Assembly (NCBI GenBank): GCA_051745285.1
Contig: JBNJDX010000005.1
Span: forward strand, 303 to 64,302
Source: Spirochaetota bacterium
Lineage (GTDB): Bacteria; Spirochaetota; Spirochaetia; CAKZLE01
Direction of reading: 5' to 3'
Length of the DNA stretch: 64,000 nucleotides
The position numbers and the translations under genes were made by a program. Below, piece after piece: positions 1-64,000 of this stretch; the first letter of the stretch is position 1; every line of letters begins with the position of its first letter. Below the pieces are notes generated by a model, which worked only from the letters and a program-made list of their open reading frames with translations, did no database searches and was not told the DNA's origin.

Positions 1-9
1 GGAGGCTCG

Positions 10-1719
10 GTGGGCAAGCATGTCTTTCGTGGGTATAAGGCTGAGGCTGAGAGGATCCTATACCGGAACTTATTTGATCATGCCAGTGATGGAATAGTTC
101 TCATGGACGAGAACTATCAGGTGTGTGAAGTAAATCAGAGTTTTTTAAAGATGTTTGATTTTGCCGAGGAGGAGCTTCTGGGCAATCCTCTCTATCAGTA
201 TATTCTCACTTCTGAGTACGCGAATAAAGAACTTCCCGACGCTCTTATCCGAGTTGATCAGGACCAGTATGAGACCGTTCGTACTCGTAAAAACGGTATG
301 CCGGTAGTAGTGCGCATATCGACATTTACATTGGAACTGCCAACTGAAGGCGGGTATAAGACCTATATCTGTTCCCAGTACACAGACATTACCGAAAAGC
401 AGGAGAGTGAACGACGAATCCGGGAGCTGGCCTATTATGATTCATTGACGTCCCTTCCGAATCGGTATCTGCTCGAATCCCGTGTTTCCGAAATGCTGAT
501 GGTTCCAGGCATGCGCCAATTCTCGTTTGTCTACATGGATCTGAACGGGTTTAAACATATTAACGATACCCTGGGACACGAGTTTGGCGATGAGCTGCTC
601 ATAGCTTTCAGTAAGCGTGTCCGGGGGAATATCAAAGAGGATGATTTTTTTGCCCGTATGGGCGGGGACGAATTTGTTCTGCTGCTCCCAAAGACTCCCC
701 GGGAGCACGCCAGTAAAGTCATTGAACGTATCAATGAGCTGCTCAACAATCCTTTCCACATTAAGGGCCAGCGTGTTTTTGTCGGGCTTGCTGCCGGTAT
801 TGCCGCTTTTCCAGACGATGCTGCCTCTCCCGATGAACTCTACCGGTTTTCTGACATTGCTATGTATACTGCCAAGCAGAAAAAACTGCCCTATCTGTAT
901 TACGATCAGGAGATGCAGAAACAATACAAAGAGCGTATGGAACTCGAGCAGCAACTAGTCGAGGCTTTAAAGCAAGATGAGCAGTTTGTACTCCACTACC
1001 TGCCAGTCTATGATCTTAAGGAAGAGCGATTTGTCTCTTTTGAAGCCCTCTGTCGTTGGGATCACCCCCAGGAAGGGGTCATTCCCTCAGCGCGCTTTAT
1101 TCCCATTGCGGAAGATTCACAGCTTATTTATCGATTGGGACGGCTAGTATTGGACAAGGTGTTCAAGCAGTCACATCTTTGGGTGTCAGAGGGATATGAT
1201 TTTCTTACCTCGGTGAACCTCTCAGCCAAAGAACTGCTGCTTGCCGAGACAATTGATTATATTGAGGAGTTAGTTGGAAAGTATCCTGGTATCCAAAAGA
1301 GGTTAGAAATTGAAATCACCGAAGCTGCCTCCCTTATTGATGCACAGCAGGGTAGGGATGCTGTTGGCCGGCTTAAAGCTATGGGGTTCAAAATCATACT
1401 GGATGACTTTGGTATAGGCTACTCGTCTCTCAATTTTCTCAGGGATTTGCGGGCTGACAGCATAAAAGTCGATAAGCATCTCATCGATGATGTAAAACAT
1501 GCCAATTCGACTGGATTGATACTGAAGGGACTGCTGCATTTGGCGCATACGCTCGGCGTTGAAGTGATTGCTGAGGGCATTTCCACCCAGGAGCAGCGGG
1601 ATACGCTTGCAGGGCTGGGCTTCCGGTATATGCAGGGATTCCTATTCAGTAAGCCCCTGGTAGCCGATCAGGTTCCTGCCTTGGTTAAAAATAAACAGTT
1701 GTCAGCTATCGTAAGCTAG
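10..1719 (+). CDS. PAS-GGDEF-EAL signalling protein (diguanylate cyclase/phosphodiesterase)
   Basis: 569-aa ORF. PAS-like N-terminus (YRNLFDHASDGIVLMD). Intact GGDEF (RMGGDEFVLL) and EAL (FEALCRWDHP, DDFGIGYSSL) motifs. GGAGG at 1-5 precedes GTG-10. The frame stays open to the window edge, so a longer 5'-truncated gene cannot be excluded. Confidence 0.85.
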   Translation: MGKHVFRGYKAEAERILYRNLFDHASDGIVLMDENYQVCEVNQSFLKMFDFAEEELLGNPLYQYILTSEYANKELPDALIRVDQDQYETVRTRKNGMPVVVRISTFTLELPTEGGYKTYICSQYTDITEKQESERRIRELAYYDSLTSLPNRYLLESRVSEMLMVPGMRQFSFVYMDLNGFKHINDTLGHEFGDELLIAFSKRVRGNIKEDDFFARMGGDEFVLLLPKTPREHASKVIERINELLNNPFHIKGQRVFVGLAAGIAAFPDDAASPDELYRFSDIAMYTAKQKKLPYLYYDQEMQKQYKERMELEQQLVEALKQDEQFVLHYLPVYDLKEERFVSFEALCRWDHPQEGVIPSARFIPIAEDSQLIYRLGRLVLDKVFKQSHLWVSEGYDFLTSVNLSAKELLLAETIDYIEELVGKYPGIQKRLEIEITEAASLIDAQQGRDAVGRLKAMGFKIILDDFGIGYSSLNFLRDLRADSIKVDKHLIDDVKHANSTGLILKGLLHLAHTLGVEVIAEGISTQEQRDTLAGLGFRYMQGFLFSKPLVADQVPALVKNKQLSAIVS

Positions 1720-1887
1720 CCTGTGTCAGAACAACATGTTTTAAAAGGGGCTTTTTGACCCTGTGTGTCATAAAGATACATATAAAATTGTAACAAGTGG
1801 GCAATACTAGCTAACAGTCTGTTGAGAACAAATATAATTCTATATTATACATCAAAATACTTTTTATCCCGCGACATGCTGAAATGT

Positions 1888-1903
1888 TGGCACGCCTTTT
1901 GCT
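1888..1903 (+). promoter_or_regulatory. sigma-54 (RpoN) -24/-12 promoter upstream of hsp20
   Basis: TGGCACGCCTTTTGCT fits TGGCAC-N5-TTGC exactly (GG 1889-1890, GC 1901-1902). It lies about 45 nt before the hsp20 ATG. No convincing -35/-10 pair is nearby. Confidence 0.6.
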
Positions 1904-1947
1904 TATAGGTAAGTGAAAAGCAAGAATAAATAACACGGAGGTGTGCT

Positions 1948-2400
1948 ATGAGATATTTAGTTCCGAGAAACAGAAGAAATGATAATGTGGGATTCTTGGA
2001 TGATTTCGACCGCTTTTTTGAGAATTTCTGGAATCTGGCACCTGAAGCAGCACCGGAGAGGAACAAAACTCCGTTAGTGGATGTACGGGAGACCGATAGC
2101 GAGTATGTACTTGAAGCAGAGATTCCAGGCTACAGCGAGGATAACGTCGATGTAAACGTTGACAACCATGTACTTCACATCTCTTCCAAGAAAGAGGAGG
2201 ATCGTACAGAAGGTGGTGAGGACAAAGGCTATGTTCTGAAAGAGAGAAAGAGTTACTCCTTTGACCGCAGCTTTGTGCTTCCGGAAAATGTGGACGAAGA
2301 TAAGATCAAGGGAACCTTTAAGAATGGTATCCTCACCCTGACGATGCCCAAGAAGGAAGAGAAGAAACCCAAGAAGGTTAACGTGAAGCTTGAGTCCTAA
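1948..2400 (+). CDS. small heat shock protein, Hsp20/alpha-crystallin family
   Basis: 150 aa. Alpha-crystallin domain (VDVRETDSEYVLEAEIPG ... FKNGILTLTMPK). SD GGAGG upstream. Confidence 0.92.
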   Translation: MRYLVPRNRRNDNVGFLDDFDRFFENFWNLAPEAAPERNKTPLVDVRETDSEYVLEAEIPGYSEDNVDVNVDNHVLHISSKKEEDRTEGGEDKGYVLKERKSYSFDRSFVLPENVDEDKIKGTFKNGILTLTMPKKEEKKPKKVNVKLES

Positions 2401-2445
2401 GGTGTGTTGATCCACCGCATGTGAAGTGACCATCTAGACAGACGT

Positions 2446-2477
2446 GAAAAAGGCCGGCAAATTGCCGGTCTTTTTTT
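2446..2477. terminator. bidirectional intrinsic terminator between convergent hsp20 and lipoprotein genes
   Basis: GC-rich hairpin GGCCGGC/GCCGGTC flanked by an A-run (2446-2451) and a T-run (2471-2477). Confidence 0.6.
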
Positions 2478-2501
2478 AGGTGGTGCGCTAAAAGCCCGGG
2501 T

Positions 2502-3224
2502 CTACCACGTTACAGAGTAGCTCACAGGTTCGGCAAGCAGGAGAAAATCTATCATGGGGAGAGTAAAACGAATGCGGTTTTCTTCGATAACTTCACCCCC
2601 TTCATGATCTTTAATAGGGGTGTTTGTATTTATAATCAGGGTTATCTCAGAACGCATAACTGCATCCGGTCCCTCTTCACCGAGGAGATAGCTGATCATA
2701 TCCAGATAATCTTCCTGAGAGACTCCTTCATTTTCTTCAGGGCCGAATGTAGCAAATGATTCATCTTTGAGAAGAGGAATAAGTTCAGTTAATTCCCCGT
2801 AGGTTTCGAGATCAAGATACATTGAAAGAGTCGTTGTGTCTTCTTCCTTCTCAAAGGTAAACAGGGATTCAAGCTTCAGCTCATCGTCAAAGTCGTTGAA
2901 AAAACGTTCGGCATCGATGAACTGGAAGGTGCCGATATAATGGTTTTCCTCAATTTCGACAATGTCAGCGTACCGGGTATAGGGGGACTCATTCAGGGAG
3001 TTCTGAACTTCCTCAATATTCATCTCCGTGATGTCTGAATCCTCATCTTCGGCGAAGACGGTAAAGTCCTCGACAACCTCGTTAAAGAACTCTTCGACAG
3101 TCACATCAATTTCAACGGCGCCCGAGTCATCGGCTTCAATGTATATTTCCTGCCTGATGGTGCAGGAACTGAGTGCTGCTAGAGCGAGGGCTACGAATAT
3201 AAGAAGTCTCAATAGGCGTTTCAT
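2502..3224 (-). CDS. acidic lipoprotein of unknown function
   Basis: Signal peptide plus lipobox (LAALSS-C). The mature part is very D/E-rich. Start placed at ATG 3224 because the track ORF start (TTG 3236) abuts the SD. Confidence 0.6.
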   Translation of the reverse strand: MKRLLRLLIFVALALAALSSCTIRQEIYIEADDSGAVEIDVTVEEFFNEVVEDFTVFAEDEDSDITEMNIEEVQNSLNESPYTRYADIVEIEENHYIGTFQFIDAERFFNDFDDELKLESLFTFEKEEDTTTLSMYLDLETYGELTELIPLLKDESFATFGPEENEGVSQEDYLDMISYLLGEEGPDAVMRSEITLIINTNTPIKDHEGGEVIEENRIRFTLPMIDFLLLAEPVSYSVTW

Positions 3225-3419
3225 ACAGGTCCTCAATCTCTCCTTCTGCTCAGTTCGCAGAAGGGTAGGTGTTACGACTTACTATACAGAAGCAATGAGA
3301 ATATTCAAGGTTACATAACCGACGGGGTCGAATTTTCCCTCTGTTAGCCTTGTGAAAGCAGAAAAAACGGTGCAATATAGGGGTATCATCCCGAAAACAA
3401 CAGAGAGAGAGCTACTGCC

Positions 3420-5786
3420 ATGGAACAGCAATCGTTTTATTATAAGTTGGTAAGATTCTCACAGCGCTATGCAAAAGTCATTATTGTTGTCGCTGTACTG
3501 ATTACACTGCTTTTCGGCTATGCGGCCCTCAGCATCAAGCTCAATGCCGACTATGATGCCCTGTTACCCGATGACAATATCACGAATCAGCATTTCAGCC
3601 AGTATTATACCGACGAGGAAGCCACTGGTTCAATAATTCTCACCTATCGCAGCGATCAGATGTACAGACCCGAAGTTCTCGAACTGCTTCAGTCCGTCGT
3701 TACCCAGATCGAGGCTTTTGATAATATCTCCACAGGGACCCATCCCTTCTCAATGGTTACCGCCGAGGATCGTGGCGGCAGGATTATAGTTGTCCCCATC
3801 AATTCAAATCCCGATGGTGATAGCTGGACTAATGAGGAGGCACGGATTTTCAAGGAACGATTGCTCCAGGATGTTGTTGCCCAAAACTTGATTGTATCCG
3901 AAGACGGTACAATGATGATGCTCATCTTCCCGGTTTCAGAGCTTCGGGATGATAATACCGAGCAGGTTGCTTCTATAAAAGAGATTATCGAGCCCTTGGA
4001 AGAATTTGGAGTGGCCCGGCTAAATGGTACGATGCCCATAACAAGCAGGGTGGAATTCCTCCTGGTGAGGGATCTTGCAACTTTGCTGGGATTCTCTTTT
4101 CTGGTTATCATGCTCGTCTACTATTTCAGTTTCAGAGCAAAACGGGCGGTGTTTCTCCCCCTTTCTGTAGTGCTCATGGGGGTAATCTGGTCGCTCGGTA
4201 TCATGTCTCTGCTGGGGTTTAAACTGACGATCTTCAACATTGTAACTCCGCCGCTAGTACTGACGTTGGGAAGCTCCTACAGTATCCACATGCTCAATGA
4301 ATACTATCGTGCCAGTGTTGAACACTCTGGCGGTGATACCGATGATGCATGGATTGTTGAAGCTGTCGTTCATATCAGCAAGACGATTGTACTTGCCTGT
4401 GTTACCACGGTAGCCGGTTTCTTAAGTCTTTTAGTAACCCAGCTTTCTCAATTCAGAGAGTTTGGCCTCTCCACTGCCATTGGTATCACCGTGTGTGCCG
4501 TGTTAACGCTCTTTTACCTGCCAGCCTTGCTTCACCAGCTCCCAACTCCCAAGGAAGTTCATAAGCGCCAGGTCAGTGAGGGCGGATTAACCAAGATCAT
4601 CAGCTCGATAAGTGAACATGTGATGCGACACTGGCCGGTTATTCTGGTGGCTTTCGGCCTGATCATCGTCGCCTTTATCATTGCTTTTCCGCTTGTCAGT
4701 TTTGAGACGAATTATTCCCGGTATTTTGCCAAGGATGATCCGATGCTCATCAGCTCCAAAGCCTTCAACCGCACTATCGGAGGGGCTGAGACCATGTATG
4801 TAACCCTGGACGCACCCTCGGAGAGCAAGGATTATTTTCTTGATCCTGAAGTGCTCAAGGACGTCCACGCCTTTGAGACCAGTGTCATGAAGCAAAACGA
4901 AGATATAACGCATTTGCTCTCATTTCCCCGTTATGTCTCCTACCTGCACGGGGTCTCTCAGGGAGAGGAACGTATACCCGAAACCAGGGGACTGGTGATG
5001 CTGATGTCGCGCTTTTTGCGTCTGGTTGAACAGATGGACGGCAATAATGCGGAGATGGAGATGCTGGTCAACGACGATCACAGCCGACTGATCATAGCTT
5101 ATCACTATCGTGATGCTGAGACGATGGGACCCCCCGGTCTGGCGAATGCACAAGGCATTCTTGCAACGATAGAGGAAAAGCGGAACATGCTTCCGGAGGA
5201 AGTCACAGTAACTCCGTGGGGGAACGGCAGGCGTTTCATCGCCTTGAGCGAGTTGATCGAGAGTGATCAGCGGGTTTCAACTCTGTTCTCAACACTCGTT
5301 GTCTTTCTCATAACGGCGATAACATTTAAGTCGCTCGGTTTCGGGCTTTTCTCAATTATCCCGATTGCCGTCGGTATTATGGCCAACTACGTGTTCATGG
5401 TCCTGTTTCAGATCCCCTTCGATATGATTACCATGGGATTTTCAAGTGTTACTGTCGGAGTTGGAATTGATGACGCTATCCACTTTATCATCAGGTTCAA
5501 GGAGGTTCGCCGGTCCGATCCTGGTGAGGATCTCAAAGCAGTTATGCGTAAGACCATACGGCTGACCGGACGGCCGATTGCCCTCACTTCAATTTCCATT
5601 ATTGCCGGTCTGCTGGTGCTTTCCTTTGCTAGTTTCATGCCGGTACGGTATTTCGGGATCCTCATCTCGATTGCTCTGCTTAACACGCTGCTGGCTACGC
5701 TATTTATTCTACCGGCTTGTATGTATGCGGGACTGACAGCACATGAACGAATTCGAAAAGCGAGAGGCGGTCAGCTGCGGCCGTAA
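3420..5786 (+). CDS. RND-superfamily (MMPL/COG1033-type) exporter
   Basis: 788 aa. Two repeats, each a large soluble loop followed by a block of hydrophobic helices, as in MMPL/RND exporters. Confidence 0.8.
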   Translation: MEQQSFYYKLVRFSQRYAKVIIVVAVLITLLFGYAALSIKLNADYDALLPDDNITNQHFSQYYTDEEATGSIILTYRSDQMYRPEVLELLQSVVTQIEAFDNISTGTHPFSMVTAEDRGGRIIVVPINSNPDGDSWTNEEARIFKERLLQDVVAQNLIVSEDGTMMMLIFPVSELRDDNTEQVASIKEIIEPLEEFGVARLNGTMPITSRVEFLLVRDLATLLGFSFLVIMLVYYFSFRAKRAVFLPLSVVLMGVIWSLGIMSLLGFKLTIFNIVTPPLVLTLGSSYSIHMLNEYYRASVEHSGGDTDDAWIVEAVVHISKTIVLACVTTVAGFLSLLVTQLSQFREFGLSTAIGITVCAVLTLFYLPALLHQLPTPKEVHKRQVSEGGLTKIISSISEHVMRHWPVILVAFGLIIVAFIIAFPLVSFETNYSRYFAKDDPMLISSKAFNRTIGGAETMYVTLDAPSESKDYFLDPEVLKDVHAFETSVMKQNEDITHLLSFPRYVSYLHGVSQGEERIPETRGLVMLMSRFLRLVEQMDGNNAEMEMLVNDDHSRLIIAYHYRDAETMGPPGLANAQGILATIEEKRNMLPEEVTVTPWGNGRRFIALSELIESDQRVSTLFSTLVVFLITAITFKSLGFGLFSIIPIAVGIMANYVFMVLFQIPFDMITMGFSSVTVGVGIDDAIHFIIRFKEVRRSDPGEDLKAVMRKTIRLTGRPIALTSISIIAGLLVLSFASFMPVRYFGILISIALLNTLLATLFILPACMYAGLTAHERIRKARGGQLRP

Positions 5787-6442
5787 TAGCGGTCCTCCAG
5801 CTGCGCTCGGCGGTAGAGCCTGTTCAGGTGTTTCCAGCTGCTCCACAGAAGCGGGATGATGAGAAAACCGAGCAGGGACTGGGTCATGAGAAGAAAGTTG
5901 TAGAGTCCGTGAATCATCACGGCAATCACAAGGCCTTTCAAGGAGGAAACCGACGTTTCAAATTTGGCCGCCCCGATGTAATACCCCATGATGCCCGAAG
6001 CCACGGCATGAAGAGGAACAGCGGTTATCCCCCGGAGCAGAGCTACAGTTACGGGTGATTGTGCACTGTACATGATGTTTTCAAACAGGGCAAACCCCAT
6101 ACTGGCAGCAATGGTGTACACGATACCGTCGGTAGTCTCATCAAAGGCACTTCTGGGGCGCAAGAGCAGTACAACTACAAGATATTTGCTTGTCTCCTCC
6201 ACAAGGGCCGCTGTCACAAATCCCATAAACAGAGCATATCCTATCAATGACATATCAGCAGCAACTGAAGCAAGTACCGTCTCAAGCAAAGCGACAGGGA
6301 AAATAACGGCGATCCCGGTAAGACATGCAAATATCACCAGCCGGCCGGGTTCTCTCTGGTAGGTGTCTTTACGGTAAAAACGAACCAGCAGATATAATGC
6401 AGGGAGAACGGCGAGAACTACATTGATTGTTAGTATCTGCAT
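5771..6442 (-). CDS. PrsW-family intramembrane metalloprotease
   Basis: 223-aa polytopic protein with VEETSKY, FALFEN and HGLYNF motifs typical of PrsW-like proteases. Its 3' end overlaps the exporter gene by 16 bp (convergent). Confidence 0.72.
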   Translation of the reverse strand: MQILTINVVLAVLPALYLLVRFYRKDTYQREPGRLVIFACLTGIAVIFPVALLETVLASVAADMSLIGYALFMGFVTAALVEETSKYLVVVLLLRPRSAFDETTDGIVYTIAASMGFALFENIMYSAQSPVTVALLRGITAVPLHAVASGIMGYYIGAAKFETSVSSLKGLVIAVMIHGLYNFLLMTQSLLGFLIIPLLWSSWKHLNRLYRRAQLEDRYYGRS

Positions 6443-6605
6443 GGCAAACTCCTTGTCCTGCTAGTGCGGTAGAACTGTTATCCTACGTCAAGATGAGAAA
6501 AGAGAAAAGAGACATCTCTTGCCGTTAGCGGTAACTTGTAAGTATCTTATGTAGTGTTCACACCGACACTGCTTTTCAATTCATGTCTGATTTGATGGTC
6601 TCATG

Positions 6606-6652
6606 CACTGCTTTTTGTGGCGGGGATGGTATGCCCCGGGCAAAAAGCAGTG
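6606..6652 (+). promoter_or_regulatory. perfect 12-bp inverted repeat (extended hairpin) in the clpB upstream region
   Basis: CACTGCTTTTTG (6606-6617) and CAAAAAGCAGTG (6641-6652) flank an inner CGGGG/CCCCG stem. A third direct copy, CACTGCTTTT, lies at 6566-6575. Confidence 0.5.
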
Positions 6653-6687
6653 TGGTGTGAAACCCATAGATTGAGAGAGGTACATAT

Positions 6688-9252
6688 ATGAGAATTGACA
6701 AAATGACGGTAAAACTGCAGGAAGCTCTGCAGGAGGCAGATTCGCTTGCCAGAGAACATAATCACGGCTCGGTGGGAACCGAGCATCTGATACAGAGTCT
6801 GCTCTCCCAGGAGGACGGGATCATCCGTCCTATTCTAGATAATATAGGCTCTGATGCGCGCATGATCGAGAATAGGTTGAAGCAGCGACTGCAAGCTATG
6901 CCGAGAACATACGGGGCAGGGCAGGGCCAGACTTCGATAACCAACGAGTTAGCCGGATTCTTGTATGAGGCTGAGAAGGAAGCTGCTGCTCTGAAAGACG
7001 ATTATACAAGCACAGAGCATTTACTGCTTGCAGTCGTCAAAGGCCAAGGTCCCGTCTCCGAGCTGCTTCAATCAGCAGGAGTCAGGGAGCAGGGGGTACT
7101 GCAGGCGCTCAAGTCGGTTCGTGGAAGCCAGCGAGTCTCTGACCAGAACCCTGAGGCAAAATACCAGGCCCTAGACAAATACTGTAAAGATCTCACGAAG
7201 CTTGCCCGGCAGGAGAAACTAGATCCGGTCATTGGGCGAGACGAGGAGATTCGTCGCGTGATGCAAGTGCTCTCGAGACGAACGAAAAACAATCCGGTTC
7301 TCATTGGTGAGCCCGGGGTTGGCAAAACGGCAATCGCCGAAGGACTGGCGCGCCGAATTGTCTCTGGGGACGTGCCAGACATGCTTAAGACAAAGAGGCT
7401 GCTCGCCCTTGATCTCGGAGCTCTGGTAGCAGGAGCAAAATTCCGGGGAGAGTTTGAAGAGCGTCTGAAAGCTGTTGTGAAGGAGATCGAGGACTCAGAC
7501 GGCGGGATCATTCTCTTTATTGATGAGCTTCACACCGTAGTTGGCACGGGTGCGGCTGAAGGGGCGACCGATGCCTCCAACCTTCTCAAGCCGGCGCTCG
7601 CTCGCGGGGATCTGAGAGCTATCGGGGCCACCACGCTGAATGAATATCGTAAGTATATCGAAAAGGATCCCGCTCTTGAACGAAGGTTTCAGCAGGTCTA
7701 CACCAATGAGCCCTCTGTAACGAGCACGGTAGCTATCCTCAGGGGACTCAAGGAGCGCTACGAGGTGCACCACGGTGTGCGGATAAAAGATGAGGCTCTC
7801 GTAGCCGCAGCTGAACTCTCTGATCGCTACATCACCTCCCGGTTTCTGCCGGATAAGGCAATTGACTTAGTCGATGAAGCTGCCAGCCGGATGAAGATGG
7901 AAATTGAGAGCCAGCCGCTTGAGCTTGACAAGATTGAGCGCAGGATACTCCAGCTCACTATTGAAAAGCAGGCTCTCTCCCGAGAGGAGGAGACTGCGGC
8001 CGTTGAACGACGTACCAAGATTGAGAAGGAACTGGCTGACTTGTATGCTGAACGCGACAGTATGCAGATGCAGTGGCAGAATGAGAAAAAGATCATTGAT
8101 AACATCCGGTCCAAGAAAGCCCGGCTGGAAAGTCTCAAGGCAGAGGAGAAACAGGCTGAACGCGATGGAAACCTTAACAGAGCTGCTGAAATTAAACATG
8201 GTGAGGTTCCGGCGCTCACGAAAGAGATCAACGACCTCAGTTCGGAATTGCAGAACATTCAAGGCGAGCGGCAGTTGCTGAGGGAGGAAGTCTCTGAGGA
8301 TGATATTGCCAGTGTTGTGTCCAATTGGACTGGTATCCCTGTTTCGAAGATGCTTTCAAGCGAGATTGAGAAGTATCTGAAACTTGAGGAGATTTTATCA
8401 CGGCGTGTTGTCGGGCAGGAGGCTGCCATCAAGGCTGTGTCCCATGCAATACGTCGAAACAAGACAGGAGTCAGTGACGAGAATCGTCCGCTTGGGTCCT
8501 TCATGTGTATAGGGCCTACAGGAGTGGGGAAAACCGAGCTTGCCAGGACGCTGGCTGACTTTCTCTTTGACGACGAGCGGGCGCTTATGCGGATAGACAT
8601 GAGTGAGTATATGGAAAAACATACCGTTTCGCGGCTCATTGGAGCGCCCCCCGGCTACGTTGGATATGACCAGGGGGGCCAGCTTACCGAGTCTGTGCGG
8701 CGGCGTCCCTATTCGGTCGTACTGTTCGACGAAATCGAGAAGGCGCATCCGGATGTGTTTAATGTACTGCTGCAGTTGCTCGACGATGGCAGGCTGACCG
8801 ATGGACAGGGAAGAGTAGTTGATTTTAGGAATGTGATTATCATCATGACGAGCAACCTCGGCAGTGATCTGATCTTACAGAGTGAGTCAATTCAGGAGGT
8901 TTCGCAGGATATCGATCAGATGCTCAAACGGACATTCAAGCCGGAATTCCTGAACCGAATTGATGAAGTTCTGTTGTTTGAACGGCTCAACCGGGAAGCT
9001 ATCAAATCTATTGTTGAAATTCAGCTCGGGCGGCTGGAAACCCGGCTTGCACGCAAATCGGTCACGGTTCATTTTACCGATGAACTTATCGACCACATTG
9101 CCGAAGTCGGCTATGACCCGGCCTACGGGGCGCGGCCGGTTAAGCGGGCGATACAGACGCTTGTCGAGAATCAGCTTGCAAGATACATGCTCGAAGGCGA
9201 GTACAGTGAACTGACAGTAGGGTTTGAAAACGGCGAAGTTACCATTTCGTAA
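6688..9252 (+). CDS. clpB: ATP-dependent chaperone ClpB
   Basis: 854 aa. Clp N-domain, two AAA+ modules ([18 protein letters not shown]) and a long coiled-coil middle domain. Confidence 0.97.
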
Positions 9253-9853
9253 TGAGCTGCTGATAAGCCTCGGGGGTATCAACATCGAGAATGGCCCCCG
9301 GGGTCTCAGCCTCAATTTCCAGTACACGCAGCGACTCAAAGGCCTGCTGCATGGATGCGCCCGGCGGAAGGGTGAGTATAAGTTCCCGGGCAGCGGCTGA
9401 GAGCAGTACCGGGTGACCCGGGATACCGCGATACACCGGACGTATGGCATCAGGCCGCGGGGGTGGCGCTTGTTCAAACTCTTTCATAATCTCTGCAAAG
9501 AGTGAAGTCGGCAGACAGGGAAGGTCTCCGTGATGGATAAAGGCAACGTCCCTGCTGCTATGTTTCAGCCCCGTCTGGATCGAAGAGAACATCCCCTCGG
9601 TATAATTCCGGTTCGTGACAGCGGTGATTCGACCCTGTTCCCAGTATGTCGGAAAGGCTTCTGAGAGATGGCTGCGCAGTTCATCTCCGCGAAAGCCGGT
9701 TACTACGATGATCTGCTGTGCAATCTCGAGGGCGTGCTCGAGAGCATGGTCGATAATGGGGCGTCCCCGGTAGGGAAGCATCAGTTTCCAGTCTCCCATC
9801 CTGGAGGAGACCCCTGCTGCAGGCATAATACAGTCAATATGTGTGCGTTCCAT
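9239..9853 (-). CDS. MobA-like NTP transferase (molybdenum cofactor nucleotidyltransferase family)
   Basis: 204 aa. N-terminal [11 protein letters not shown] nucleotide-binding motif. Its 3' end overlaps clpB by 14 bp (convergent). Confidence 0.68.
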
Positions 9854-9921
9854 GCTTACCTCGTCCGGAAGAATTCTAACATGATTGCAAAACTAATCCA
9901 ATCTCCATATAATGCCTACTC

Positions 9922-10686
9922 ATGATTGCAACCTACATAAACTGCCTTACCGTGCTCATTGGTTCCATTGTCGGTCTGGTGTTCAGGACCCGCATCAGAG
10001 AAGATTTCCGCAGTGTCATATTCGCCAGTGCCGGAATCATTTCACTGCTTGTGGGGCTTAACATGGCTCTGGCAACAAGCAGCTATTTGATGATACTCAT
10101 CGCAATAGCCGTTGGAGGTATGATCGGCTATCTGCTTGATCTCGAGGGGGCTATTCTTCGATTGGGGGATTCCTTTGAACGGCTGACGAGCAGGAAGAAG
10201 CGTGAGGACAATAAGCTGAAGCTGGAAACCGAAAAGGCTCTAGAGGTCGACTCGAGAAGTTTTGCCAAGGGATTTCTGGATGCTTCCATCCTCTTTTGTG
10301 CAGGGGCGATGACCATTGTGGGGGCCATTGAAGCCGGGACCCAGGGGAACTACGAGCTGATACTGCTTAAGTCTATCATGGACGGGTTTATGGCAATCAT
10401 GTTCACTGCAGCCTACGGTATCGGAGTGGCCTTTTCGATTATTACGATTCTCGTCTACCAGGGCGGCATAACTCTCGGTTCAGGCTGGCTTGCCCCCAGA
10501 ATCGGGGAGCTGGGACTGAATGAACTGTCCGCGGTCGGAGGGGTGCTGGTCCTTATGATTGGCTTCAACCTGCTCAGGGTGAAGGAGTTCAAGACTGCCA
10601 ATTTCCTGCCGGCGCTGGTGATTATTCTGGTGCTTACCTCTATCACCCCCTGGGTTTCAGGGGTGTATTATTCGATTGTCGGGTAA
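9922..10686 (+). CDS. DUF554-family membrane protein
   Basis: 254-aa polytopic protein. The N-terminus MIATYINCLTVLIGSIVG resembles YdfK/YqgA-type DUF554 proteins. Confidence 0.6.
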   Translation: MIATYINCLTVLIGSIVGLVFRTRIREDFRSVIFASAGIISLLVGLNMALATSSYLMILIAIAVGGMIGYLLDLEGAILRLGDSFERLTSRKKREDNKLKLETEKALEVDSRSFAKGFLDASILFCAGAMTIVGAIEAGTQGNYELILLKSIMDGFMAIMFTAAYGIGVAFSIITILVYQGGITLGSGWLAPRIGELGLNELSAVGGVLVLMIGFNLLRVKEFKTANFLPALVIILVLTSITPWVSGVYYSIVG

Positions 10687-10727
10687 ACCTGCCAAAGTTC
10701 TGTCACAGTGATTTCCACTCACGCCTG

Positions 10728-13229
10728 CTAGGAATGGTTTCTGGCGTTGTCCAGGATCGTCTCGGGTGATTCTTCACGGTCGATTGGACAGGGCTTAGCC
10801 TTCCAGATTTCCTCGTTGTACTGAGAAATTGTTCTGTCTGAGGAGAATTTGCCTGAGGCTGCTATATTGAGTACGGCTTTCTGATTCCACTTCTGCCTGT
10901 CACGGTAGGTCTCCATAGCCTGTGTGTGGGCTGCATCATATGCGGCCAGATCGGCAAAGTGCATATACTGGTCGCCCCTATCAAACAGCATTTGGCGAAT
11001 CGGTTCAAAGATCCCTGGCTCGTTGAAGCTGAAATAGCCCGAGAACAGCAGGTCTACCGCCTCCCTGATATCTTCATTCGCCTGGTAGTACTCATAGGGG
11101 TCGTAGGTTTCCCGAAGCTGGTCAACTTCCTCTTCAGTCTTTCCGAACAGAAACATATTCTCCTCTCCGGCTTCCTCTTTGATCTCTATGTTGGCACCGT
11201 CCAGCGTTCCGATCGTTAGAGCCCCATTGCACATGAACTTCATGTTCCCTGTGCCTGAGGCCTCTGTGCCGGCGGTAGAGATCTGCTCGGAGATATCTGT
11301 GGCCGGTATGATCTGTTCGGCCATTGAAACACGATAGTTCGGCAGAAAGTGTACTGATATTCTTCCCTTGATTGTTTCATCAGTGTTGATCACAGCTGCA
11401 AGGTTATTGATGAGCTTGATAATACGTTTGGCCATCATATAGCCGGGAGCTGCCTTCCCCCCAAAGAGGAATGTGATAGGGGTAAAGTCCTCTGGATCCT
11501 CCTTTCTCACGCGATTGTAGAGCATGATGATATGGAGGGCATTGAGCAGCTGCCGCTTATATTCATGGATACGCTTAACCTGCACATCAAAAATGGTATT
11601 CGGATTAATGTCCCAACCGAGTTCAGACTGCAAATACCTCACGGCGTTCTGCTTTGCTTCCAGCTTGACAGCCCCGAAAGCTTTGAGAAACTGTGGATCA
11701 TCGGCATAGGATTTGAGCTTACTGATGTGTGAAAAGCTGGTAATCCAGTCCTCTCCGATGGTCTCGGTGATCAGTTTTGCAAGGGGCGGGTTTGCTCCCA
11801 GCAGCCACCGGCGCTGAGTGATGCCGTTGGTCTTGTTGGTAAAGCGCCTCGGATACACCTTGGCAAGTTCGGGAAACATCCTGCTTTTGAGAAGCCGCGA
11901 GTGTAGAGCTGCCACTCCGTTTGTCGAATGTGAACTGACCACGCACAGATTGGCCATCCGAACCTGCTTGACCGGAGTCTCTTCGATGATGCTGATGTTG
12001 CGAATAGCTTTCGTATTGCTGGGAAAATGAGTAATAGCCTTCTTGAGGAACCGGTGATTGATTTCATAGATAATCTCAAGATGGCGTGGAAGGTTTTTCC
12101 CGAGCATCTCCGTGGGCCACTTTTCAAGGGCTTCCGGCATGAGGGTATGGTTGGTATAACCGAGGGTGTTGACAGTAATCTCCCAGGCTGTTTCCCAGTC
12201 AACAGTCTCCTCGTCGATTAGAATACGCATCAGTTCGGGAACCGCAAGCGAGGGGTGGGTGTCGTTCATCTGAATAGCAGCATAATTGGGGAATTCTTTC
12301 CACTTGGCTCCTGTTTTCTTGAATCTGCGGATGATGTCCGAAAGGGAGCAGGCGACAAAAAAGTACTGCTGTTTAAGTCTCAGTTCTTTTCCAAGATAGA
12401 GGTTGTCATTTGGGTAGAGGACCTGGGTGAGGTTTTCTGCCATCAGTTTGGCGCGAACAGCCTCCACATAATCTCCCTCGTTAAAATCGTGAAAATTAAA
12501 ATCCTCGGCAGCCTGGGCACTCCACAGGCGCAATGTGTTGACCGTAGTGCCGCCGTATCCGACGATAGGGACGTCATAGGCAACACCGATAACCTCGGTC
12601 GTATCAAGCCATTTGTGATATGTCCGGCCCCTCTCGGTAATGGCTTCAGTATGCCCGCCGAACCGGACGGGAACGGTGACATCTCGCCGCTCAAATTCCC
12701 ACGGGTTGCCGAAGCGCAGCCAGTCGTCCGGTTGCTCGACCTGGTACCCATTTTCGATTTTCTGGCGGAAAATGCCGTAGTTATAGCGCAGGCCGTAGCC
12801 GATTGCCGGCAGGTCCATGGTGGCGAGTGAGTCAAGGAAACAGGCTGCCAGTCTTCCAAGGCCGCCGTTGCCCAGTCCTGCATCCACTTCCTGTTCAGCT
12901 ATCTCTTCATAGGTGTATCCGAGTTCCTGCAGCGCCCGCTTCACTTCACCTTCAAGTTTCAGATTGATTACATTGTTGCTCATTGCTCTGCCCATAAGGA
13001 ACTCGAGCGAGAGGTAGTAGATACGTTTTACCTTCTGATCATGATGAGTCTGCTGGGTTCGTGTCCACTGATGGATCATACGATCCCTGACGGCCAATGC
13101 CAAAGCGATAAAACGATCCTGTTTTGTGGTAGAGTATTTATCACACCCTAAAGAATAGGTCAGGTGTTCAGCGAAATCCCATTTGATGGATTCGCAATCT
13201 GTTCCGAAGCGAATACTTTGCCTCTCCAT
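10728..13229 (-). CDS. glgP: glycogen/maltodextrin phosphorylase
   Basis: PLP-site signature EASGTGNMKFMCNGALTIGTLDGANIEI. Start moved to ATG 13229 (MERQSIRFG), which follows GGGAGG. The track ORF extends to 13328. Confidence 0.93.
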   Translation of the reverse strand: MERQSIRFGTDCESIKWDFAEHLTYSLGCDKYSTTKQDRFIALALAVRDRMIHQWTRTQQTHHDQKVKRIYYLSLEFLMGRAMSNNVINLKLEGEVKRALQELGYTYEEIAEQEVDAGLGNGGLGRLAACFLDSLATMDLPAIGYGLRYNYGIFRQKIENGYQVEQPDDWLRFGNPWEFERRDVTVPVRFGGHTEAITERGRTYHKWLDTTEVIGVAYDVPIVGYGGTTVNTLRLWSAQAAEDFNFHDFNEGDYVEAVRAKLMAENLTQVLYPNDNLYLGKELRLKQQYFFVACSLSDIIRRFKKTGAKWKEFPNYAAIQMNDTHPSLAVPELMRILIDEETVDWETAWEITVNTLGYTNHTLMPEALEKWPTEMLGKNLPRHLEIIYEINHRFLKKAITHFPSNTKAIRNISIIEETPVKQVRMANLCVVSSHSTNGVAALHSRLLKSRMFPELAKVYPRRFTNKTNGITQRRWLLGANPPLAKLITETIGEDWITSFSHISKLKSYADDPQFLKAFGAVKLEAKQNAVRYLQSELGWDINPNTIFDVQVKRIHEYKRQLLNALHIIMLYNRVRKEDPEDFTPITFLFGGKAAPGYMMAKRIIKLINNLAAVINTDETIKGRISVHFLPNYRVSMAEQIIPATDISEQISTAGTEASGTGNMKFMCNGALTIGTLDGANIEIKEEAGEENMFLFGKTEEEVDQLRETYDPYEYYQANEDIREAVDLLFSGYFSFNEPGIFEPIRQMLFDRGDQYMHFADLAAYDAAHTQAMETYRDRQKWNQKAVLNIAASGKFSSDRTISQYNEEIWKAKPCPIDREESPETILDNARNHS

Positions 13230-13321
13230 AATTCCTCCCTGGGCCCTTGTAGCAGTAGAGCAGGGCGTAGTTTGACTATAGGCACAACACCAATTATTTT
13301 CAATAGGTGTGAGAAAATCTC

Positions 13322-13350
13322 TTGACAAAAACCTACCGCTTTGATACGTT
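13322..13350 (+). promoter_or_regulatory. candidate sigma-70 promoter for the tRNA-Thr/rpmG/secE block
   Basis: TTGACA (13322-13327), 17-nt spacer, TACGTT (13345-13350). Confidence 0.35.
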
Positions 13351-13408
13351 TGCCCCTACGCGGTTTTATGCCCGGGCTGTGCGCGGAGGCGGGCAGCGAC
13401 TTTGACCT

Positions 13409-13481
13409 GCCCTTGTAGCTCAGTCGGTAGAGCACCACCATGGTAAGGTGGGGGTCACCGGTTCAAGTCCGGTCGAGGGCT
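13409..13481 (+). tRNA. tRNA-Thr (anticodon GGT)
   Basis: Cloverleaf folded by hand: acceptor GCCCTTG/CGAGGGC, D-arm GCTC/GAGC, anticodon stem CCACC/GGTGG with loop ATGGTAA, T-arm ACCGG-TTCAAGT-CCGGT. CCA is not encoded. Confidence 0.9.
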
Positions 13482-13607
13482 CAAATTGAGCAACTGTGTT
13501 GAGCGTGAGGCTAGCAGGGTTCGATATGATATTCGAAATATAGTCCGGCCCTCTGCCAGGCGAAGAGTCTGAATAGACGGCGAGCGGCTGTTTTTGGGAG
13601 ACGCATC

Positions 13608-13784
13608 ATGGCAAGTAAGAAAAAAGGACCTGTAGAGAAAATTGCTCTGCAGTGTTCCGAATGTAAAAGAAAGAATTATACGACAACGAAGAATCGGAGA
13701 AATATTCAGGGAAAGCTTGAGTTTAATAAATACTGCAGGTTTGACCGGAAGCACACACTTCACAAAGAAGCGAAAATTAAGTAG
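13608..13784 (+). CDS. rpmG: 50S ribosomal protein L33
   Basis: 58-aa ORF, below the track cutoff: MASKKKGPVEKIALQCSECKRKNYTTTKNRRNIQGKLEFNKYCRFDRKHTLHKEAKIK. Lies between the two tRNAs. Confidence 0.88.
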   Translation: MASKKKGPVEKIALQCSECKRKNYTTTKNRRNIQGKLEFNKYCRFDRKHTLHKEAKIK

Positions 13785-13796
13785 GTTTCCACACAT

Positions 13797-13870
13797 AGGT
13801 CAGTAGCTCCAACGGCTAGAGCGCCGGTCTCCAAAACCGGATGTTGAAGGTTCGAATCCTTCCTGACCTG
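13797..13870 (+). tRNA. tRNA-Trp (anticodon CCA)
   Basis: Cloverleaf: acceptor AGGTCAG/CTGACCT, anticodon stem CCGGT/ACCGG with loop CTCCAAA, T-arm GAAGG-TTCGAAT-CCTTC. Confidence 0.9.
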
Positions 13871-13894
13871 CTTTTTTTCTGTTGGAGAATTAAG

Positions 13895-14074
13895 ATGAAG
13901 AAATTAATTAGATATCTGAAAGAGAGCTACCTTGAGATGAAGAAGGTGGTTTGGCCTACCCGTGACGCTGTTGTTTCATCCACGAAGGTGGTCCTTGTCT
14001 CAACACTTCTGTTTGCTGTTGTTCTGGGGCTTGTAGATTATATTCTACTTGAAGGCCTCTATCTCATCTACTAA
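13895..14074 (+). CDS. secE: preprotein translocase subunit SecE
   Basis: 59 aa with a single C-terminal TM helix (KVVWPTRDAVVSSTKVVLVSTLLFAVVLGLVDY). SD GGAGAA. The track ORF start (13841) lies inside tRNA-Trp. Confidence 0.85.
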   Translation: MKKLIRYLKESYLEMKKVVWPTRDAVVSSTKVVLVSTLLFAVVLGLVDYILLEGLYLIY

Positions 14075-14112
14075 TACTCGCGGACAGGTACGAGAAGAAG
14101 ATTGGAGCACGT

Positions 14113-14667
14113 ATGGCTAAAGGCTGGTATGTAGTTCATACCTATTCCGGGTATGAGAATAAAATTGAAAGAACGATCAGAAAGCTGATGGAAGATCCTA
14201 AGATTGCCGAGACGGTTTTTGATGTACGTGTGCCATCCGAGGACATAGTAGAGGTCAAAGACGGGAAAAAGAAGATCGTCAACAAGAAAATTCTTCCCGG
14301 CTATATCCTCGTTGAAATGGACCTGCCGAATATCGGGTGGAAACATCCCTGTTCAGCTATACGGCGCATTCAGGGCGTTACCGGTTTTGTAGGAACCTTG
14401 GACGGCTCCAAGCCGCAGCCTATTCCTGATGAAGAGGCTAAGCGCATCTTCCAGAAGACTGGTGATATAAAGACTGACAAGGGAGCGCGTCCGAAACAGA
14501 CCTTCTTCCCCGGGGAGAAGGTGAAAATTATTGACGGGCCGTTTGACACCTTTACCGGAACGATTGATGAGGTAAACACGGAAAAGGCCAAATTGCGTGT
14601 CATTGTCGGGATTTTTGGTAGGGCTACCCCTATTGAAGTTGGGTTTTTCCAGGTTGAGAAGATATAG
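14113..14667 (+). CDS. nusG: transcription termination/antitermination factor NusG
   Basis: 184 aa. NGN domain (WYVVHTYSGYENK) and KOW motif (GEKVKIIDGPF). Confidence 0.95.
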   Translation: MAKGWYVVHTYSGYENKIERTIRKLMEDPKIAETVFDVRVPSEDIVEVKDGKKKIVNKKILPGYILVEMDLPNIGWKHPCSAIRRIQGVTGFVGTLDGSKPQPIPDEEAKRIFQKTGDIKTDKGARPKQTFFPGEKVKIIDGPFDTFTGTIDEVNTEKAKLRVIVGIFGRATPIEVGFFQVEKI

Positions 14668-14674
14668 ACTTATT

Positions 14675-14695
14675 CGCCGGAGATAGTATCCGGCG
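14675..14695 (+). terminator. weak terminator/attenuator hairpin after nusG
   Basis: CGCCGGA/TCCGGCG 7-bp stem followed by TTCGTTGCTT (poor U-tract). Confidence 0.3.
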
Positions 14696-14703
14696 TTCGT
14701 TGC

Positions 14704-14732
14704 TTGACATCTATAGTAAGGCTACATAGATA
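14704..14732 (+). promoter_or_regulatory. sigma-70 promoter of rplK-rplA
   Basis: TTGACA (14704-14709), 17-nt spacer, TAGATA (14727-14732). Confidence 0.5.
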
Positions 14733-14825
14733 GTGCCCCTTTCGCTGTAGAAAGGGATGGGAGCCTGCCGTTGGCGGGCGTTATTACCAGCGTGAGACGA
14801 AAGAGCTCATGTAAGGAGAACTGTT
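14733..14825 (+). promoter_or_regulatory. structured rplKA leader (possible L1 autoregulatory site)
   Basis: Hairpins CCCTTTC/GAAAGGG and CCTGCC/GGCGGG precede the SD. Position matches L1-regulated L11-operon leaders. No consensus match was verified. Confidence 0.3.
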
Positions 14826-15257
14826 ATGGCTAAGAAAAAGGTTACCGCGGTTATAAAACTGCAGGTACCCGCTCAAAAAGCTACGCCGGCACCCCCGGTA
14901 GGCCCAGCCTTGGGTCCCCACGGGGTCAGTGCACCGCAGTTTGTTCAGCAGTTTAATGATCGTACAAAGAATGTCGAGGCAGGCTTGACTGTTCCGGTAG
15001 TTATTACGGTCTATGCAGATCGAAGCTTTACGTTCATCGTAAAGACTCCCCCTGCAGCAGTGCTGATCAAGAAAGCTTGCGGAATCGCCAAGGGTTCGGG
15101 AGAACCACACAAGGAAAAAGTTGCAACAATAACCCAGACCCAGTTGCAGGAGATTGCTGAGTTGAAGATGTCCGATCTGAATGCGAACGACATCGACGCA
15201 GCCAAGCGCATCATTGCAGGTACTGCAAGGAGTATGGGCGTTAAGGTGGGGGCGTAG
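14826..15257 (+). CDS. rplK: 50S ribosomal protein L11
   Basis: 143 aa ([20 protein letters not shown]). SD AAGGAG. Confidence 0.96.
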
Positions 15258-15258
15258 T

Positions 15259-15939
15259 ATGAAGCGAGGAAAGAAGTACAAAGAAGCACTCAACAAGGTT
15301 GATCGCGAAAGCTACTATGCAGTAGATGATGCGATCAAACTCGCTAAGGACATTGCTTTTGCCAATTTTGATGAGACTATCGAAGTTTCAGTAAAGTTGA
15401 ACATGAAACGCAGTCAGTCTGTCCGTGATACGGTGGTACTCCCTCATCAGTTTGCTGAAGAGAAGAAGGTTCTTGTATTTGCCAAGGGCGAGAAGGCTGA
15501 AGAGGCTAAAGAGGCTGGGGCTGCCTACGTCGGGGACGCCGATCTGGTGGAGAAAATCAAGGGCGGCTGGCTCGATTTTGACGTGGCTGTGGCTACCCCG
15601 GACATGATGAAGGATGTTGGTAGGCTTGGTCCTATCCTCGGACGCCGCGGCCTGATGCCGAACCCGAAGACACGAACGGTTACCTTTGACATAAAAGAGG
15701 CCCTGGCTGAACTCAAGCAGGGGCGAGTCGAATTCCGTTCTGATAAGACAGGGGTTGTTCATCTTGCTGTAGGGAAGGTATCCATGGACCCTGAGCAGGT
15801 TGCCGAGAACCTGAAGCTGGTGGTTAAAGAGATCGTGAGAAAGCGGCCGAGCGACGCCAAGGGCGAGTTTGTCAAAAGCGTTGCCGTCTCCCCGACCATG
15901 GGCCCCGGAATCAAACTTGATGCCCGGGTATTTGAGTAG
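15259..15939 (+). CDS. rplA: 50S ribosomal protein L1
   Basis: Start at ATG 15259 ([11 protein letters not shown]), directly after the rplK stop. The track ORF extension overlaps rplK. Confidence 0.94.
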
Positions 15940-15953
15940 ACAGGAGGATAGAG

Positions 15954-16484
15954 ATGGCTGAATATCAGGTAAAAGTACAACAGTCTAAAATAGATGCGGT
16001 CGATGCCCTGAAGGCAGAGTTCAAGGATGCCAAGGATTACATCTTCACGAACTACCGTGGACTGTCGGTTGAGCAGATCACGGATCTGCGGAAGAAGCTT
16101 CGTGAGCATGATGCCACATATAAGGTTGTGAAGAATAGATTTGCAAAGATTGCCCTTCATGATCTCGAGAAGCCCGCTGTTGAGGAATACCTCACCGGAC
16201 CGACGGCTGTGGCTATCCCTACTGGAGATGCCGGACCCGTTGCCAAGGTGCTGGTTGAATTCGCAAAGAACGCTTCCATGACCATTAAAGGTGGAATCCT
16301 TGATAACACCGTCTTTGATGCTGTTCAGGTCGAGGAGTTCAGTAAGCTTCCGACTCGGGAAGAATTGATTGCGAAGCTGATGGGTACGATGAGAGCCCCG
16401 GTACAGAATGTGGTGTATGTGCTTAATGCTGTACCGACTAAGCTCGTACGGACACTGCAGGCTGTTGCAGATGCGAAACAATAG
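15954..16484 (+). CDS. rplJ: 50S ribosomal protein L10
   Basis: 176 aa. SD AGGAGG. Position between rplA and rplL. Confidence 0.94.
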   Translation: MAEYQVKVQQSKIDAVDALKAEFKDAKDYIFTNYRGLSVEQITDLRKKLREHDATYKVVKNRFAKIALHDLEKPAVEEYLTGPTAVAIPTGDAGPVAKVLVEFAKNASMTIKGGILDNTVFDAVQVEEFSKLPTREELIAKLMGTMRAPVQNVVYVLNAVPTKLVRTLQAVADAKQ

Positions 16485-16551
16485 ACGGCATTAGTCTTCA
16501 CTCGTAGCATGCTACTGCCGTACAAAGAATACATAATAAGGAGAAGATAAT

Positions 16552-16935
16552 ATGGCTACTAAGGACGAGATTCTAGATGCAATTGCGAACATGACGGTAC
16601 TTGAGGTTTCTGAACTGATTTCCGCCATGGAAGAGAAATTTGGAGTTACTGCTGCTGCACCTGTTGCAGCCGCTGCTCCGGGAGCTGCTGCTGGCGCCGA
16701 AGCCGAAGAGGTTGAGGAGCAAACAGAATTTGACGTAATCCTCAAAGGGGTTGCAGATGGTAAGAAGATTCCTGTCATCAAAGCGGTGCGGGCAATCACT
16801 GGTCTTGGTCTGAAAGAGGCTAAAGAAGTCGTTGAAGCTGGTGACAAGGCTGTCAAAGAGGGAGTATCCAAAGAGGATGCAGCTTCGATGAAGGCTAAAC
16901 TTGAGGAAGCTGGCGCCACCGTTGAGATTAAATAG
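16552..16935 (+). CDS. rplL: 50S ribosomal protein L7/L12
   Basis: 127 aa. Ala-rich hinge and conserved C-terminal domain ([22 protein letters not shown]). Confidence 0.96.
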
Positions 16936-16968
16936 TTCTTTCTATACGAGACAAACATCACGCACTGG

Positions 16969-17027
16969 CCTGCAGAGATTGGTGACAACTCTGCAGGCTC
17001 CAGCCACCGGATAATGAGTTCCGGTGG
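16969..17027 (+). promoter_or_regulatory. tandem GC-rich hairpins (attenuator-like) between rplL and rpoB
   Basis: CCTGCAGAG/CTCTGCAGG (16969-16997) and CCACCGGA/TCCGGTGG (17004-17027). No clear U-tract. Confidence 0.4.
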
Positions 17028-17191
17028 CCTGTTGTGTCATAGTAGGTAACGTGGTGCGCGGTAGTTACGCTGCGCAGGAGTTGTGTTAGGAAGAGGGCTT
17101 ACAGTGGTTGTGTCCGCTGAGACAGCCGGCAGAAACCGGTGCTCAGGGACCGACAGATAAGTCTTCCATGATTATTAACCAGGGGGTAACA

Positions 17192-20100
17192 ATGCTTGCC
17201 GACGGCAAAGCTATAGAAAGAGTGTATGTGGGAGAAGAGATGGATGAGGTACTTTCGCTGCCGAATCTTGTAGATATTCAGCTCTCCTCATATGAGAGGT
17301 TTCTCCAAAGAGAGAGGCTGCTGCACAATGAACCTCTTGAGCTTCAAGGGCTGGAGGAGGTATTCCAGTCCACTTTCCCCATTGAAAGCCCCAGCGGTGA
17401 CATGCTGCTTGAATATGTTGGGTATTCGCTGGATGAGGACCATATAAAGTTCGGTGAACTGGAGTGCAAACAGAAGGGCCTATCATATTCTGTTCCAGTA
17501 AAAGCCAAAATAAATCTCATTTTTCAGGAAACTGGTGAGATACGACAAAAAGACATATATGTTGGTGATATTCCCCTCATGACCGATCGAGGGACGTTCA
17601 TCATCAACGGAGCTGAACGGGTTGTAGTAAGCCAGATTCACCGGTCTCCGGGTGTGATCTTTTCTGATGAGAAAGGAGTATACTCCTCACGGATCATTCC
17701 GTATCGGGGCTCCTGGCTTGAGTTTGAAATTGATCACAAGAAGGATTTAGTCTATACAAAGATCGACCGCAAAAAGCGCATTCTTGCAACGCTTTTTTTG
17801 CGTGCTTTGGGGTTTACAACCCGTGAGCAGATTGTTGAGCTTTACTATCAGTCAAAGAAAGTATCTCTGTCCGGGTCACGAGATGCGGCAGAGTTAAACA
17901 ATATCATCCTGTACAAAGATGTCTATGCTCAGCAGGACGGCGAAGAGCCGAAAAAGCTCTACCGTGCCGGTGATAAGATTCACCCGCATGAGATGGATGA
18001 GATGATACACGCCGGTATTACCGAGGTTGATGTCATTGACATGCAGGCTGAAAACTCCCTTCACGCCGAGACTATCCTCCGTTGTTTCGAAATAGAGGAT
18101 GCCAAGCACACTCGAGTCGAGAAGGGCTTTGATGAGCCGACCAAAGAGGATGCGCTCATTGCTGTCTACTCTGTGTTGATGCCTGGCGAGCCGATTACCT
18201 ATGAGAGCGCTGAAAAGGATCTGAACACCATGTTCTTTACCTACAGACGCTATGATCTGGGACGTGTCGGCCGCTACAAACTCAACAAGAAGTTTGACTA
18301 CGAGCAGCCGCCGGAGGAACCGGTACTTACCCGAGAAGACATTGTGCATACCATGCGGTACCTGATACAGGTCTACATCGGTGAGGCAAACGTGGACGAT
18401 ATTGACCATCTTGGAAACCGTCGTATCCGTTCAGTCGGCGAGCTGATGCAGAACCAGATGAAAACGGCTTTCACCCGCATGGAGCGAATAGCCAAAGAGC
18501 GAATGAACCTTGAGTCTGAAACAGTGAAGCCGCAGGATCTTATCTCTATCAAGCCGGTTGTAGCTGCCATTAAGGAGTTTTTCGGCTCCAGTCAGCTCAG
18601 CCAGTTCATGGATCAGATTAATCCGCTCGCTGAGCTTACCCATAAACGGCGAATCAATGCGCTCGGGCCCGGCGGACTCTCCCGGGATCGGGCAGGCTTT
18701 GAGGTGCGGGATGTCCATTACACCCACTACGGAAGGATGTGTCCGATTGAGACCCCTGAGGGGCCGAATATTGGGTTGATCGTTTCTTTGGCGAACTATA
18801 CCCGTGTGAATGAGTATGGTTTTCTCGAAACCCCGTATAGAAGGGTGGAAAACGGCAAGGTGTCTGATACCATCGAGTATCTCTCGGCAATTGACGAGGA
18901 AAAGCATTATATCGCGCAGGCGAATGCACGCCTTGATGATGACGGGAACTTTGTTGACGACCTGGTTGCGGTACGGCGGTCCGGTGACTACAATTCGAGG
19001 CCGCCGAGCACTGTTACCTATATGGATGTTTCCCCGAAACAGGTAATCTCCGTTGCTACTTCCCTGATTCCCTTTTTGGAGCACGATGATGCCAACCGCG
19101 CTTTGATGGGATCGAACATGCAGCGGCAGGCTGTGCCCCTGGTGTTCCCCGAACCACCCAGGGTCGGAACCGGAATGGAGGCGAAGACTGCCTACGATTC
19201 GGGTGTGCTCGTAAAGGCAAAGCGAGCAGGTACCGTCTCGCACGTCTCAGCTCAGAAGGTCATCATTGATCCGGAGAACCCTGAGATAGAGGGCGAAAAG
19301 GATGAGTACATCATCCAGAAGTACCAGAGAACAAACCAGGACACCTGTTTTAACCAGAAACCGATCGTCCATGTGGGGCAGAAGATCGAAACCGGTCAGG
19401 TGATTGGTGACGGTCCTGCCACCTATGACGGCGAGCTGGCGCTGGGACGCAACGTGCTAGTCGGTTTTGTTCCTTGGAACGGGTACAATTATGAGGATGC
19501 GATCCTCATATCGGAAAAGGTTGTTAAAGAGGATATTTTTACCTCTATTCATATTAAAGAGTTCACTGTTGACGTACGTGAGACAAAGCTGGGCCCGGAG
19601 AAACTCACCCGGGATATTCCCAATACCAGTGATAAAGCGCTGGAGCAGCTGGACGAGGATGGGATCATCCGCATTGGCGCTAAAGTCAAATCCGGCCACA
19701 TCCTGGTTGGAAAGGTGACTCCCAAGTCCGAGGCCGATGCAACCCCTGAATTTAAACTGCTGAACTCCATCTTTGGCGAGAAGGCGAAAGAGGTTCGTGA
19801 CACATCTCTGAAAGTACCGCATGGTACTGAAGGGACAGTCATCGATATTCAGCGGCTCAGGCGTTCTGAGGGAGATGATCTCTCCCCTGGAGTAGACGAG
19901 GTTGTGAAGGTCCTTGTAGCCCGTAAGCGAAAACTTCGCGAGGGTGACAAGATGGCCGGGCGCCATGGAAACAAAGGTGTTGTTGCCCGGGTACTGCCCG
20001 AAGAGGACATGCCTTATATGGAGGACGGAACTCCGCTGGATATCTGTCTGAATCCGCTGGGTGTGCCTTCCCGAATGAACATCGGGCAGTTGCTCGAGAC

Positions 20101-20689
20101 AGAACTTGGCTGGGCAGCCACCAAGCTCGATGCATGGTATTCAACACCGGTCTTTCAGTCAGCGACCAATGAAATGATTGCTGAAAAGCTGAAAGAGGCG
20201 GATCTGCCGGCTGATTCCAAAGTTGTATTACGCGACGGGCGAACCGGAGTTCCCTTTGTTTACCCGGTTTTCTGTGGCTATGTGTACATGCTGAAGTTGG
20301 CTCACCTTATTGATGACAAGATGCATGCCCGTTCTACCGGACCTTATTCACTGGTTACTCAGCAGCCGCTTGGCGGTAAAGCACAGTTTGGCGGACAGCG
20401 TCTCGGTGAGATGGAGGTCTGGGCACTTGAGGCCTACGGCGCTGCCAATACGCTGCAGGAATTGCTGACAATCAAGTCTGATGACATGAACGGAAGAGTA
20501 AAAATCTACGAAAGCATCGTGAAGGGAGAGCCGGCAACGAGTGCTGGTATGCCAGAATCGTTCAACGTACTGGTGCAGGAGCTACGGGGGCTGGCCCTTG
20601 AGATGTCAATTTATGACTCAAAGGGTAAACAGATACCGTTGACAGAACGAGATGAAGAACTGATAAGCAAGAAAGGCAGTCAGTTCTAA
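17192..20689 (+). CDS. rpoB: DNA-directed RNA polymerase subunit beta
   Basis: Conserved beta-subunit blocks throughout. Start set at ATG 17192 (MLADGK), preceded by GGGGGT. ATG 17168 and the track start 17108 are alternatives. Confidence 0.95.
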
Positions 20690-20705
20690 GCAGGAGTAAC
20701 ATCGA

Positions 20706-23700
20706 ATGAGAGAAATTCAGGATTTCGATAGTATCATGATAAAACTTGCCTCGCCGGAGCAGATACGTGCCTGGTCCTACGGGGAAGTGAAAAAACCGGA
20801 AACTATCAACTACAGGACGTTGAGGCCTGAAAAAGACGGTCTGTTCTGCGAACGGATTTTCGGAACCACGAAAGAGTGGGAATGCTATTGTGGAAAATTT
20901 AAGTCCATCCGTTACAAAGGGGTCATTTGTGACCGCTGTGGCGTAGAGGTTACTCACTTCAAAGTCCGCCGTGAACGGATGGGACATATTGATCTCGCTT
21001 CTCCGGTCTCCCATATCTGGTATTACCGCTCTGTGCCTTCCCGCATGGGGTTGCTGCTTGATCTGACGATAGCTGCACTGCGTTCGGTGCTCTACTACGA
21101 AAAGTATATCGTCATCAACCCAGGTGATACTGAGCTTAAGGACCAGCAGCTGCTAAGCGAGGATGAGTACTATGAGGCACGCGAACGCTACGGTGAGAAT
21201 TTTACCGCCGGTATCGGTGCTGAAGCCATTCGTTCCTTGCTGGAGAATATTGATCTGGAAGGACTCTCCGGTGAGCTGCGGGCAAAAATGCTGGAGAAGG
21301 GACCGAAAACCGACAAGCGACTGCTCAAGCGCATTGAGGTTGTGGAGAACTTTCGTGATTCGCAAAACCGTCCTGAATGGATGATTTTAAGCGTCATCCC
21401 AGTTATTCCGCCTGAGTTGCGGCCGATGGTACAGCTAGACGGCGGGCGTTTTGCCACTTCAGACCTGAACGACCTCTACCGTCGGGTGATTAACCGAAAC
21501 AACCGGCTCAAGCGGCTGATGTCGCTCAATGCCCCGGATATTATTATCCGTAACGAGAAGCGTATGCTCCAGGAGGCCGTAGATGCGCTCTTTGACAACT
21601 CCAAGAAAAAGAGAGTTGTCAAAGGAGCCTCCAACCGACCGTTGAAGTCTCTCTCTGATATGCTCAAAGGTAAGCAGGGACGGTTCCGGCAGAATCTGCT
21701 CGGAAAGCGTGTTGACTACTCAGGCCGTTCGGTTATTGTTGTCGGTCCGGAACTGAGGTTGCATCAGTGCGGGCTGCCCTCCAAGATGGCCCTGGAACTC
21801 TATAAGCCCTTCATCATGAAACGGCTTGTGCAAAAGGGCGTGGTATATAACATCAAGAAGGCCAAGAGCCTTGTGGAGCAGGAGACGCCTGAGGTCTGGG
21901 CAATCTTAGACGATGTGGTCAGGGAGCATCCGGTGATGCTCAACCGGGCACCGACGCTCCACCGCTTGGGAATTCAGGCATTTGAACCCATACTGGTAGA
22001 AGGAAAGGCCATAAAGCTGCATCCCCTTGTCTGTCATGCCTACAATGCGGACTTTGATGGTGACCAGATGGCTGTGCATGTTCCGCTGACCCAGGCAGCA
22101 CAGATTGAATGCTGGACTCTGATGCTTTCAACAACGAACCTGCTCGACCCGGCAAACGGACATCCGGTTGTGTTCCCCTCCCAGGATATGGTTCTGGGTA
22201 TCAACTACCTTACCAGAATGCGACCAGGAGACACCGGTGAGGGTAAGTTTTATGACAACCTCGATGAGATGCTGATGGCAATTGATATAGGTGCTCTCGG
22301 ATACGGGGCTGACATTACTTACAAGTTGCCCAGTGGAGAGAAAATCAAGACTACTCCGGGGCGGGTCATATTTAACGATGCCATGCCGGACGGAGTCGAA
22401 TTTCAGAATTACTGCTTTGCCGATAAAGAGCTCAGAGCTCTGGTAGGTAAAACGCTGTCGCAGCAGTCCAACTCGGATGCAGTGCTGATGCTCGATGCCA
22501 TCAAGGATATTGGGTACAAGTTTGCCACACTCTTTGGAGCCACCATCGGTGTATCGGATATCATTGTACCTGAGAAAAAGCCCGCCATGATTGACGAGGC
22601 AAACAATCTGGTGCAGGAAATCCAGGAACAGTATCTGCAGGGTCACATTACTCAGGAAGAGCGCTATAACCGTGTGATTGAGGTGTGGAGTAAGACCAAT
22701 GAGGATCTTACCGACGAATTGATGGATCAGCTGAAAGTTCATCAGAAAGGTTTCAACCCTGTATACCTGATGGCCGATTCCGGCGCCCGAGGTAGCCGTA
22801 CGCAGATCAGACAGCTTGGCGGTATGCGAGGACTGATGGCAAAGCCATCCGGTGATATTATTGAGCTGCCTATACGATCAAACTTTAAAGAGGGTCTCTC
22901 AATTATCGAGTTCTTTATCTCGACTAACGGAGCTCGAAAGGGATTAGCAGATACGGCGCTGAAAACCGCCGATGCCGGGTACCTGACCAGACGGCTTGTT
23001 GATATTGCACAGGATGTGGTTATCAACGAGGAAGACTGCGGTACGATCAACGGTATTGAGACGCGAGCCATTAAAGATGGTGAGGATGTCGTCGAAACGC
23101 TTCAGGACAGAATATCCGGACGTTTTACGCTTGAACGAGTGAAACATCCAATCACCGGTGAGATCATTGTTGATGTGAATGAGGAGATTACCGACGAGGT
23201 AGCCGCGCACATTGAGGATTCAGGTATTGAGTCGGTTCGTATTCGTACCGTGCTCACCTGTGAGGCAAAACACGGAGTCTGCCAGAAATGCTACGGCCGG
23301 AACCTGGCTACAAACCAGACGGTCAAAATCGGTGAGGCAGTTGGTATCATCGCAGCTCAGTCAATCGGGCAGCCGGGAACTCAGCTTACCATGCGTACCT
23401 TCCACATCGGTGGGGCGGCCACGAAAACAAGTGAAGAGAGCAAGCTGATACTCGGCTATCCGGTACTTCTTGAGTCAGTGGCAGGGCACACCGTCCGTCA
23501 GAGTGACGGCACTGTTGTGTTTACCAGAAAGGGAATAATCGGGGCATCCAAAGTGCTGCGAACCATTGGTCCTGAAGAGTATGATGAGTTGCTCATCGAG
23601 GACGGGGATAAAGTTGTCAACGGCACCCCGATTGCTAAGAAGAACGGTGAGGAACTCCTCTCTGATGAGATTGCCTATGCCCGCCGGTACAAGGACTCAG

Positions 23701-24944
23701 TTCTCCTGGTCGCTCATCAGCAGCATCTGGACATCCGGACAGGTTCTGAGCTGCATGTTGAACTGGGCAGTGTTGTCGATGCTAACGAACCGATTGTCAC
23801 TTTCGACCCGTTCAGTGAGCCGATCATTGCTGAGCAGGATGGTAGAGTAAAATTTATTGACATCCTGCTGGGCACCACCTTGAAAGAAGAGGTGAATGAA
23901 GAGACCGGTAATATTGAAAAGAAGATTACCGAGTACACTCTGGAGACCCTGCAACCGAGAATCGTGCTGCTAGACGATGATGACAACGAGTTGGCTACCT
24001 ATCATCTGCCGGGATCCTCCTACCTCAGTGTTGAGGACGGGGCCCGCATAAAACAGGGGAAGGTGCTCGCCAAGTTGCTCAAAGAGGGCGTAAAAACCCG
24101 TGATATCACCGGTGGTCTCCCGCGTGTTGGTGAGCTGTTTGAGGCCCGCCGCCCCAAAAATACCGCGGTGCTCTCGAAGCTGGTCGGTACCGTCCGATTC
24201 AGGGACATCATCAAGGGCAAGCGCCTGATAGTTGTTGAGGACGAGTTCGGCAATGAAGCCAAACATTTTATACCGATGGGCAAGCACCTGCTTGTCCGTG
24301 ACGGGGACCCTGTCAAGGCAGGAGAGCCGTTGTGTGACGGTAATATTGATCCGCATGACATCCTGGAAATTCTAGGAGAGAACGCATTGCAGTCCTTCCT
24401 AGTTGATGAAGTCCAGGAGGTCTACCGGCTACAGGGAGTGGACATCAACGACAAGCATATTGGCGTCATTGTCCGCCAGATGATGCGGAAAATCGAGATT
24501 GCGGCTGTGGGGGATACTGGTTTTATCTACGGTCAGCAGGTTGACAAATATCGCTTCAACGAGGAGAATGAGCGGGTTATGCGCGAAGGTGGTCAGCCGG
24601 CTATTGGAAAGCCGCTGCTGCTTGGTATTACACGTGCATCTCTGAGTATTGACTCGTTTATTTCTGCAGCTTCGTTCCAGGAGACAACCAAGGTGTTGAC
24701 AAATGCTGCGATAGCTGGTAGTAGAGATGAGTTGCGGGGTCTGAAGGAAAACGTGATCATTGGTCACCTAATTCCCGCAGGTACCGGTATGAAGCGTTAT
24801 CGGAACATGAGCATTATTGATGACGATGAGGCTGCTCTCAGCTCGACGGTGCAGTCTGTTATGGAGGCTCGAAGGCGATCAGGAGAAGAGCCTGCCAAAG
24901 AACTTGAAGAGTTAATTGAAGAACTGCCCGGAGGTGAGGGATAG
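20706..24944 (+). CDS. rpoC: DNA-directed RNA polymerase subunit beta'
   Basis: 1412 aa. Zn-binding CxCGK..C..C motif and catalytic NADFDGD. Confidence 0.97.
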
Positions 24945-25077
24945 GTTCTGCTGATGCGGAACTTGAAGAGTTGCCCTCCATGCTGACTTTGGGTGATGAC
25001 ATACAGAGTATGCGCTGCTGTTTTGTACGGCAGCGCGGATGCAATGAAAAACTGTGTAAAGGGAGTGTATCGAACGG

Positions 25078-25934
<857 letters not shown>

Positions 25935-25963
25935 AGCGATTAAACAGAAAATGAGCAAGATGG

Positions 25964-25990
25964 ACCACCTTGTTAGGGTGGTTTTATCTT
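25964..25990 (+). terminator. intrinsic terminator after rpsG
   Basis: ACCACC/GGTGGT stem with a 7-nt loop, followed by TTTATCTT. Confidence 0.5.
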
Positions 25991-26027
25991 GCAAGGAAAC
26001 AATTGCTAGTTATTTCCTTATTACGGG

Positions 26028-26056
26028 TTGACTAAAGAAAGAACTTGTCTTATAGT
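26028..26056 (+). promoter_or_regulatory. sigma-70 promoter of tuf and the S10 operon
   Basis: TTGACT (26028-26033), 17-nt spacer, TATAGT (26051-26056). Confidence 0.55.
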
Positions 26057-26062
26057 CAGCGA

Positions 26063-26338
26063 GGCTGGCTTTGCTAAACAGTGCAAGCTGTTGATGTGAT
26101 GCTGTAAGCTTGAACCAAACCCATCGTCCGTATGCTGGACGGTTAGGTGGTTCCAGATGTAAACAGTATACCTGTGCTATGTCGGTTTGGAGAGAAATCT
26201 GCCATTCTGACCTCTGGATCCTTCCTGAACGTATCATTTGGCATAACATACATATACGGACGACGGATCTCGGTTTGAATTGGCAAGGGGAAAACTATTT
26301 TATTTTACTTTTCGTGATTTAGTCACAAGGAGGAACGG
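26063..26338 (+). promoter_or_regulatory. long (about 275 nt) tuf 5' leader with alternative pairings
   Basis: TCGTCCGTAT (26124-26133) can pair locally (CGTCC/GGACG, 26125-26141) or with a perfect 10-nt complement, ATACGGACGA, at 26254-26263. No credible ORF. Confidence 0.35.
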
Positions 26339-27529
26339 ATGGCTAAAGAAAAATTTACCAGGTCAAAACCGCATATCAATGTCGGTACTATCGGTCACGT
26401 AGACCACGGCAAGACTACACTTACGGCAGCTATCACTATGCATTGTGCAAGAAAGCATGGTGATAAGATTATGAATTACGATGATATCGATAATGCACCG
26501 GAAGAGAAGGCAAGAGGTATTACCATTAATACCCGCCATGTCGAGTATCAGTCAGATAATCGTCACTACGCTCACGTGGACTGCCCGGGGCACGCAGACT
26601 ATATCAAGAACATGATTACCGGTGCTGCACAGATGGACGGTTCAATCATTGTAGTAGCTGCTACTGACGGTGCTATGGCACAGACAAAGGAGCACATTCT
26701 GCTCGCACGACAGGTTGGTGTACCTGCTCTGATCGTTTTTATTAACAAAACAGATCAGGTTGACGACCCGGATCTGATCGAGCTGGTTGAAGAGGAGATG
26801 CGGGATCTGCTCAATGAGTATGAGTTCCCCGGTGACGATATTCCCGTTATCAAGGGCTCTGCTTTTGAAGCAATGGAAAATCCCGATGATCCCGAAAAAA
26901 CAAAATGTATCGACGAACTGATCGAGGCTATGGATACCTATTTCCCACTGCCCGAACGTGCTGTCGACAAACCTTTCCTGATGCCTATCGAGGATATTTT
27001 CTCAATCCAGGGTCGTGGTACAGTTGTAACAGGCCGTATTGAGCGCGGTGTAGTCCATGTCAATGACAATCTTGAGATCGTAGGAATTAAAGATACCCGC
27101 AAAACCACCTGTACTGGTGTTGAGATGTTTAACAAGCTGCTTGATGAAGGGCAGGCTGGTGATAATATCGGTGCACTTCTGCGTGGAGTTGATAAGAAGG
27201 AAGTTGTTCGTGGACAGGTTCTTGCAAAACCAGGAACGATTACTCCTCACAAGAAATTCAAAGGTACTATCTACTGTCTGGGCAAGGATGAGGGTGGACG
27301 CCACTCGCCATTTTTCTCCGGGTATCGCCCACAGTTCTATTTTAGAACAACAGACATTACCGGTACTGTAACTCTGCCTGATGATAAGCAGATGGTTATG
27401 CCTGGTGACAACACAGAGATCAATGTTGAGCTGATCTACCCGATTGCTATGGAAAAGGGACTTAAGTTCGCTATCCGTGAAGGTGGTCATACTGTAGCAA
27501 GTGGTCAGGTTACCGAGATTATTGAATAA
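26339..27529 (+). CDS. tuf: elongation factor Tu
   Basis: 396 aa ([22 protein letters not shown]). SD AAGGAGG. Confidence 0.98.
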
Positions 27530-27551
27530 GGATACTTAAACAGTCTCTCCT

Positions 27552-27576
27552 CCCTCCCTGCCGCAGGTTGGGAGGG
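27552..27576 (+). promoter_or_regulatory. CCCTCCC/GGGAGGG hairpin in the tuf-rpsJ spacer
   Basis: 7-bp G/C stem with an 11-nt loop. The C-rich arm resembles an anti-SD and the G-rich arm mimics the rpsJ SD (GGAGG 27593-27597). Confidence 0.4.
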
Positions 27577-27601
27577 GCGGGACTTTCTGTGTGGAGGAAC
27601 A

Positions 27602-27910
27602 ATGACCAAAGAAAGAATTCGAGTACGGTTGAGAGGATTTGATATTGAGCTTGTCGAGCAGAGCTCGAAGGCAATCGTTCAGACAGTTGTTAATGCGGGG
27701 GCGAAAGTCTCCGGACCTGTGCCTCTGCCTACTCGTATCAATAAATTCACGGTGCTCAGATCACCTCATGTGAATAAGAAGGCTCGTGAACAGTTCGAGA
27801 TGAGAACTCATAAGAGGCTGATCGATATACTCGATCCTACATCAAAAGTAATGGATGCCCTAATGAAGCTTGAGCTTCCTGCCGGTGTGGATGTAGAGAT
27901 TAAACAGTAA
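27602..27910 (+). CDS. rpsJ: 30S ribosomal protein S10
   Basis: 102 aa (IRVRLRGFD ... [15 protein letters not shown]). Confidence 0.97.
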
Positions 27911-27929
27911 TAAACAGTTGAGGTACGAG

Positions 27930-28550
27930 ATGTTAGGGCTTATCGGCAAAAAGGTCGGAATGACACAAGTGTTTGATGATAGAGGGGTTCTTACCCCTGT
28001 TACTGTCATCAAAGTAGAAGATAACGTTGTTGTATCGGAGAAAACCGTCGAGAAAAGCGGATACAGTGCTTGTGTTATAGGCGCTGTTGATGCAAAGAAG
28101 AACCGTGTAACCAAGCCGTATGCTGGACAGTTCAAAGATGTCTGTGAGCCGAAGAGAAATCTGGTAGAAATGAGAGATTTTGAAAAAGAGGTCTCTACCG
28201 GTGATGTCTTGGGTCTCGACATCTTTCAAGATATAGCATTTGTAGATGTGGAAGGAACTTCAAAAGGTAAGGGCTTTCAGGGAGTTATGAAACGACATAA
28301 TTTCACTGGTGGTTCGGCGACCCACGGTTCCAAGTTTCACAGAGGTTTAGGCGGCACGGGAATGGCTGCAACTCCCTCCAGAGTTTACAAGGGTACGAAG
28401 ATGCCCGGACGGATGGGAAATGAAAAGACGACGGTACAGAATCTTCGAGTAGTGAAAATTGATGCGGAGAAAAAAGTCCTTATGGTGAAAGGTGCGATTC
28501 CCGGTCCACGTCAAAGCGTCGTGATTGTAAAGAAATCAAAGAAGAGGTAG
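27930..28550 (+). CDS. rplC: 50S ribosomal protein L3
   Basis: Canonical N-terminus MLGLIGKKVGMTQVF from ATG 27930, after GAGG. The track ORF starts at TTG 27918. Confidence 0.95.
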   Translation: MLGLIGKKVGMTQVFDDRGVLTPVTVIKVEDNVVVSEKTVEKSGYSACVIGAVDAKKNRVTKPYAGQFKDVCEPKRNLVEMRDFEKEVSTGDVLGLDIFQDIAFVDVEGTSKGKGFQGVMKRHNFTGGSATHGSKFHRGLGGTGMAATPSRVYKGTKMPGRMGNEKTTVQNLRVVKIDAEKKVLMVKGAIPGPRQSVVIVKKSKKR

Positions 28551-28559
28551 AGGCGAGAC

Positions 28560-29189
28560 ATGAAAGCGAAAGTCTTTTCGATACAAGGCGAAGAGATCAG
28601 GGACATCACTCTGAAGGACGACGTGTTCGGCATTGAGACGAGTGACGGAGCGATCTACTACGCTGTGAACAACGAATTAGCAAACCGCAGAGTCGGAACT
28701 GCCAGCACCAAAACGCGCGGCGAGGTGAACTACGGGAATGCGAAGCCATGGAGACAGAAAGGTACGGGTAATGCGCGTGCCGGTGACCGAAAGTCGCCTG
28801 TCTGGGTCGGAGGCGGTACGGTATTCGGCCCCAGACCAAGAGATTACGGGTATAAGATGCCCAAGAAGATGAAACGGCTGGCCATGAAATCTCTCCTGTC
28901 AATGAAGATGAAAGAGGAGAGCTTGAAAGTTGTTGAGGATTTTACCGTTGAAAGTGGTAAGACTCGAGATCTTGCTGGCATATTGAGCAATTTGGTAGAT
29001 GGCGGAAAACGGACTCTGCTTATTGTACGCGACGAAGATGCCATGATCCGCAGAGCAGGCAGAAATATCCCCTGGCTGAAGATACACTCGTATAACAGGC
29101 TCTCAGCTCATGAGCTTCTCTATGGAAGAGATGTGCTGGTCTTAGAGAGTGCAGCCGGGAATCTGAACGAATTCTACGGAACTACATAA
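28560..29189 (+). CDS. rplD: 50S ribosomal protein L4
   Basis: 209 aa ([14 protein letters not shown]). S10-operon order. Confidence 0.95.
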
Positions 29190-29199
29190 GGGGTCACAA

Positions 29200-29502
29200 G
29201 TGAGAGCAGATCAGATCATTATAGCACCTGTTTTGACCGAGAAGACGAATGAGCTTCGGGAGTCAGAACAGAAAAAGTATACGTTTCGCGTAAACAAGCG
29301 TGCAAACAAGAAGCAGGTTATGAGAGCTGTTGAGGAGTTGTTTTCCGTTCGGGCTCTCACATGCAATATTGTCAATGTGAAAGGTAAGCCGAAGTTTACC
29401 AGAACACGCTCCGGTGCACGAGCGGGAACTACGGCTCCCTGGAAAAAAGCAATCGTCACTGTAGCCAAGGGCGATTCAATCAACGCCATAGAAGGCGTGT
29501 AG
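29200..29502 (+). CDS. rplW: 50S ribosomal protein L23
   Basis: 100 aa, GTG start. [10 protein letters not shown] and WKKAIVT motifs. Confidence 0.93.
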
Positions 29503-29515
29503 GAGAAGGGGTATT

Positions 29516-30340
29516 ATGGGTATAAAGACGTATAATCCGAGAACCCCGAGTCTTCGTTACAAGACTACACTGACGTTTGAGGAGATAAGCTCCAAAGAGG
29601 GCGAGAAATCACTCCTCAAGGGGACAGGCAAACATGCCGGGCGCGGCGCAGGTGGCCGTATCAGTGTTCGAAGACGCGGTGGCGGACATAAGAGAAAATA
29701 TCGGGCGATTGATTTTAAGCGAAACAAGCTTGATATTCCTGCAAAAATTGTAAGTATTGAGTACGATCCGAACAGATCAGCAAATATTGCGCTGGTTGCC
29801 TATTCAGATGGTGAGAAGCGCTATATTCTAGCTCCTAAAGGGACTAAGATTGGTGATCAAATCATCAGTGGTGAACGTGTACCGCTGACGATCGGAAATG
29901 CGCTTCCGTTAAAAAACATTCCGCTTGGTATGCAGGTTCACAATGTTGAAATGCAGCGGGGTAAGGGCGGACAGCTTGTCCGTACAGCCGGAGCCGTAGC
30001 AACTGTTGTGGCAAAAGAGGGTGATTTCGTAACCCTTAAGCTACCTTCTGGCGAAATGAGGATGATCTTCGGCGGCTGCTATGCAACCATAGGCAGTATC
30101 GGCAACGAGGATCATATGAACGTAAGTCTCGGTAAAGCAGGCAGGTCTCGATGGATGGGTAAGCGACCGAAAGTTCGTGGTGTTGTCATGAACCCGGTAG
30201 ATCACCCCCACGGTGGTGGTGAAGGAAGAACTTCCGGCGGACGTCATCCAGTTTCTCCCTGGGGTACACCCACGAAAGGGTATAAGACCCGGAGAAAGAG
30301 TAAGACTTCAAGCAAGTTTATCGTGAAGAAACGGAAGTAG
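29516..30340 (+). CDS. rplB: 50S ribosomal protein L2
   Basis: 274 aa ([20 protein letters not shown]). Confidence 0.97.
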
Positions 30341-30349
30341 GAGTAGAAA

Positions 30350-30631
30350 GTGGCTAGGTCAATCAAAAAAGGTCCTTTTATTGAGAAGAGTCTTTATAAG
30401 AGGGTTTTAGAGGCAAACAAGGCGGGACAGAAACCAATGGTGAAAACATACTCCCGCACTTCAACGATCATACCCGAAATGGTTGGTTTTACCATTTCAG
30501 TCTACAATGGAAAGACCTGGGTTCCGGTGTACATTACTGAGAACCTGGTTGGGCATAAGCTCGGCGAGTTTTCGCCCACTCGATTCTATCGTGGCCATGC
30601 AGGGTCTGATAAGAAAACAAAGAAGAGATAG
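30350..30631 (+). CDS. rpsS: 30S ribosomal protein S19
   Basis: 93 aa, GTG start ((M)ARSIKKGPF ... GHKLGEF). Confidence 0.96.
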
Positions 30632-30639
30632 GTGTCGTG

Positions 30640-31005
30640 ATGATGGAAGCAAAGAAAGGTTATAAAGCAATCGCAAAATATGTGATGGTTTCTCCTACAA
30701 AAGTACGCCCTATCGCGAATATTGTGCGGAAGAAACCGTACACCGAGGCTTTAGCTCTGCTTGAGGCCATGCCCCAGAAGGGTGCCGGTCTTATTAGAAA
30801 AGTGGTCCAGTCGGCTGCGGCAAATGCACTTTCGCAGAATAAGCAGCTTGATGAAGAGATGCTGTACATACGAGAGATTTGTATTAATGAAGGACCTCGT
30901 CTCAAGCGTGTGTGGCCGCGATCACATGGAAGAAGAGATATCCTGTTGAAGCGAGAAAGCCATATATCGGTGGTTCTTGATGAAATTGCGAGCATGGGGG
31001 AGTAG
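30640..31005 (+). CDS. rplV: 50S ribosomal protein L22
   Basis: MMEAKKGYKAIAKYVMVSPTKVRPI. ATG 30640 follows GGTG at good spacing. GTG 30637 and ATG 30643 are alternatives. Confidence 0.93.
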   Translation: MMEAKKGYKAIAKYVMVSPTKVRPIANIVRKKPYTEALALLEAMPQKGAGLIRKVVQSAAANALSQNKQLDEEMLYIREICINEGPRLKRVWPRSHGRRDILLKRESHISVVLDEIASMGE

Positions 31006-31710
31006 ATGGGTCAAAAGGTAAATCCAATAGGGCTCCGACTTGGAGTCAATAAAACATGGAAGTCAAAGTGGTATGTGGACCCGAAAGAGTATGCAGACAC
31101 GCTGCATGAGGATCTTCGCATTCGGAATGTGCTTGACAGCTGTCCTGAGACCAATGGAGCTGATATTTCTGATATTGAAATCATCAGAAAGCCCCAGAGG
31201 ATCACAGTGGTCATCAAGACTTCCCGCCCCGGTATTATTATCGGAGCCAAGGGGTCGAATGTGGAAAAACTCGGCCAGAGACTACAGAAACAGGCCGACA
31301 AAAAGATCCAGATCAAGATCAAGGAAGTTAAGCGTCCTGAAGCTGATGCCCAACTGATTGCACTCAATGTTGCCAAACAGTTGCAGTCACGAGCTTCATT
31401 CCGCCGTGCACTCAAGATGGCAGTGAGCAATGCAAGCAAGGCCGGTGTTCAGGGTGTTAAGATTAAAGTTGCCGGTCGTCTTGGCGGTGCTGAGATGGCA
31501 CGTACCGAGTGGCATAAGGAAGGTCGTGTTCCTCTGCATACACTCCGTTCTGATATAGATTATGGTTTTGCTGAGGCAAAGACGACATTCGGCACGATCG
31601 GTGTCAAAGTTTGGGTCTTCAACGGAGAGATCTACGAAAAAACTCAGAAAGAGGATGCCGGTTTGCTGGTTAAGAAATCCAGAGATCGAAAACCTGCAGC
31701 AAGGAGATAG
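31006..31710 (+). CDS. rpsC: 30S ribosomal protein S3
   Basis: 234 aa ([13 protein letters not shown]). KH domain. Confidence 0.97.
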
Positions 31711-31716
31711 TTAGTC

Positions 31717-32133
31717 ATGCTTAGTCCTAAACGAGTTAAGTATAGAAAGAAAATGCGAGGCAAGCTTGACGGCGTCGCTCACCGAGGGAATAAGATTGCC
31801 TACGGTGATTATGGTCTGGCAGCTCTGGAACCGCGCTGGATTTCAAACCGTCAAATTGAGGCAGCTCGTATTGCCATGACGCGTCATATTAAGCGAGGCG
31901 GTAAGGTATGGATACGGATTTTCCCGGATATGCCGTACACGAAAAAGCCTGCTGAGACGCGGCAAGGAAAAGGAAAAGGCAGTCCGGAAGGCTGGGTTGC
32001 AGTCGTGAAAAAAGGTGCAATCATGTTTGAAATGGGTGGTGTGCCTGAGGAGCTTGCTCGAGAGGCGTTGGCTCTTGCTTCAAGCAAGTTACCCATCAGA
32101 ACGAAGTTTGTGGCCAGACGGGATATGGAGTAG
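31717..32133 (+). CDS. rplP: 50S ribosomal protein L16
   Basis: 138 aa ([11 protein letters not shown] ... RQGKGKG). Confidence 0.97.
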
Positions 32134-32137
32134 CAGT

Positions 32138-32344
32138 ATGAGAAACTCATTTAAAGATCTGACCTATTCAGAGTTGGTAGAGAAGAGAGATAGTCTCCAG
32201 AAGGAGTTTATGGATCTTCGTATGGATAAAGTGCTGGGGCATATAGAGAATCCTTTACGATTGAGAACAGTCCGAAGAGATCTCGCTCGAGTTAATACCA
32301 TTATACATGAGTATGCTTTGGGCATACGAGAAAAAACTAAGTAA
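32138..32344 (+). CDS. rpmC: 50S ribosomal protein L29
   Basis: 68 aa from ATG 32138 ([20 protein letters not shown]). The track ORF extension overlaps rplP. Confidence 0.9.
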
Positions 32345-32360
32345 GAGAGGCCTGTGTTCT

Positions 32361-32612
32361 ATGAAGGCAAATAAAAAGACATTTACAGGACAGGTTGTCA
32401 GCGACAAGATGGATAAAACCGTTGTTGTTGCCGTAACAACGCGAAGGCTGCATCCTCTGTACAAGAAATATGTGAAGCAGACTAAAAAATTGAAAGCACA
32501 TGATGAGGGGAACGATGCACATACTGGCGATACCGTCCGAGTAATTGAATGCCGACCTCTCAGCAGAGAGAAATGCTGGAGACTGACCCAGATTGTCGAG
32601 CGTGCTAAGTAA
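32361..32612 (+). CDS. rpsQ: 30S ribosomal protein S17
   Basis: 83 aa from ATG 32361 ([23 protein letters not shown]). Confidence 0.92.
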
Positions 32613-32631
32613 GTCGTAAAGGAGTTGCGTT

Positions 32632-33000
32632 ATGGTTCAAATGCAGACGTATTTAAACGTTGCTGACAATAGCGGTGCAAAACGCGTTCAGTGTATCAAG
32701 GTGCTCGGCGGCAGTAAGCGAATGACGGCGGGTATCGGAGATATCATTGTTGTGGCTGTCAAAGACGCACTTCCCAACGGCCAGATGAAAAGGGGAGACG
32801 TGCAGAAAGCTGTTATAGTCAGAGTGAAGAAGGAGTATCGCCGAAAGGACGGTACCTATATCAGGTTCGATGATAATGCATGTGTTATTATCGATCCCAA
32901 CAATAACCCGCGCGGTAAGCGTATTTTCGGTCCGGTTGCTCGAGAACTTCGAGACGGTGGATTTATGAAGATCGTTTCTCTTGCGCCGGAAGTGTTGTAG
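32632..33000 (+). CDS. rplN: 50S ribosomal protein L14
   Basis: 122 aa ([17 protein letters not shown]). Confidence 0.97.
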
Positions 33001-33009
33001 GAGATGAGG

Positions 33010-33321
33010 ATGGAAACGACAAAAATCAAGAAGAACGATACTGTCAAAGTCCTTACAGGTAAAGATAAGGGCAAGACTGGTAAGGTCTTGAAGGTTGACC
33101 GCGAACAAGGCCGGGTAGTTGTACAGGGTCTTAATATGGTAAAAAAGGCCATGCGAAAGCGTACTCAACAGGATAAGGGTGGAATCATTGAGATCGAAGC
33201 ACCTTTGCACATTTCCAATGTTGCGATCGTGACAAAAGATGGTTCGACTTCAAGGATTGGCTACAAATTCGAAAACGGTAAGAAAGTTCGTTATGCTAAA
33301 AAGACTGGGGAAGTGCTTTAA
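33010..33321 (+). CDS. rplX: 50S ribosomal protein L24
   Basis: [24 protein letters not shown] (KOW motif). ATG 33010 has better SD spacing than ATG 33004. Confidence 0.92.
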
Positions 33322-33872
33322 TGGAACAGTATACACCAAGGATAAAGAAGCAGTACAGTGACAGTGTGGCTCCTGCACTAACCAAAGAGTTCGGCTATAC
33401 CTCTACAATGGAGATCCCCACGATAAAGAAGATCTCATTGAGTGCCGGTGTGGGTGAGGCGCTGGAAAACAAGAAGCTGCTTGATTCGGCTGTGAAGGAA
33501 CTGGAGCTGATCACAGGTCAGCACGCTGTGAAAACCAGAGCTCGTAAGTCAATCGCTAACTTCAAGGTCCGTCAGGGACAGGAGATAGGGACGACAGTGA
33601 CCTTGCGAGGATATAAAATGTGGGAGTTTTTTGATCGTCTCGTTCATACTGCGCTCCCGCGTGTCAAAGACTTTCGCGGCGTGAGCCCGAATGCCTTTGA
33701 CGGTCAGGGAAATTACTCGCTCGGTGTAAGAGAGCAGATTATTTTTCCCGAGATCGATTACGATCAGATAGAACGGGTTAGCGGACTGAATATAACCATT
33801 GTAACATCCGCTAAAACTGATGAAGAGGGGCTTAGCCTGCTGACAAAGCTTGGCATGCCGTTCAGCAAATAG
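33321..33872 (+). CDS. rplE: 50S ribosomal protein L5
   Basis: 183 aa. ATG overlaps the rplX stop (TAATG). Confidence 0.96.
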
Positions 33873-33886
33873 GTTGGGAGTAGATC

Positions 33887-34072
33887 ATGGCGAAGAAATC
33901 AATGATTATAAAGGCCCAGAGAGAGCCCAAGTACAGCACAAGGAAAGTAAACCGCTGCCGAATATGTGGCCGACCTCGCGGGTACATGAGAAAATTTCAG
34001 ATGTGCAGGGTCTGCTTTCGAAAACTTGCCAGTGAAGGTAAGATCCCTGGTGTTACGAAATCCAGCTGGTAG
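33887..34072 (+). CDS. rpsN: 30S ribosomal protein S14, zinc-binding type Z
   Basis: 61 aa with CRICGRPRG ... CRVCFR (CxxC/CxxC). Confidence 0.95.
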
Positions 34073-34081
34073 GAGAGTGAA

Positions 34082-34480
34082 ATGGCTATAAGTGATCCTG
34101 TTGCAGATATGTTGACGAAAGTGAGAAATGCTAGTCTCGCCAAACACGAAAAGGTGGATGTGTCGACATCGAAACTGAAACTGCAAATTGTAAAGATCCT
34201 CAAAAATGAGGGATATATAAAGAATTTCAAGAAGGTTACCAAGGACAATGTAAATTACATCCGAGTCTTCTTGAAGTATGACGACGATCAGAAGCCGGTT
34301 TTGCATGGAATTGAAAAGATTTCCACGCCCGGACGGCGTGTCTATTCGGGCTACCGGAAGTTACCGAGAGTGTTCAATGGACATGGTGTAGTTGTTGTCT
34401 CTACTTCAAGTGGAGTGTTAACCGGCAAAAAAGCAAGTGATCAGAAGGTCGGCGGCGAGCTGATCTGTTCGATCTGGTAA
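34082..34480 (+). CDS. rpsH: 30S ribosomal protein S8
   Basis: 132 aa ([15 protein letters not shown]). Confidence 0.96.
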
Positions 34481-34491
34481 GGTGGTGAACT

Positions 34492-35031
34492 ATGTCTCGA
34501 ATTGGTAAATTGCCTGTGAAGATACCTGAGGGTGTGAAGGTCTCCGTGAAGGGCGAACTGATCACCGTAGAGGGACCGAAAGGGAAACTGGTTCAAAACC
34601 ATGACCAACATGTCAAAATCAAGGTGGAAGACGACAAGGTTGTGGTCGATCGAAAAGGTGAGAGTCGTAAAGCCCGTGGTTTTCATGGCCTCTACCGACA
34701 GCTGGTCCAGAATATGGTGACCGGTGTTTCAACCGGCTTTTCACGGTCTCTGCTCATCAATGGTGTTGGGTTCAGAGCTGAAGTAAAGGGAAATATTCTG
34801 TATCTCAATCTGGGGTTCTCAAATCAGATTGAATACGTGATTAATGAGGATATCTCTATCGCATGCGAAGGACAGACAAAGGTCATCGTATCGGGTATAG
34901 ATAAGCAGAAGGTCGGTCAGGCATGTGCTGAAATTCGGTCCCTGCGTCCACCTGAGCCATACAAAGGCAAGGGTGTGAAGTATGAGGATGAAACTGTGAA
35001 GCGCAAGATCGGCAAATCCGGCGTTAAGTAG
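34492..35031 (+). CDS. rplF: 50S ribosomal protein L6
   Basis: 179 aa (MSRIGKLPVKIPEGV). Confidence 0.96.
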   Translation: MSRIGKLPVKIPEGVKVSVKGELITVEGPKGKLVQNHDQHVKIKVEDDKVVVDRKGESRKARGFHGLYRQLVQNMVTGVSTGFSRSLLINGVGFRAEVKGNILYLNLGFSNQIEYVINEDISIACEGQTKVIVSGIDKQKVGQACAEIRSLRPPEPYKGKGVKYEDETVKRKIGKSGVK

Positions 35032-35040
35032 GGTGCATCA

Positions 35041-35400
35041 ATGAAGCGATTAGAAGAAAAACGTAGAAAACGTGGAAGAAGAAAGGCTCATATCAGGAAA
35101 CGCATTACTGGTACTGCCCAGAAACCGCGCTTGAGCATATACAGGAGTAACCGTCATCTGTATATACAGGCCATTGACGATATTGCCGGGAACACGATTG
35201 TATCAGCGAGCAATGTCGAGGCTGATTTCAAGGATCTGACCAATACGGTTGAAAACGCAGAAAAAATTGGTCAGGCTATCGGCGAGCGGCTTTTGGCGAA
35301 GAAAATTGATACTGCAGTGTTTGACCGTAACGGCTTTCTCTATCACGGGATTGTAAAGAGCGCTGCTGACGGTGCAAGAAAAGCTGGACTGAAGTTCTAG
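35041..35400 (+). CDS. rplR: 50S ribosomal protein L18
   Basis: 119 aa (RLSIYRSNRHLYIQAIDD). Confidence 0.95.
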   Translation: MKRLEEKRRKRGRRKAHIRKRITGTAQKPRLSIYRSNRHLYIQAIDDIAGNTIVSASNVEADFKDLTNTVENAEKIGQAIGERLLAKKIDTAVFDRNGFLYHGIVKSAADGARKAGLKF

Positions 35401-35406
35401 GGGGAT

Positions 35407-35904
35407 ATGGTGGAAAATTCCAGAGATCAAGAATATATGGAAAAGCTGATAAAGCTCAATCGTGTTGCAAAGGTTGTGAAGGGAGGACGACGTTTCTCTT
35501 TTTCAGCCCTTGTAGTGGTGGGTGACGGCAACGGTCGAGTCGGCTATGGGTTCGGCAAGGCAAATGATGTGGCAGAAGCCATTCGAAAGAGTATTGAAAA
35601 GGCCAAAAAGAGCATGATTACCGTACCCCTGAAACGGGTGACGATTCCTCATGAGATTGTTGGTGAGTATAAGAGTGCAAGGGTTCTGCTGCGTCCGGCT
35701 GCACCCGGTACCGGAGTTATTGCCGGTGGACCGGTACGTGCTGTCATGGATGCCTGCGGAGTGCATGATATTCTGGCCAAATCACTTGGTTCGAAAAATA
35801 CGCTGAACATTGTAAAAGCTGTGTTCAACGGGCTTGAGAATATCTTTGACGCAAGAGAGCTGGCAAATAGCCGGGGAAAGACTCTTAACGATATGTGGGG
35901 TTAG
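35407..35904 (+). CDS. rpsE: 30S ribosomal protein S5
   Basis: 165 aa ([32 protein letters not shown]). Confidence 0.96.
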
Positions 35905-35906
35905 AC

Positions 35907-36104
35907 ATGGCGAAAAAGAAGGTTGATAAGATACGTATTGAACTTGTCAGGAGCGTGATCGGTAGAAAACCGCAGCAGCGCAAGACTGTCAAAGCTCTCG
36001 GTCTCGGTAAAATTAACAGCTCCGTGGAGCGTGAGGATACCCCGGTCGTAAGAGGTATGGTCAAAACCGTTTCGCACCTTGTGAAAGTCGAGGAGATGAA
36101 ATAG
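35907..36104 (+). CDS. rpmD: 50S ribosomal protein L30
   Basis: 65 aa from ATG 35907 ([19 protein letters not shown]). The track start 35895 overlaps rpsE. Confidence 0.9.
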
Positions 36105-36105
36105 G

Positions 36106-36537
36106 ATGGGACAGATAAAGGCGCCCGTTGGGGCAAACACTAAAAAAACAATTATTGGTCGCGGAAAAAGCTCGAAAGGCCGGTCTTCCGGACGCGGGCA
36201 TGACGGCCAGAATTCTCGATCAGGCGGCGGCGTTCGACCAGGATTTGAAGGTGGTCAGATGCCCATCTATCGAAGACTTGCCCGCAAGGGTTTTTCGAAC
36301 TTCCCGTTCAAACGGGAGTATACTGCCGTTTCGCTAGGAGAAATTGCCAAGCATTTTGCTGATGGTGATGAGGTTACCCCTGAGGCTTTGAAAGAAAAGC
36401 GTATTATCAAGGGGAAACACACGGTGGCAAAGATTCTCGGCGACGGGGATATTGATAAAAAGGTAACGGTCAAAGGACTGAAAACATCCAGCAGTGCAGC
36501 AGAGAAAATAACTGCTGCAGGTGGGGAAGTACTTTAA
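36106..36537 (+). CDS. rplO: 50S ribosomal protein L15
   Basis: 143 aa. Gly/Arg-rich N-terminus (GRGHDGQNSRSGGG). Confidence 0.95.
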   Translation: MGQIKAPVGANTKKTIIGRGKSSKGRSSGRGHDGQNSRSGGGVRPGFEGGQMPIYRRLARKGFSNFPFKREYTAVSLGEIAKHFADGDEVTPEALKEKRIIKGKHTVAKILGDGDIDKKVTVKGLKTSSSAAEKITAAGGEVL

Positions 36538-36555
36538 ACAAATAAGAGGGGATCG

Positions 36556-37875
36556 ATGGCAAACTCATTAATTGAGGTTTTCAGAATAAAAGAGCTCCGA
36601 AAAAGAATTGGTTTTACTGCGCTCATGCTGACGATATTCCGTTTGGGCACTGTTATTCCGATTCCCGGTATTAATGTAAATGCTCTGCGAGTCTATTTCG
36701 CTGCCGAGGGCTCCGCTTCTACGATTGGTCTGGTTGATTATCTGGACTTTTTCGCTGGCGGTGCATTCACGAACTTCTCGGTATTCATGCTCGGTATCAT
36801 GCCCTACATTTCAACGCAGATTATCATGCAGTTGTTATTGGTCGTGTTTCCGAAACTGAAGCGGCTTTCCGAGGAAGACGGCGGCAGAAAGAAGATTCAG
36901 AAATATACGCGGTACGGCACAGTGGTGATCTGTTTGCTGCAGTCCTATGTAGTGACGGTGTACGCCAAGTCGATTCCGGATGCCCTGAATATTGGGCTGT
37001 TGCCGTATACGTTAATTGCAATGCTGACGGTAACCACTGGAACCATGTTTCTTGTCTGGCTAGGTGAGCAGATAACTCAGCGCGGTATTGGAAATGGTAT
37101 CTCATTGATTATCTTTGCAGGTATTGTTGCCCGTATACCCAACGCTGTTGTGACGCTGGTGACCAATGTCCAGAACGGGCAGCTGAATCCAGTTGTTGTC
37201 ATTGTTGTCCTGGCGATGTTTGTAGGGGTTGTTGCTCTGGTTATCTATGAGCAGCAGGGGCAGAGAAAGATACCTGTGCACTATGCAAAGCGGGTTGTAG
37301 GGAGAAAAATGTACGGTTCTCAGAGTACATACGTTCCCTTCAAGATTAACCCGTCGGGCGTTATTCCGGTCATCTTTGCTTCGGCGATACTCTCATTTCC
37401 TCTGCAGATTGCTACTTCTCTGGGACCAGAGATTACATGGCTTGCAAATTTTTCAAACTGGCTGAGACCTCAGGGACTCCCGTACCTAATAATCTACACC
37501 CTGATGATCATCCTTTTTGCTTTTTTCTATACGCAGGTCACGTTGAATCCGACCGAGATTTCTCGGCAGATTCGTGAAAATGGCGGTTCAATACCGGGTG
37601 TGCGATCCGAACGGATAGAGGCGTATCTAACACGGGTGTTGAATAGAATTGTTTTTCCGGGTTCGTTGTTTCTGGCGTTTATCGCTTTGATTCCGACGCT
37701 TGTCCAAAAGTTTTTCAGCTTTCCATCTTCAGTGGCCATGCTGCTGGGAGGAACATCATTGCTGATTCTTGTTGGTGTTGACCTGGATACGATGTCTCAA
37801 ATAGAGGGACACATGAAGATGCACCATTCTGACGGACTGGTTCGGAAGGGCAGGATTAAATCGAGGAATTTGTAG
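36556..37875 (+). CDS. secY: preprotein translocase subunit SecY
   Basis: 439 aa, 10-TM profile. Position at the end of the spc operon. Confidence 0.96.
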   Translation: MANSLIEVFRIKELRKRIGFTALMLTIFRLGTVIPIPGINVNALRVYFAAEGSASTIGLVDYLDFFAGGAFTNFSVFMLGIMPYISTQIIMQLLLVVFPKLKRLSEEDGGRKKIQKYTRYGTVVICLLQSYVVTVYAKSIPDALNIGLLPYTLIAMLTVTTGTMFLVWLGEQITQRGIGNGISLIIFAGIVARIPNAVVTLVTNVQNGQLNPVVVIVVLAMFVGVVALVIYEQQGQRKIPVHYAKRVVGRKMYGSQSTYVPFKINPSGVIPVIFASAILSFPLQIATSLGPEITWLANFSNWLRPQGLPYLIIYTLMIILFAFFYTQVTLNPTEISRQIRENGGSIPGVRSERIEAYLTRVLNRIVFPGSLFLAFIALIPTLVQKFFSFPSSVAMLLGGTSLLILVGVDLDTMSQIEGHMKMHHSDGLVRKGRIKSRNL

Positions 37876-37884
37876 AGGTACACT

Positions 37885-37998
37885 ATGAAAGTGAGAGCAA
37901 GCGTGAAACCGATTTGTGACAGATGCAAAGTTATACGGCGCCGAGGGATTGTCCGTATTGTCTGTGACAACCCCAAGCACAAGCAGAGACAGAGATAG
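37885..37998 (+). CDS. rpmJ: 50S ribosomal protein L36
   Basis: 37-aa ORF, below the track cutoff: [37 protein letters not shown]. Confidence 0.92.
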
Positions 37999-38069
37999 CA
38001 GCCGCACAGTGTTGCTGCTATGAGATGGATACATTGATATATATGAGAATGATATAGGAGGCCAGTTAC

Positions 38070-38435
38070 ATGGCGAGAATTGCAGGTATTGATCTTCCTA
38101 ACAAGGCAATAAAGATCTCTTTGACCTACATCTTTGGAATCGGTCGTTCATCGGCGCTGGAAATTTGTAATAAGACTGGAGTCGACCCTGATAAGAGAAC
38201 TAATGAGCTTACAGGGGATGAAATTAATGAACTGAGAAAGTTTATTGAAAACGACTACAAGGTTGAAGGTCGACTGAGAACCGAGACAGCCCTTAACATT
38301 AAGAGGTTAATGGATATCGGTTGTTACCGCGGTCTGCGGCATCGAAGAGGTCTTCCTGTGCACGGGCAGAGGACGAAAACCAATGCACGTACACGTAAGG
38401 GTAAGAAGAAGACTGTTGCCGGTAAGAAGAAATAA
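38070..38435 (+). CDS. rpsM: 30S ribosomal protein S13
   Basis: 121 aa ([10 protein letters not shown]). SD AGGAGG. Confidence 0.96.
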
Positions 38436-38449
38436 GAGGAGATAAGACA

Positions 38450-38827
38450 TTGGCGAAGGCTAAGAGAAAAAGCAAGAAGACTGTCTACGAGGGACGGGTG
38501 TTTATACAGGCTACGTTCAACAATACAATCGTGACAGTTACTGACTTGAGAGGAAATACTGTTTCATGGGCAAGTGCCGGTGGCCTTGGGTTCCGTGGAG
38601 CGAAGAAATCTACTCCTTATGCTGCGCAGACGACTGCAGAGACTGCAGCCCGAAAGGCCATGGATTATGGTCTTCGTGAGGTGCATGTGCTGGTAAAGGG
38701 CCCTGGAGTCGGGAGAGAATCCGCAATCAGATCCCTTGGAAACATTGGACTGGCGGTAAGAAGTATTCGGGATGTAACACCTATTCCGCACAACGGCTGC
38801 CGTCCGCGGAAAAGCCGAAGAGTCTAA
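38450..38827 (+). CDS. rpsK: 30S ribosomal protein S11
   Basis: 125 aa, TTG start ([14 protein letters not shown] ... [10 protein letters not shown]). Confidence 0.95.
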
Positions 38828-38842
38828 AGGAGTAGTTGAGAT

Positions 38843-39478
38843 ATGGCAAGAAATTTAGAACCAAAATGCAAACAGTGTCGGGCAGAACAGACTAAACTGT
38901 TTTTAAAAGGTGAGCGCTGCTACACCGCTAAATGTCCCATTGCAAAGAAGTCAGGCAAACCTGGCAAGGCTCCGCGCGAGCGCTCTAAGAAAATGACTGA
39001 CTACGGAATCCAGCTTCGCGAGAAACAGAAGCTGAAACGAACATATTGTATGCTCGAAAAGCAGTTCAAGCTGACCTTTGACGAAGCAGACCGTCAGGCA
39101 GGCAAAACTGGTGAGAACCTGATTGTACTGCTTGAGAGACGACTTGATAATATTGTTTTCCGCCTCCACTTCGGTACTTCAAGAGATCAGGCGAAACAGC
39201 TTGTTTCTCACGGACACGTTCTGGTCAATGGAAAGAGAGTAAACATACCTTCTTTTCGAGTTCGAGAAGGCGATGAGGTGCAGGTAGCAGATAATTCCCA
39301 AAAGATGGTCACTATCAAAGAAGCTCTTAAGGAGTATTCAAAAGCAGGTGTTTCTCCTTGGTTGAGTCTCGATCCTGACACCATGAAGGGGAAGGTTTTA
39401 GCCTACCCACGCAGGAGTGAGGTCACTGAGTTGGCAAATATCAACGAACAGCTGATCGTTGAGCTCTATTCAAGATAG
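38843..39478 (+). CDS. rpsD: 30S ribosomal protein S4
   Basis: 211 aa. N-terminal Cys cluster (CKQCR ... CYTAKC) and S4 RNA-binding domain. Confidence 0.95.
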
Positions 39479-39486
39479 GAGTAATC

Positions 39487-40539
39487 ATGGCACGAAAGAA
39501 TTTATTAAAAGGATTCAAAAAGCCTAAGGGTATAACCTTTGAACACAGTAAGGTCGAGGACACCTATGGTATGTTTGTTGCATATCCGTTTGAAAGGGGT
39601 TTCGGGACTACTATCGGTAATACTCTTCGCCGCGTCCTTTTATCATCCATACAGGGGTATGCTGTGACCGCCGTGAGATTCACAAGCTACGATAGTGACG
39701 GGAATGCACACACCATATCAAGTGAGTTTGAATCCCTTCCTGATGTGGCAGAAGATACCCCGGAAATCATAGCGAATCTGAAAAAAATTCAGATTACTAT
39801 GCCTGAGAATGTTGAGGAACAGACTCTCATGGTAGAGTGCAAGGGGCCCGGAACGGTGACAGCTGCTCAGCTGGAAAAAAATACTATAACCATCCTCAAT
39901 AAAGATCTGGTGCTCTTTACCATGATGGAGGGAGCGAATGTTGATATGGAGGTCCAGATAGACCTCAACCGCGGTTATGTGCCTGCCGAGTTGAATGAAA
40001 AATATGTTGAAGAGATTGGAACTATCCCTATCGATGCAGTTTTTTCCCCCGTCATACGGGCGAAATACAGTGTGGAAAACACCCGAGTCGGGCAGCGCAG
40101 TGATTACGACAAGCTGATTCTTGAGGTCTACACAAACGGGACCGTTCTTCCGCAGAATGCTCTTGCCGAGGCAGCAAAGATTGCAAAGGATCACTTTTCA
40201 ATATTTATCAACTTTGACGAGGCAATGATTCGAGGGAATGACGATGTCGACGAGGAAGAAGAGCGAGTCCAGAAAATTCTTAACACGCCGGTAGAGGAGC
40301 TTGAGCTCTCGGTGCGCTCAAGCAATTGTCTTAAGAATGCCGACATCCGGACCATTGGGGATCTGACCAAAAAGACTGAGGAAGAGATAGCTAAGACTCG
40401 GAACTTCGGCAAGAAATCGCTCAGTGAGATAAAAGAGAAGTTGAAAGAGTGGAATCTGAGTCTCGGGATGACAGATTACAGTGTGCTCAAAACTTCCATA
40501 CGAATACCAGAGAATAAGGAAGAAGATCATGAGGCATAA
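39487..40539 (+). CDS. rpoA: DNA-directed RNA polymerase subunit alpha
   Basis: 350 aa. N-terminal assembly domain and C-terminal domain ([23 protein letters not shown]). Confidence 0.96.
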
Positions 40540-40975
40540 AGTAGGCTATAACAGACTAGACAGAAAGACTAGCCACCGCATGGCAATGAAGCGGAATATG
40601 GTAATCTCATTACTGCGTTACGAACGGATTACAACCACTAAGGCCAAGGCTCTTGAGGTGAGACGTGACGCTGAAAAAATGATTACCCGCGCAAAGGTCG
40701 ATTCTGTTCATAACCGGAGAGTTGTGGCAAAAGATGTAAATGACAAGGCAGTTCTTAACAAGCTGTTTACTGAGATTGGTCCGATGTTTGCTAAACGTCC
40801 AGGTGGCTATACGCGTATCCTGAAGATTGGACAGCGACAGGGTGATGCTGCTGATATGGTCATCCTGGAGTTGGTTCAGAAAACGGCGGAGGCACAGGAA
40901 GAATCCAAGCCTAAGAAGAAAAAGGCTAAAAAAAGCGAGACTCCTACCGAGGAGACCGCCGAAGCCTCTGAATAG
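40529..40975 (+). CDS. rplQ: 50S ribosomal protein L17
   Basis: Start at ATG 40529 ([17 protein letters not shown]), overlapping the rpoA end by 11 nt. Lys/Glu-rich C-terminal tail. Confidence 0.93.
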
Positions 40976-41003
40976 CAACCTGCCTGGTACCAACCAGAAG
41001 TAA

Positions 41004-41048
41004 AGACCGCAGACTGGGAAACGTTTCCTGGTTCCTGCGGTCTTTTTT
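41004..41048 (+). terminator. intrinsic terminator ending the ribosomal block
   Basis: AGACCGCAG/CTGCGGTCT 9-bp stem with an inner GGAA/TTCC extension, followed by a T-run through 41048. Confidence 0.75.
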
Positions 41049-41115
41049 CGGCCTATTAACTCAGAAATACAGTGTGTATGAGGGTGTGGCAGCCTGTTAT
41101 ACGTAGTGATTTTGC

Positions 41116-41144
41116 TTGACATTGCCCGAGTACTTGCATATTAT
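41116..41144 (+). promoter_or_regulatory. sigma-70 promoter of rny
   Basis: TTGACA (41116-41121), 17-nt spacer, TATTAT (41139-41144). Confidence 0.55.
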
Positions 41145-41172
41145 GGAGAAAAATAATATTTGGGGGAAGATT

Positions 41173-42702
41173 ATGGCTAGTATATTATTCATAGTCCTTC
41201 CTCTCATCGGTGTTATTCTAGGTTGGTTAATTCGTTGGCTGTATGCTAAGTTTCAGTTGTCATCAGCTGAACAGAAAGCTGCAAGGTTGAGTGAAGAAGC
41301 TATAAAGGAAGCTGAAGCAAAGAGTAGGGAGATTCAGCTTGAAACGAGAGATCAGCTGCTTAAAGAGCGGCATCAACAGGAACGAGAGAACAGAGAAAGA
41401 AGAAATGAACTGCAAAGATATGAAAAAAGGCTTTTGCAGAAGGAAGAAAATCTAGAAAAAAAACAGTCATCGCTTGAGCAGACAAAACGAGCGTTGGCAG
41501 ATCGAGAGGAAACAATAGCCCTGCGAGAGTCGCAGGTATCGGGTGAGGAAGAGCGCTGGAAGGTGGAACTCGAACGAGTTGCTGGACTCAGTACAGATGA
41601 GGCCAAGCAAATGATCATTCAGAGTATGGAGAATGAGGCTCGTCGGGATGCTCAGGCGCTGATTAACAAAATTGAACAAGAAACCTCGTTAAAAGCGGAG
41701 AAGATGGCCCGGGAGGTTGTTGTCTCTGTAATTCAGCGTATTGCGACCGAGGTGAGCTCCGAGATGACCGTGAGTTCGGTTAATCTGCCGAGCGATGAGA
41801 TGAAAGGCCGCATTATTGGCCGGGAAGGGCGTAATATCAGGACCCTGGAGACGCTTACCGGAGTGGATGTCATTATCGATGACACTCCCGAGGCTGTGGT
41901 AATCTCCTGTTTTGATCCTGTCCGCAAGGAGATCGCCCGGAAATCACTCGAGCGGTTGGTGCAGGACGGTAGGATACATCCGGCACGGATTGAAGAGGTT
42001 GTCCAAAAGGTCAGTAAAGAGGTTTCACGTGTTATAGCCGATGAGGGAGAGAAGGTTCTTTTCGACATTGGTATCACGAACATGAGCCAGGAGTACATCC
42101 GGGCACTTGGCCGGCTCTACTACCGAACGAGTTATGGGCAGAATGTGCTCTATCACTCGAAGGAAGTAGCTGTCTTAGCCGGGATGATCGCTGCGGAGGT
42201 AGGAGCTGATCGTGACATTGCCGTTCGCGGCGGTATACTGCACGATATTGGCAAGGGAATTGAGTCAGAAGGAGCTGCAAACCATGCGGAGATGGGAGCT
42301 GAACTAGCAAAGAAGCTAGGTGAGGATTCCCGGGTAATAAACTCGATTCTCTCGCACCACAATGATGTAGAGCCAAACTGTATTGAATCAATAATTGTTC
42401 AGATCGCCGATGCGATATCGGCATCGAGACCTGGAGCGAGACGGGAGACCCTGAACAATTATATCAAGCGCCTGGAGAATTTGGAGACCATATCCAACAG
42501 CTATGAGGGTGTTGATAAATCATACGCTGTCCAGGCCGGACGTGAGCTTCGGGTTTTGGTAAACAATGATACGGTCGACGATGTGGAGGCAAAAGAGCTT
42601 GCCAAGGATATCGCAAAACGTATTGAAGCTGAGTTGCGGTATCCCGGGCGGATCAAAGTAACAATTATACGCGAGACACGTGTGGTTGAGTACGCAAAGT
42701 AG
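41173..42702 (+). CDS. rny: ribonuclease Y
   Basis: N-terminal TM helix, coiled coil, KH domain (GRIIGREGRNIR) and HD domain (LHDIGK). Start at ATG 41173, after GGGGGAAG. Confidence 0.94.
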   Translation: MASILFIVLPLIGVILGWLIRWLYAKFQLSSAEQKAARLSEEAIKEAEAKSREIQLETRDQLLKERHQQERENRERRNELQRYEKRLLQKEENLEKKQSSLEQTKRALADREETIALRESQVSGEEERWKVELERVAGLSTDEAKQMIIQSMENEARRDAQALINKIEQETSLKAEKMAREVVVSVIQRIATEVSSEMTVSSVNLPSDEMKGRIIGREGRNIRTLETLTGVDVIIDDTPEAVVISCFDPVRKEIARKSLERLVQDGRIHPARIEEVVQKVSKEVSRVIADEGEKVLFDIGITNMSQEYIRALGRLYYRTSYGQNVLYHSKEVAVLAGMIAAEVGADRDIAVRGGILHDIGKGIESEGAANHAEMGAELAKKLGEDSRVINSILSHHNDVEPNCIESIIVQIADAISASRPGARRETLNNYIKRLENLETISNSYEGVDKSYAVQAGRELRVLVNNDTVDDVEAKELAKDIAKRIEAELRYPGRIKVTIIRETRVVEYAK

Positions 42703-42755
42703 AGAGTGAACGGTTGCTGTCCTTACGGGGGCGGCAGCCGGGAAAGATAGGAAGT

Positions 42756-43553
42756 ATGACAAAACAGCATATGAAGGTCCTGTTTCTTGGCGACATCTGT
42801 GGGCGACCAGGGAGCAGGGCCGTTTTTGTGGGGCTTCGCCAGATGATTAAAACGCATGGCGCGGATTTGGTGATAGCCAATGGCGAAAATACAACCGAGG
42901 GCTTCGGTATTACCCCTGATGATGCTGATCAGCTGTTCTCAGCAGGTGTAGATGTGATCACCTCCGGTAATCACATCTGGCAGCGGGAAGAGATCCGAGC
43001 TCGTATGGATCAGGATCACCGAATTCTTCGACCGGCCAATTACCCGCCGGGAGTTCCGGGGCATGGTTCGGTTATAATCGAGCGCCACGGACTGACTGCT
43101 GCAGTGATGAACCTGCAGGGGCGTGATTTCCTGCCCTCGACAGATTGCCCCTTCCGGGTTGGCCGGGAGCTGGCGCTTCAGCTCAGAAAGCAGACGAAAC
43201 TCCTGTTTGTCGATATGCACGCAGAGTCCACTCAGGAAAAAGAGGCCATCGGACTCTATCTTGACGGGCTTGTTTCCGTGCTTGTCGGAACGCACACCCA
43301 CGTGCAGACTGCGGATGAACGAATCCTGCCCGGGGGAACAGGGTATATAACCGACCTTGGAATGACCGGTGCTGCCCTCAGTGTAATCGGCAGTTCCCCG
43401 GAACTCTCGGTCCGCCGTCAGCTGACACAGATGCCGATAAAAAGCGAGATTGCCGATGATGCTGCTATGATCAATGCACTTGTTGCTACTGTAGATAGTT
43501 CTACAGGCCGCTGTCTTGCCGTCGAACGGATCGTGAACCACTACGGAGTATAA
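42756..43553 (+). CDS. ymdB: YmdB-type metallophosphoesterase (TIGR00282 family)
   Basis: MKVLFLGDICGRPG, GENTTEGFG, DMHAE and GTHTHVQTAD motifs. Immediately follows rny, as in Firmicutes. ATG 42771 is an alternative start. Confidence 0.85.
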   Translation: MTKQHMKVLFLGDICGRPGSRAVFVGLRQMIKTHGADLVIANGENTTEGFGITPDDADQLFSAGVDVITSGNHIWQREEIRARMDQDHRILRPANYPPGVPGHGSVIIERHGLTAAVMNLQGRDFLPSTDCPFRVGRELALQLRKQTKLLFVDMHAESTQEKEAIGLYLDGLVSVLVGTHTHVQTADERILPGGTGYITDLGMTGAALSVIGSSPELSVRRQLTQMPIKSEIADDAAMINALVATVDSSTGRCLAVERIVNHYGV

Positions 43554-43559
43554 ACCCCG

Positions 43560-44342
43560 ATGAAACGCATAAGCTTGCTTGATCGGTTGTGCCGTGAATT
43601 TCCGGACAGAGAACGTGAGCGTCTGCGGGCACTGATCGTCTGCCGGGAGGTCGCAGTCGATGGAGAAATCCTAACTGACCCTAAAGCACTGGTTGCTGCT
43701 GGTGCGCACGTGGCACTCCACCAGTCTTCGTCTTTTGTCTCGAGGAGCGGGGAGAAACTAGCTTATGCGCTGCGGGAGTGGACTTTCCCTGTTACCGGAC
43801 AGGTGTTTATTGATGCCGGGGCTTCTACCGGAGGGTTTACTGACTGCCTGCTGAGGTTTGGGGCAGAGCGGGTGTATGCTGTTGATGTCGGTTGGAACCA
43901 GTTGGATTACACTCTGCGGCGGAATCCACGCGTTGTTGCCATGGAGCGGACAAATATCATGCAAGTCGGTGCACTTGATCCGATCCCCTTTGCAGGGGTA
44001 GCCGATCTCTCCTTCCGCTCCCTCTCAGGGGCAGCCAGTCATATTATTTCTTTAACTTCTTCGGGCCAGCTCATTGCCTTGATAAAACCGCAATTTGAGA
44101 CTGAACATCGTCTGGAATCATTCAATGGGGTTGTCAGCCGACGCGAAGATCGTCACCAGATTCTCAGGGATACTGTCGCCCGCCTGCAAGACGAGGGAGT
44201 CTGCCTCAGCCGTATGGCAGCCTCCCCTGTGACTGGGAGAGGCGGTAATCAGGAGTATCTGGCTCTGCTTTGCAGTGCGGAGTCGAACCAGCAGGAACTC
44301 AGTAGCAGTGAACGCGAAAAGCTCATCAGCTCCCTGCCGTAG
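43560..44342 (+). CDS. tlyA: TlyA-family rRNA 2'-O-methyltransferase (hemolysin A)
   Basis: S4-like N-terminus plus FtsJ-type SAM site (FIDAGASTGGFTDCLL). Confidence 0.88.
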   Translation: MKRISLLDRLCREFPDRERERLRALIVCREVAVDGEILTDPKALVAAGAHVALHQSSSFVSRSGEKLAYALREWTFPVTGQVFIDAGASTGGFTDCLLRFGAERVYAVDVGWNQLDYTLRRNPRVVAMERTNIMQVGALDPIPFAGVADLSFRSLSGAASHIISLTSSGQLIALIKPQFETEHRLESFNGVVSRREDRHQILRDTVARLQDEGVCLSRMAASPVTGRGGNQEYLALLCSAESNQQELSSSEREKLISSLP

Positions 44343-44346
44343 GGTA

Positions 44347-44928
44347 TCAGAGACCAGGGCTACTGCTCTGGTAAAAGACAGTACCGTCAACAATAATCAG
44401 AGCTTCTCTGATAAACGGAAGAGAGTTTGCAGTTTGAACAATCTGCTTGCAGGCATACTCTGTTCCATCCCTGCCAAACAATCCTTCATTCGTCAGATGA
44501 CTAGAGAGTTCAATATAGGCAGCGCGGTCAGCAATACTGGTACCGATGAGCTTAGTTCCGTCTGGTATGAGGGAGATATAACCTAATTCAAGTTCATCAA
44601 ATGAAGGGCCCCTCAGCAGCCGCTCAAGCAGGTCATTGAGTCCCTGCTGAGAATCAATCGAAGTTGATACGTCGGCTAGCGCCATGGTGCCGTTTGGTTC
44701 AGGCGAGAGAAAAAATACTGCCCCCTGATACTGAGGGGCATGTTCACTACCAGCTGCGGCTGTACTGTCTTGATGCTCCTGTATCAGTTCCTTGAGCCCC
44801 GAGCTTCGGTATGCACGCAGTGCTGCAGGAATACTGTAGGCGGCTACTGCTACAATGACGAGCACCAGTACAAGCCACATAATCGGGGGAATTTTCTCAG
44901 GGTCTGTATGCTTACTGGGCTCTTTCAT
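44347..44928 (-). CDS. membrane-anchored GerMN-domain protein
   Basis: 193 aa. N-terminal TM helix (IMWLVLVLVIVAVAAY). C-terminal region resembles GerMN/sporulation-germination-like domains. Confidence 0.6.
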   Translation of the reverse strand: MKEPSKHTDPEKIPPIMWLVLVLVIVAVAAYSIPAALRAYRSSGLKELIQEHQDSTAAAGSEHAPQYQGAVFFLSPEPNGTMALADVSTSIDSQQGLNDLLERLLRGPSFDELELGYISLIPDGTKLIGTSIADRAAYIELSSHLTNEGLFGRDGTEYACKQIVQTANSLPFIREALIIVDGTVFYQSSSPGL

Positions 44929-45018
44929 GATGGTATTCTAGCGTAATGGACCCGGTAGAGCAACGCCCAGCCAGGAGAGCACATAGGAGCTTTCTCTCTT
45001 GAAGCGGGGTTGGATAAT

Positions 45019-45047
45019 TTGACATCACCGATAAAACTCCGTATAGT
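45019..45047 (+). promoter_or_regulatory. sigma-70 promoter of ptsI (predicts a leaderless mRNA)
   Basis: TTGACA (45019-45024), 17-nt spacer, TATAGT (45042-45047). The ATG is only 10 nt after the -10 element and there is no SD. Confidence 0.55.
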
Positions 45048-45056
45048 GACACTACT

Positions 45057-46808
45057 ATGAGAATATTCAAGGGAATACCGGCTTCCTCGGGCATCGTGAT
45101 TGGAAAAGTTTTTCTCTACTCTACCCACTCGTTGAAGGCCCCGAGGTACTCGATTGATCAGAGTGAAGTCAAACAGGAGCGGGACCGGTTCAACGATGCG
45201 CTGCAGCGGGCGGAGAGCGATCTTGTCAACTTGAAAGACACCACCAAAGATACTGCTCCGGAGAGCAACCTGAATATCCTTGATACCCACATCATGATGA
45301 TTCGCGACCCCGACCTCTCTCAGCAGGTTCACAGCGGGATCGAGCAGAAGCTTATGAATGCTGAGAGTATCATTGAAGATACCATAGCGATGATGATCAA
45401 CTCACTGAAAGATTCCGGTGATGAATATCTGCGGGAGCGGACTATGGATTTATATGATATCCAGAGTCGACTCCTGCATCAGCTGATGTATATCGAACGG
45501 GCTTCCCTTACTGATATCACAGAAGAGGTAATTCTGGTTGCCGATAATCTGCTGCCCTCTGAAGTGCTCACGATGAATCGGCGGTATATCAGGGGCATCG
45601 CTCTTGACGGTGGGGGGAAGACATCCCACACGGCAATTCTGGCTAGAGCCTTTGAAATACCGGCTGTGCTCGGTCTTTCTTCTGTCTCTCAGAAGGTTTC
45701 CAACGGGGACAAGGTAGTGCTCGACGGAAACCTTGGAAAAGTATACCTCCGGCCGAACAAGAATACCGTGAAGGAGTATCAGGGAAAGATAGAGCGGTGG
45801 CAACAGCATGAAGCTGAGCTCCTTTCGTTTAATGATCTGGCAGCAAAAACAATAGACGGGCACCACGTACAGCTCAAAGCAAATATTGAGGTTCCCGAGG
45901 AGGTCGCCTCCTGCCGGTCCCACGGGGCCGATGGAATTGGTTTGTACCGCTCAGAATTCTTGTTTATGCGTCCCGGGGAACACGCCTCTGAGCAGGAGCA
46001 GTTTCAGGCCTACTCGCAAGTACTTGAAGGCATGAAGGACACTGGACCGGTGACAATCAGGACTCTCGATGTTGGCGGCGATAAAATCATTCCGGGGATT
46101 AATGGCTTTGACGAGGAAAACCCAATTCTGGGATGGCGTGCTGTAAGATTTTGCCTGGCTCGGCCGGATGTATTCAAAGTCCAGCTGCGGGCAATGCTGA
46201 GAGCTTCCACGTATGGGAAACTGGGGATCATGTTTCCCATGATCAGCGGGGTTGAAGAACTTGATCATGTTATTCGGATTGTTGATGAGGTTAAACGGGA
46301 ATTCCGGCAGGATAACATTCCTTTTGATGAAGATATTAAACTGGGTTCGATGATCGAAGTTCCCTCGGCAGCGCTGCTTGCAGACGCGATTGCTCGTCGC
46401 GTTGATTTCCTGTCTATCGGAACAAATGACCTGATTCAGTACACCATAGCTGTCGACCGGGGAAATGATAAAATTGCCTATCTCTACCAGCCGCTCCACC
46501 CGGGAGTGTTGCGGCTTGTTCAGTCTGTTATCGAAAAGGGTCATCGTGAGGGAGTACCGGTTGGAATGTGCGGGGAAATGGCCGCAGATCCTCTCTATGC
46601 TGTAGTCCTGTTAGGACTAGGCTTGGATGAATTTAGTATGAGTCCGGCAGGTATCCCAGAAATAAAAAAGATCATTCGTTCAGTGAGGATTTCTGATGCC
46701 CGTCAGCTGGTGCAGAAGATAATCTCCATGGACTCATACGAAAAAATAAACAGATACGTCAGGAACTGGATGAATGAACGCTTCGAATTATACAATAACG
46801 AATCCTAA
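45057..46808 (+). CDS. ptsI: phosphoenolpyruvate-protein phosphotransferase (PTS Enzyme I)
   Basis: 583 aa. Phospho-His motif GGKTSHTAILAR and a PEP-utilising C-terminal TIM barrel. Confidence 0.94.
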   Translation: MRIFKGIPASSGIVIGKVFLYSTHSLKAPRYSIDQSEVKQERDRFNDALQRAESDLVNLKDTTKDTAPESNLNILDTHIMMIRDPDLSQQVHSGIEQKLMNAESIIEDTIAMMINSLKDSGDEYLRERTMDLYDIQSRLLHQLMYIERASLTDITEEVILVADNLLPSEVLTMNRRYIRGIALDGGGKTSHTAILARAFEIPAVLGLSSVSQKVSNGDKVVLDGNLGKVYLRPNKNTVKEYQGKIERWQQHEAELLSFNDLAAKTIDGHHVQLKANIEVPEEVASCRSHGADGIGLYRSEFLFMRPGEHASEQEQFQAYSQVLEGMKDTGPVTIRTLDVGGDKIIPGINGFDEENPILGWRAVRFCLARPDVFKVQLRAMLRASTYGKLGIMFPMISGVEELDHVIRIVDEVKREFRQDNIPFDEDIKLGSMIEVPSAALLADAIARRVDFLSIGTNDLIQYTIAVDRGNDKIAYLYQPLHPGVLRLVQSVIEKGHREGVPVGMCGEMAADPLYAVVLLGLGLDEFSMSPAGIPEIKKIIRSVRISDARQLVQKIISMDSYEKINRYVRNWMNERFELYNNES

Positions 46809-48132
46809 TATACCCTCGGTCGCGATAATAGGGCGACCCAATGTGGGTAAATCAACTCTTTTTAATCGGCTTATCGGTCAGAGGAAGGCAATCACCCATG
46901 CCGAACCCGGGGTCACACGTGATCCCATTTTTGCTCAATGGCAGCTTGCGGACCGACCGGTGGAACTCATAGACACGGGGGGAGTGAAACTCGACCAGGA
47001 GGGGCTGGATGGCTTAGTTACCGATAAAAGCTACCAGGTGCTCTCCGAGGCCGATGTCATTGTGCTGTTAATGGATGTCACAGAGGTTACCCCGGAGGAT
47101 GAGACTCTGGTTGAGGCTCTGAGAGCCCACAGTAAAAAGATCGTACTTGCAGTCAATAAAATTGATACACCGAAGAGGGACGATTTGCTGTGGGATTACT
47201 ACCGATATGGGTTTGAGCATGTAGTCGGACTATCTTCAGCCCATGGTTTGGGTATTGAGGAGCTTGAGGAGCAGCTCATCGAGATGATTGATTTTGAGTT
47301 TTATGACGCCAAAGAGCAGCAGGATTTTGAACAGCAGCCGGTTAAGATTGCCATTCTTGGTAAGCCGAATACGGGCAAGTCGACGTTGGCAAATCAACTG
47401 CTAGGTCATGAAGCTTCAATTGTCAGTGATATCCCCGGCACTACCCGTGATGTTATAGCCGGCAGTTTTTCCCACAAGGGAACCGAATATATTGTGCTTG
47501 ATACAGCCGGTATCCGCCGTAAAAGCAAAGTCTACGACGATGTCGAGTATTACTCTGTCAATCGGGCAATTGCTACCACAGAAGAGGCAGACATCATATT
47601 TCTGATGGTCGATGCCAGTGAAGGGCTTGTCGAGCAGGATAAGAAGATTGCCAACCTCATCGTACGGCGGGGGAAAGGGGTAGTTCTCGTTCTCAACAAG
47701 TGGGATCTGGTCAAAGAAGTTCCAAACCAGATGCAGGCCATTAAGGACAGAACTCGTTTTCAATTTCCCATTCTTGCGTTTGCTCCGCTTGTTCCGATCT
47801 CCGCTCATACAGGTGAAGGTATCTCAAAACTGTTAAGTACCGGCTGGGGGGTTTGGAAACAGCTCAACACACGAGTCGGGACTGCTCGTCTCAATACAGC
47901 CCTGGGAAAATGGGTACAGGCCTATGAACCGCCCCGGGGAAAGCTTGGTCACTTTAAAGTCTACTATGGTACGCAGACAAGCACTGCACCGGTCCGTTTT
48001 CTGTTCTTCGTAAACCGTTCCCATAAATTTCCCCAGGGATATATACAATACCTAACGAATTGTATTCGTCGTGATCTGGGATTTTCTTCAGTGCCTCTGG
48101 AGGTTGATATCCGTGAGAGGTCGCGAACATAG
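46774..48132 (+). CDS. der: ribosome-associated GTPase Der (EngA)
   Basis: Two G domains (GRPNVGKST, GKPNTGKST) plus a KH-like C-terminus. Overlaps the ptsI 3' end by 35 nt. No alternative start lies before the first P-loop. Confidence 0.92.
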   Translation: MNASNYTITNPNIPSVAIIGRPNVGKSTLFNRLIGQRKAITHAEPGVTRDPIFAQWQLADRPVELIDTGGVKLDQEGLDGLVTDKSYQVLSEADVIVLLMDVTEVTPEDETLVEALRAHSKKIVLAVNKIDTPKRDDLLWDYYRYGFEHVVGLSSAHGLGIEELEEQLIEMIDFEFYDAKEQQDFEQQPVKIAILGKPNTGKSTLANQLLGHEASIVSDIPGTTRDVIAGSFSHKGTEYIVLDTAGIRRKSKVYDDVEYYSVNRAIATTEEADIIFLMVDASEGLVEQDKKIANLIVRRGKGVVLVLNKWDLVKEVPNQMQAIKDRTRFQFPILAFAPLVPISAHTGEGISKLLSTGWGVWKQLNTRVGTARLNTALGKWVQAYEPPRGKLGHFKVYYGTQTSTAPVRFLFFVNRSHKFPQGYIQYLTNCIRRDLGFSSVPLEVDIRERSRT

Positions 48133-48893
48133 TGAAAAGGCAAATTGCTGCGGTTGGATTCGACATTGACGGCACCCTCTATCCAGAATGGACCATGTAC
48201 GCTTGTTCGCTGCCTGCATTTTTCCGGGACCCTCTGGTGATGTACCATTATGGCCGTATGCGAAAGACAATACGCTCGCGCCAGAACGGTAGCGAGATGC
48301 TCCTGCCAGAAAATCAACCTGAAAAGCGTCTTCGTACACTCGAGGCAGAAGTTGTGCTTGAACAGATGGGGAAAGAAGCGACGCCTGAGGCGGTTTCCAA
48401 CATCCTGCTGCGTATTGAGCAGCATCTTTATACACTCTGGCAGCGAAGTTTTTCTCGAATAAAGCCCTTTGACGGGGTGGTGGCACTATTCTCCCGTCTG
48501 CAGCAAATGGAGATACCGGTAGGGCTTCTCTCAGATTTTCCACCGGGTATTAAGCCGCGGGCCCTGGGAGTTTCGGCCATGGCTGCTGTGGTTTGCGGTT
48601 CCGAGGAGTCAGGCCGACTGAAGCCGGATGTCGCTCCGTTCAGGATGCTGGCCGACCGGCTCGGTGTTCAGGATTACTCCACATTGCTGTACGTGGGAAA
48701 CAGTTACAGTAAAGATATCATCGGGGCAAAGCAGGCCGGTATGCAGACTGCCTACTTCGTCCGCAGTCAAAGACGCGCGGCTCGTGAGAGCTTTGCAGCA
48801 AAATGCCCTAGCGCTGACTTTATCTTTAGTCGTTTCAGTGAATTGGAAGCATATATTCTTGCTGCAGAAACGTCACAGCAGGGAAGCGGCTAA
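48132..48893 (+). CDS. HAD-superfamily hydrolase
   Basis: GTG start overlapping the der stop. Motif I FDIDGTLY. Late GNSYSKD motif. Confidence 0.75.
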   Translation: MKRQIAAVGFDIDGTLYPEWTMYACSLPAFFRDPLVMYHYGRMRKTIRSRQNGSEMLLPENQPEKRLRTLEAEVVLEQMGKEATPEAVSNILLRIEQHLYTLWQRSFSRIKPFDGVVALFSRLQQMEIPVGLLSDFPPGIKPRALGVSAMAAVVCGSEESGRLKPDVAPFRMLADRLGVQDYSTLLYVGNSYSKDIIGAKQAGMQTAYFVRSQRRAARESFAAKCPSADFIFSRFSELEAYILAAETSQQGSG

Positions 48894-49624
48894 CGCGGCA
48901 GCTCAGCGCGAAATACCACGGTATCCCCTCGGATAAGGCTGCGCCGGAACTCAACGACAGATCCGCCTTCCTGTCGCGTGATACGTTCTGTTTGGAAGAT
49001 AGGGGAGTTGTTGGGTATCCCCAGCAGTCTGGATTCGTACTCATCTGATATTTGCGGCGTGAGATACTCTGTGGCCTCGGCAATCGGGATGCCGTGTCCG
49101 TTTTCCAGCAGTTTGACCAATGACTGATTATCATCAAGTTCCCCTAGTAAGTCAGGAGCCACAAAGCAGGGGACAAAAATGGTCTCCAAACTGACGGGTA
49201 AATCATCAGTCACCATTCGAAGGCGCACAATCCGATAAAACTTCTCCCTTGGCGGGAGGGCAAAGAGCGTGGCGAGATCTTCAGTTGAGTCGATCACCGT
49301 TGCCTCAATGGTCTTTGATCTGGCCGGTTTGCCTGAATCACCGACTTCAATGCCAAAACGGTAGAGGTGATCAAGTCCCTGTTCGATTTTCTTGGAGGCG
49401 ACTACTGAGCCTTTACCGCGTTCTGTCTGGATGGCACCCTCTCTTTTGAGCATTTCGAGGGCTTTCCGAACGGTCATTCGGGTGACGGAAAATTCTTCAG
49501 CAAGTTTGTATTCGGAAGGTATGGTACTCTGCTCGGCATAGATACCATTTCGGATGCGGTCAAGCAGAATATGTTTTATCTGCACATAATAGGGGATATA
49601 GCTGTGCTTGTTTAAAACCGTCAC
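48890..49624 (-). CDS. GntR-family transcriptional regulator, HutC subfamily (UTRA domain)
   Basis: wHTH (SEYKLAEEFSVTRMTVRKALEMLKREG) plus a UTRA-like effector domain. GTG start after AAGGTAGG. Confidence 0.88.
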   Translation of the reverse strand: MTVLNKHSYIPYYVQIKHILLDRIRNGIYAEQSTIPSEYKLAEEFSVTRMTVRKALEMLKREGAIQTERGKGSVVASKKIEQGLDHLYRFGIEVGDSGKPARSKTIEATVIDSTEDLATLFALPPREKFYRIVRLRMVTDDLPVSLETIFVPCFVAPDLLGELDDNQSLVKLLENGHGIPIAEATEYLTPQISDEYESRLLGIPNNSPIFQTERITRQEGGSVVEFRRSLIRGDTVVFRAELPR

Positions 49625-49644
49625 GAAAACCTACCTTTCGGTCT

Positions 49645-49674
49645 ATGGTACTAGAAGGTCCTGAGGCGTGTCAA
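49645..49674 (-). promoter_or_regulatory. candidate promoter of the gntR gene
   Basis: Minus strand: TTGACA (49674-49669), 18-nt spacer, TACCAT (49650-49645). A degenerate HutC-like box, GTCTATGG, overlaps the -10. Confidence 0.4.
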
Positions 49675-49711
49675 TAAACAGGCCGGGGCTTAAGCACTCC
49701 GACCTGTTTAT
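49674..49711 (-). terminator. intrinsic terminator after the small lipoprotein gene
   Basis: ATAAACAGG/CCTGTTTAT outer stem with a GC-rich inner pairing. On the minus strand the CAGG...CCTG core is followed by TTTATT. Confidence 0.5.
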
Positions 49712-49728
49712 GATTGACTCAGGGTTTT

Positions 49729-50064
49729 TTACATACCTGGAGCTGTACCTCCGGTGCCTCCAGCACCCCCGGCACCGCCGTCGACCGGAGCCTCTTCAGG
49801 TTGCTCAGGGACCTCGATACCTTCTTCGAGAGATGTAATTTCTTCTCGGAGCTTGGCCAACTCCTCAGCTACAGCTGACAGTTCTTCCTCGTCTTCTGCA
49901 TCAAGAGAACCGATTCTGTTTTCCAGATCGCTTACCCGTTCATTTGTACTCTGCAGGTTCTCCTTTATCTCTTCTGCTTCTTCAACTGACAGTCCTGCTG
50001 AGCAGGAGGCGAGCAGAAATATCACTGCCGCCGCTAATCCGATGATACTTGCATAACGTCTCAT
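49729..50064 (-). CDS. small acidic coiled-coil lipoprotein with Gly-rich tail
   Basis: 111 aa. Signal peptide plus lipobox (FLLAS-C). Heptad-like acidic helix. C-terminal GGAGGAGGTGGTAPG. SD AAGGAGAG 6 nt upstream. Confidence 0.75.
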   Translation of the reverse strand: MRRYASIIGLAAAVIFLLASCSAGLSVEEAEEIKENLQSTNERVSDLENRIGSLDAEDEEELSAVAEELAKLREEITSLEEGIEVPEQPEEAPVDGGAGGAGGTGGTAPGM

Positions 50065-50530
50065 AGTAGTCTCTCCTTGTACTTCGATTATTATTCAATG
50101 GCCTGAAAAGACCACCGAGCCTTCTTGCTGTCTCCCCGAAACAGCCGCTGCAGATGCGTCGGCCTATCGGGACCCTGCTGCAGCGCAGCAGGAGTTTTGT
50201 TATAGCCTCGCGGCTTAGAGCCGTGTCCGAACATTGCTTAAGCCGTTTGTGTATCGGCAGGTGCATACACACCCTGCCCCCAGTTCCATGGTCTTCAGGT
50301 TCATCCTGCCCGCACTGACCTGGTCTCAGGATGTTCCTGGTGGTCTAAGCATGCACCTCCTTCACAGCTGCAAACCTCAAAAAGATTCCCAGCAGCGTGA
50401 TACCCTGTCCCCACGCTGGGGCGGTCTGCTCGTTTAACGGCCCGTATCCTGTAAAACCCAGCACTTCTCTCTTTGCTGGTTAACGGCAGACCAGATAAAA
50501 CTGGATTACCGGCATCCAGAAGCTATTACA
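50065..50530 (-). ncRNA. unclassified structured 5' leader / candidate large ncRNA
   Basis: GC-rich stretch between the promoter at 50537-50565 and the lipoprotein ATG. Contains at least eight perfect 5-8 bp helices and one long-range 8-bp closing helix. No credible ORF and no family match by eye. Confidence 0.4.
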
Positions 50531-50536
50531 TATACT

Positions 50537-50565
50537 AGTATAGACATGTATACTAATACTGTCAA
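50537..50565 (-). promoter_or_regulatory. near-consensus sigma-70 promoter with overlapping palindromic operator
   Basis: Minus strand: TTGACA (50565-50560), 17-nt spacer, TATACT (50542-50537). GTATAGAC (50538-50545) fits the HutC-family GTnTAnAC box. AGTATA-N6-TATACT palindrome at 50537-50554. Confidence 0.6.
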
Positions 50566-50633
50566 GAGTTGTAAATAAATTTTTTCAACGGGTTCGTATA
50601 CACACCTCTTTGGCGGCTGAAAACCCGAACAGA

Positions 50634-50662
50634 TTGACAACTCATACCTTTTCAACGACAAT
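50634..50662 (+). promoter_or_regulatory. weak candidate promoter for the acidic coiled-coil protein gene
   Basis: TTGACA (50634-50639), 17-nt spacer, GACAAT (50657-50662). Confidence 0.3.
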
Positions 50663-50757
50663 AGCAACGTGGAAGCAAGCTTGAGCTAAGCATGCATTTC
50701 AGGTTGGGTGGCAGCGATTGTTGCGTACGATTTCCGTGTCTCACCAAGGTGGTTAGA

Positions 50758-52128
50758 ATGTACTATTTGGTTGATATTGTTCTCTTTCTCGTGACAATTT
50801 TAGTTATTTTTCTCTATAGGTTTATCGACAGACGGGATCGGCAGATTCATCTGGTGAAATCGTACATGGACAGACTCAAGCAGGAACTCAATAACCAGGA
50901 ACAGTCGCTGCATGCCACCTATGAGCAGCTTACAAGTGATATTGCCGGCAGAGAGAAGCACGTACGCTCGCTCCTTAGCCAGGTAGACGACTCGCTTGAG
51001 GATTTGAAGGAGCATGCCGGAGACCTCGGACAGCTTCAGTCCTATATGAGTCATTACCACCGCATACTGGAGGAGCTCTCCTCCTTGACTGAAAAAGCAG
51101 AACAGCGACTGGCGCTGCTGAAAAGCGATTTTGATTCCTTGCAGGAAGACCGGAAACAACTTGAGGAGCTTTCAAATCAGCAGCAGCAGTTGCAGGAGAC
51201 CCTGGACACATTGGGGGGGCAAATTGAGGAGTACCGCAGCAGCAGGGTTGATCTGATCGAGCAGGAAGCAGGCGAGGAACTCCAAAGGCACCTCAAACGT
51301 ATGCTTGATAAGAGCGAGACGAAGTTTTCCAATCTCTCTATGGCCTTTGAGCGCATGTATGATAATTCAGTTGAGGCGTTTCAGGCTCAGGTTGACCGGC
51401 TAGTTTCGGAAGCCCAGGAGAGCATTGAGCAGCATCTGTCGGAAGCGATTTCCAGGCAGTCGAAAAACAGCGGTTCAACAGCATCGGGATCGACAAAGCG
51501 ACCGGTCATATTTGAACAATGGGGCGGGAACGGGATCAACCGTGAGGTCTCTTCGGCTGCAGCGGTACTCTACAGTACTCAGGAAGAGCAGTCAGACAAC
51601 GAGCCCATTTCGGTAGATACCGAGTCAGAAGATGCAGCTAGTGCTGAGCTTTTTGATATGATCGACGATGATTCGGTTGATAACGACGGGGAGGGGGAGC
51701 ACACAGTCGAAAGCGTTATGCAGCATCTCGAAGAGCATGAAGAGGACGTTGAGACTGAATCAAGCACCCCTCTCGATGAGGCTGAGGAGCACGAGGAACT
51801 CCAGGACGAGCCGGATCAGGGTAAACTCGAGGAGGAGACTGTTCCGGATGAACAGGAGCCTGTGGACGACGTTTTTGATGATGATGAGTTTGACCGCATC
51901 TACTACGAGGATGAAGAAGAAATTGTTCTCGATGATACTGAAGATAATGATGATAACGACTCCGACGAAAAGCGGGAGCCAGTCGTTTCCCCGGAAAAGC
52001 GTAAGATTGTTGAAGAACACTTGAGAGAAGGCTTTTCCAGCACCGAAATTGAGGAGTTGACTGAAATTCCCAGAGGTGAAGTGGAGCTGATTCAAGAGCT
52101 TCTTGGCTTTTCCGACGAGGAAGCGTGA
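50758..52128 (+). CDS. membrane-anchored coiled-coil protein with hyper-acidic region and C-terminal HTH-like motif
   Basis: Start at ATG 50758, after AAGGTGG. One N-terminal TM helix (LVDIVLFLVTILVIFLY), a Q/E/L-rich coiled coil of about 230 aa, a D/E-dominated region, and the tail EEHLREGFSSTEIEELTEIPRGEVELIQELLG. Confidence 0.7.
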   Translation: MYYLVDIVLFLVTILVIFLYRFIDRRDRQIHLVKSYMDRLKQELNNQEQSLHATYEQLTSDIAGREKHVRSLLSQVDDSLEDLKEHAGDLGQLQSYMSHYHRILEELSSLTEKAEQRLALLKSDFDSLQEDRKQLEELSNQQQQLQETLDTLGGQIEEYRSSRVDLIEQEAGEELQRHLKRMLDKSETKFSNLSMAFERMYDNSVEAFQAQVDRLVSEAQESIEQHLSEAISRQSKNSGSTASGSTKRPVIFEQWGGNGINREVSSAAAVLYSTQEEQSDNEPISVDTESEDAASAELFDMIDDDSVDNDGEGEHTVESVMQHLEEHEEDVETESSTPLDEAEEHEELQDEPDQGKLEEETVPDEQEPVDDVFDDDEFDRIYYEDEEEIVLDDTEDNDDNDSDEKREPVVSPEKRKIVEEHLREGFSSTEIEELTEIPRGEVELIQELLGFSDEEA

Positions 52129-52157
52129 TATAACCTGAAGCCGATCCCCGAAAATAC

Positions 52158-52187
52158 TTGACGTTGATAAAACCCTGTTAGTATGTT
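52158..52187 (+). promoter_or_regulatory. candidate promoter of grpE-dnaK-dnaJ
   Basis: TTGACG (52158-52163), 18-nt spacer, TATGTT (52182-52187). Confidence 0.35.
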
Positions 52188-52272
52188 TGAGTTGCGGTCA
52201 CGGAGGAATCCGCCCGCGCCGATAAAGAATGGTTTTTGTTTCACATGCGGTGAATAGGATCCAGAAACACAC

Positions 52273-52295
52273 TGCTCAGGGGTGTCCTCTGAGCA
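52273..52295 (+). promoter_or_regulatory. inverted repeat TGCTCAG-N9-CTGAGCA in the grpE leader
   Basis: Perfect 7-bp arms with a 9-nt spacer, 28 nt before the grpE ATG. CIRCE-like geometry, but not the CIRCE sequence. Confidence 0.45.
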
Positions 52296-52322
52296 TATTA
52301 TATGTACAACGTAGGAGAGCAT

Positions 52323-52985
52323 ATGTCTGGGAAAGCAGGTAAGAAAAAAATGCCCGGCACGAAGCCCGGAGAAGAAAACGAGGACGTTGCTGCTCAGCAG
52401 CAAGAGGAAGATAAGCAGACAGAAGAGAGCGAACAGGTTGACGAGATTGAAGAGCTTCGTGGTTCTGTTGAACAGTTAAAAGGCGAAGTGGAGGATTATA
52501 AGAACCAGTACTTGCGTAAGCATGCCGATTACGAGAACTTTCGTAAGCGACTTCTCCGTGAAAAGGACGAGTCGATCAAGTATGCAAATGAGGCCCTGCT
52601 GAAGGACCTTATGACGGTCATTGATGATTTTGAGCGGGCAATACAATCGGCAGAGGAGACAAAAGACTTTGAGAGCTTCCTTTCGGGGATAAAGCTTATT
52701 GAAAAGCGTTTTGTCAGTATGCTGGAGCAGAATTGGGGCTTGAAACGCATGGAAACAGCCGGCGAAGAGTTTGACCCGCAGCGGCACGAAGCTCTGATGA
52801 TGGAGGAGCGGCCAGACTGCGACCGGGAAGAAGTGGTTGAGGTCTATCAGAAGGGGTATTCCCTGAATGATAGAGTTATCAGGCATGCAAAAGTGAAGGT
52901 AGGCAAACCGACCTCAGAAGCCGCAGCGGAGAAAGATACTGAGACTGGAGATGGCCAGTCGGCTGCTGAAGATCAGAAACAGTAA
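52323..52985 (+). CDS. grpE: nucleotide exchange factor GrpE
   Basis: Start at ATG 52323, after AGGAGAG. Conserved GrpE core (YENFRKR ... LKDLMTVIDDFERA ... VYQKGY). Confidence 0.93.
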   Translation: MSGKAGKKKMPGTKPGEENEDVAAQQQEEDKQTEESEQVDEIEELRGSVEQLKGEVEDYKNQYLRKHADYENFRKRLLREKDESIKYANEALLKDLMTVIDDFERAIQSAEETKDFESFLSGIKLIEKRFVSMLEQNWGLKRMETAGEEFDPQRHEALMMEERPDCDREEVVEVYQKGYSLNDRVIRHAKVKVGKPTSEAAAEKDTETGDGQSAAEDQKQ

Positions 52986-53017
52986 TATATAACTAAGAAG
53001 GCAAGGAGAATAGTACC

Positions 53018-54946
53018 ATGGGACGGATTATAGGAATTGATTTAGGAACGACAAATTCATGTGTAGCTGTCATGGAGGGCGGAGAGTCAGTTGTTATTCA
53101 AAACTCAGAAGGACAGCGAACGACTCCCTCGATTGTCGGTTTTACCTCCAAGGGGGAACGCCTGGTAGGGCAACCGGCAAAGAACCAGATTGTTACCAAT
53201 CCGGAAAACACGATTTTCTCGATTAAACGCTTTATGGGGCGCAAGCATGGCGAAGTGCCAACTGAGATTTCGATGGTTCCGTACAGTATAAAGAAGGGCT
53301 CGAATAACGAGGTCCGAGTTGAAGCCCAGGGAACGGAGTATTCCCCCGAAGAAATATCTGCGGCTGTTCTACAGAAAATGAAACAGACTGCAGAGGATTA
53401 TCTCGGTGAAACGGTGACCGAAGCTGTTATCACAGTACCTGCCTACTTCAACGACGCTCAGCGACAGGCTACTAAAGATGCCGGTCGTATTGCTGGGCTT
53501 GAGGTAAAGCGTATTGTTAATGAACCGACTGCCGCTTCTCTGGCATACGGTTTTGGAAAGGATGACAAGAAAGACGAAAAGATCGCTGTATATGACCTGG
53601 GTGGTGGAACATTTGATATATCCATCCTGGAGCTCGGGGACGGTGTGTTTGAAGTAAAGTCTACCCACGGTGATACACACCTAGGTGGCGATAACTTCGA
53701 CCAGCGTGTCATTGACTGGATGGTAAAAGAGTTCAAGAATGAGCAGGGCATCGACCTTTCACAGGACAGGATGGCTCTGCAGCGGCTCAAGGAAGCAGCT
53801 GAGAAGGCCAAGATGGAGCTTTCCAGTCGGCAGCAGACTGACATTAATCTGCCGTTTATTACTGCTGATTCTTCAGGCCCGAAGCATTTGCAGATGTCAC
53901 TGACACGTTCCAAGTTCGAGCAAATGGTTGGCGATCTGGTTGAAAGAACCAAACAGCCATGTCAGAAAGCGCTCAATGATGCGGGACTCAAGGCTGAAGA
54001 TATCGACGAGGTTATTCTTGTCGGCGGGTCTACCCGTATACCGGCAGTTCAGGAGCTTGTAAAGAGCCTTTTCAAACGCGATCCGCACAAGGGCGTTAAC
54101 CCTGATGAGGTGGTTGCCAGAGGCGCAGCTATTCAGGGCGGTATCCTCGGTGGGGACGTCAAAGATGTTCTTTTGCTGGATGTTACGCCGCTTTCACTGG
54201 GGATCGAGACTCTCGGTGGTGTGTTTACCAAGCTGATAGAGCGCAATACAACCATCCCGACTCGAAAGAGCCAGATTTTCTCGACAGCTGCTGATAACCA
54301 GACAGCTGTGTCGATCCACGTACTGCAGGGTGAGCGCGAGATGGCAAGCCAGAACAGAACGCTTGGTAATTTTGACCTGGTTGGTATTCCACCTGCACCA
54401 CGAGGCGTACCTCAGATTGAGGTAACCTTCGACATTGACTCAAACGGTATTGTGCACGTTTCGGCCAAGGATCTTGGAACCGGTAAGGAGCAGAAGATCA
54501 GGATTGAATCCTCCTCCGGTCTCTCCGAAGAGGAGATTGACAAGATGGTCAAGGATGCAGAGCTGCATGCTGAAGAGGATAAGGCCGAAAAAGAACGGAT
54601 TGAGGTGAGAAATCAGGCTGATAATCTTATCTATTCTACGGATAAGTCGCTCAAAGAGCATGGCGATAAAATTTCCGAGGACGAGCGATCCAAGATCGAG
54701 AGCGCCTCAGCTGAGTTGAAGTCGGCTATGGAAAGTGATAATGTTGAGGATATTAAGCAGAAGATGGAAGCTCTCCAACAGGCCTCCTATAAGCTTGCTG
54801 AGGAGATGTACAAGAATGCATCTTCCGAGGAGCAGTCAGGCGACGCAGCTTCCGGTGGGGCCGATCAGGCTTCACAGGGCTCTGACGATGACACTGTAGA
54901 AGATGCAGATTACGAAGTGGTTGATGACGACGAAGATAAGAAATAG
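53018..54946 (+). CDS. dnaK: molecular chaperone DnaK (Hsp70)
   Basis: 642 aa ([32 protein letters not shown]). Confidence 0.98.
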
Positions 54947-54977
54947 ACATTGAAACTGAAAAAAGGGGTCTTTAACC

Positions 54978-56120
54978 TTGAGTAAGAGAGATTATTACGA
55001 AGTACTGGGGGTTCCTAAGGGAGCCTCCAGTGATGAGATTAAAAAAGCATATCGCAAACTGGCAATAAAGTATCACCCGGACCAGAATCCCGGCGACAAA
55101 CAGGCCGAGGATGCCTTCAAGGAGGCCTCCGAAGCGTACGAGGTGCTCAGTAATGAGCAGAAGCGTAAGGCCTACGACCAGTTCGGTTTTGCCGGCGTGG
55201 AAGGCATGAACGGCGGCGGAGGAGGAGGTGCGCAAGATTACTCCTCTGTATTCCGCGATTTCAGTGATATTTTTGGTGATTTTGGCGGTATTTTTGACTC
55301 CTTTTTCGGCGGCGGTGGCGGGTCTCGCTCCTCCTCAGGACGGGGGGGCGGCGGTCCTGCACGAGGAGCCAATCTGCGTTATAACCTTGATATTGATTTC
55401 AAGGACGCGGTGTTCGGTACCAAAGTAGAGATAAGCTATTCGAGGAATGTTGCCTGCAGTAACTGTGGTGGCAGCGGCTCTGAGAAGGGTTCAGGGAAGA
55501 AGGTCTGTGATACCTGCGGCGGAGCCGGACAGGTACGCCGGAGCTCAGGATTTTTCTCTATTGCCTCTACCTGCCCAACCTGTAATGGTGAGGGGTATGT
55601 AATTGAAAACCCCTGCCAGCACTGTCACGGCACCGGTCTGAGGAAAAAACAGCAGAAGGTGAAAGTGACAATTCCTGCAGGTATCAGCTCCGGGCGGCGA
55701 ATAACCGTCCCGGGCCAAGGTGATGCCGGACCGAACGGAGGACCTGCAGGGGACCTGCTGGTATATGTTACAGTTCGTCCGCACAAGTACTTCGAACGTG
55801 ACGGGAATGACCTGTATTGTGTTATCCCTGTATCAATGACTCAGGCCGCTCTTGGAGCCGAAATTGAAGTTCATACGATTGATGACAAACGGGTAAAAGT
55901 AAAAATTCCTGCCGGGGTGCAAAACGGGAAGATCCTTCGCCTGAAGAATCGCGGGGTTCCGCATCTGCATAATCCTGAGAAACGGGGGGATATGTTTATA
56001 AAACTGCATATAGAGACCCCGAAACGGCCCTCTGCGAAAGCCAAGGCCCTGCTGAAGGAACTCTCTGACGTAATGGGTGAGGAGTCCCGTCCGAATCCCA
56101 TAGAGCTATCAGAGCTGTAA
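54978..56120 (+). CDS. dnaJ: molecular chaperone DnaJ
   Basis: TTG start. J domain with HPD, a G/F-rich region and four CxxCxGxG zinc-finger repeats. Confidence 0.96.
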
Positions 56121-56123
56121 GAA

Positions 56124-56858
56124 GTGGCTGATGTAGTGCTGGGGTTTCACCCCATAGAGGAAGCCCTGCAGTCAGCAGGGAAAGCTGCGCAGCTGTATGT
56201 GCAGCAGAAGCCTGCCAAACGCGTGCAGCCGCTCATTCGGCTGGCTCAGCAGCGAGGGGTTCACATACAGTATGTACCTGATGCCCAGTTAGATGATCTT
56301 GCCGGGAAGAAAGCAGATCATCGTGGCGCCGTGCTGGTGCTGGGACGGTCGGTCATGCAGGATACCATTAAAGAGGTAAAGACCTACCTGGATCGCCTTT
56401 CTGAACATGAAGGCGGTTTGGTCTTGATTCTTGACGGGGTGACTGATCCCCACAATCTGGGAGCCATTTTACGCAGCGCCGATATGTTCGGTGTTGACCT
56501 GGTTGTGCTGCCCCAGCGACGAAGTGTTCATCAAACCACGACAGTTATGAAGGTCTCAGCCGGGGCTGCAAAGTATGTCCCTGTGGTTGTCGTAAAAAAC
56601 CTCGTGCGCGAGATGCAGCAGCTGCAGGAGGCTGGTTTCTGGTTTTACGGGGCAGACCCGGAAGGAGAACGTCTGCAGGACGTATCAATGCCTCGAAGAA
56701 CCGGCCTGGTTATGGGAGCAGAGGGAGCGGGCTTGAGCCGGCTTGTTAAAGCAAGCTGCGACAAACTCGTCTCGATTCCCACGACAGGCCATATTGACTC
56801 GCTCAATGTATCGGTTGCCGCGGGTATCCTGCTGTATGAGGTACGTAGAAAGGGCTGA
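56124..56858 (+). CDS. rlmB: SpoU/TrmH-family rRNA 2'-O-methyltransferase (RlmB-like)
   Basis: GTG start. Motifs DGVTDPHNLGAILRSA, GAEGAGLS and SLNVSVAAGILLYE. Confidence 0.85.
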   Translation: MADVVLGFHPIEEALQSAGKAAQLYVQQKPAKRVQPLIRLAQQRGVHIQYVPDAQLDDLAGKKADHRGAVLVLGRSVMQDTIKEVKTYLDRLSEHEGGLVLILDGVTDPHNLGAILRSADMFGVDLVVLPQRRSVHQTTTVMKVSAGAAKYVPVVVVKNLVREMQQLQEAGFWFYGADPEGERLQDVSMPRRTGLVMGAEGAGLSRLVKASCDKLVSIPTTGHIDSLNVSVAAGILLYEVRRKG

Positions 56859-58124
56859 CTATTCGTTGAAGAACTTGTTCCCGATATCACTGCGGTACCA
56901 GGCCCCTTCAAAGGCTACTTCAGGAATGACGCTGTAGGCAGCCGTATTTGCCTCAAGAATGTTAGTACCGATACCTACCACAGTAAAACATCGACCACCA
57001 CTTGTTTGGAGGTAAGCCCCCGTTCTCTCAACAGCCCCAAAAAAGGTGATCGTTTTATCGAAGATCATATTACTCCCGGCGTAGGCGGGCAGGGAGACTC
57101 GTTTGCCTGAGACCGGGTTTTCCGGATATCCACGACTTGCCACCACCACCGCAACCGAAGAATTATTTGATATCTTCAGTTCTGTCTCGTTAAGAGTACG
57201 ATTCTCTATAGCCTCAAGCAGATCGAGAAAGTCCGAAGTGATCAGGGGAGCCATCGCCTGAGTGGCCGGATCATTAAACCGAACATGGTAGTCAACCAGT
57301 TTCGGGCCAGAATCGGTAAGGATCAGACTGAAAATCAAAACGCCTTTATAGCTGAGTTGCTCATCAACCAAGCCTTTGAGAGTGGGTTCGACGATATGCT
57401 CGGTAATGGCCTGTTTTGTCTTCCGGTCGAGGACTGGAACTGGACAGACCGAGCCCATTCCTCCCGTTGCAGCCCCCTTCCCGTGCTCTTCAGCCTTTGT
57501 ATAATCCGAGCACAGTGGCAGCATGAGATACTGCATACCATCAGTGAGGATGGTAACTGTCAGCGGCATACCTTTCAGATGTTCTTCAATGAGGACCTCA
57601 CCCTTCTCCAGTAGGCGCCTGCCGAAATCCATGAGGTGCCCTTTATCCGAAGAGTCGATCATGACTCTACTCGGAGCAAGGCCGTTGCGCTTAAGAACAA
57701 AGCGCTTGTCTATGTTGGCCTCTATGAACGCTTCAAGCTCATCGGCGCTTCGAGCGATGTAATGAGAGGGAATGGGGATGCCGTGTCTGGTGGTGAATTC
57801 CCTTGCGAATGAACGTTCTCCCTCCAGTTTTAAGGAGGCTAGAGGAGCCCCGAAGGTTTTTATTCCCTCGGCTAGCAGAGTATCAACTACTCCGGCTGCA
57901 AGGGGAGCTTCAGTTCCACAGAAGACAAAGTCTATGTTATGAGCACGGCAAGCCTGCAGTACGGCCTGCGGATCGGCAGGATCCACATCCGGGAGGTTGA
58001 CACCGAGATGTTCAGTGCCTGCATTTCCCGGAGCAATAAAAAGACCGGTGAGGCGTCTGCTTTTGGAAAAGAGCCACGATAATGCGTGGTCTTTGGCGCC
58101 GGAACCAAGCACAAGTACTTTCAA
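56859..58124 (-). CDS. purD: phosphoribosylamine-glycine ligase
   Basis: 421 aa, TTG start ((M)KVLVLGSGAKDHAL). ATP-grasp fold. Confidence 0.92.
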   Translation of the reverse strand: MKVLVLGSGAKDHALSWLFSKSRRLTGLFIAPGNAGTEHLGVNLPDVDPADPQAVLQACRAHNIDFVFCGTEAPLAAGVVDTLLAEGIKTFGAPLASLKLEGERSFAREFTTRHGIPIPSHYIARSADELEAFIEANIDKRFVLKRNGLAPSRVMIDSSDKGHLMDFGRRLLEKGEVLIEEHLKGMPLTVTILTDGMQYLMLPLCSDYTKAEEHGKGAATGGMGSVCPVPVLDRKTKQAITEHIVEPTLKGLVDEQLSYKGVLIFSLILTDSGPKLVDYHVRFNDPATQAMAPLITSDFLDLLEAIENRTLNETELKISNNSSVAVVVASRGYPENPVSGKRVSLPAYAGSNMIFDKTITFFGAVERTGAYLQTSGGRCFTVVGIGTNILEANTAAYSVIPEVAFEGAWYRSDIGNKFFNE

Positions 58125-58225
58125 AAGTTGATCTCCTTATGGGCTGGTTGTCGGATATGTGGCTGCCGCGGGAAATAACCTCCCGCTCAAGTTCCTGCAA
58201 ACACTACCATTAGACCCATTATTGG

Positions 58226-59194
58226 TCAAGTCTTAAGCAGACGCTGATAGTCTCCTAGGGATGAAGCTTTCACAATGGCAGCTCTGAGGGTATTGGAATT
58301 GGATAAGCCCTTCGAGTAGGCGCAAACGTGCTTGCGCATCTCCTTACAGGCACGCTGCTCGCCCTTTTCGGCAATTGCCAGCTCAAGTTGCTCAAGAGCG
58401 CGGGAAAACCGTTCTTCCCGGGTGGGTTCTGCGGCCAGCTCTCCATCATTGAGCAGTTGTTTTGTCTGGGAGAAGATGAATGGATTGCCCAGCGCTCCGC
58501 GGGCAAACATCAGGGCGTCCACGCCTGTTTCCCGCAGCATGCGAAGTGCATCCTCTGGAGTGAAGAGATCGCCGGACCCTGCTACCGGTATATGTATGTG
58601 GCTTTTTAATTGCTCAAGGGCATTCCAGTCGGCAGAGCCGGAATACCCTTGGGTTTTTGTGCGTGCATGCATGGTAATCAGGCTTGCGCCCCCGTCAGCA
58701 GCAGCATCAGCCACCTCCAGAAAGTTCTTGCTCTGCATATCCCATCCCAGTCTGATTTTCACCGTTACCGGTATGCTGAGGGCATTCACAAGGGTCTGGA
58801 CTATACGCCTGATTTCTAGAGGATTGCGCATCAACGCTGAACCGGCGCCGTTGTTTACAATCTTTGGAACCGGGCACCCGCAGTTGATGTCAATGATAGT
58901 GGGAGCAAATGTTTTGACCGTGCTGACTGCGCGTTTTGCAGTCTCAGCATCCGGCATGAACAGCTGGATTGCGAACTGTCGTTCAGAGGGGGCTCTCGCA
59001 GCAAGATCAAAGGTTTTTGCATTGCCGCGAGCAATGGCTTCAGCTGAGATCATTTCTGAACAGGTTAAAGACGCCCCTTCTCGCAGGCAAACCTCACGGA
59101 AAGCCCTGTCGGTATACCCGGCTAGGGGAGCGAGAAAGAGATTACCGGGTACTCTTACCGACCCAATGGTTATCGGGTGTTCATAGAGTCCCAT
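58226..59194 (-). CDS. dus: tRNA-dihydrouridine synthase
   Basis: 322 aa (LAPLAGYTDRAFR, INCGCP, HARTKTQGYSG). Confidence 0.92.
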   Translation of the reverse strand: MGLYEHPITIGSVRVPGNLFLAPLAGYTDRAFREVCLREGASLTCSEMISAEAIARGNAKTFDLAARAPSERQFAIQLFMPDAETAKRAVSTVKTFAPTIIDINCGCPVPKIVNNGAGSALMRNPLEIRRIVQTLVNALSIPVTVKIRLGWDMQSKNFLEVADAAADGGASLITMHARTKTQGYSGSADWNALEQLKSHIHIPVAGSGDLFTPEDALRMLRETGVDALMFARGALGNPFIFSQTKQLLNDGELAAEPTREERFSRALEQLELAIAEKGEQRACKEMRKHVCAYSKGLSNSNTLRAAIVKASSLGDYQRLLKT

Positions 59195-59205
59195 GGCAAT
59201 ACATT

Positions 59206-59985
59206 CTAAGCTTCTTCAGGGAGCTGAAAAATCCGGAGACTGTTGGCGTACAGATACTGAGCAACTTCTTCAACCGGCTCCTGACGAATGTCGGCGATTG
59301 CATAGGCAACCTCGGGTAAATAGGCAGGCTTATTACGCTTGCCTTTGTATTTCGATGGAACCATGAAAGGGCTTTCAGTCTCGATGAGTATACGGTCTGA
59401 TGGGAGTGCGGCTGCAGTTTCATGCAGGTTTTTTGCATTTCTGTAGGTAACATTACCTGCAAAGGAGATATACATATTCAAATCTAAGGCTCGCTTTGCA
59501 TACTCCCAGTTTTCCGAGTAGCAGTGGAGAATACCGCCTGCCTCAACGGGTCGATCCTGTAGAATATTGAGAATATCCTCACCGGCGTCGCGATTGTGAA
59601 TAATAATCGGTTTACCCAGATTGTTTGCCAGATCGATCTGACGAATAAACAGTTCAATCTGTGACTTTTTATCGCCAAACTTCCTGTAGTAATCCAGGCC
59701 GATCTCACCGATGGCAACAACCCGGTTGAAAGAGGCCCCTTTCAGGACTTTCCCTTCCCAGTCGAGGCCTGGGTTTGCAACCTCAGAGGGAGAGACCCCT
59801 ACTGCGTGATAGACATCAGAGGCTGTCTTGAGGTTGTCATACACCTCAAAGAAGTCACTGAGGCTGTTGCAAATGCTGACGATGTGTTTAACACCGGCAC
59901 GCTTTGCTCTCTGTATGATTAATAACTGTTCTATCTGATCCTCATGGATCAGACCTATGTGTGCATGAGTATCAAAAAACTGCAT
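59206..59985 (-). CDS. tatD: TatD-family metal-dependent hydrolase
   Basis: Start at ATG 59985 (MQFFDTHAHIG), after AGGTGA. Also IGEIGLDY, HNRDA and HCYS motifs. Confidence 0.9.
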   Translation of the reverse strand: MQFFDTHAHIGLIHEDQIEQLLIIQRAKRAGVKHIVSICNSLSDFFEVYDNLKTASDVYHAVGVSPSEVANPGLDWEGKVLKGASFNRVVAIGEIGLDYYRKFGDKKSQIELFIRQIDLANNLGKPIIIHNRDAGEDILNILQDRPVEAGGILHCYSENWEYAKRALDLNMYISFAGNVTYRNAKNLHETAAALPSDRILIETESPFMVPSKYKGKRNKPAYLPEVAYAIADIRQEPVEEVAQYLYANSLRIFQLPEEA

Positions 59986-60076
59986 TTCACCTAACCATTT
60001 TGAAAAATATAAGATTTGCTGTCCGTCTAAGACCTTACCACAAGGTAGCATGAAGCTGAGTAATCGTCAATTGCAT

Positions 60077-60105
60077 TTGACAATTATTTCCCAACATGGT
60101 AGTTT
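60077..60105 (+). promoter_or_regulatory. candidate promoter of the PSP1-domain gene
   Basis: TTGACA (60077-60082), 17-nt spacer, TAGTTT (60100-60105). Confidence 0.4.
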
Positions 60106-60279
60106 GTACGCAGTTTTACCGCAATCGGCAGAGTGTTTATCTTTTAACGGTCTAGCCTGTTTACACTGGCTTTCACCGGATGTCCTGCCGTGTTGCTTGT
60201 TTGGATCTATCATGAAATCTCAGTGGATCTAATGTGTACCAGTCATGAGAAATCAATCGATAAAGAGTAATATACAAAT

Positions 60280-61539
60280 ATGGGTCAGAGCAAAAGAAAG
60301 AAGAGCCATCGGCCGCCGGGCCGGAGACATAAAAAGAGTCCCGACCGTCAGCAGGGACAGACTGAAGACGTACAGGAACAGGAAGCAACATCGTCTCCGG
60401 TGGAGACGGCTGATACACAGCAGCCCCAGCAGACGGAGACAAGGGGCAGCCAACAAAAGGACCGTCAGGCACCTGAATATGTGTATCTGGTAAAAATTCC
60501 CAAATCCAATGAGACCTACACCTGTGGAAGCAATGAATTGATTGAACCCGGTGCGTATGTGGTTGTTCCCACCAGGTACGGACTTGACATGGCACAGGTG
60601 CTTGGCTTTGTGCGTTCAAAAATGCTTTCAGAGACGGTGAGCAGGCTAGATAAGCAACACAAAGATGTTTCATACGCAGATGTTGAGATTCCTTGTATTG
60701 ATTGCCCCGGTTGTGAAGCCGGGCAGCAGGAACCCAACACTCAGGAGTCTGAGAGCGAACAGGGAGAGGGGGATGATGCCCTCATTGAGACTGAACGTCA
60801 GGAAATGTTTGCACAGGCCCTGGAGCAGGAGAAAACTGCCAGGGATGAGGAGCTCAAGCATCTTGATTGGATCGACCGGGTGGCTGATGAGTATGACATC
60901 GCCCAGTTTGAGGAGAATGAGCAGAAAGCACAAGAAGCTTTCAGGATATGTAAGGAGAAGATCACACAACATAAGCTGGACATGAAGCTTGTTGGAGCGC
61001 ATTACCTGCTTACAGAGTCGAAGGTGCTGTTTTTCTTTACAGCAGACAACCGTGTTGATTTTCGAGCCTTGGTAAAGGATCTGGTATCGGTTTTCCGGAT
61101 GCGGATCGAGCTTCGGCAGATCGGGGTTCGGGATGAGTCACGGATATTGGGCGGCATGGCTGTCTGCGGACGTGATTATTGCTGTCATGGGGTGACAGAC
61201 CGTCTGAATCCGGTTTCTATCAAGATGGCCAAGGAACAAAATCTCTCCCTGAATTCAATGAAAATTTCAGGGCCGTGCGGACGGCTTTTATGCTGCCTGT
61301 CATATGAGTTTGATTTTTATCGGGAAGAGAAAAAAAAGCTGCCTAATACTGGCAGCAGGCTGAAAATTCGAGATGAGCTGCTCAAGATCACTGAGGTGAA
61401 TATCCTTTCGCGCAAGTATTATCTGACAGCTTCCGATGGAAGAGTGTTTACCATTCCATTCGAACAAGTTGTCTACAATAAGGAGACCGGACGTTGGGAC
61501 GTTGATCCTCAATATATAGAAGAAGTTTTGTCATTATAA
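60280..61539 (+). CDS. PSP1 C-terminal domain protein (RicT/YaaT-like)
   Basis: PSP1 core (VLFFFTADNRVDFRALVKDLVSVFRMRIELRQIGVRD ... CGRLLCCL). Long basic/Q-rich N-terminal extension. No SD before ATG 60280, so the start is uncertain. Confidence 0.8.
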   Translation: MGQSKRKKSHRPPGRRHKKSPDRQQGQTEDVQEQEATSSPVETADTQQPQQTETRGSQQKDRQAPEYVYLVKIPKSNETYTCGSNELIEPGAYVVVPTRYGLDMAQVLGFVRSKMLSETVSRLDKQHKDVSYADVEIPCIDCPGCEAGQQEPNTQESESEQGEGDDALIETERQEMFAQALEQEKTARDEELKHLDWIDRVADEYDIAQFEENEQKAQEAFRICKEKITQHKLDMKLVGAHYLLTESKVLFFFTADNRVDFRALVKDLVSVFRMRIELRQIGVRDESRILGGMAVCGRDYCCHGVTDRLNPVSIKMAKEQNLSLNSMKISGPCGRLLCCLSYEFDFYREEKKKLPNTGSRLKIRDELLKITEVNILSRKYYLTASDGRVFTIPFEQVVYNKETGRWDVDPQYIEEVLSL

Positions 61540-61552
61540 TGAGATAACTTTA

Positions 61553-61581
61553 TTGACACCTTTGTGTTCGTGTGATAGGTT
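61553..61581 (+). promoter_or_regulatory. candidate promoter of rpsT
   Basis: TTGACA (61553-61558), 17-nt spacer, TAGGTT (61576-61581). Confidence 0.4.
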
Positions 61582-61660
61582 TTCTATCCGTTGAACAGAC
61601 TGGAATTTTCAACTGGAATATACAAATATGTAAAATCATGAGTTTTTTGGAGGTAGGTAC

Positions 61661-61924
61661 GTGTCGAATATCATTTCTGCAGGAAAACGGCATCGACAGA
61701 ATATTGCAAGACGAGCGCGCAACAAGGCTGCGATGAGCATGGTGAGAACCGCTACTAGGAAGTATAAAAGCACCTTGGAGCAAAAAGACACCGAAGCAGC
61801 TGCCGAGCAGCTTAAACAGGTTATCAAGTTGATTGATACCTATACGAATAAGGGTTTGTTTCATAAGAACACCGCAGCCCGGAAGAAGTCCCGCCTGACC
61901 GCACTGTTACATAAAAGTGCCTAG
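61661..61924 (+). CDS. rpsT: 30S ribosomal protein S20
   Basis: GTG start after GGAGG ((M)SNIISAGKRHRQNIARRARNKA). Confidence 0.93.
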   Translation: MSNIISAGKRHRQNIARRARNKAAMSMVRTATRKYKSTLEQKDTEAAAEQLKQVIKLIDTYTNKGLFHKNTAARKKSRLTALLHKSA

Positions 61925-61990
61925 GTAGACGATAACCGTCCAAGATCGATACGGTGAAGCGTGGTGGGTGAAGATGGAACAAGAATCTGA

Positions 61991-62023
61991 CCGGCTTCTT
62001 TTGACAGAGCCGGCTTTTTCTTT
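61991..62023 (+). terminator. intrinsic terminator after rpsT
   Basis: CCGGCT/AGCCGG stem with an 11-nt loop, followed by CTTTTTCTTT. Confidence 0.55.
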
Positions 62024-62057
62024 GTCGATATATGTTTTGAAGCGATAAGGAGGGATT

Positions 62058-62369
62058 ATGGCATCCCGTAAATTGACGAAAGCAGAGATAATTGAGAATA
62101 TCCATGAAAAACTTGGAGTGAGCAGAAGTGACGTCCATGAAGTAATTGATCAATTTTTTGTGGAGTTAAAAGAGGGCTTAGAAGAAGATAAAGTGATTGA
62201 GTTGCGCGGCTTTGGTACCTTTGAGATTAGAACCCGCAAGGGGCGAGAGCGAGCACGAAATCCGAAAACCGGTGAGATTGTTGCGGTTGACACACATGGA
62301 GTTGCCGTTTTCAGACCCGGTAAAGAGCTGAAGGATTTGGCATGGGACCTGCGCGGTAAGGCTTTCTAG
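62058..62369 (+). CDS. HU/IHF-family DNA-binding protein
   Basis: 103 aa (LRGFGTFEIRTRKGRERARNPKTGE). SD AAGGAGGG. Confidence 0.9.
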   Translation: MASRKLTKAEIIENIHEKLGVSRSDVHEVIDQFFVELKEGLEEDKVIELRGFGTFEIRTRKGRERARNPKTGEIVAVDTHGVAVFRPGKELKDLAWDLRGKAF

Positions 62370-62449
62370 CTCTCTTTCCGCTGCATTGTCGCACCCTGGA
62401 AATTACACCGGCTGCTAACAAGCCGCATACAAATTAATAACGAGAGAAC

Positions 62450-64000
62450 ATGAGCGAAAGACACATTTCTCTGCTGCAGCATCCCAGGAACCTCAGGACC
62501 TACGGCTCTGAGGTTCTTATGTTGCTAGCATCAGTCCTGCTGTTTGCATTGGCATTCCCCGGTTTTGCATCAGACTGGGGGTTTGGTCTTCTTGGATTTA
62601 TCGTGCTGATACCGGTTGTTGCCGTTATCAGGAATGCACCCTGGAAAGTCGTCTGGTTTTATGGATGGTTTTTTGGGCTGACAAGCTATCTGGCTTTTAA
62701 TTACTGGCTCGCCAGCTTCCATCCGCTTGCTATATTTATTTCACCACTGGTATTTAGCACCTACGGGATTGTGCTGTTTCCAGTGCTTAAACTGGCTGAT
62801 AGCCTGTTTCCCAAGTACGGCTACGTTGTCCAGACAATTATCTGGATAGCGTATGAGTATTTGAGCACGCAGGGGTTTTTTGGATACGCATACGGCATTC
62901 TCGGCTACACACAGTATCAGTTTCTCCCCTTTATCCAGATTGCCGAGATCTTTGGTATTTGGGGTGTTACCCTGCTCACGGTGTTTCCCTCCTTTTTACT
63001 GGGGCGGCTGCTGGGGGATGTCCTCAATGGCTCACTGAGCTGGGACCGCTTTGAGCTGGCAGCTTTTTTCAAAGCCCATCGTATCAGCTGGCTAGTCTAT
63101 CTGCTGCTGTTTGTGGCCTCGTTGATCTTCGGCTTTGCAACCATGGCACGCCATAATAATGAAGAGCCTGACAGGATATGGAAGACAGCCCTGGTCCAGC
63201 ACAATGCGGACTCCTGGGAAGGCGGTTTTACAACCTATCAGCGCAACTTCTACAATCTTCGGCGCATGAGTCTGCAGGCTCTGGATGCGGGAGACCCTGA
63301 TATTATCATCTGGTCGGAGACTGCCTTTGTTCCGGCTGTGTACTGGCACTCGAATTATGAGACCAACGAGCAGATGGCTGAATTAGTGGATGAGTTCGTC
63401 TATTTTGCTAAGAATCTTCCCGTTCCCCTGCTGACCGGGAATGATGACGGGCGGCTGGAAGATCCCGATAAACCGCCAGTGAATCCGGACGGGTCTTTCA
63501 ACCGGGTTGATTATAATGCGGTCATTCTCTACGAAAATGGGGAACTCGTCGAAACCTACCGGAAGCAGCATCTGGTACCAATGACAGAACACTTCCCCTA
63601 TGAGGACACGTTTCCCAGGATTCATCAGCTGCTTGTCGAAAATGAGTACAATTTCTGGGGATACGGTCAGGAGGCAACAGTATTTGAGACCAGTGACGGG
63701 GTAACCTTTTCCACGCCGATTTGCTTCGAAGATATTTTCGGCTATCTCTCTGCAGAATTCGTGCAGAATGGAGCGGATGTGATTGTCAACATGACCAATG
63801 ATTCATGGTCCGGCTCAGTTCCCTCCCAGATGCAGCATTTTGCCATGGCTGTTTTCCGGTCCGTTGAGAATCGCCGTTCAATGGTGCGGGGCACGAATTC
63901 GGGGATGACAAGCGTCATTGATCCGGCAGGACGGATTCTCACGCTCATGGAACCGTTTGTCAGTGGCTGGATTAACACCGAAGTGCCGATTTATACTTAT
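62450..64000 (+). CDS. lnt: apolipoprotein N-acyltransferase (3' end beyond the window)
   Basis: Not in the ORF track because it has no stop inside the window. ATG 62450 stays in frame to 64000. N-terminal polytopic region plus CN-hydrolase domain (IIIWSETA ... YRKQHLVP ... PICFED). Confidence 0.88.
   Translation, partial: MSERHISLLQHPRNLRTYGSEVLMLLASVLLFALAFPGFASDWGFGLLGFIVLIPVVAVIRNAPWKVVWFYGWFFGLTSYLAFNYWLASFHPLAIFISPLVFSTYGIVLFPVLKLADSLFPKYGYVVQTIIWIAYEYLSTQGFFGYAYGILGYTQYQFLPFIQIAEIFGIWGVTLLTVFPSFLLGRLLGDVLNGSLSWDRFELAAFFKAHRISWLVYLLLFVASLIFGFATMARHNNEEPDRIWKTALVQHNADSWEGGFTTYQRNFYNLRRMSLQALDAGDPDIIIWSETAFVPAVYWHSNYETNEQMAELVDEFVYFAKNLPVPLLTGNDDGRLEDPDKPPVNPDGSFNRVDYNAVILYENGELVETYRKQHLVPMTEHFPYEDTFPRIHQLLVENEYNFWGYGQEATVFETSDGVTFSTPICFEDIFGYLSAEFVQNGADVIVNMTNDSWSGSVPSQMQHFAMAVFRSVENRRSMVRGTNSGMTSVIDPAGRILTLMEPFVSGWINTEVPIYTY

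Follow-up and report, generated by a model that had tools for sequence, protein, structure and literature searches.

Within the window (the whole 64-kb stretch of DNA analysed here), a crude gene map places the largest ORF-free gap at 50065-50757 (693 bp), in agreement with the earlier note, which had described this gap as the largest non-coding stretch. On one side of the gap a plus-strand gene starts at ATG 50758; on the other, a small lipoprotein ORF and a gene for a GntR-family regulator lie on the minus strand. The features of this unit are as follows.

50537 to 50565, minus strand: sigma-70-type promoter (TTGACA 50565-50560, 17-nt spacer, TATACT 50542-50537), scoring 11/12 in a consensus scan
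50065 to 50536, minus strand: non-coding leader (5' UTR) of 472 nt, 53% GC with G in excess of C, hairpin-dense, with neither coding signal nor Rfam match
49729 to 50064, minus strand: 111-aa ORF of a small lipoprotein (signal peptide, lipobox LLASC), its ATG at 50064 preceded by AAGGAGAG
49674 to 49711, minus strand: intrinsic terminator hairpin past the lipoprotein ORF, polymorphic
48890 to 49624, minus strand: regulator of the GntR family carrying a UTRA effector domain (both domains recognised by Pfam), predicted to be a repressor acting at the operator

Gene order, promoter conservation and the DUF4168 slot

The lipoprotein ORF has a Shine-Dalgarno (SD) sequence and is 40% identical (E 2e-17) to a 115-aa ORF at the same position in one related locus (L001), while a homologue search at 1e-4 returned nothing. 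The terminator that the earlier note had assigned to this unit was confirmed as a hairpin at 49711-49674. It is missing from L006, a near-identical contig from another sample (SRR31831937, sister strain) and the only strain variant of the locus found, in which 41 nt are absent at the terminator and the hairpin is thereby removed. Two cluster-mates of the 456-aa protein (P0020 and P0021) were discarded as unrelated phage-like peptides.

The promoter, already recognised in the earlier note as near-consensus, is common to all seven distinct related loci fetched, and an alignment of 8 loci shows TTGAC, the TATA core of the -10 element and several operator positions to be invariant. Its spacer and -10 element contain an operator-like palindrome (TAGTATA-N6-TATACTA / GTATAC-N4-CTATAC; inverted repeat I16), and in the related loci a GTATAG-N4-CTATAC-type palindrome lies between the -35 and -10 elements, the latter being followed by another half-site resembling TAGTATA. 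GntR/HutC-family operons are autoregulated through a palindromic operator overlapping the promoter, and we take the promoter palindrome to have the look of such an operator. Its overlap with the promoter and its conservation together with the regulator gene in 8 loci point to a promoter of the autoregulated GntR/HutC type. Because this linkage is conserved across loci, we pair the regulator with the operator; judged from sequence, the GntR/UTRA protein encoded just downstream is the most likely protein to bind the palindrome. A scan for other minus-strand promoters between 50536 and the lipoprotein ORF found none. Since the leader lies downstream of a conserved, operator-bearing promoter, we infer that it is almost certainly transcribed from this promoter as a 5' leader.

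Related loci differ from the window in what follows the promoter. In L001, L002, L003, L009/L010 and L013, the order is promoter/operator, DUF4168 gene, lipoprotein orthologue and GntR gene, with a DUF4168 ORF of 155–176 aa that starts 45–100 nt past the promoter and passes the Pfam gathering threshold. L007/L008 lack DUF4168 and have a 171-nt leader before the lipoprotein gene (z -0.84, no significant structure). The distance from the -10 element to the lipoprotein ATG is consequently 573–673 nt where DUF4168 is present, 472 nt in the window and 171 nt in L007, and the leader of the window takes up the very position of DUF4168. In a neighbour-joining tree of GntR, L013 (P0016), which has DUF4168, falls outside the window and the other relatives, suggesting that the ancestor already had the three-gene cassette; the window and L007 are not sisters, which suggests that DUF4168 was lost twice, separately.

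A decayed DUF4168 gene was considered as the origin of the leader and rejected, as neither tblastn nor protein and DNA profiles gave anything above controls: the best tblastn match of DUF4168 to the leader has an E-value of 0.82 in a 1.3-kb database, hmmsearch --max with a profile of DUF4168 orthologues gives the leader no higher score than it gives 20 control pieces, and an nhmmer DNA profile of the orthologues gives negative bit scores on the leader. With no DUF4168 trace in the leader, it is its position that would speak for an origin from the gene over replacement by unrelated sequence. The L007 leader was likewise rejected as a shorter homologue, being unstructured and showing no similarity past the promoter.

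Coding status, hairpin content and searches for relatives

The leader is non-coding. Codon log-odds lie between -0.13 and -0.40 in its six frames, compared with +0.28±0.18 for the genes of the window, and none of its 40-codon sub-windows is coding-like. The ORFs within it are all short. A single stop interrupts ~150 otherwise open codons in one minus-strand frame; a search of 5.8 billion proteins with the longest minus-strand open frame found no match, and the six-frame translations match no family in Pfam or NCBIfam. The plus-strand ORF of 67 aa was rejected as a gene, as exhaustive HMMER searches matched it to giant repeat proteins only, by summing weak stretches of 0.8–7.5 bits each. The sister strain L006 carries a 5-nt insertion at 50323 inside the leader, an indel that argues against a coding frame, together with the substitutions G>T at 50313 and A>C at 50295. 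The earlier note had read the ORFs of the leader as random translation, and codon usage, the family searches and the indel all agree with it. It had also raised the alternative of a decayed protein-coding gene, for which tblastx-type searches found no protein trace in the leader.

Base composition also matches the earlier description of a GC-rich stretch, the 53% GC of the leader exceeding both the coding mean (48.8±3.2%) and the value of most intergenic gaps; few non-coding stretches of the window are as GC-rich. A coordinate check located every sequence quoted in the earlier note, from promoter elements and helices to ATG and terminator, at its position, and the claim that the stretch is packed with perfect short helices was upheld by counting. 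The leader contains 10 perfect hairpins (stem of at least 6 bp, loop of 3–30 nt), a number reached by 0/500 dinucleotide shuffles (2.2±1.4) and by none of 134 other windows (3.1±1.6, maximum 7). With stems of at least 7 bp there are 6, against 0.6–0.8 in controls. A sliding count over the 64 kb peaks higher in the leader region than anywhere else, and the leader exceeds coding and other non-coding windows in hairpin number by ~4 sd. Three pairs among these perfect hairpins overlap and are mutually exclusive. The DUF4168 slots of the relatives contain 0–6.6 perfect hairpins per 472 nt.

Folding energy is far less distinctive. The whole leader has a minimum free energy (MFE) of -181.9 kcal/mol, with a z-score of -4.2 (-4.8 in a second computation), but control folds of 32 same-length window-strands gave a mean z of -2.0 (sd 1.7), with 4/28 of those not overlapping the leader reaching z<=-4.5; the MFE z-score of the leader is not exceptional for this genome. 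After this background control, we dropped it as evidence for structure. A GC-regressed fold scan of 1080 windows places the leader in roughly the top ten. Of its two strands the minus strand folds better (z -4.8 vs -2.9 for the plus strand), but control windows often show a strand gap as large as this. For scans of this kind, a strongly negative folding z-score is thus a common background in this genome, and the count of perfect local hairpins sets the leader apart from the rest far better.

The self-complementary CWG-type words CCTG/CAGG, CTGC/GCAG and GCTG/CAGC occur 12 times each in the leader against 5–6 expected (2–2.4-fold). Together with an imperfect direct duplication (D1, below), this enrichment suggests local sequence turnover. 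CsrA-type GGA sites are not enriched, the ~11 counted by eye equalling the ~11 expected from base composition.

The leader belongs to no RNA family described so far. The covariance-model scan against Rfam 15 that the earlier note had suggested returned, at gathering thresholds, two tRNAs elsewhere in the window and nothing in the leader. With the threshold relaxed to E<=10 over 49600-50900, the only match inside the leader was STnc490 (14.4 bits, gathering 56, E 6.1), the best match of that search being ar35 at 49674-49711 (21.8 vs 45), which is terminator-like and outside the leader. None of the Rfam models of RNase P, tmRNA, SRP, 6S, riboswitches, OLE, GOLLD, ROOL and HEARO matches the leader, in keeping with the by-eye impression of the earlier note that it does not resemble cobalamin, TPP, FMN, SRP, RNase P, tmRNA or 6S RNAs, and ARAGORN found 0 tRNA or tmRNA genes in 49600-50900. 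Two motif resemblances were set aside: ACACAAACGGCUUA as the 3' strand of RNase P P4, since CGGCUUA pairs locally with UAAGCCG and the RNase P model of Rfam was negative, and the GAGACC motifs as a B12 box, since the Rfam cobalamin model was negative.

Searches for homologues gave a similar picture. By nhmmer, the leader has no similarity to the related loci and no second copy in the rest of the 64-kb window; blastn against plasmids and phages and a search of viral contigs with two leader 22-mers found no match. One exact leader 20-mer has two matches in metagenome contigs, both of which are glnE encoding LKPFVYR with nothing else shared, and these were attributed to chance. A generic riboswitch would be expected to show a cross-species aptamer with covarying helices and a conserved unpaired core; no homologue was found in the 7 related loci, the plasmids, the phages, the metagenome 20-mer search or the viral scans. 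The leader sequence is thus known from one species, represented by the window and L006. Below 100% identity, the closest GntR relative in the protein collection is at 59%, and the species-representative genomes contain none above 59%, indicating that the lineage is poorly sampled.

Elements of the leader and predicted pairing at the lipoprotein start

The individual elements of the leader, in the direction of the minus strand, are as follows.

50501 to 50519, minus strand: 5'-proximal hairpin CUGGAU-GCCGGUA-AUCCAG followed by UUUUAU, terminator-like but weak (-7.2 kcal/mol, z -0.63)
50423 to 50492, minus strand: branched hairpin closed by GGUCUGC/GCAGACC, enclosing CCAGCA/UGCUGG and two GCCGUUAA copies (-24.4 kcal/mol, z -1.7)
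50388 to 50420, minus strand: hairpin CAGCGUG/CACGCUG, overlapping an alternative CCCAGC/GCUGGG
50326 to 50352, minus strand: putative mini-ORF MLRPPGTS of 8 codons, 3 nt past AAGGAGGU, the leader's strongest SD-like site, and overlapping AGACCACC
50270 to 50333, minus strand: imperfect direct duplication D1 (25 nt, 76% identical, 32-nt spacing)
50146 to 50278, minus strand: cluster of perfect 6–8-bp hairpins with two mutually exclusive pairs (domain fold z -3.75)
50060 to 50119, minus strand: predicted helix occluding the ribosome-binding site (RBS), in which 50116-50105 (GGUGGUCUUUUC) pairs with 50065-50076 (SD GGAGAG and spacer) and 50119-50117 with 50060-50062

The 5' hairpin and its U-run (50519-50493) pass a terminator pattern scan and lie ~12 nt from the inferred transcription start. 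Two GCCGTTAA copies occur at 50487-50480 and 50441-50434. AGACCA is found 3 times in the leader against 0.1 expected, its first copy (50346-50341) lying just upstream of D1. All three L006 leader polymorphisms fall within this duplication, which was not scored by TRF. In the hairpin cluster, GGCAGG/CCUGCC excludes UGUGUAU/AUACACA, and CCUGCUGC/GCAGCAGG excludes CGCUGCAG/CUGCAGCG. An H-type pseudoknot formed from the interleaved GGCAGG/UGUGUAU/CCUGCC/AUACACA is sterically unlikely given loops of 1, 3 and 1 nt, and these segments were treated as alternative hairpins. The SD-like site ahead of the mini-ORF forms a stronger duplex with the anti-SD than does the lipoprotein SD (-11.5 vs -8.3 kcal/mol), at a 3-nt spacing that is suboptimal.

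The earlier note had proposed that a long-range 8-bp helix (P1), AGACCACC (50346-50339) with GGTGGTCT (50116-50109), closes a five-hairpin domain. Both sequences and their coordinates are correct, and P1 forms when 50350-50105 is folded alone (z -3.75). Within the full leader it is disfavoured, being 17 kcal/mol worse than a competing helix that buries the SD and start codon of the lipoprotein gene. Nor is P1 ever present in MFE folds of the growing transcript, in which GGUGGUCU pairs first with 50122-50118 and then with AGGCCAUU. About 1–2 perfect long-range 8-bp complements are expected by chance in 472 nt (estimated as ~1.1e5 position pairs / 4^8).

The competing helix has a pairing probability of ~1.0 in the full-leader ensemble, and its bases 50060-50062 take in the start-codon G and the two nucleotides that follow it. 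The RBS occlusion score of the lipoprotein gene (0.75) is the third of 55 genes (mean 0.54, sd 0.12; z about +1.8), and the two genes scoring above it are without a visible SD, such that their starts may be mis-set. Folded locally, the helix reaches -18.6 kcal/mol (z -1.9), which 9/200 shuffles match. GGUGGUCU is thus able to pair either with AGACCACC or with the SD region.

Readings of the leader and comparison with known systems

We favour, at roughly an even chance of being right, a reading in which the leader is a lineage-specific long 5' UTR of the lipoprotein transcript that arose in the slot of a lost gene and carries a predicted RBS-occluding helix. Transcription would start at about 50530, at the conserved promoter and under GntR/UTRA control. 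The ancestral promoter would have driven DUF4168, lipoprotein and GntR genes; with DUF4168 lost in the lineage of the window, 472 nt of non-coding sequence with a duplication and inverted repeats would now fill its slot. The leader RNA would fold into many local hairpins, its last 50 nt forming a 12+3-bp helix that buries the SD and start codon of the lipoprotein gene. The most likely effect would be low or conditional translation of the lipoprotein, and the untranslated RNA would probably be stable and Rho-resistant.

A decidedly less probable reading, though the best placed of the alternatives, is that the leader is a functionless remnant: a DUF4168 pseudogene or other gene piece decayed past recognition, with the hairpins as by-products of duplication and template switching (quasi-palindromes) and the pairing at the RBS accidental. 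A decayed gene would explain why the leader occupies the DUF4168 slot at a similar length, the L007 lineage having lost DUF4168 independently, and it is consistent with the lineage-specific sequence, the indel, substitutions and duplication that the leader carries, the frame of ~150 codons with a single stop and an MFE z-score that is ordinary for the genome. It is opposed by the lack of residual similarity to DUF4168 orthologues or their profile in any frame, by the absence of any protein family or match for the longest open frame, by codon usage that is non-coding-like in all frames and 40-codon windows, and by hairpins ~4 sd above other windows and above the range of the relatives' DUF4168 slots. 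In addition, bacterial genomes have a deletion bias under which useless spacers are expected to shrink; a useless 472-nt spacer should therefore have been shortened, as in L007. The hairpin excess is the single observation that neutral readings explain poorly, and it hints at selection on RNA structure because a neutral remnant is not expected to be the most hairpin-dense non-coding stretch and among the most GC-rich ones.

The earlier note had taken the leader for a candidate large riboswitch or ncRNA. In its cis-regulatory form, which we regard as unlikely, the leader would be a new structured RNA (a riboswitch, a protein- or temperature-responsive leader, or a leader-peptide attenuator), with a sensing domain at 50346-50109 that toggles GGUGGUCU between the helix with AGACCACC and occlusion of the RBS; translation of the PPG mini-ORF over AGACCACC might modulate the switch. 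The highest hairpin density in the window, the P1 fold of the isolated domain, the ability of the same 8 nt to pair with AGACCACC or with the SD region, the position of the strongest SD-like site ahead of a mini-ORF overlapping AGACCACC, and the better folding of the minus strand are all compatible with such a switch. On the other side, P1 costs 17 kcal/mol and is absent from growing-transcript MFE folds, one or two 8-bp complements are a chance expectation, strand differences in z are frequent among controls, and the 3-nt spacing of the mini-ORF is poor. The stems are all short and perfect, and polymorphism is confined to the recent duplication. The leader matches no Rfam family, has no homologue and hence no covariation in the collections searched, and in the relatives its slot is filled by a protein gene or by a leader that is short and unstructured. 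The claim of a large riboswitch or ncRNA is thus not supported, the leader showing no conservation in the homologous locus of relatives, although even the nearest of these has no more than 59% identity in GntR. There is no sign of ligand sensing by the leader. A narrower version, in which a lineage-restricted multi-hairpin sensor newly evolved after the loss of DUF4168, moves GGUGGUCU between helices and is possibly read by ribosomes stalling on the Pro-Pro-Gly mini-ORF, seems to us slightly less likely again.

An independent ncRNA gene (trans-acting, or an unrecognised housekeeping RNA) sharing the promoter and ending near 50105 (GGUGGUCUUUU), beyond which read-through would give lipoprotein expression, is improbable. 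The U-run after GGUGGUCU could mark such an end, the 5' hairpin could stabilise the RNA and local structure is dense, but no stable local hairpin directly precedes the U-run, the terminator scan finds no minus-strand terminator there, the models of RNase P, tmRNA, SRP, 6S and other Rfam families are negative, the RNA is absent from relatives, and the lipoprotein ORF would be left without a promoter of its own. Least probable by our assessment is a DNA-level or mobile element (a MITE, a REP-type palindrome cluster or foreign DNA) inserted into or replacing the DUF4168 slot, which would fit the many perfect inverted repeats, a GC content above that of neighbouring spacer DNA and the absence from relatives, but against which stands the lack of a second copy within the 64-kb window, of framing terminal inverted repeats or a target duplication (the 11-nt repeat D7 spans the conserved promoter, with ~0.2 expected by chance as an estimate), and of matches in plasmids, phages and viral contigs.

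If the favoured reading of a long 5' UTR with an occluded RBS is true, the locus is an ordinary case with some teaching value, in which a slot of a repressor-controlled three-gene cassette became a long structured 5' UTR. Were closer relatives or experiments to show selection on the fold, the locus would carry more weight, as a record of a cis-regulatory RNA being born where a gene had died.

Among known systems, the large ncRNAs of Rfam (OLE, GOLLD, ROOL, HEARO, raiA, RNase P, tmRNA and the cobalamin riboswitch) resemble the leader in being multi-hairpin, non-coding and a few hundred nt long, but none matches it at E<=10, and they are conserved across many species whereas the leader is found in one. 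The DUF4168 (PF13767) gene shares with the leader its slot between the conserved promoter and the lipoprotein gene (573–673 nt compared with 472 nt), whereas the leader has no ORF, residual similarity or coding-like codon usage. Autoregulated GntR/HutC operons are paralleled by the GT-rich palindrome between -35 and -10 and the second half-site after -10, kept with the GntR/UTRA gene in 8 loci, a likeness that, with binding predicted, accounts for the promoter and not for the 472-nt leader. Leaders that sequester the RBS are well known as the translational expression platforms of riboswitches and as RNA thermometers such as ROSE and fourU. The leader differs from these in having neither a conserved sensor domain nor an Rfam match, in an alternative helix that is 17 kcal/mol worse and, with respect to RNA thermometers, in being far longer at 472 nt; what it shares with them is an upstream segment, GGUGGUCUUUUC, predicted to pair with the SD and start codon at a probability of ~1, and the existence of an alternative upstream partner.

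The operator-bearing promoter and the downstream gene pair

Alignment of the leader's promoter region with seven related loci revealed a palindromic operator-like sequence of the GTATAG-N4-CTATAC type within the promoter, conserved at all eight loci together with a TAGTATA half-site located 3' of the -10 element. Given this conservation, autoregulation by the linked GntR/UTRA regulator, encoded downstream of the lipoprotein ORF, is predicted from sequence.

Operator-bearing promoter at the eight aligned loci
50520-50575, minus strand: window
2922-2977: L001
795-850: L002
2506-2561: L003
2392-2447: L009
103-158: L010
2115-2170: L013
2807-2862: L007

By GntR identity, the nearest relative (59%) is L007 (2728-3013)/L008, in which the DUF4168 gene, found between promoter and lipoprotein gene in most relatives, has been lost as it has in the window. 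According to the regulator tree, these two losses would be independent events. The leader remaining in L007/L008 is 171 nt long and unstructured.

Comparison with the near-identical sister strain (L006, Logan SRR31831937) showed that 41 nt are absent from its contig. They form the terminator hairpin that separates the lipoprotein gene from the GntR gene, and in L006 these two genes are probably co-transcribed.

Terminator-hairpin deletion, from the strain comparison
49683-49727: window
785-800: L006

Sequence features within the leader

The leader differs between the window and L006 only by a 5-nt insertion and two substitutions, all inside a region (50270-50346, minus strand) that carries an imperfect 25-nt direct duplication with 32-nt spacing and three copies of AGACCA. 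A candidate 8-codon mini-ORF, MLRPPGTS, containing a Pro-Pro-Gly motif (50326-50352, minus strand), overlaps the 5' strand of the 8-bp long-range helix proposed in the earlier note, and the leader's best SD-like site sits 3 nt 5' of it.

An exact 22-nt identity links the leader (50235-50256) to two metagenome contigs (L017 31-52; L018 1515-1536), where the matches fall in proteobacterial-type glnE genes at the motif LKPFVYR. The match was judged to be chance, because the leader has nothing else in common with these contigs.

On the plus strand, a terminator scan detected a good terminator-like hairpin at 50174-50201 (CCTGCTGC-AGC-GCAGCAGG, then AGTTTTGTTA), with no upstream plus-strand gene to terminate.

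Other segments with low folding z-scores and the gene upstream of grpE

Three leader-length control windows (about 16717-17188, 24879-25350 and 42703-43174) had folding z-scores of -4.6 to -4.75, as low as that of the leader. Two of the three are located at the edges of two ORFs, 1193 and 1412 aa in length and presumably rpoB and rpoC; genuine structured leaders or attenuators may be present in these two windows. The spacer at 16989-17107 has a GC content of 56%.

The 456-aa product of the gene at 50758-52128 (plus strand) has a membrane helix at its N terminus and a coiled coil, and its tail is very acidic; Pfam returned no family above threshold for it. Codon usage in this gene is atypical (-0.48). 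The gene immediately precedes grpE (52302) and two larger ORFs, presumably dnaK and dnaJ, in the place usually taken by hrcA.
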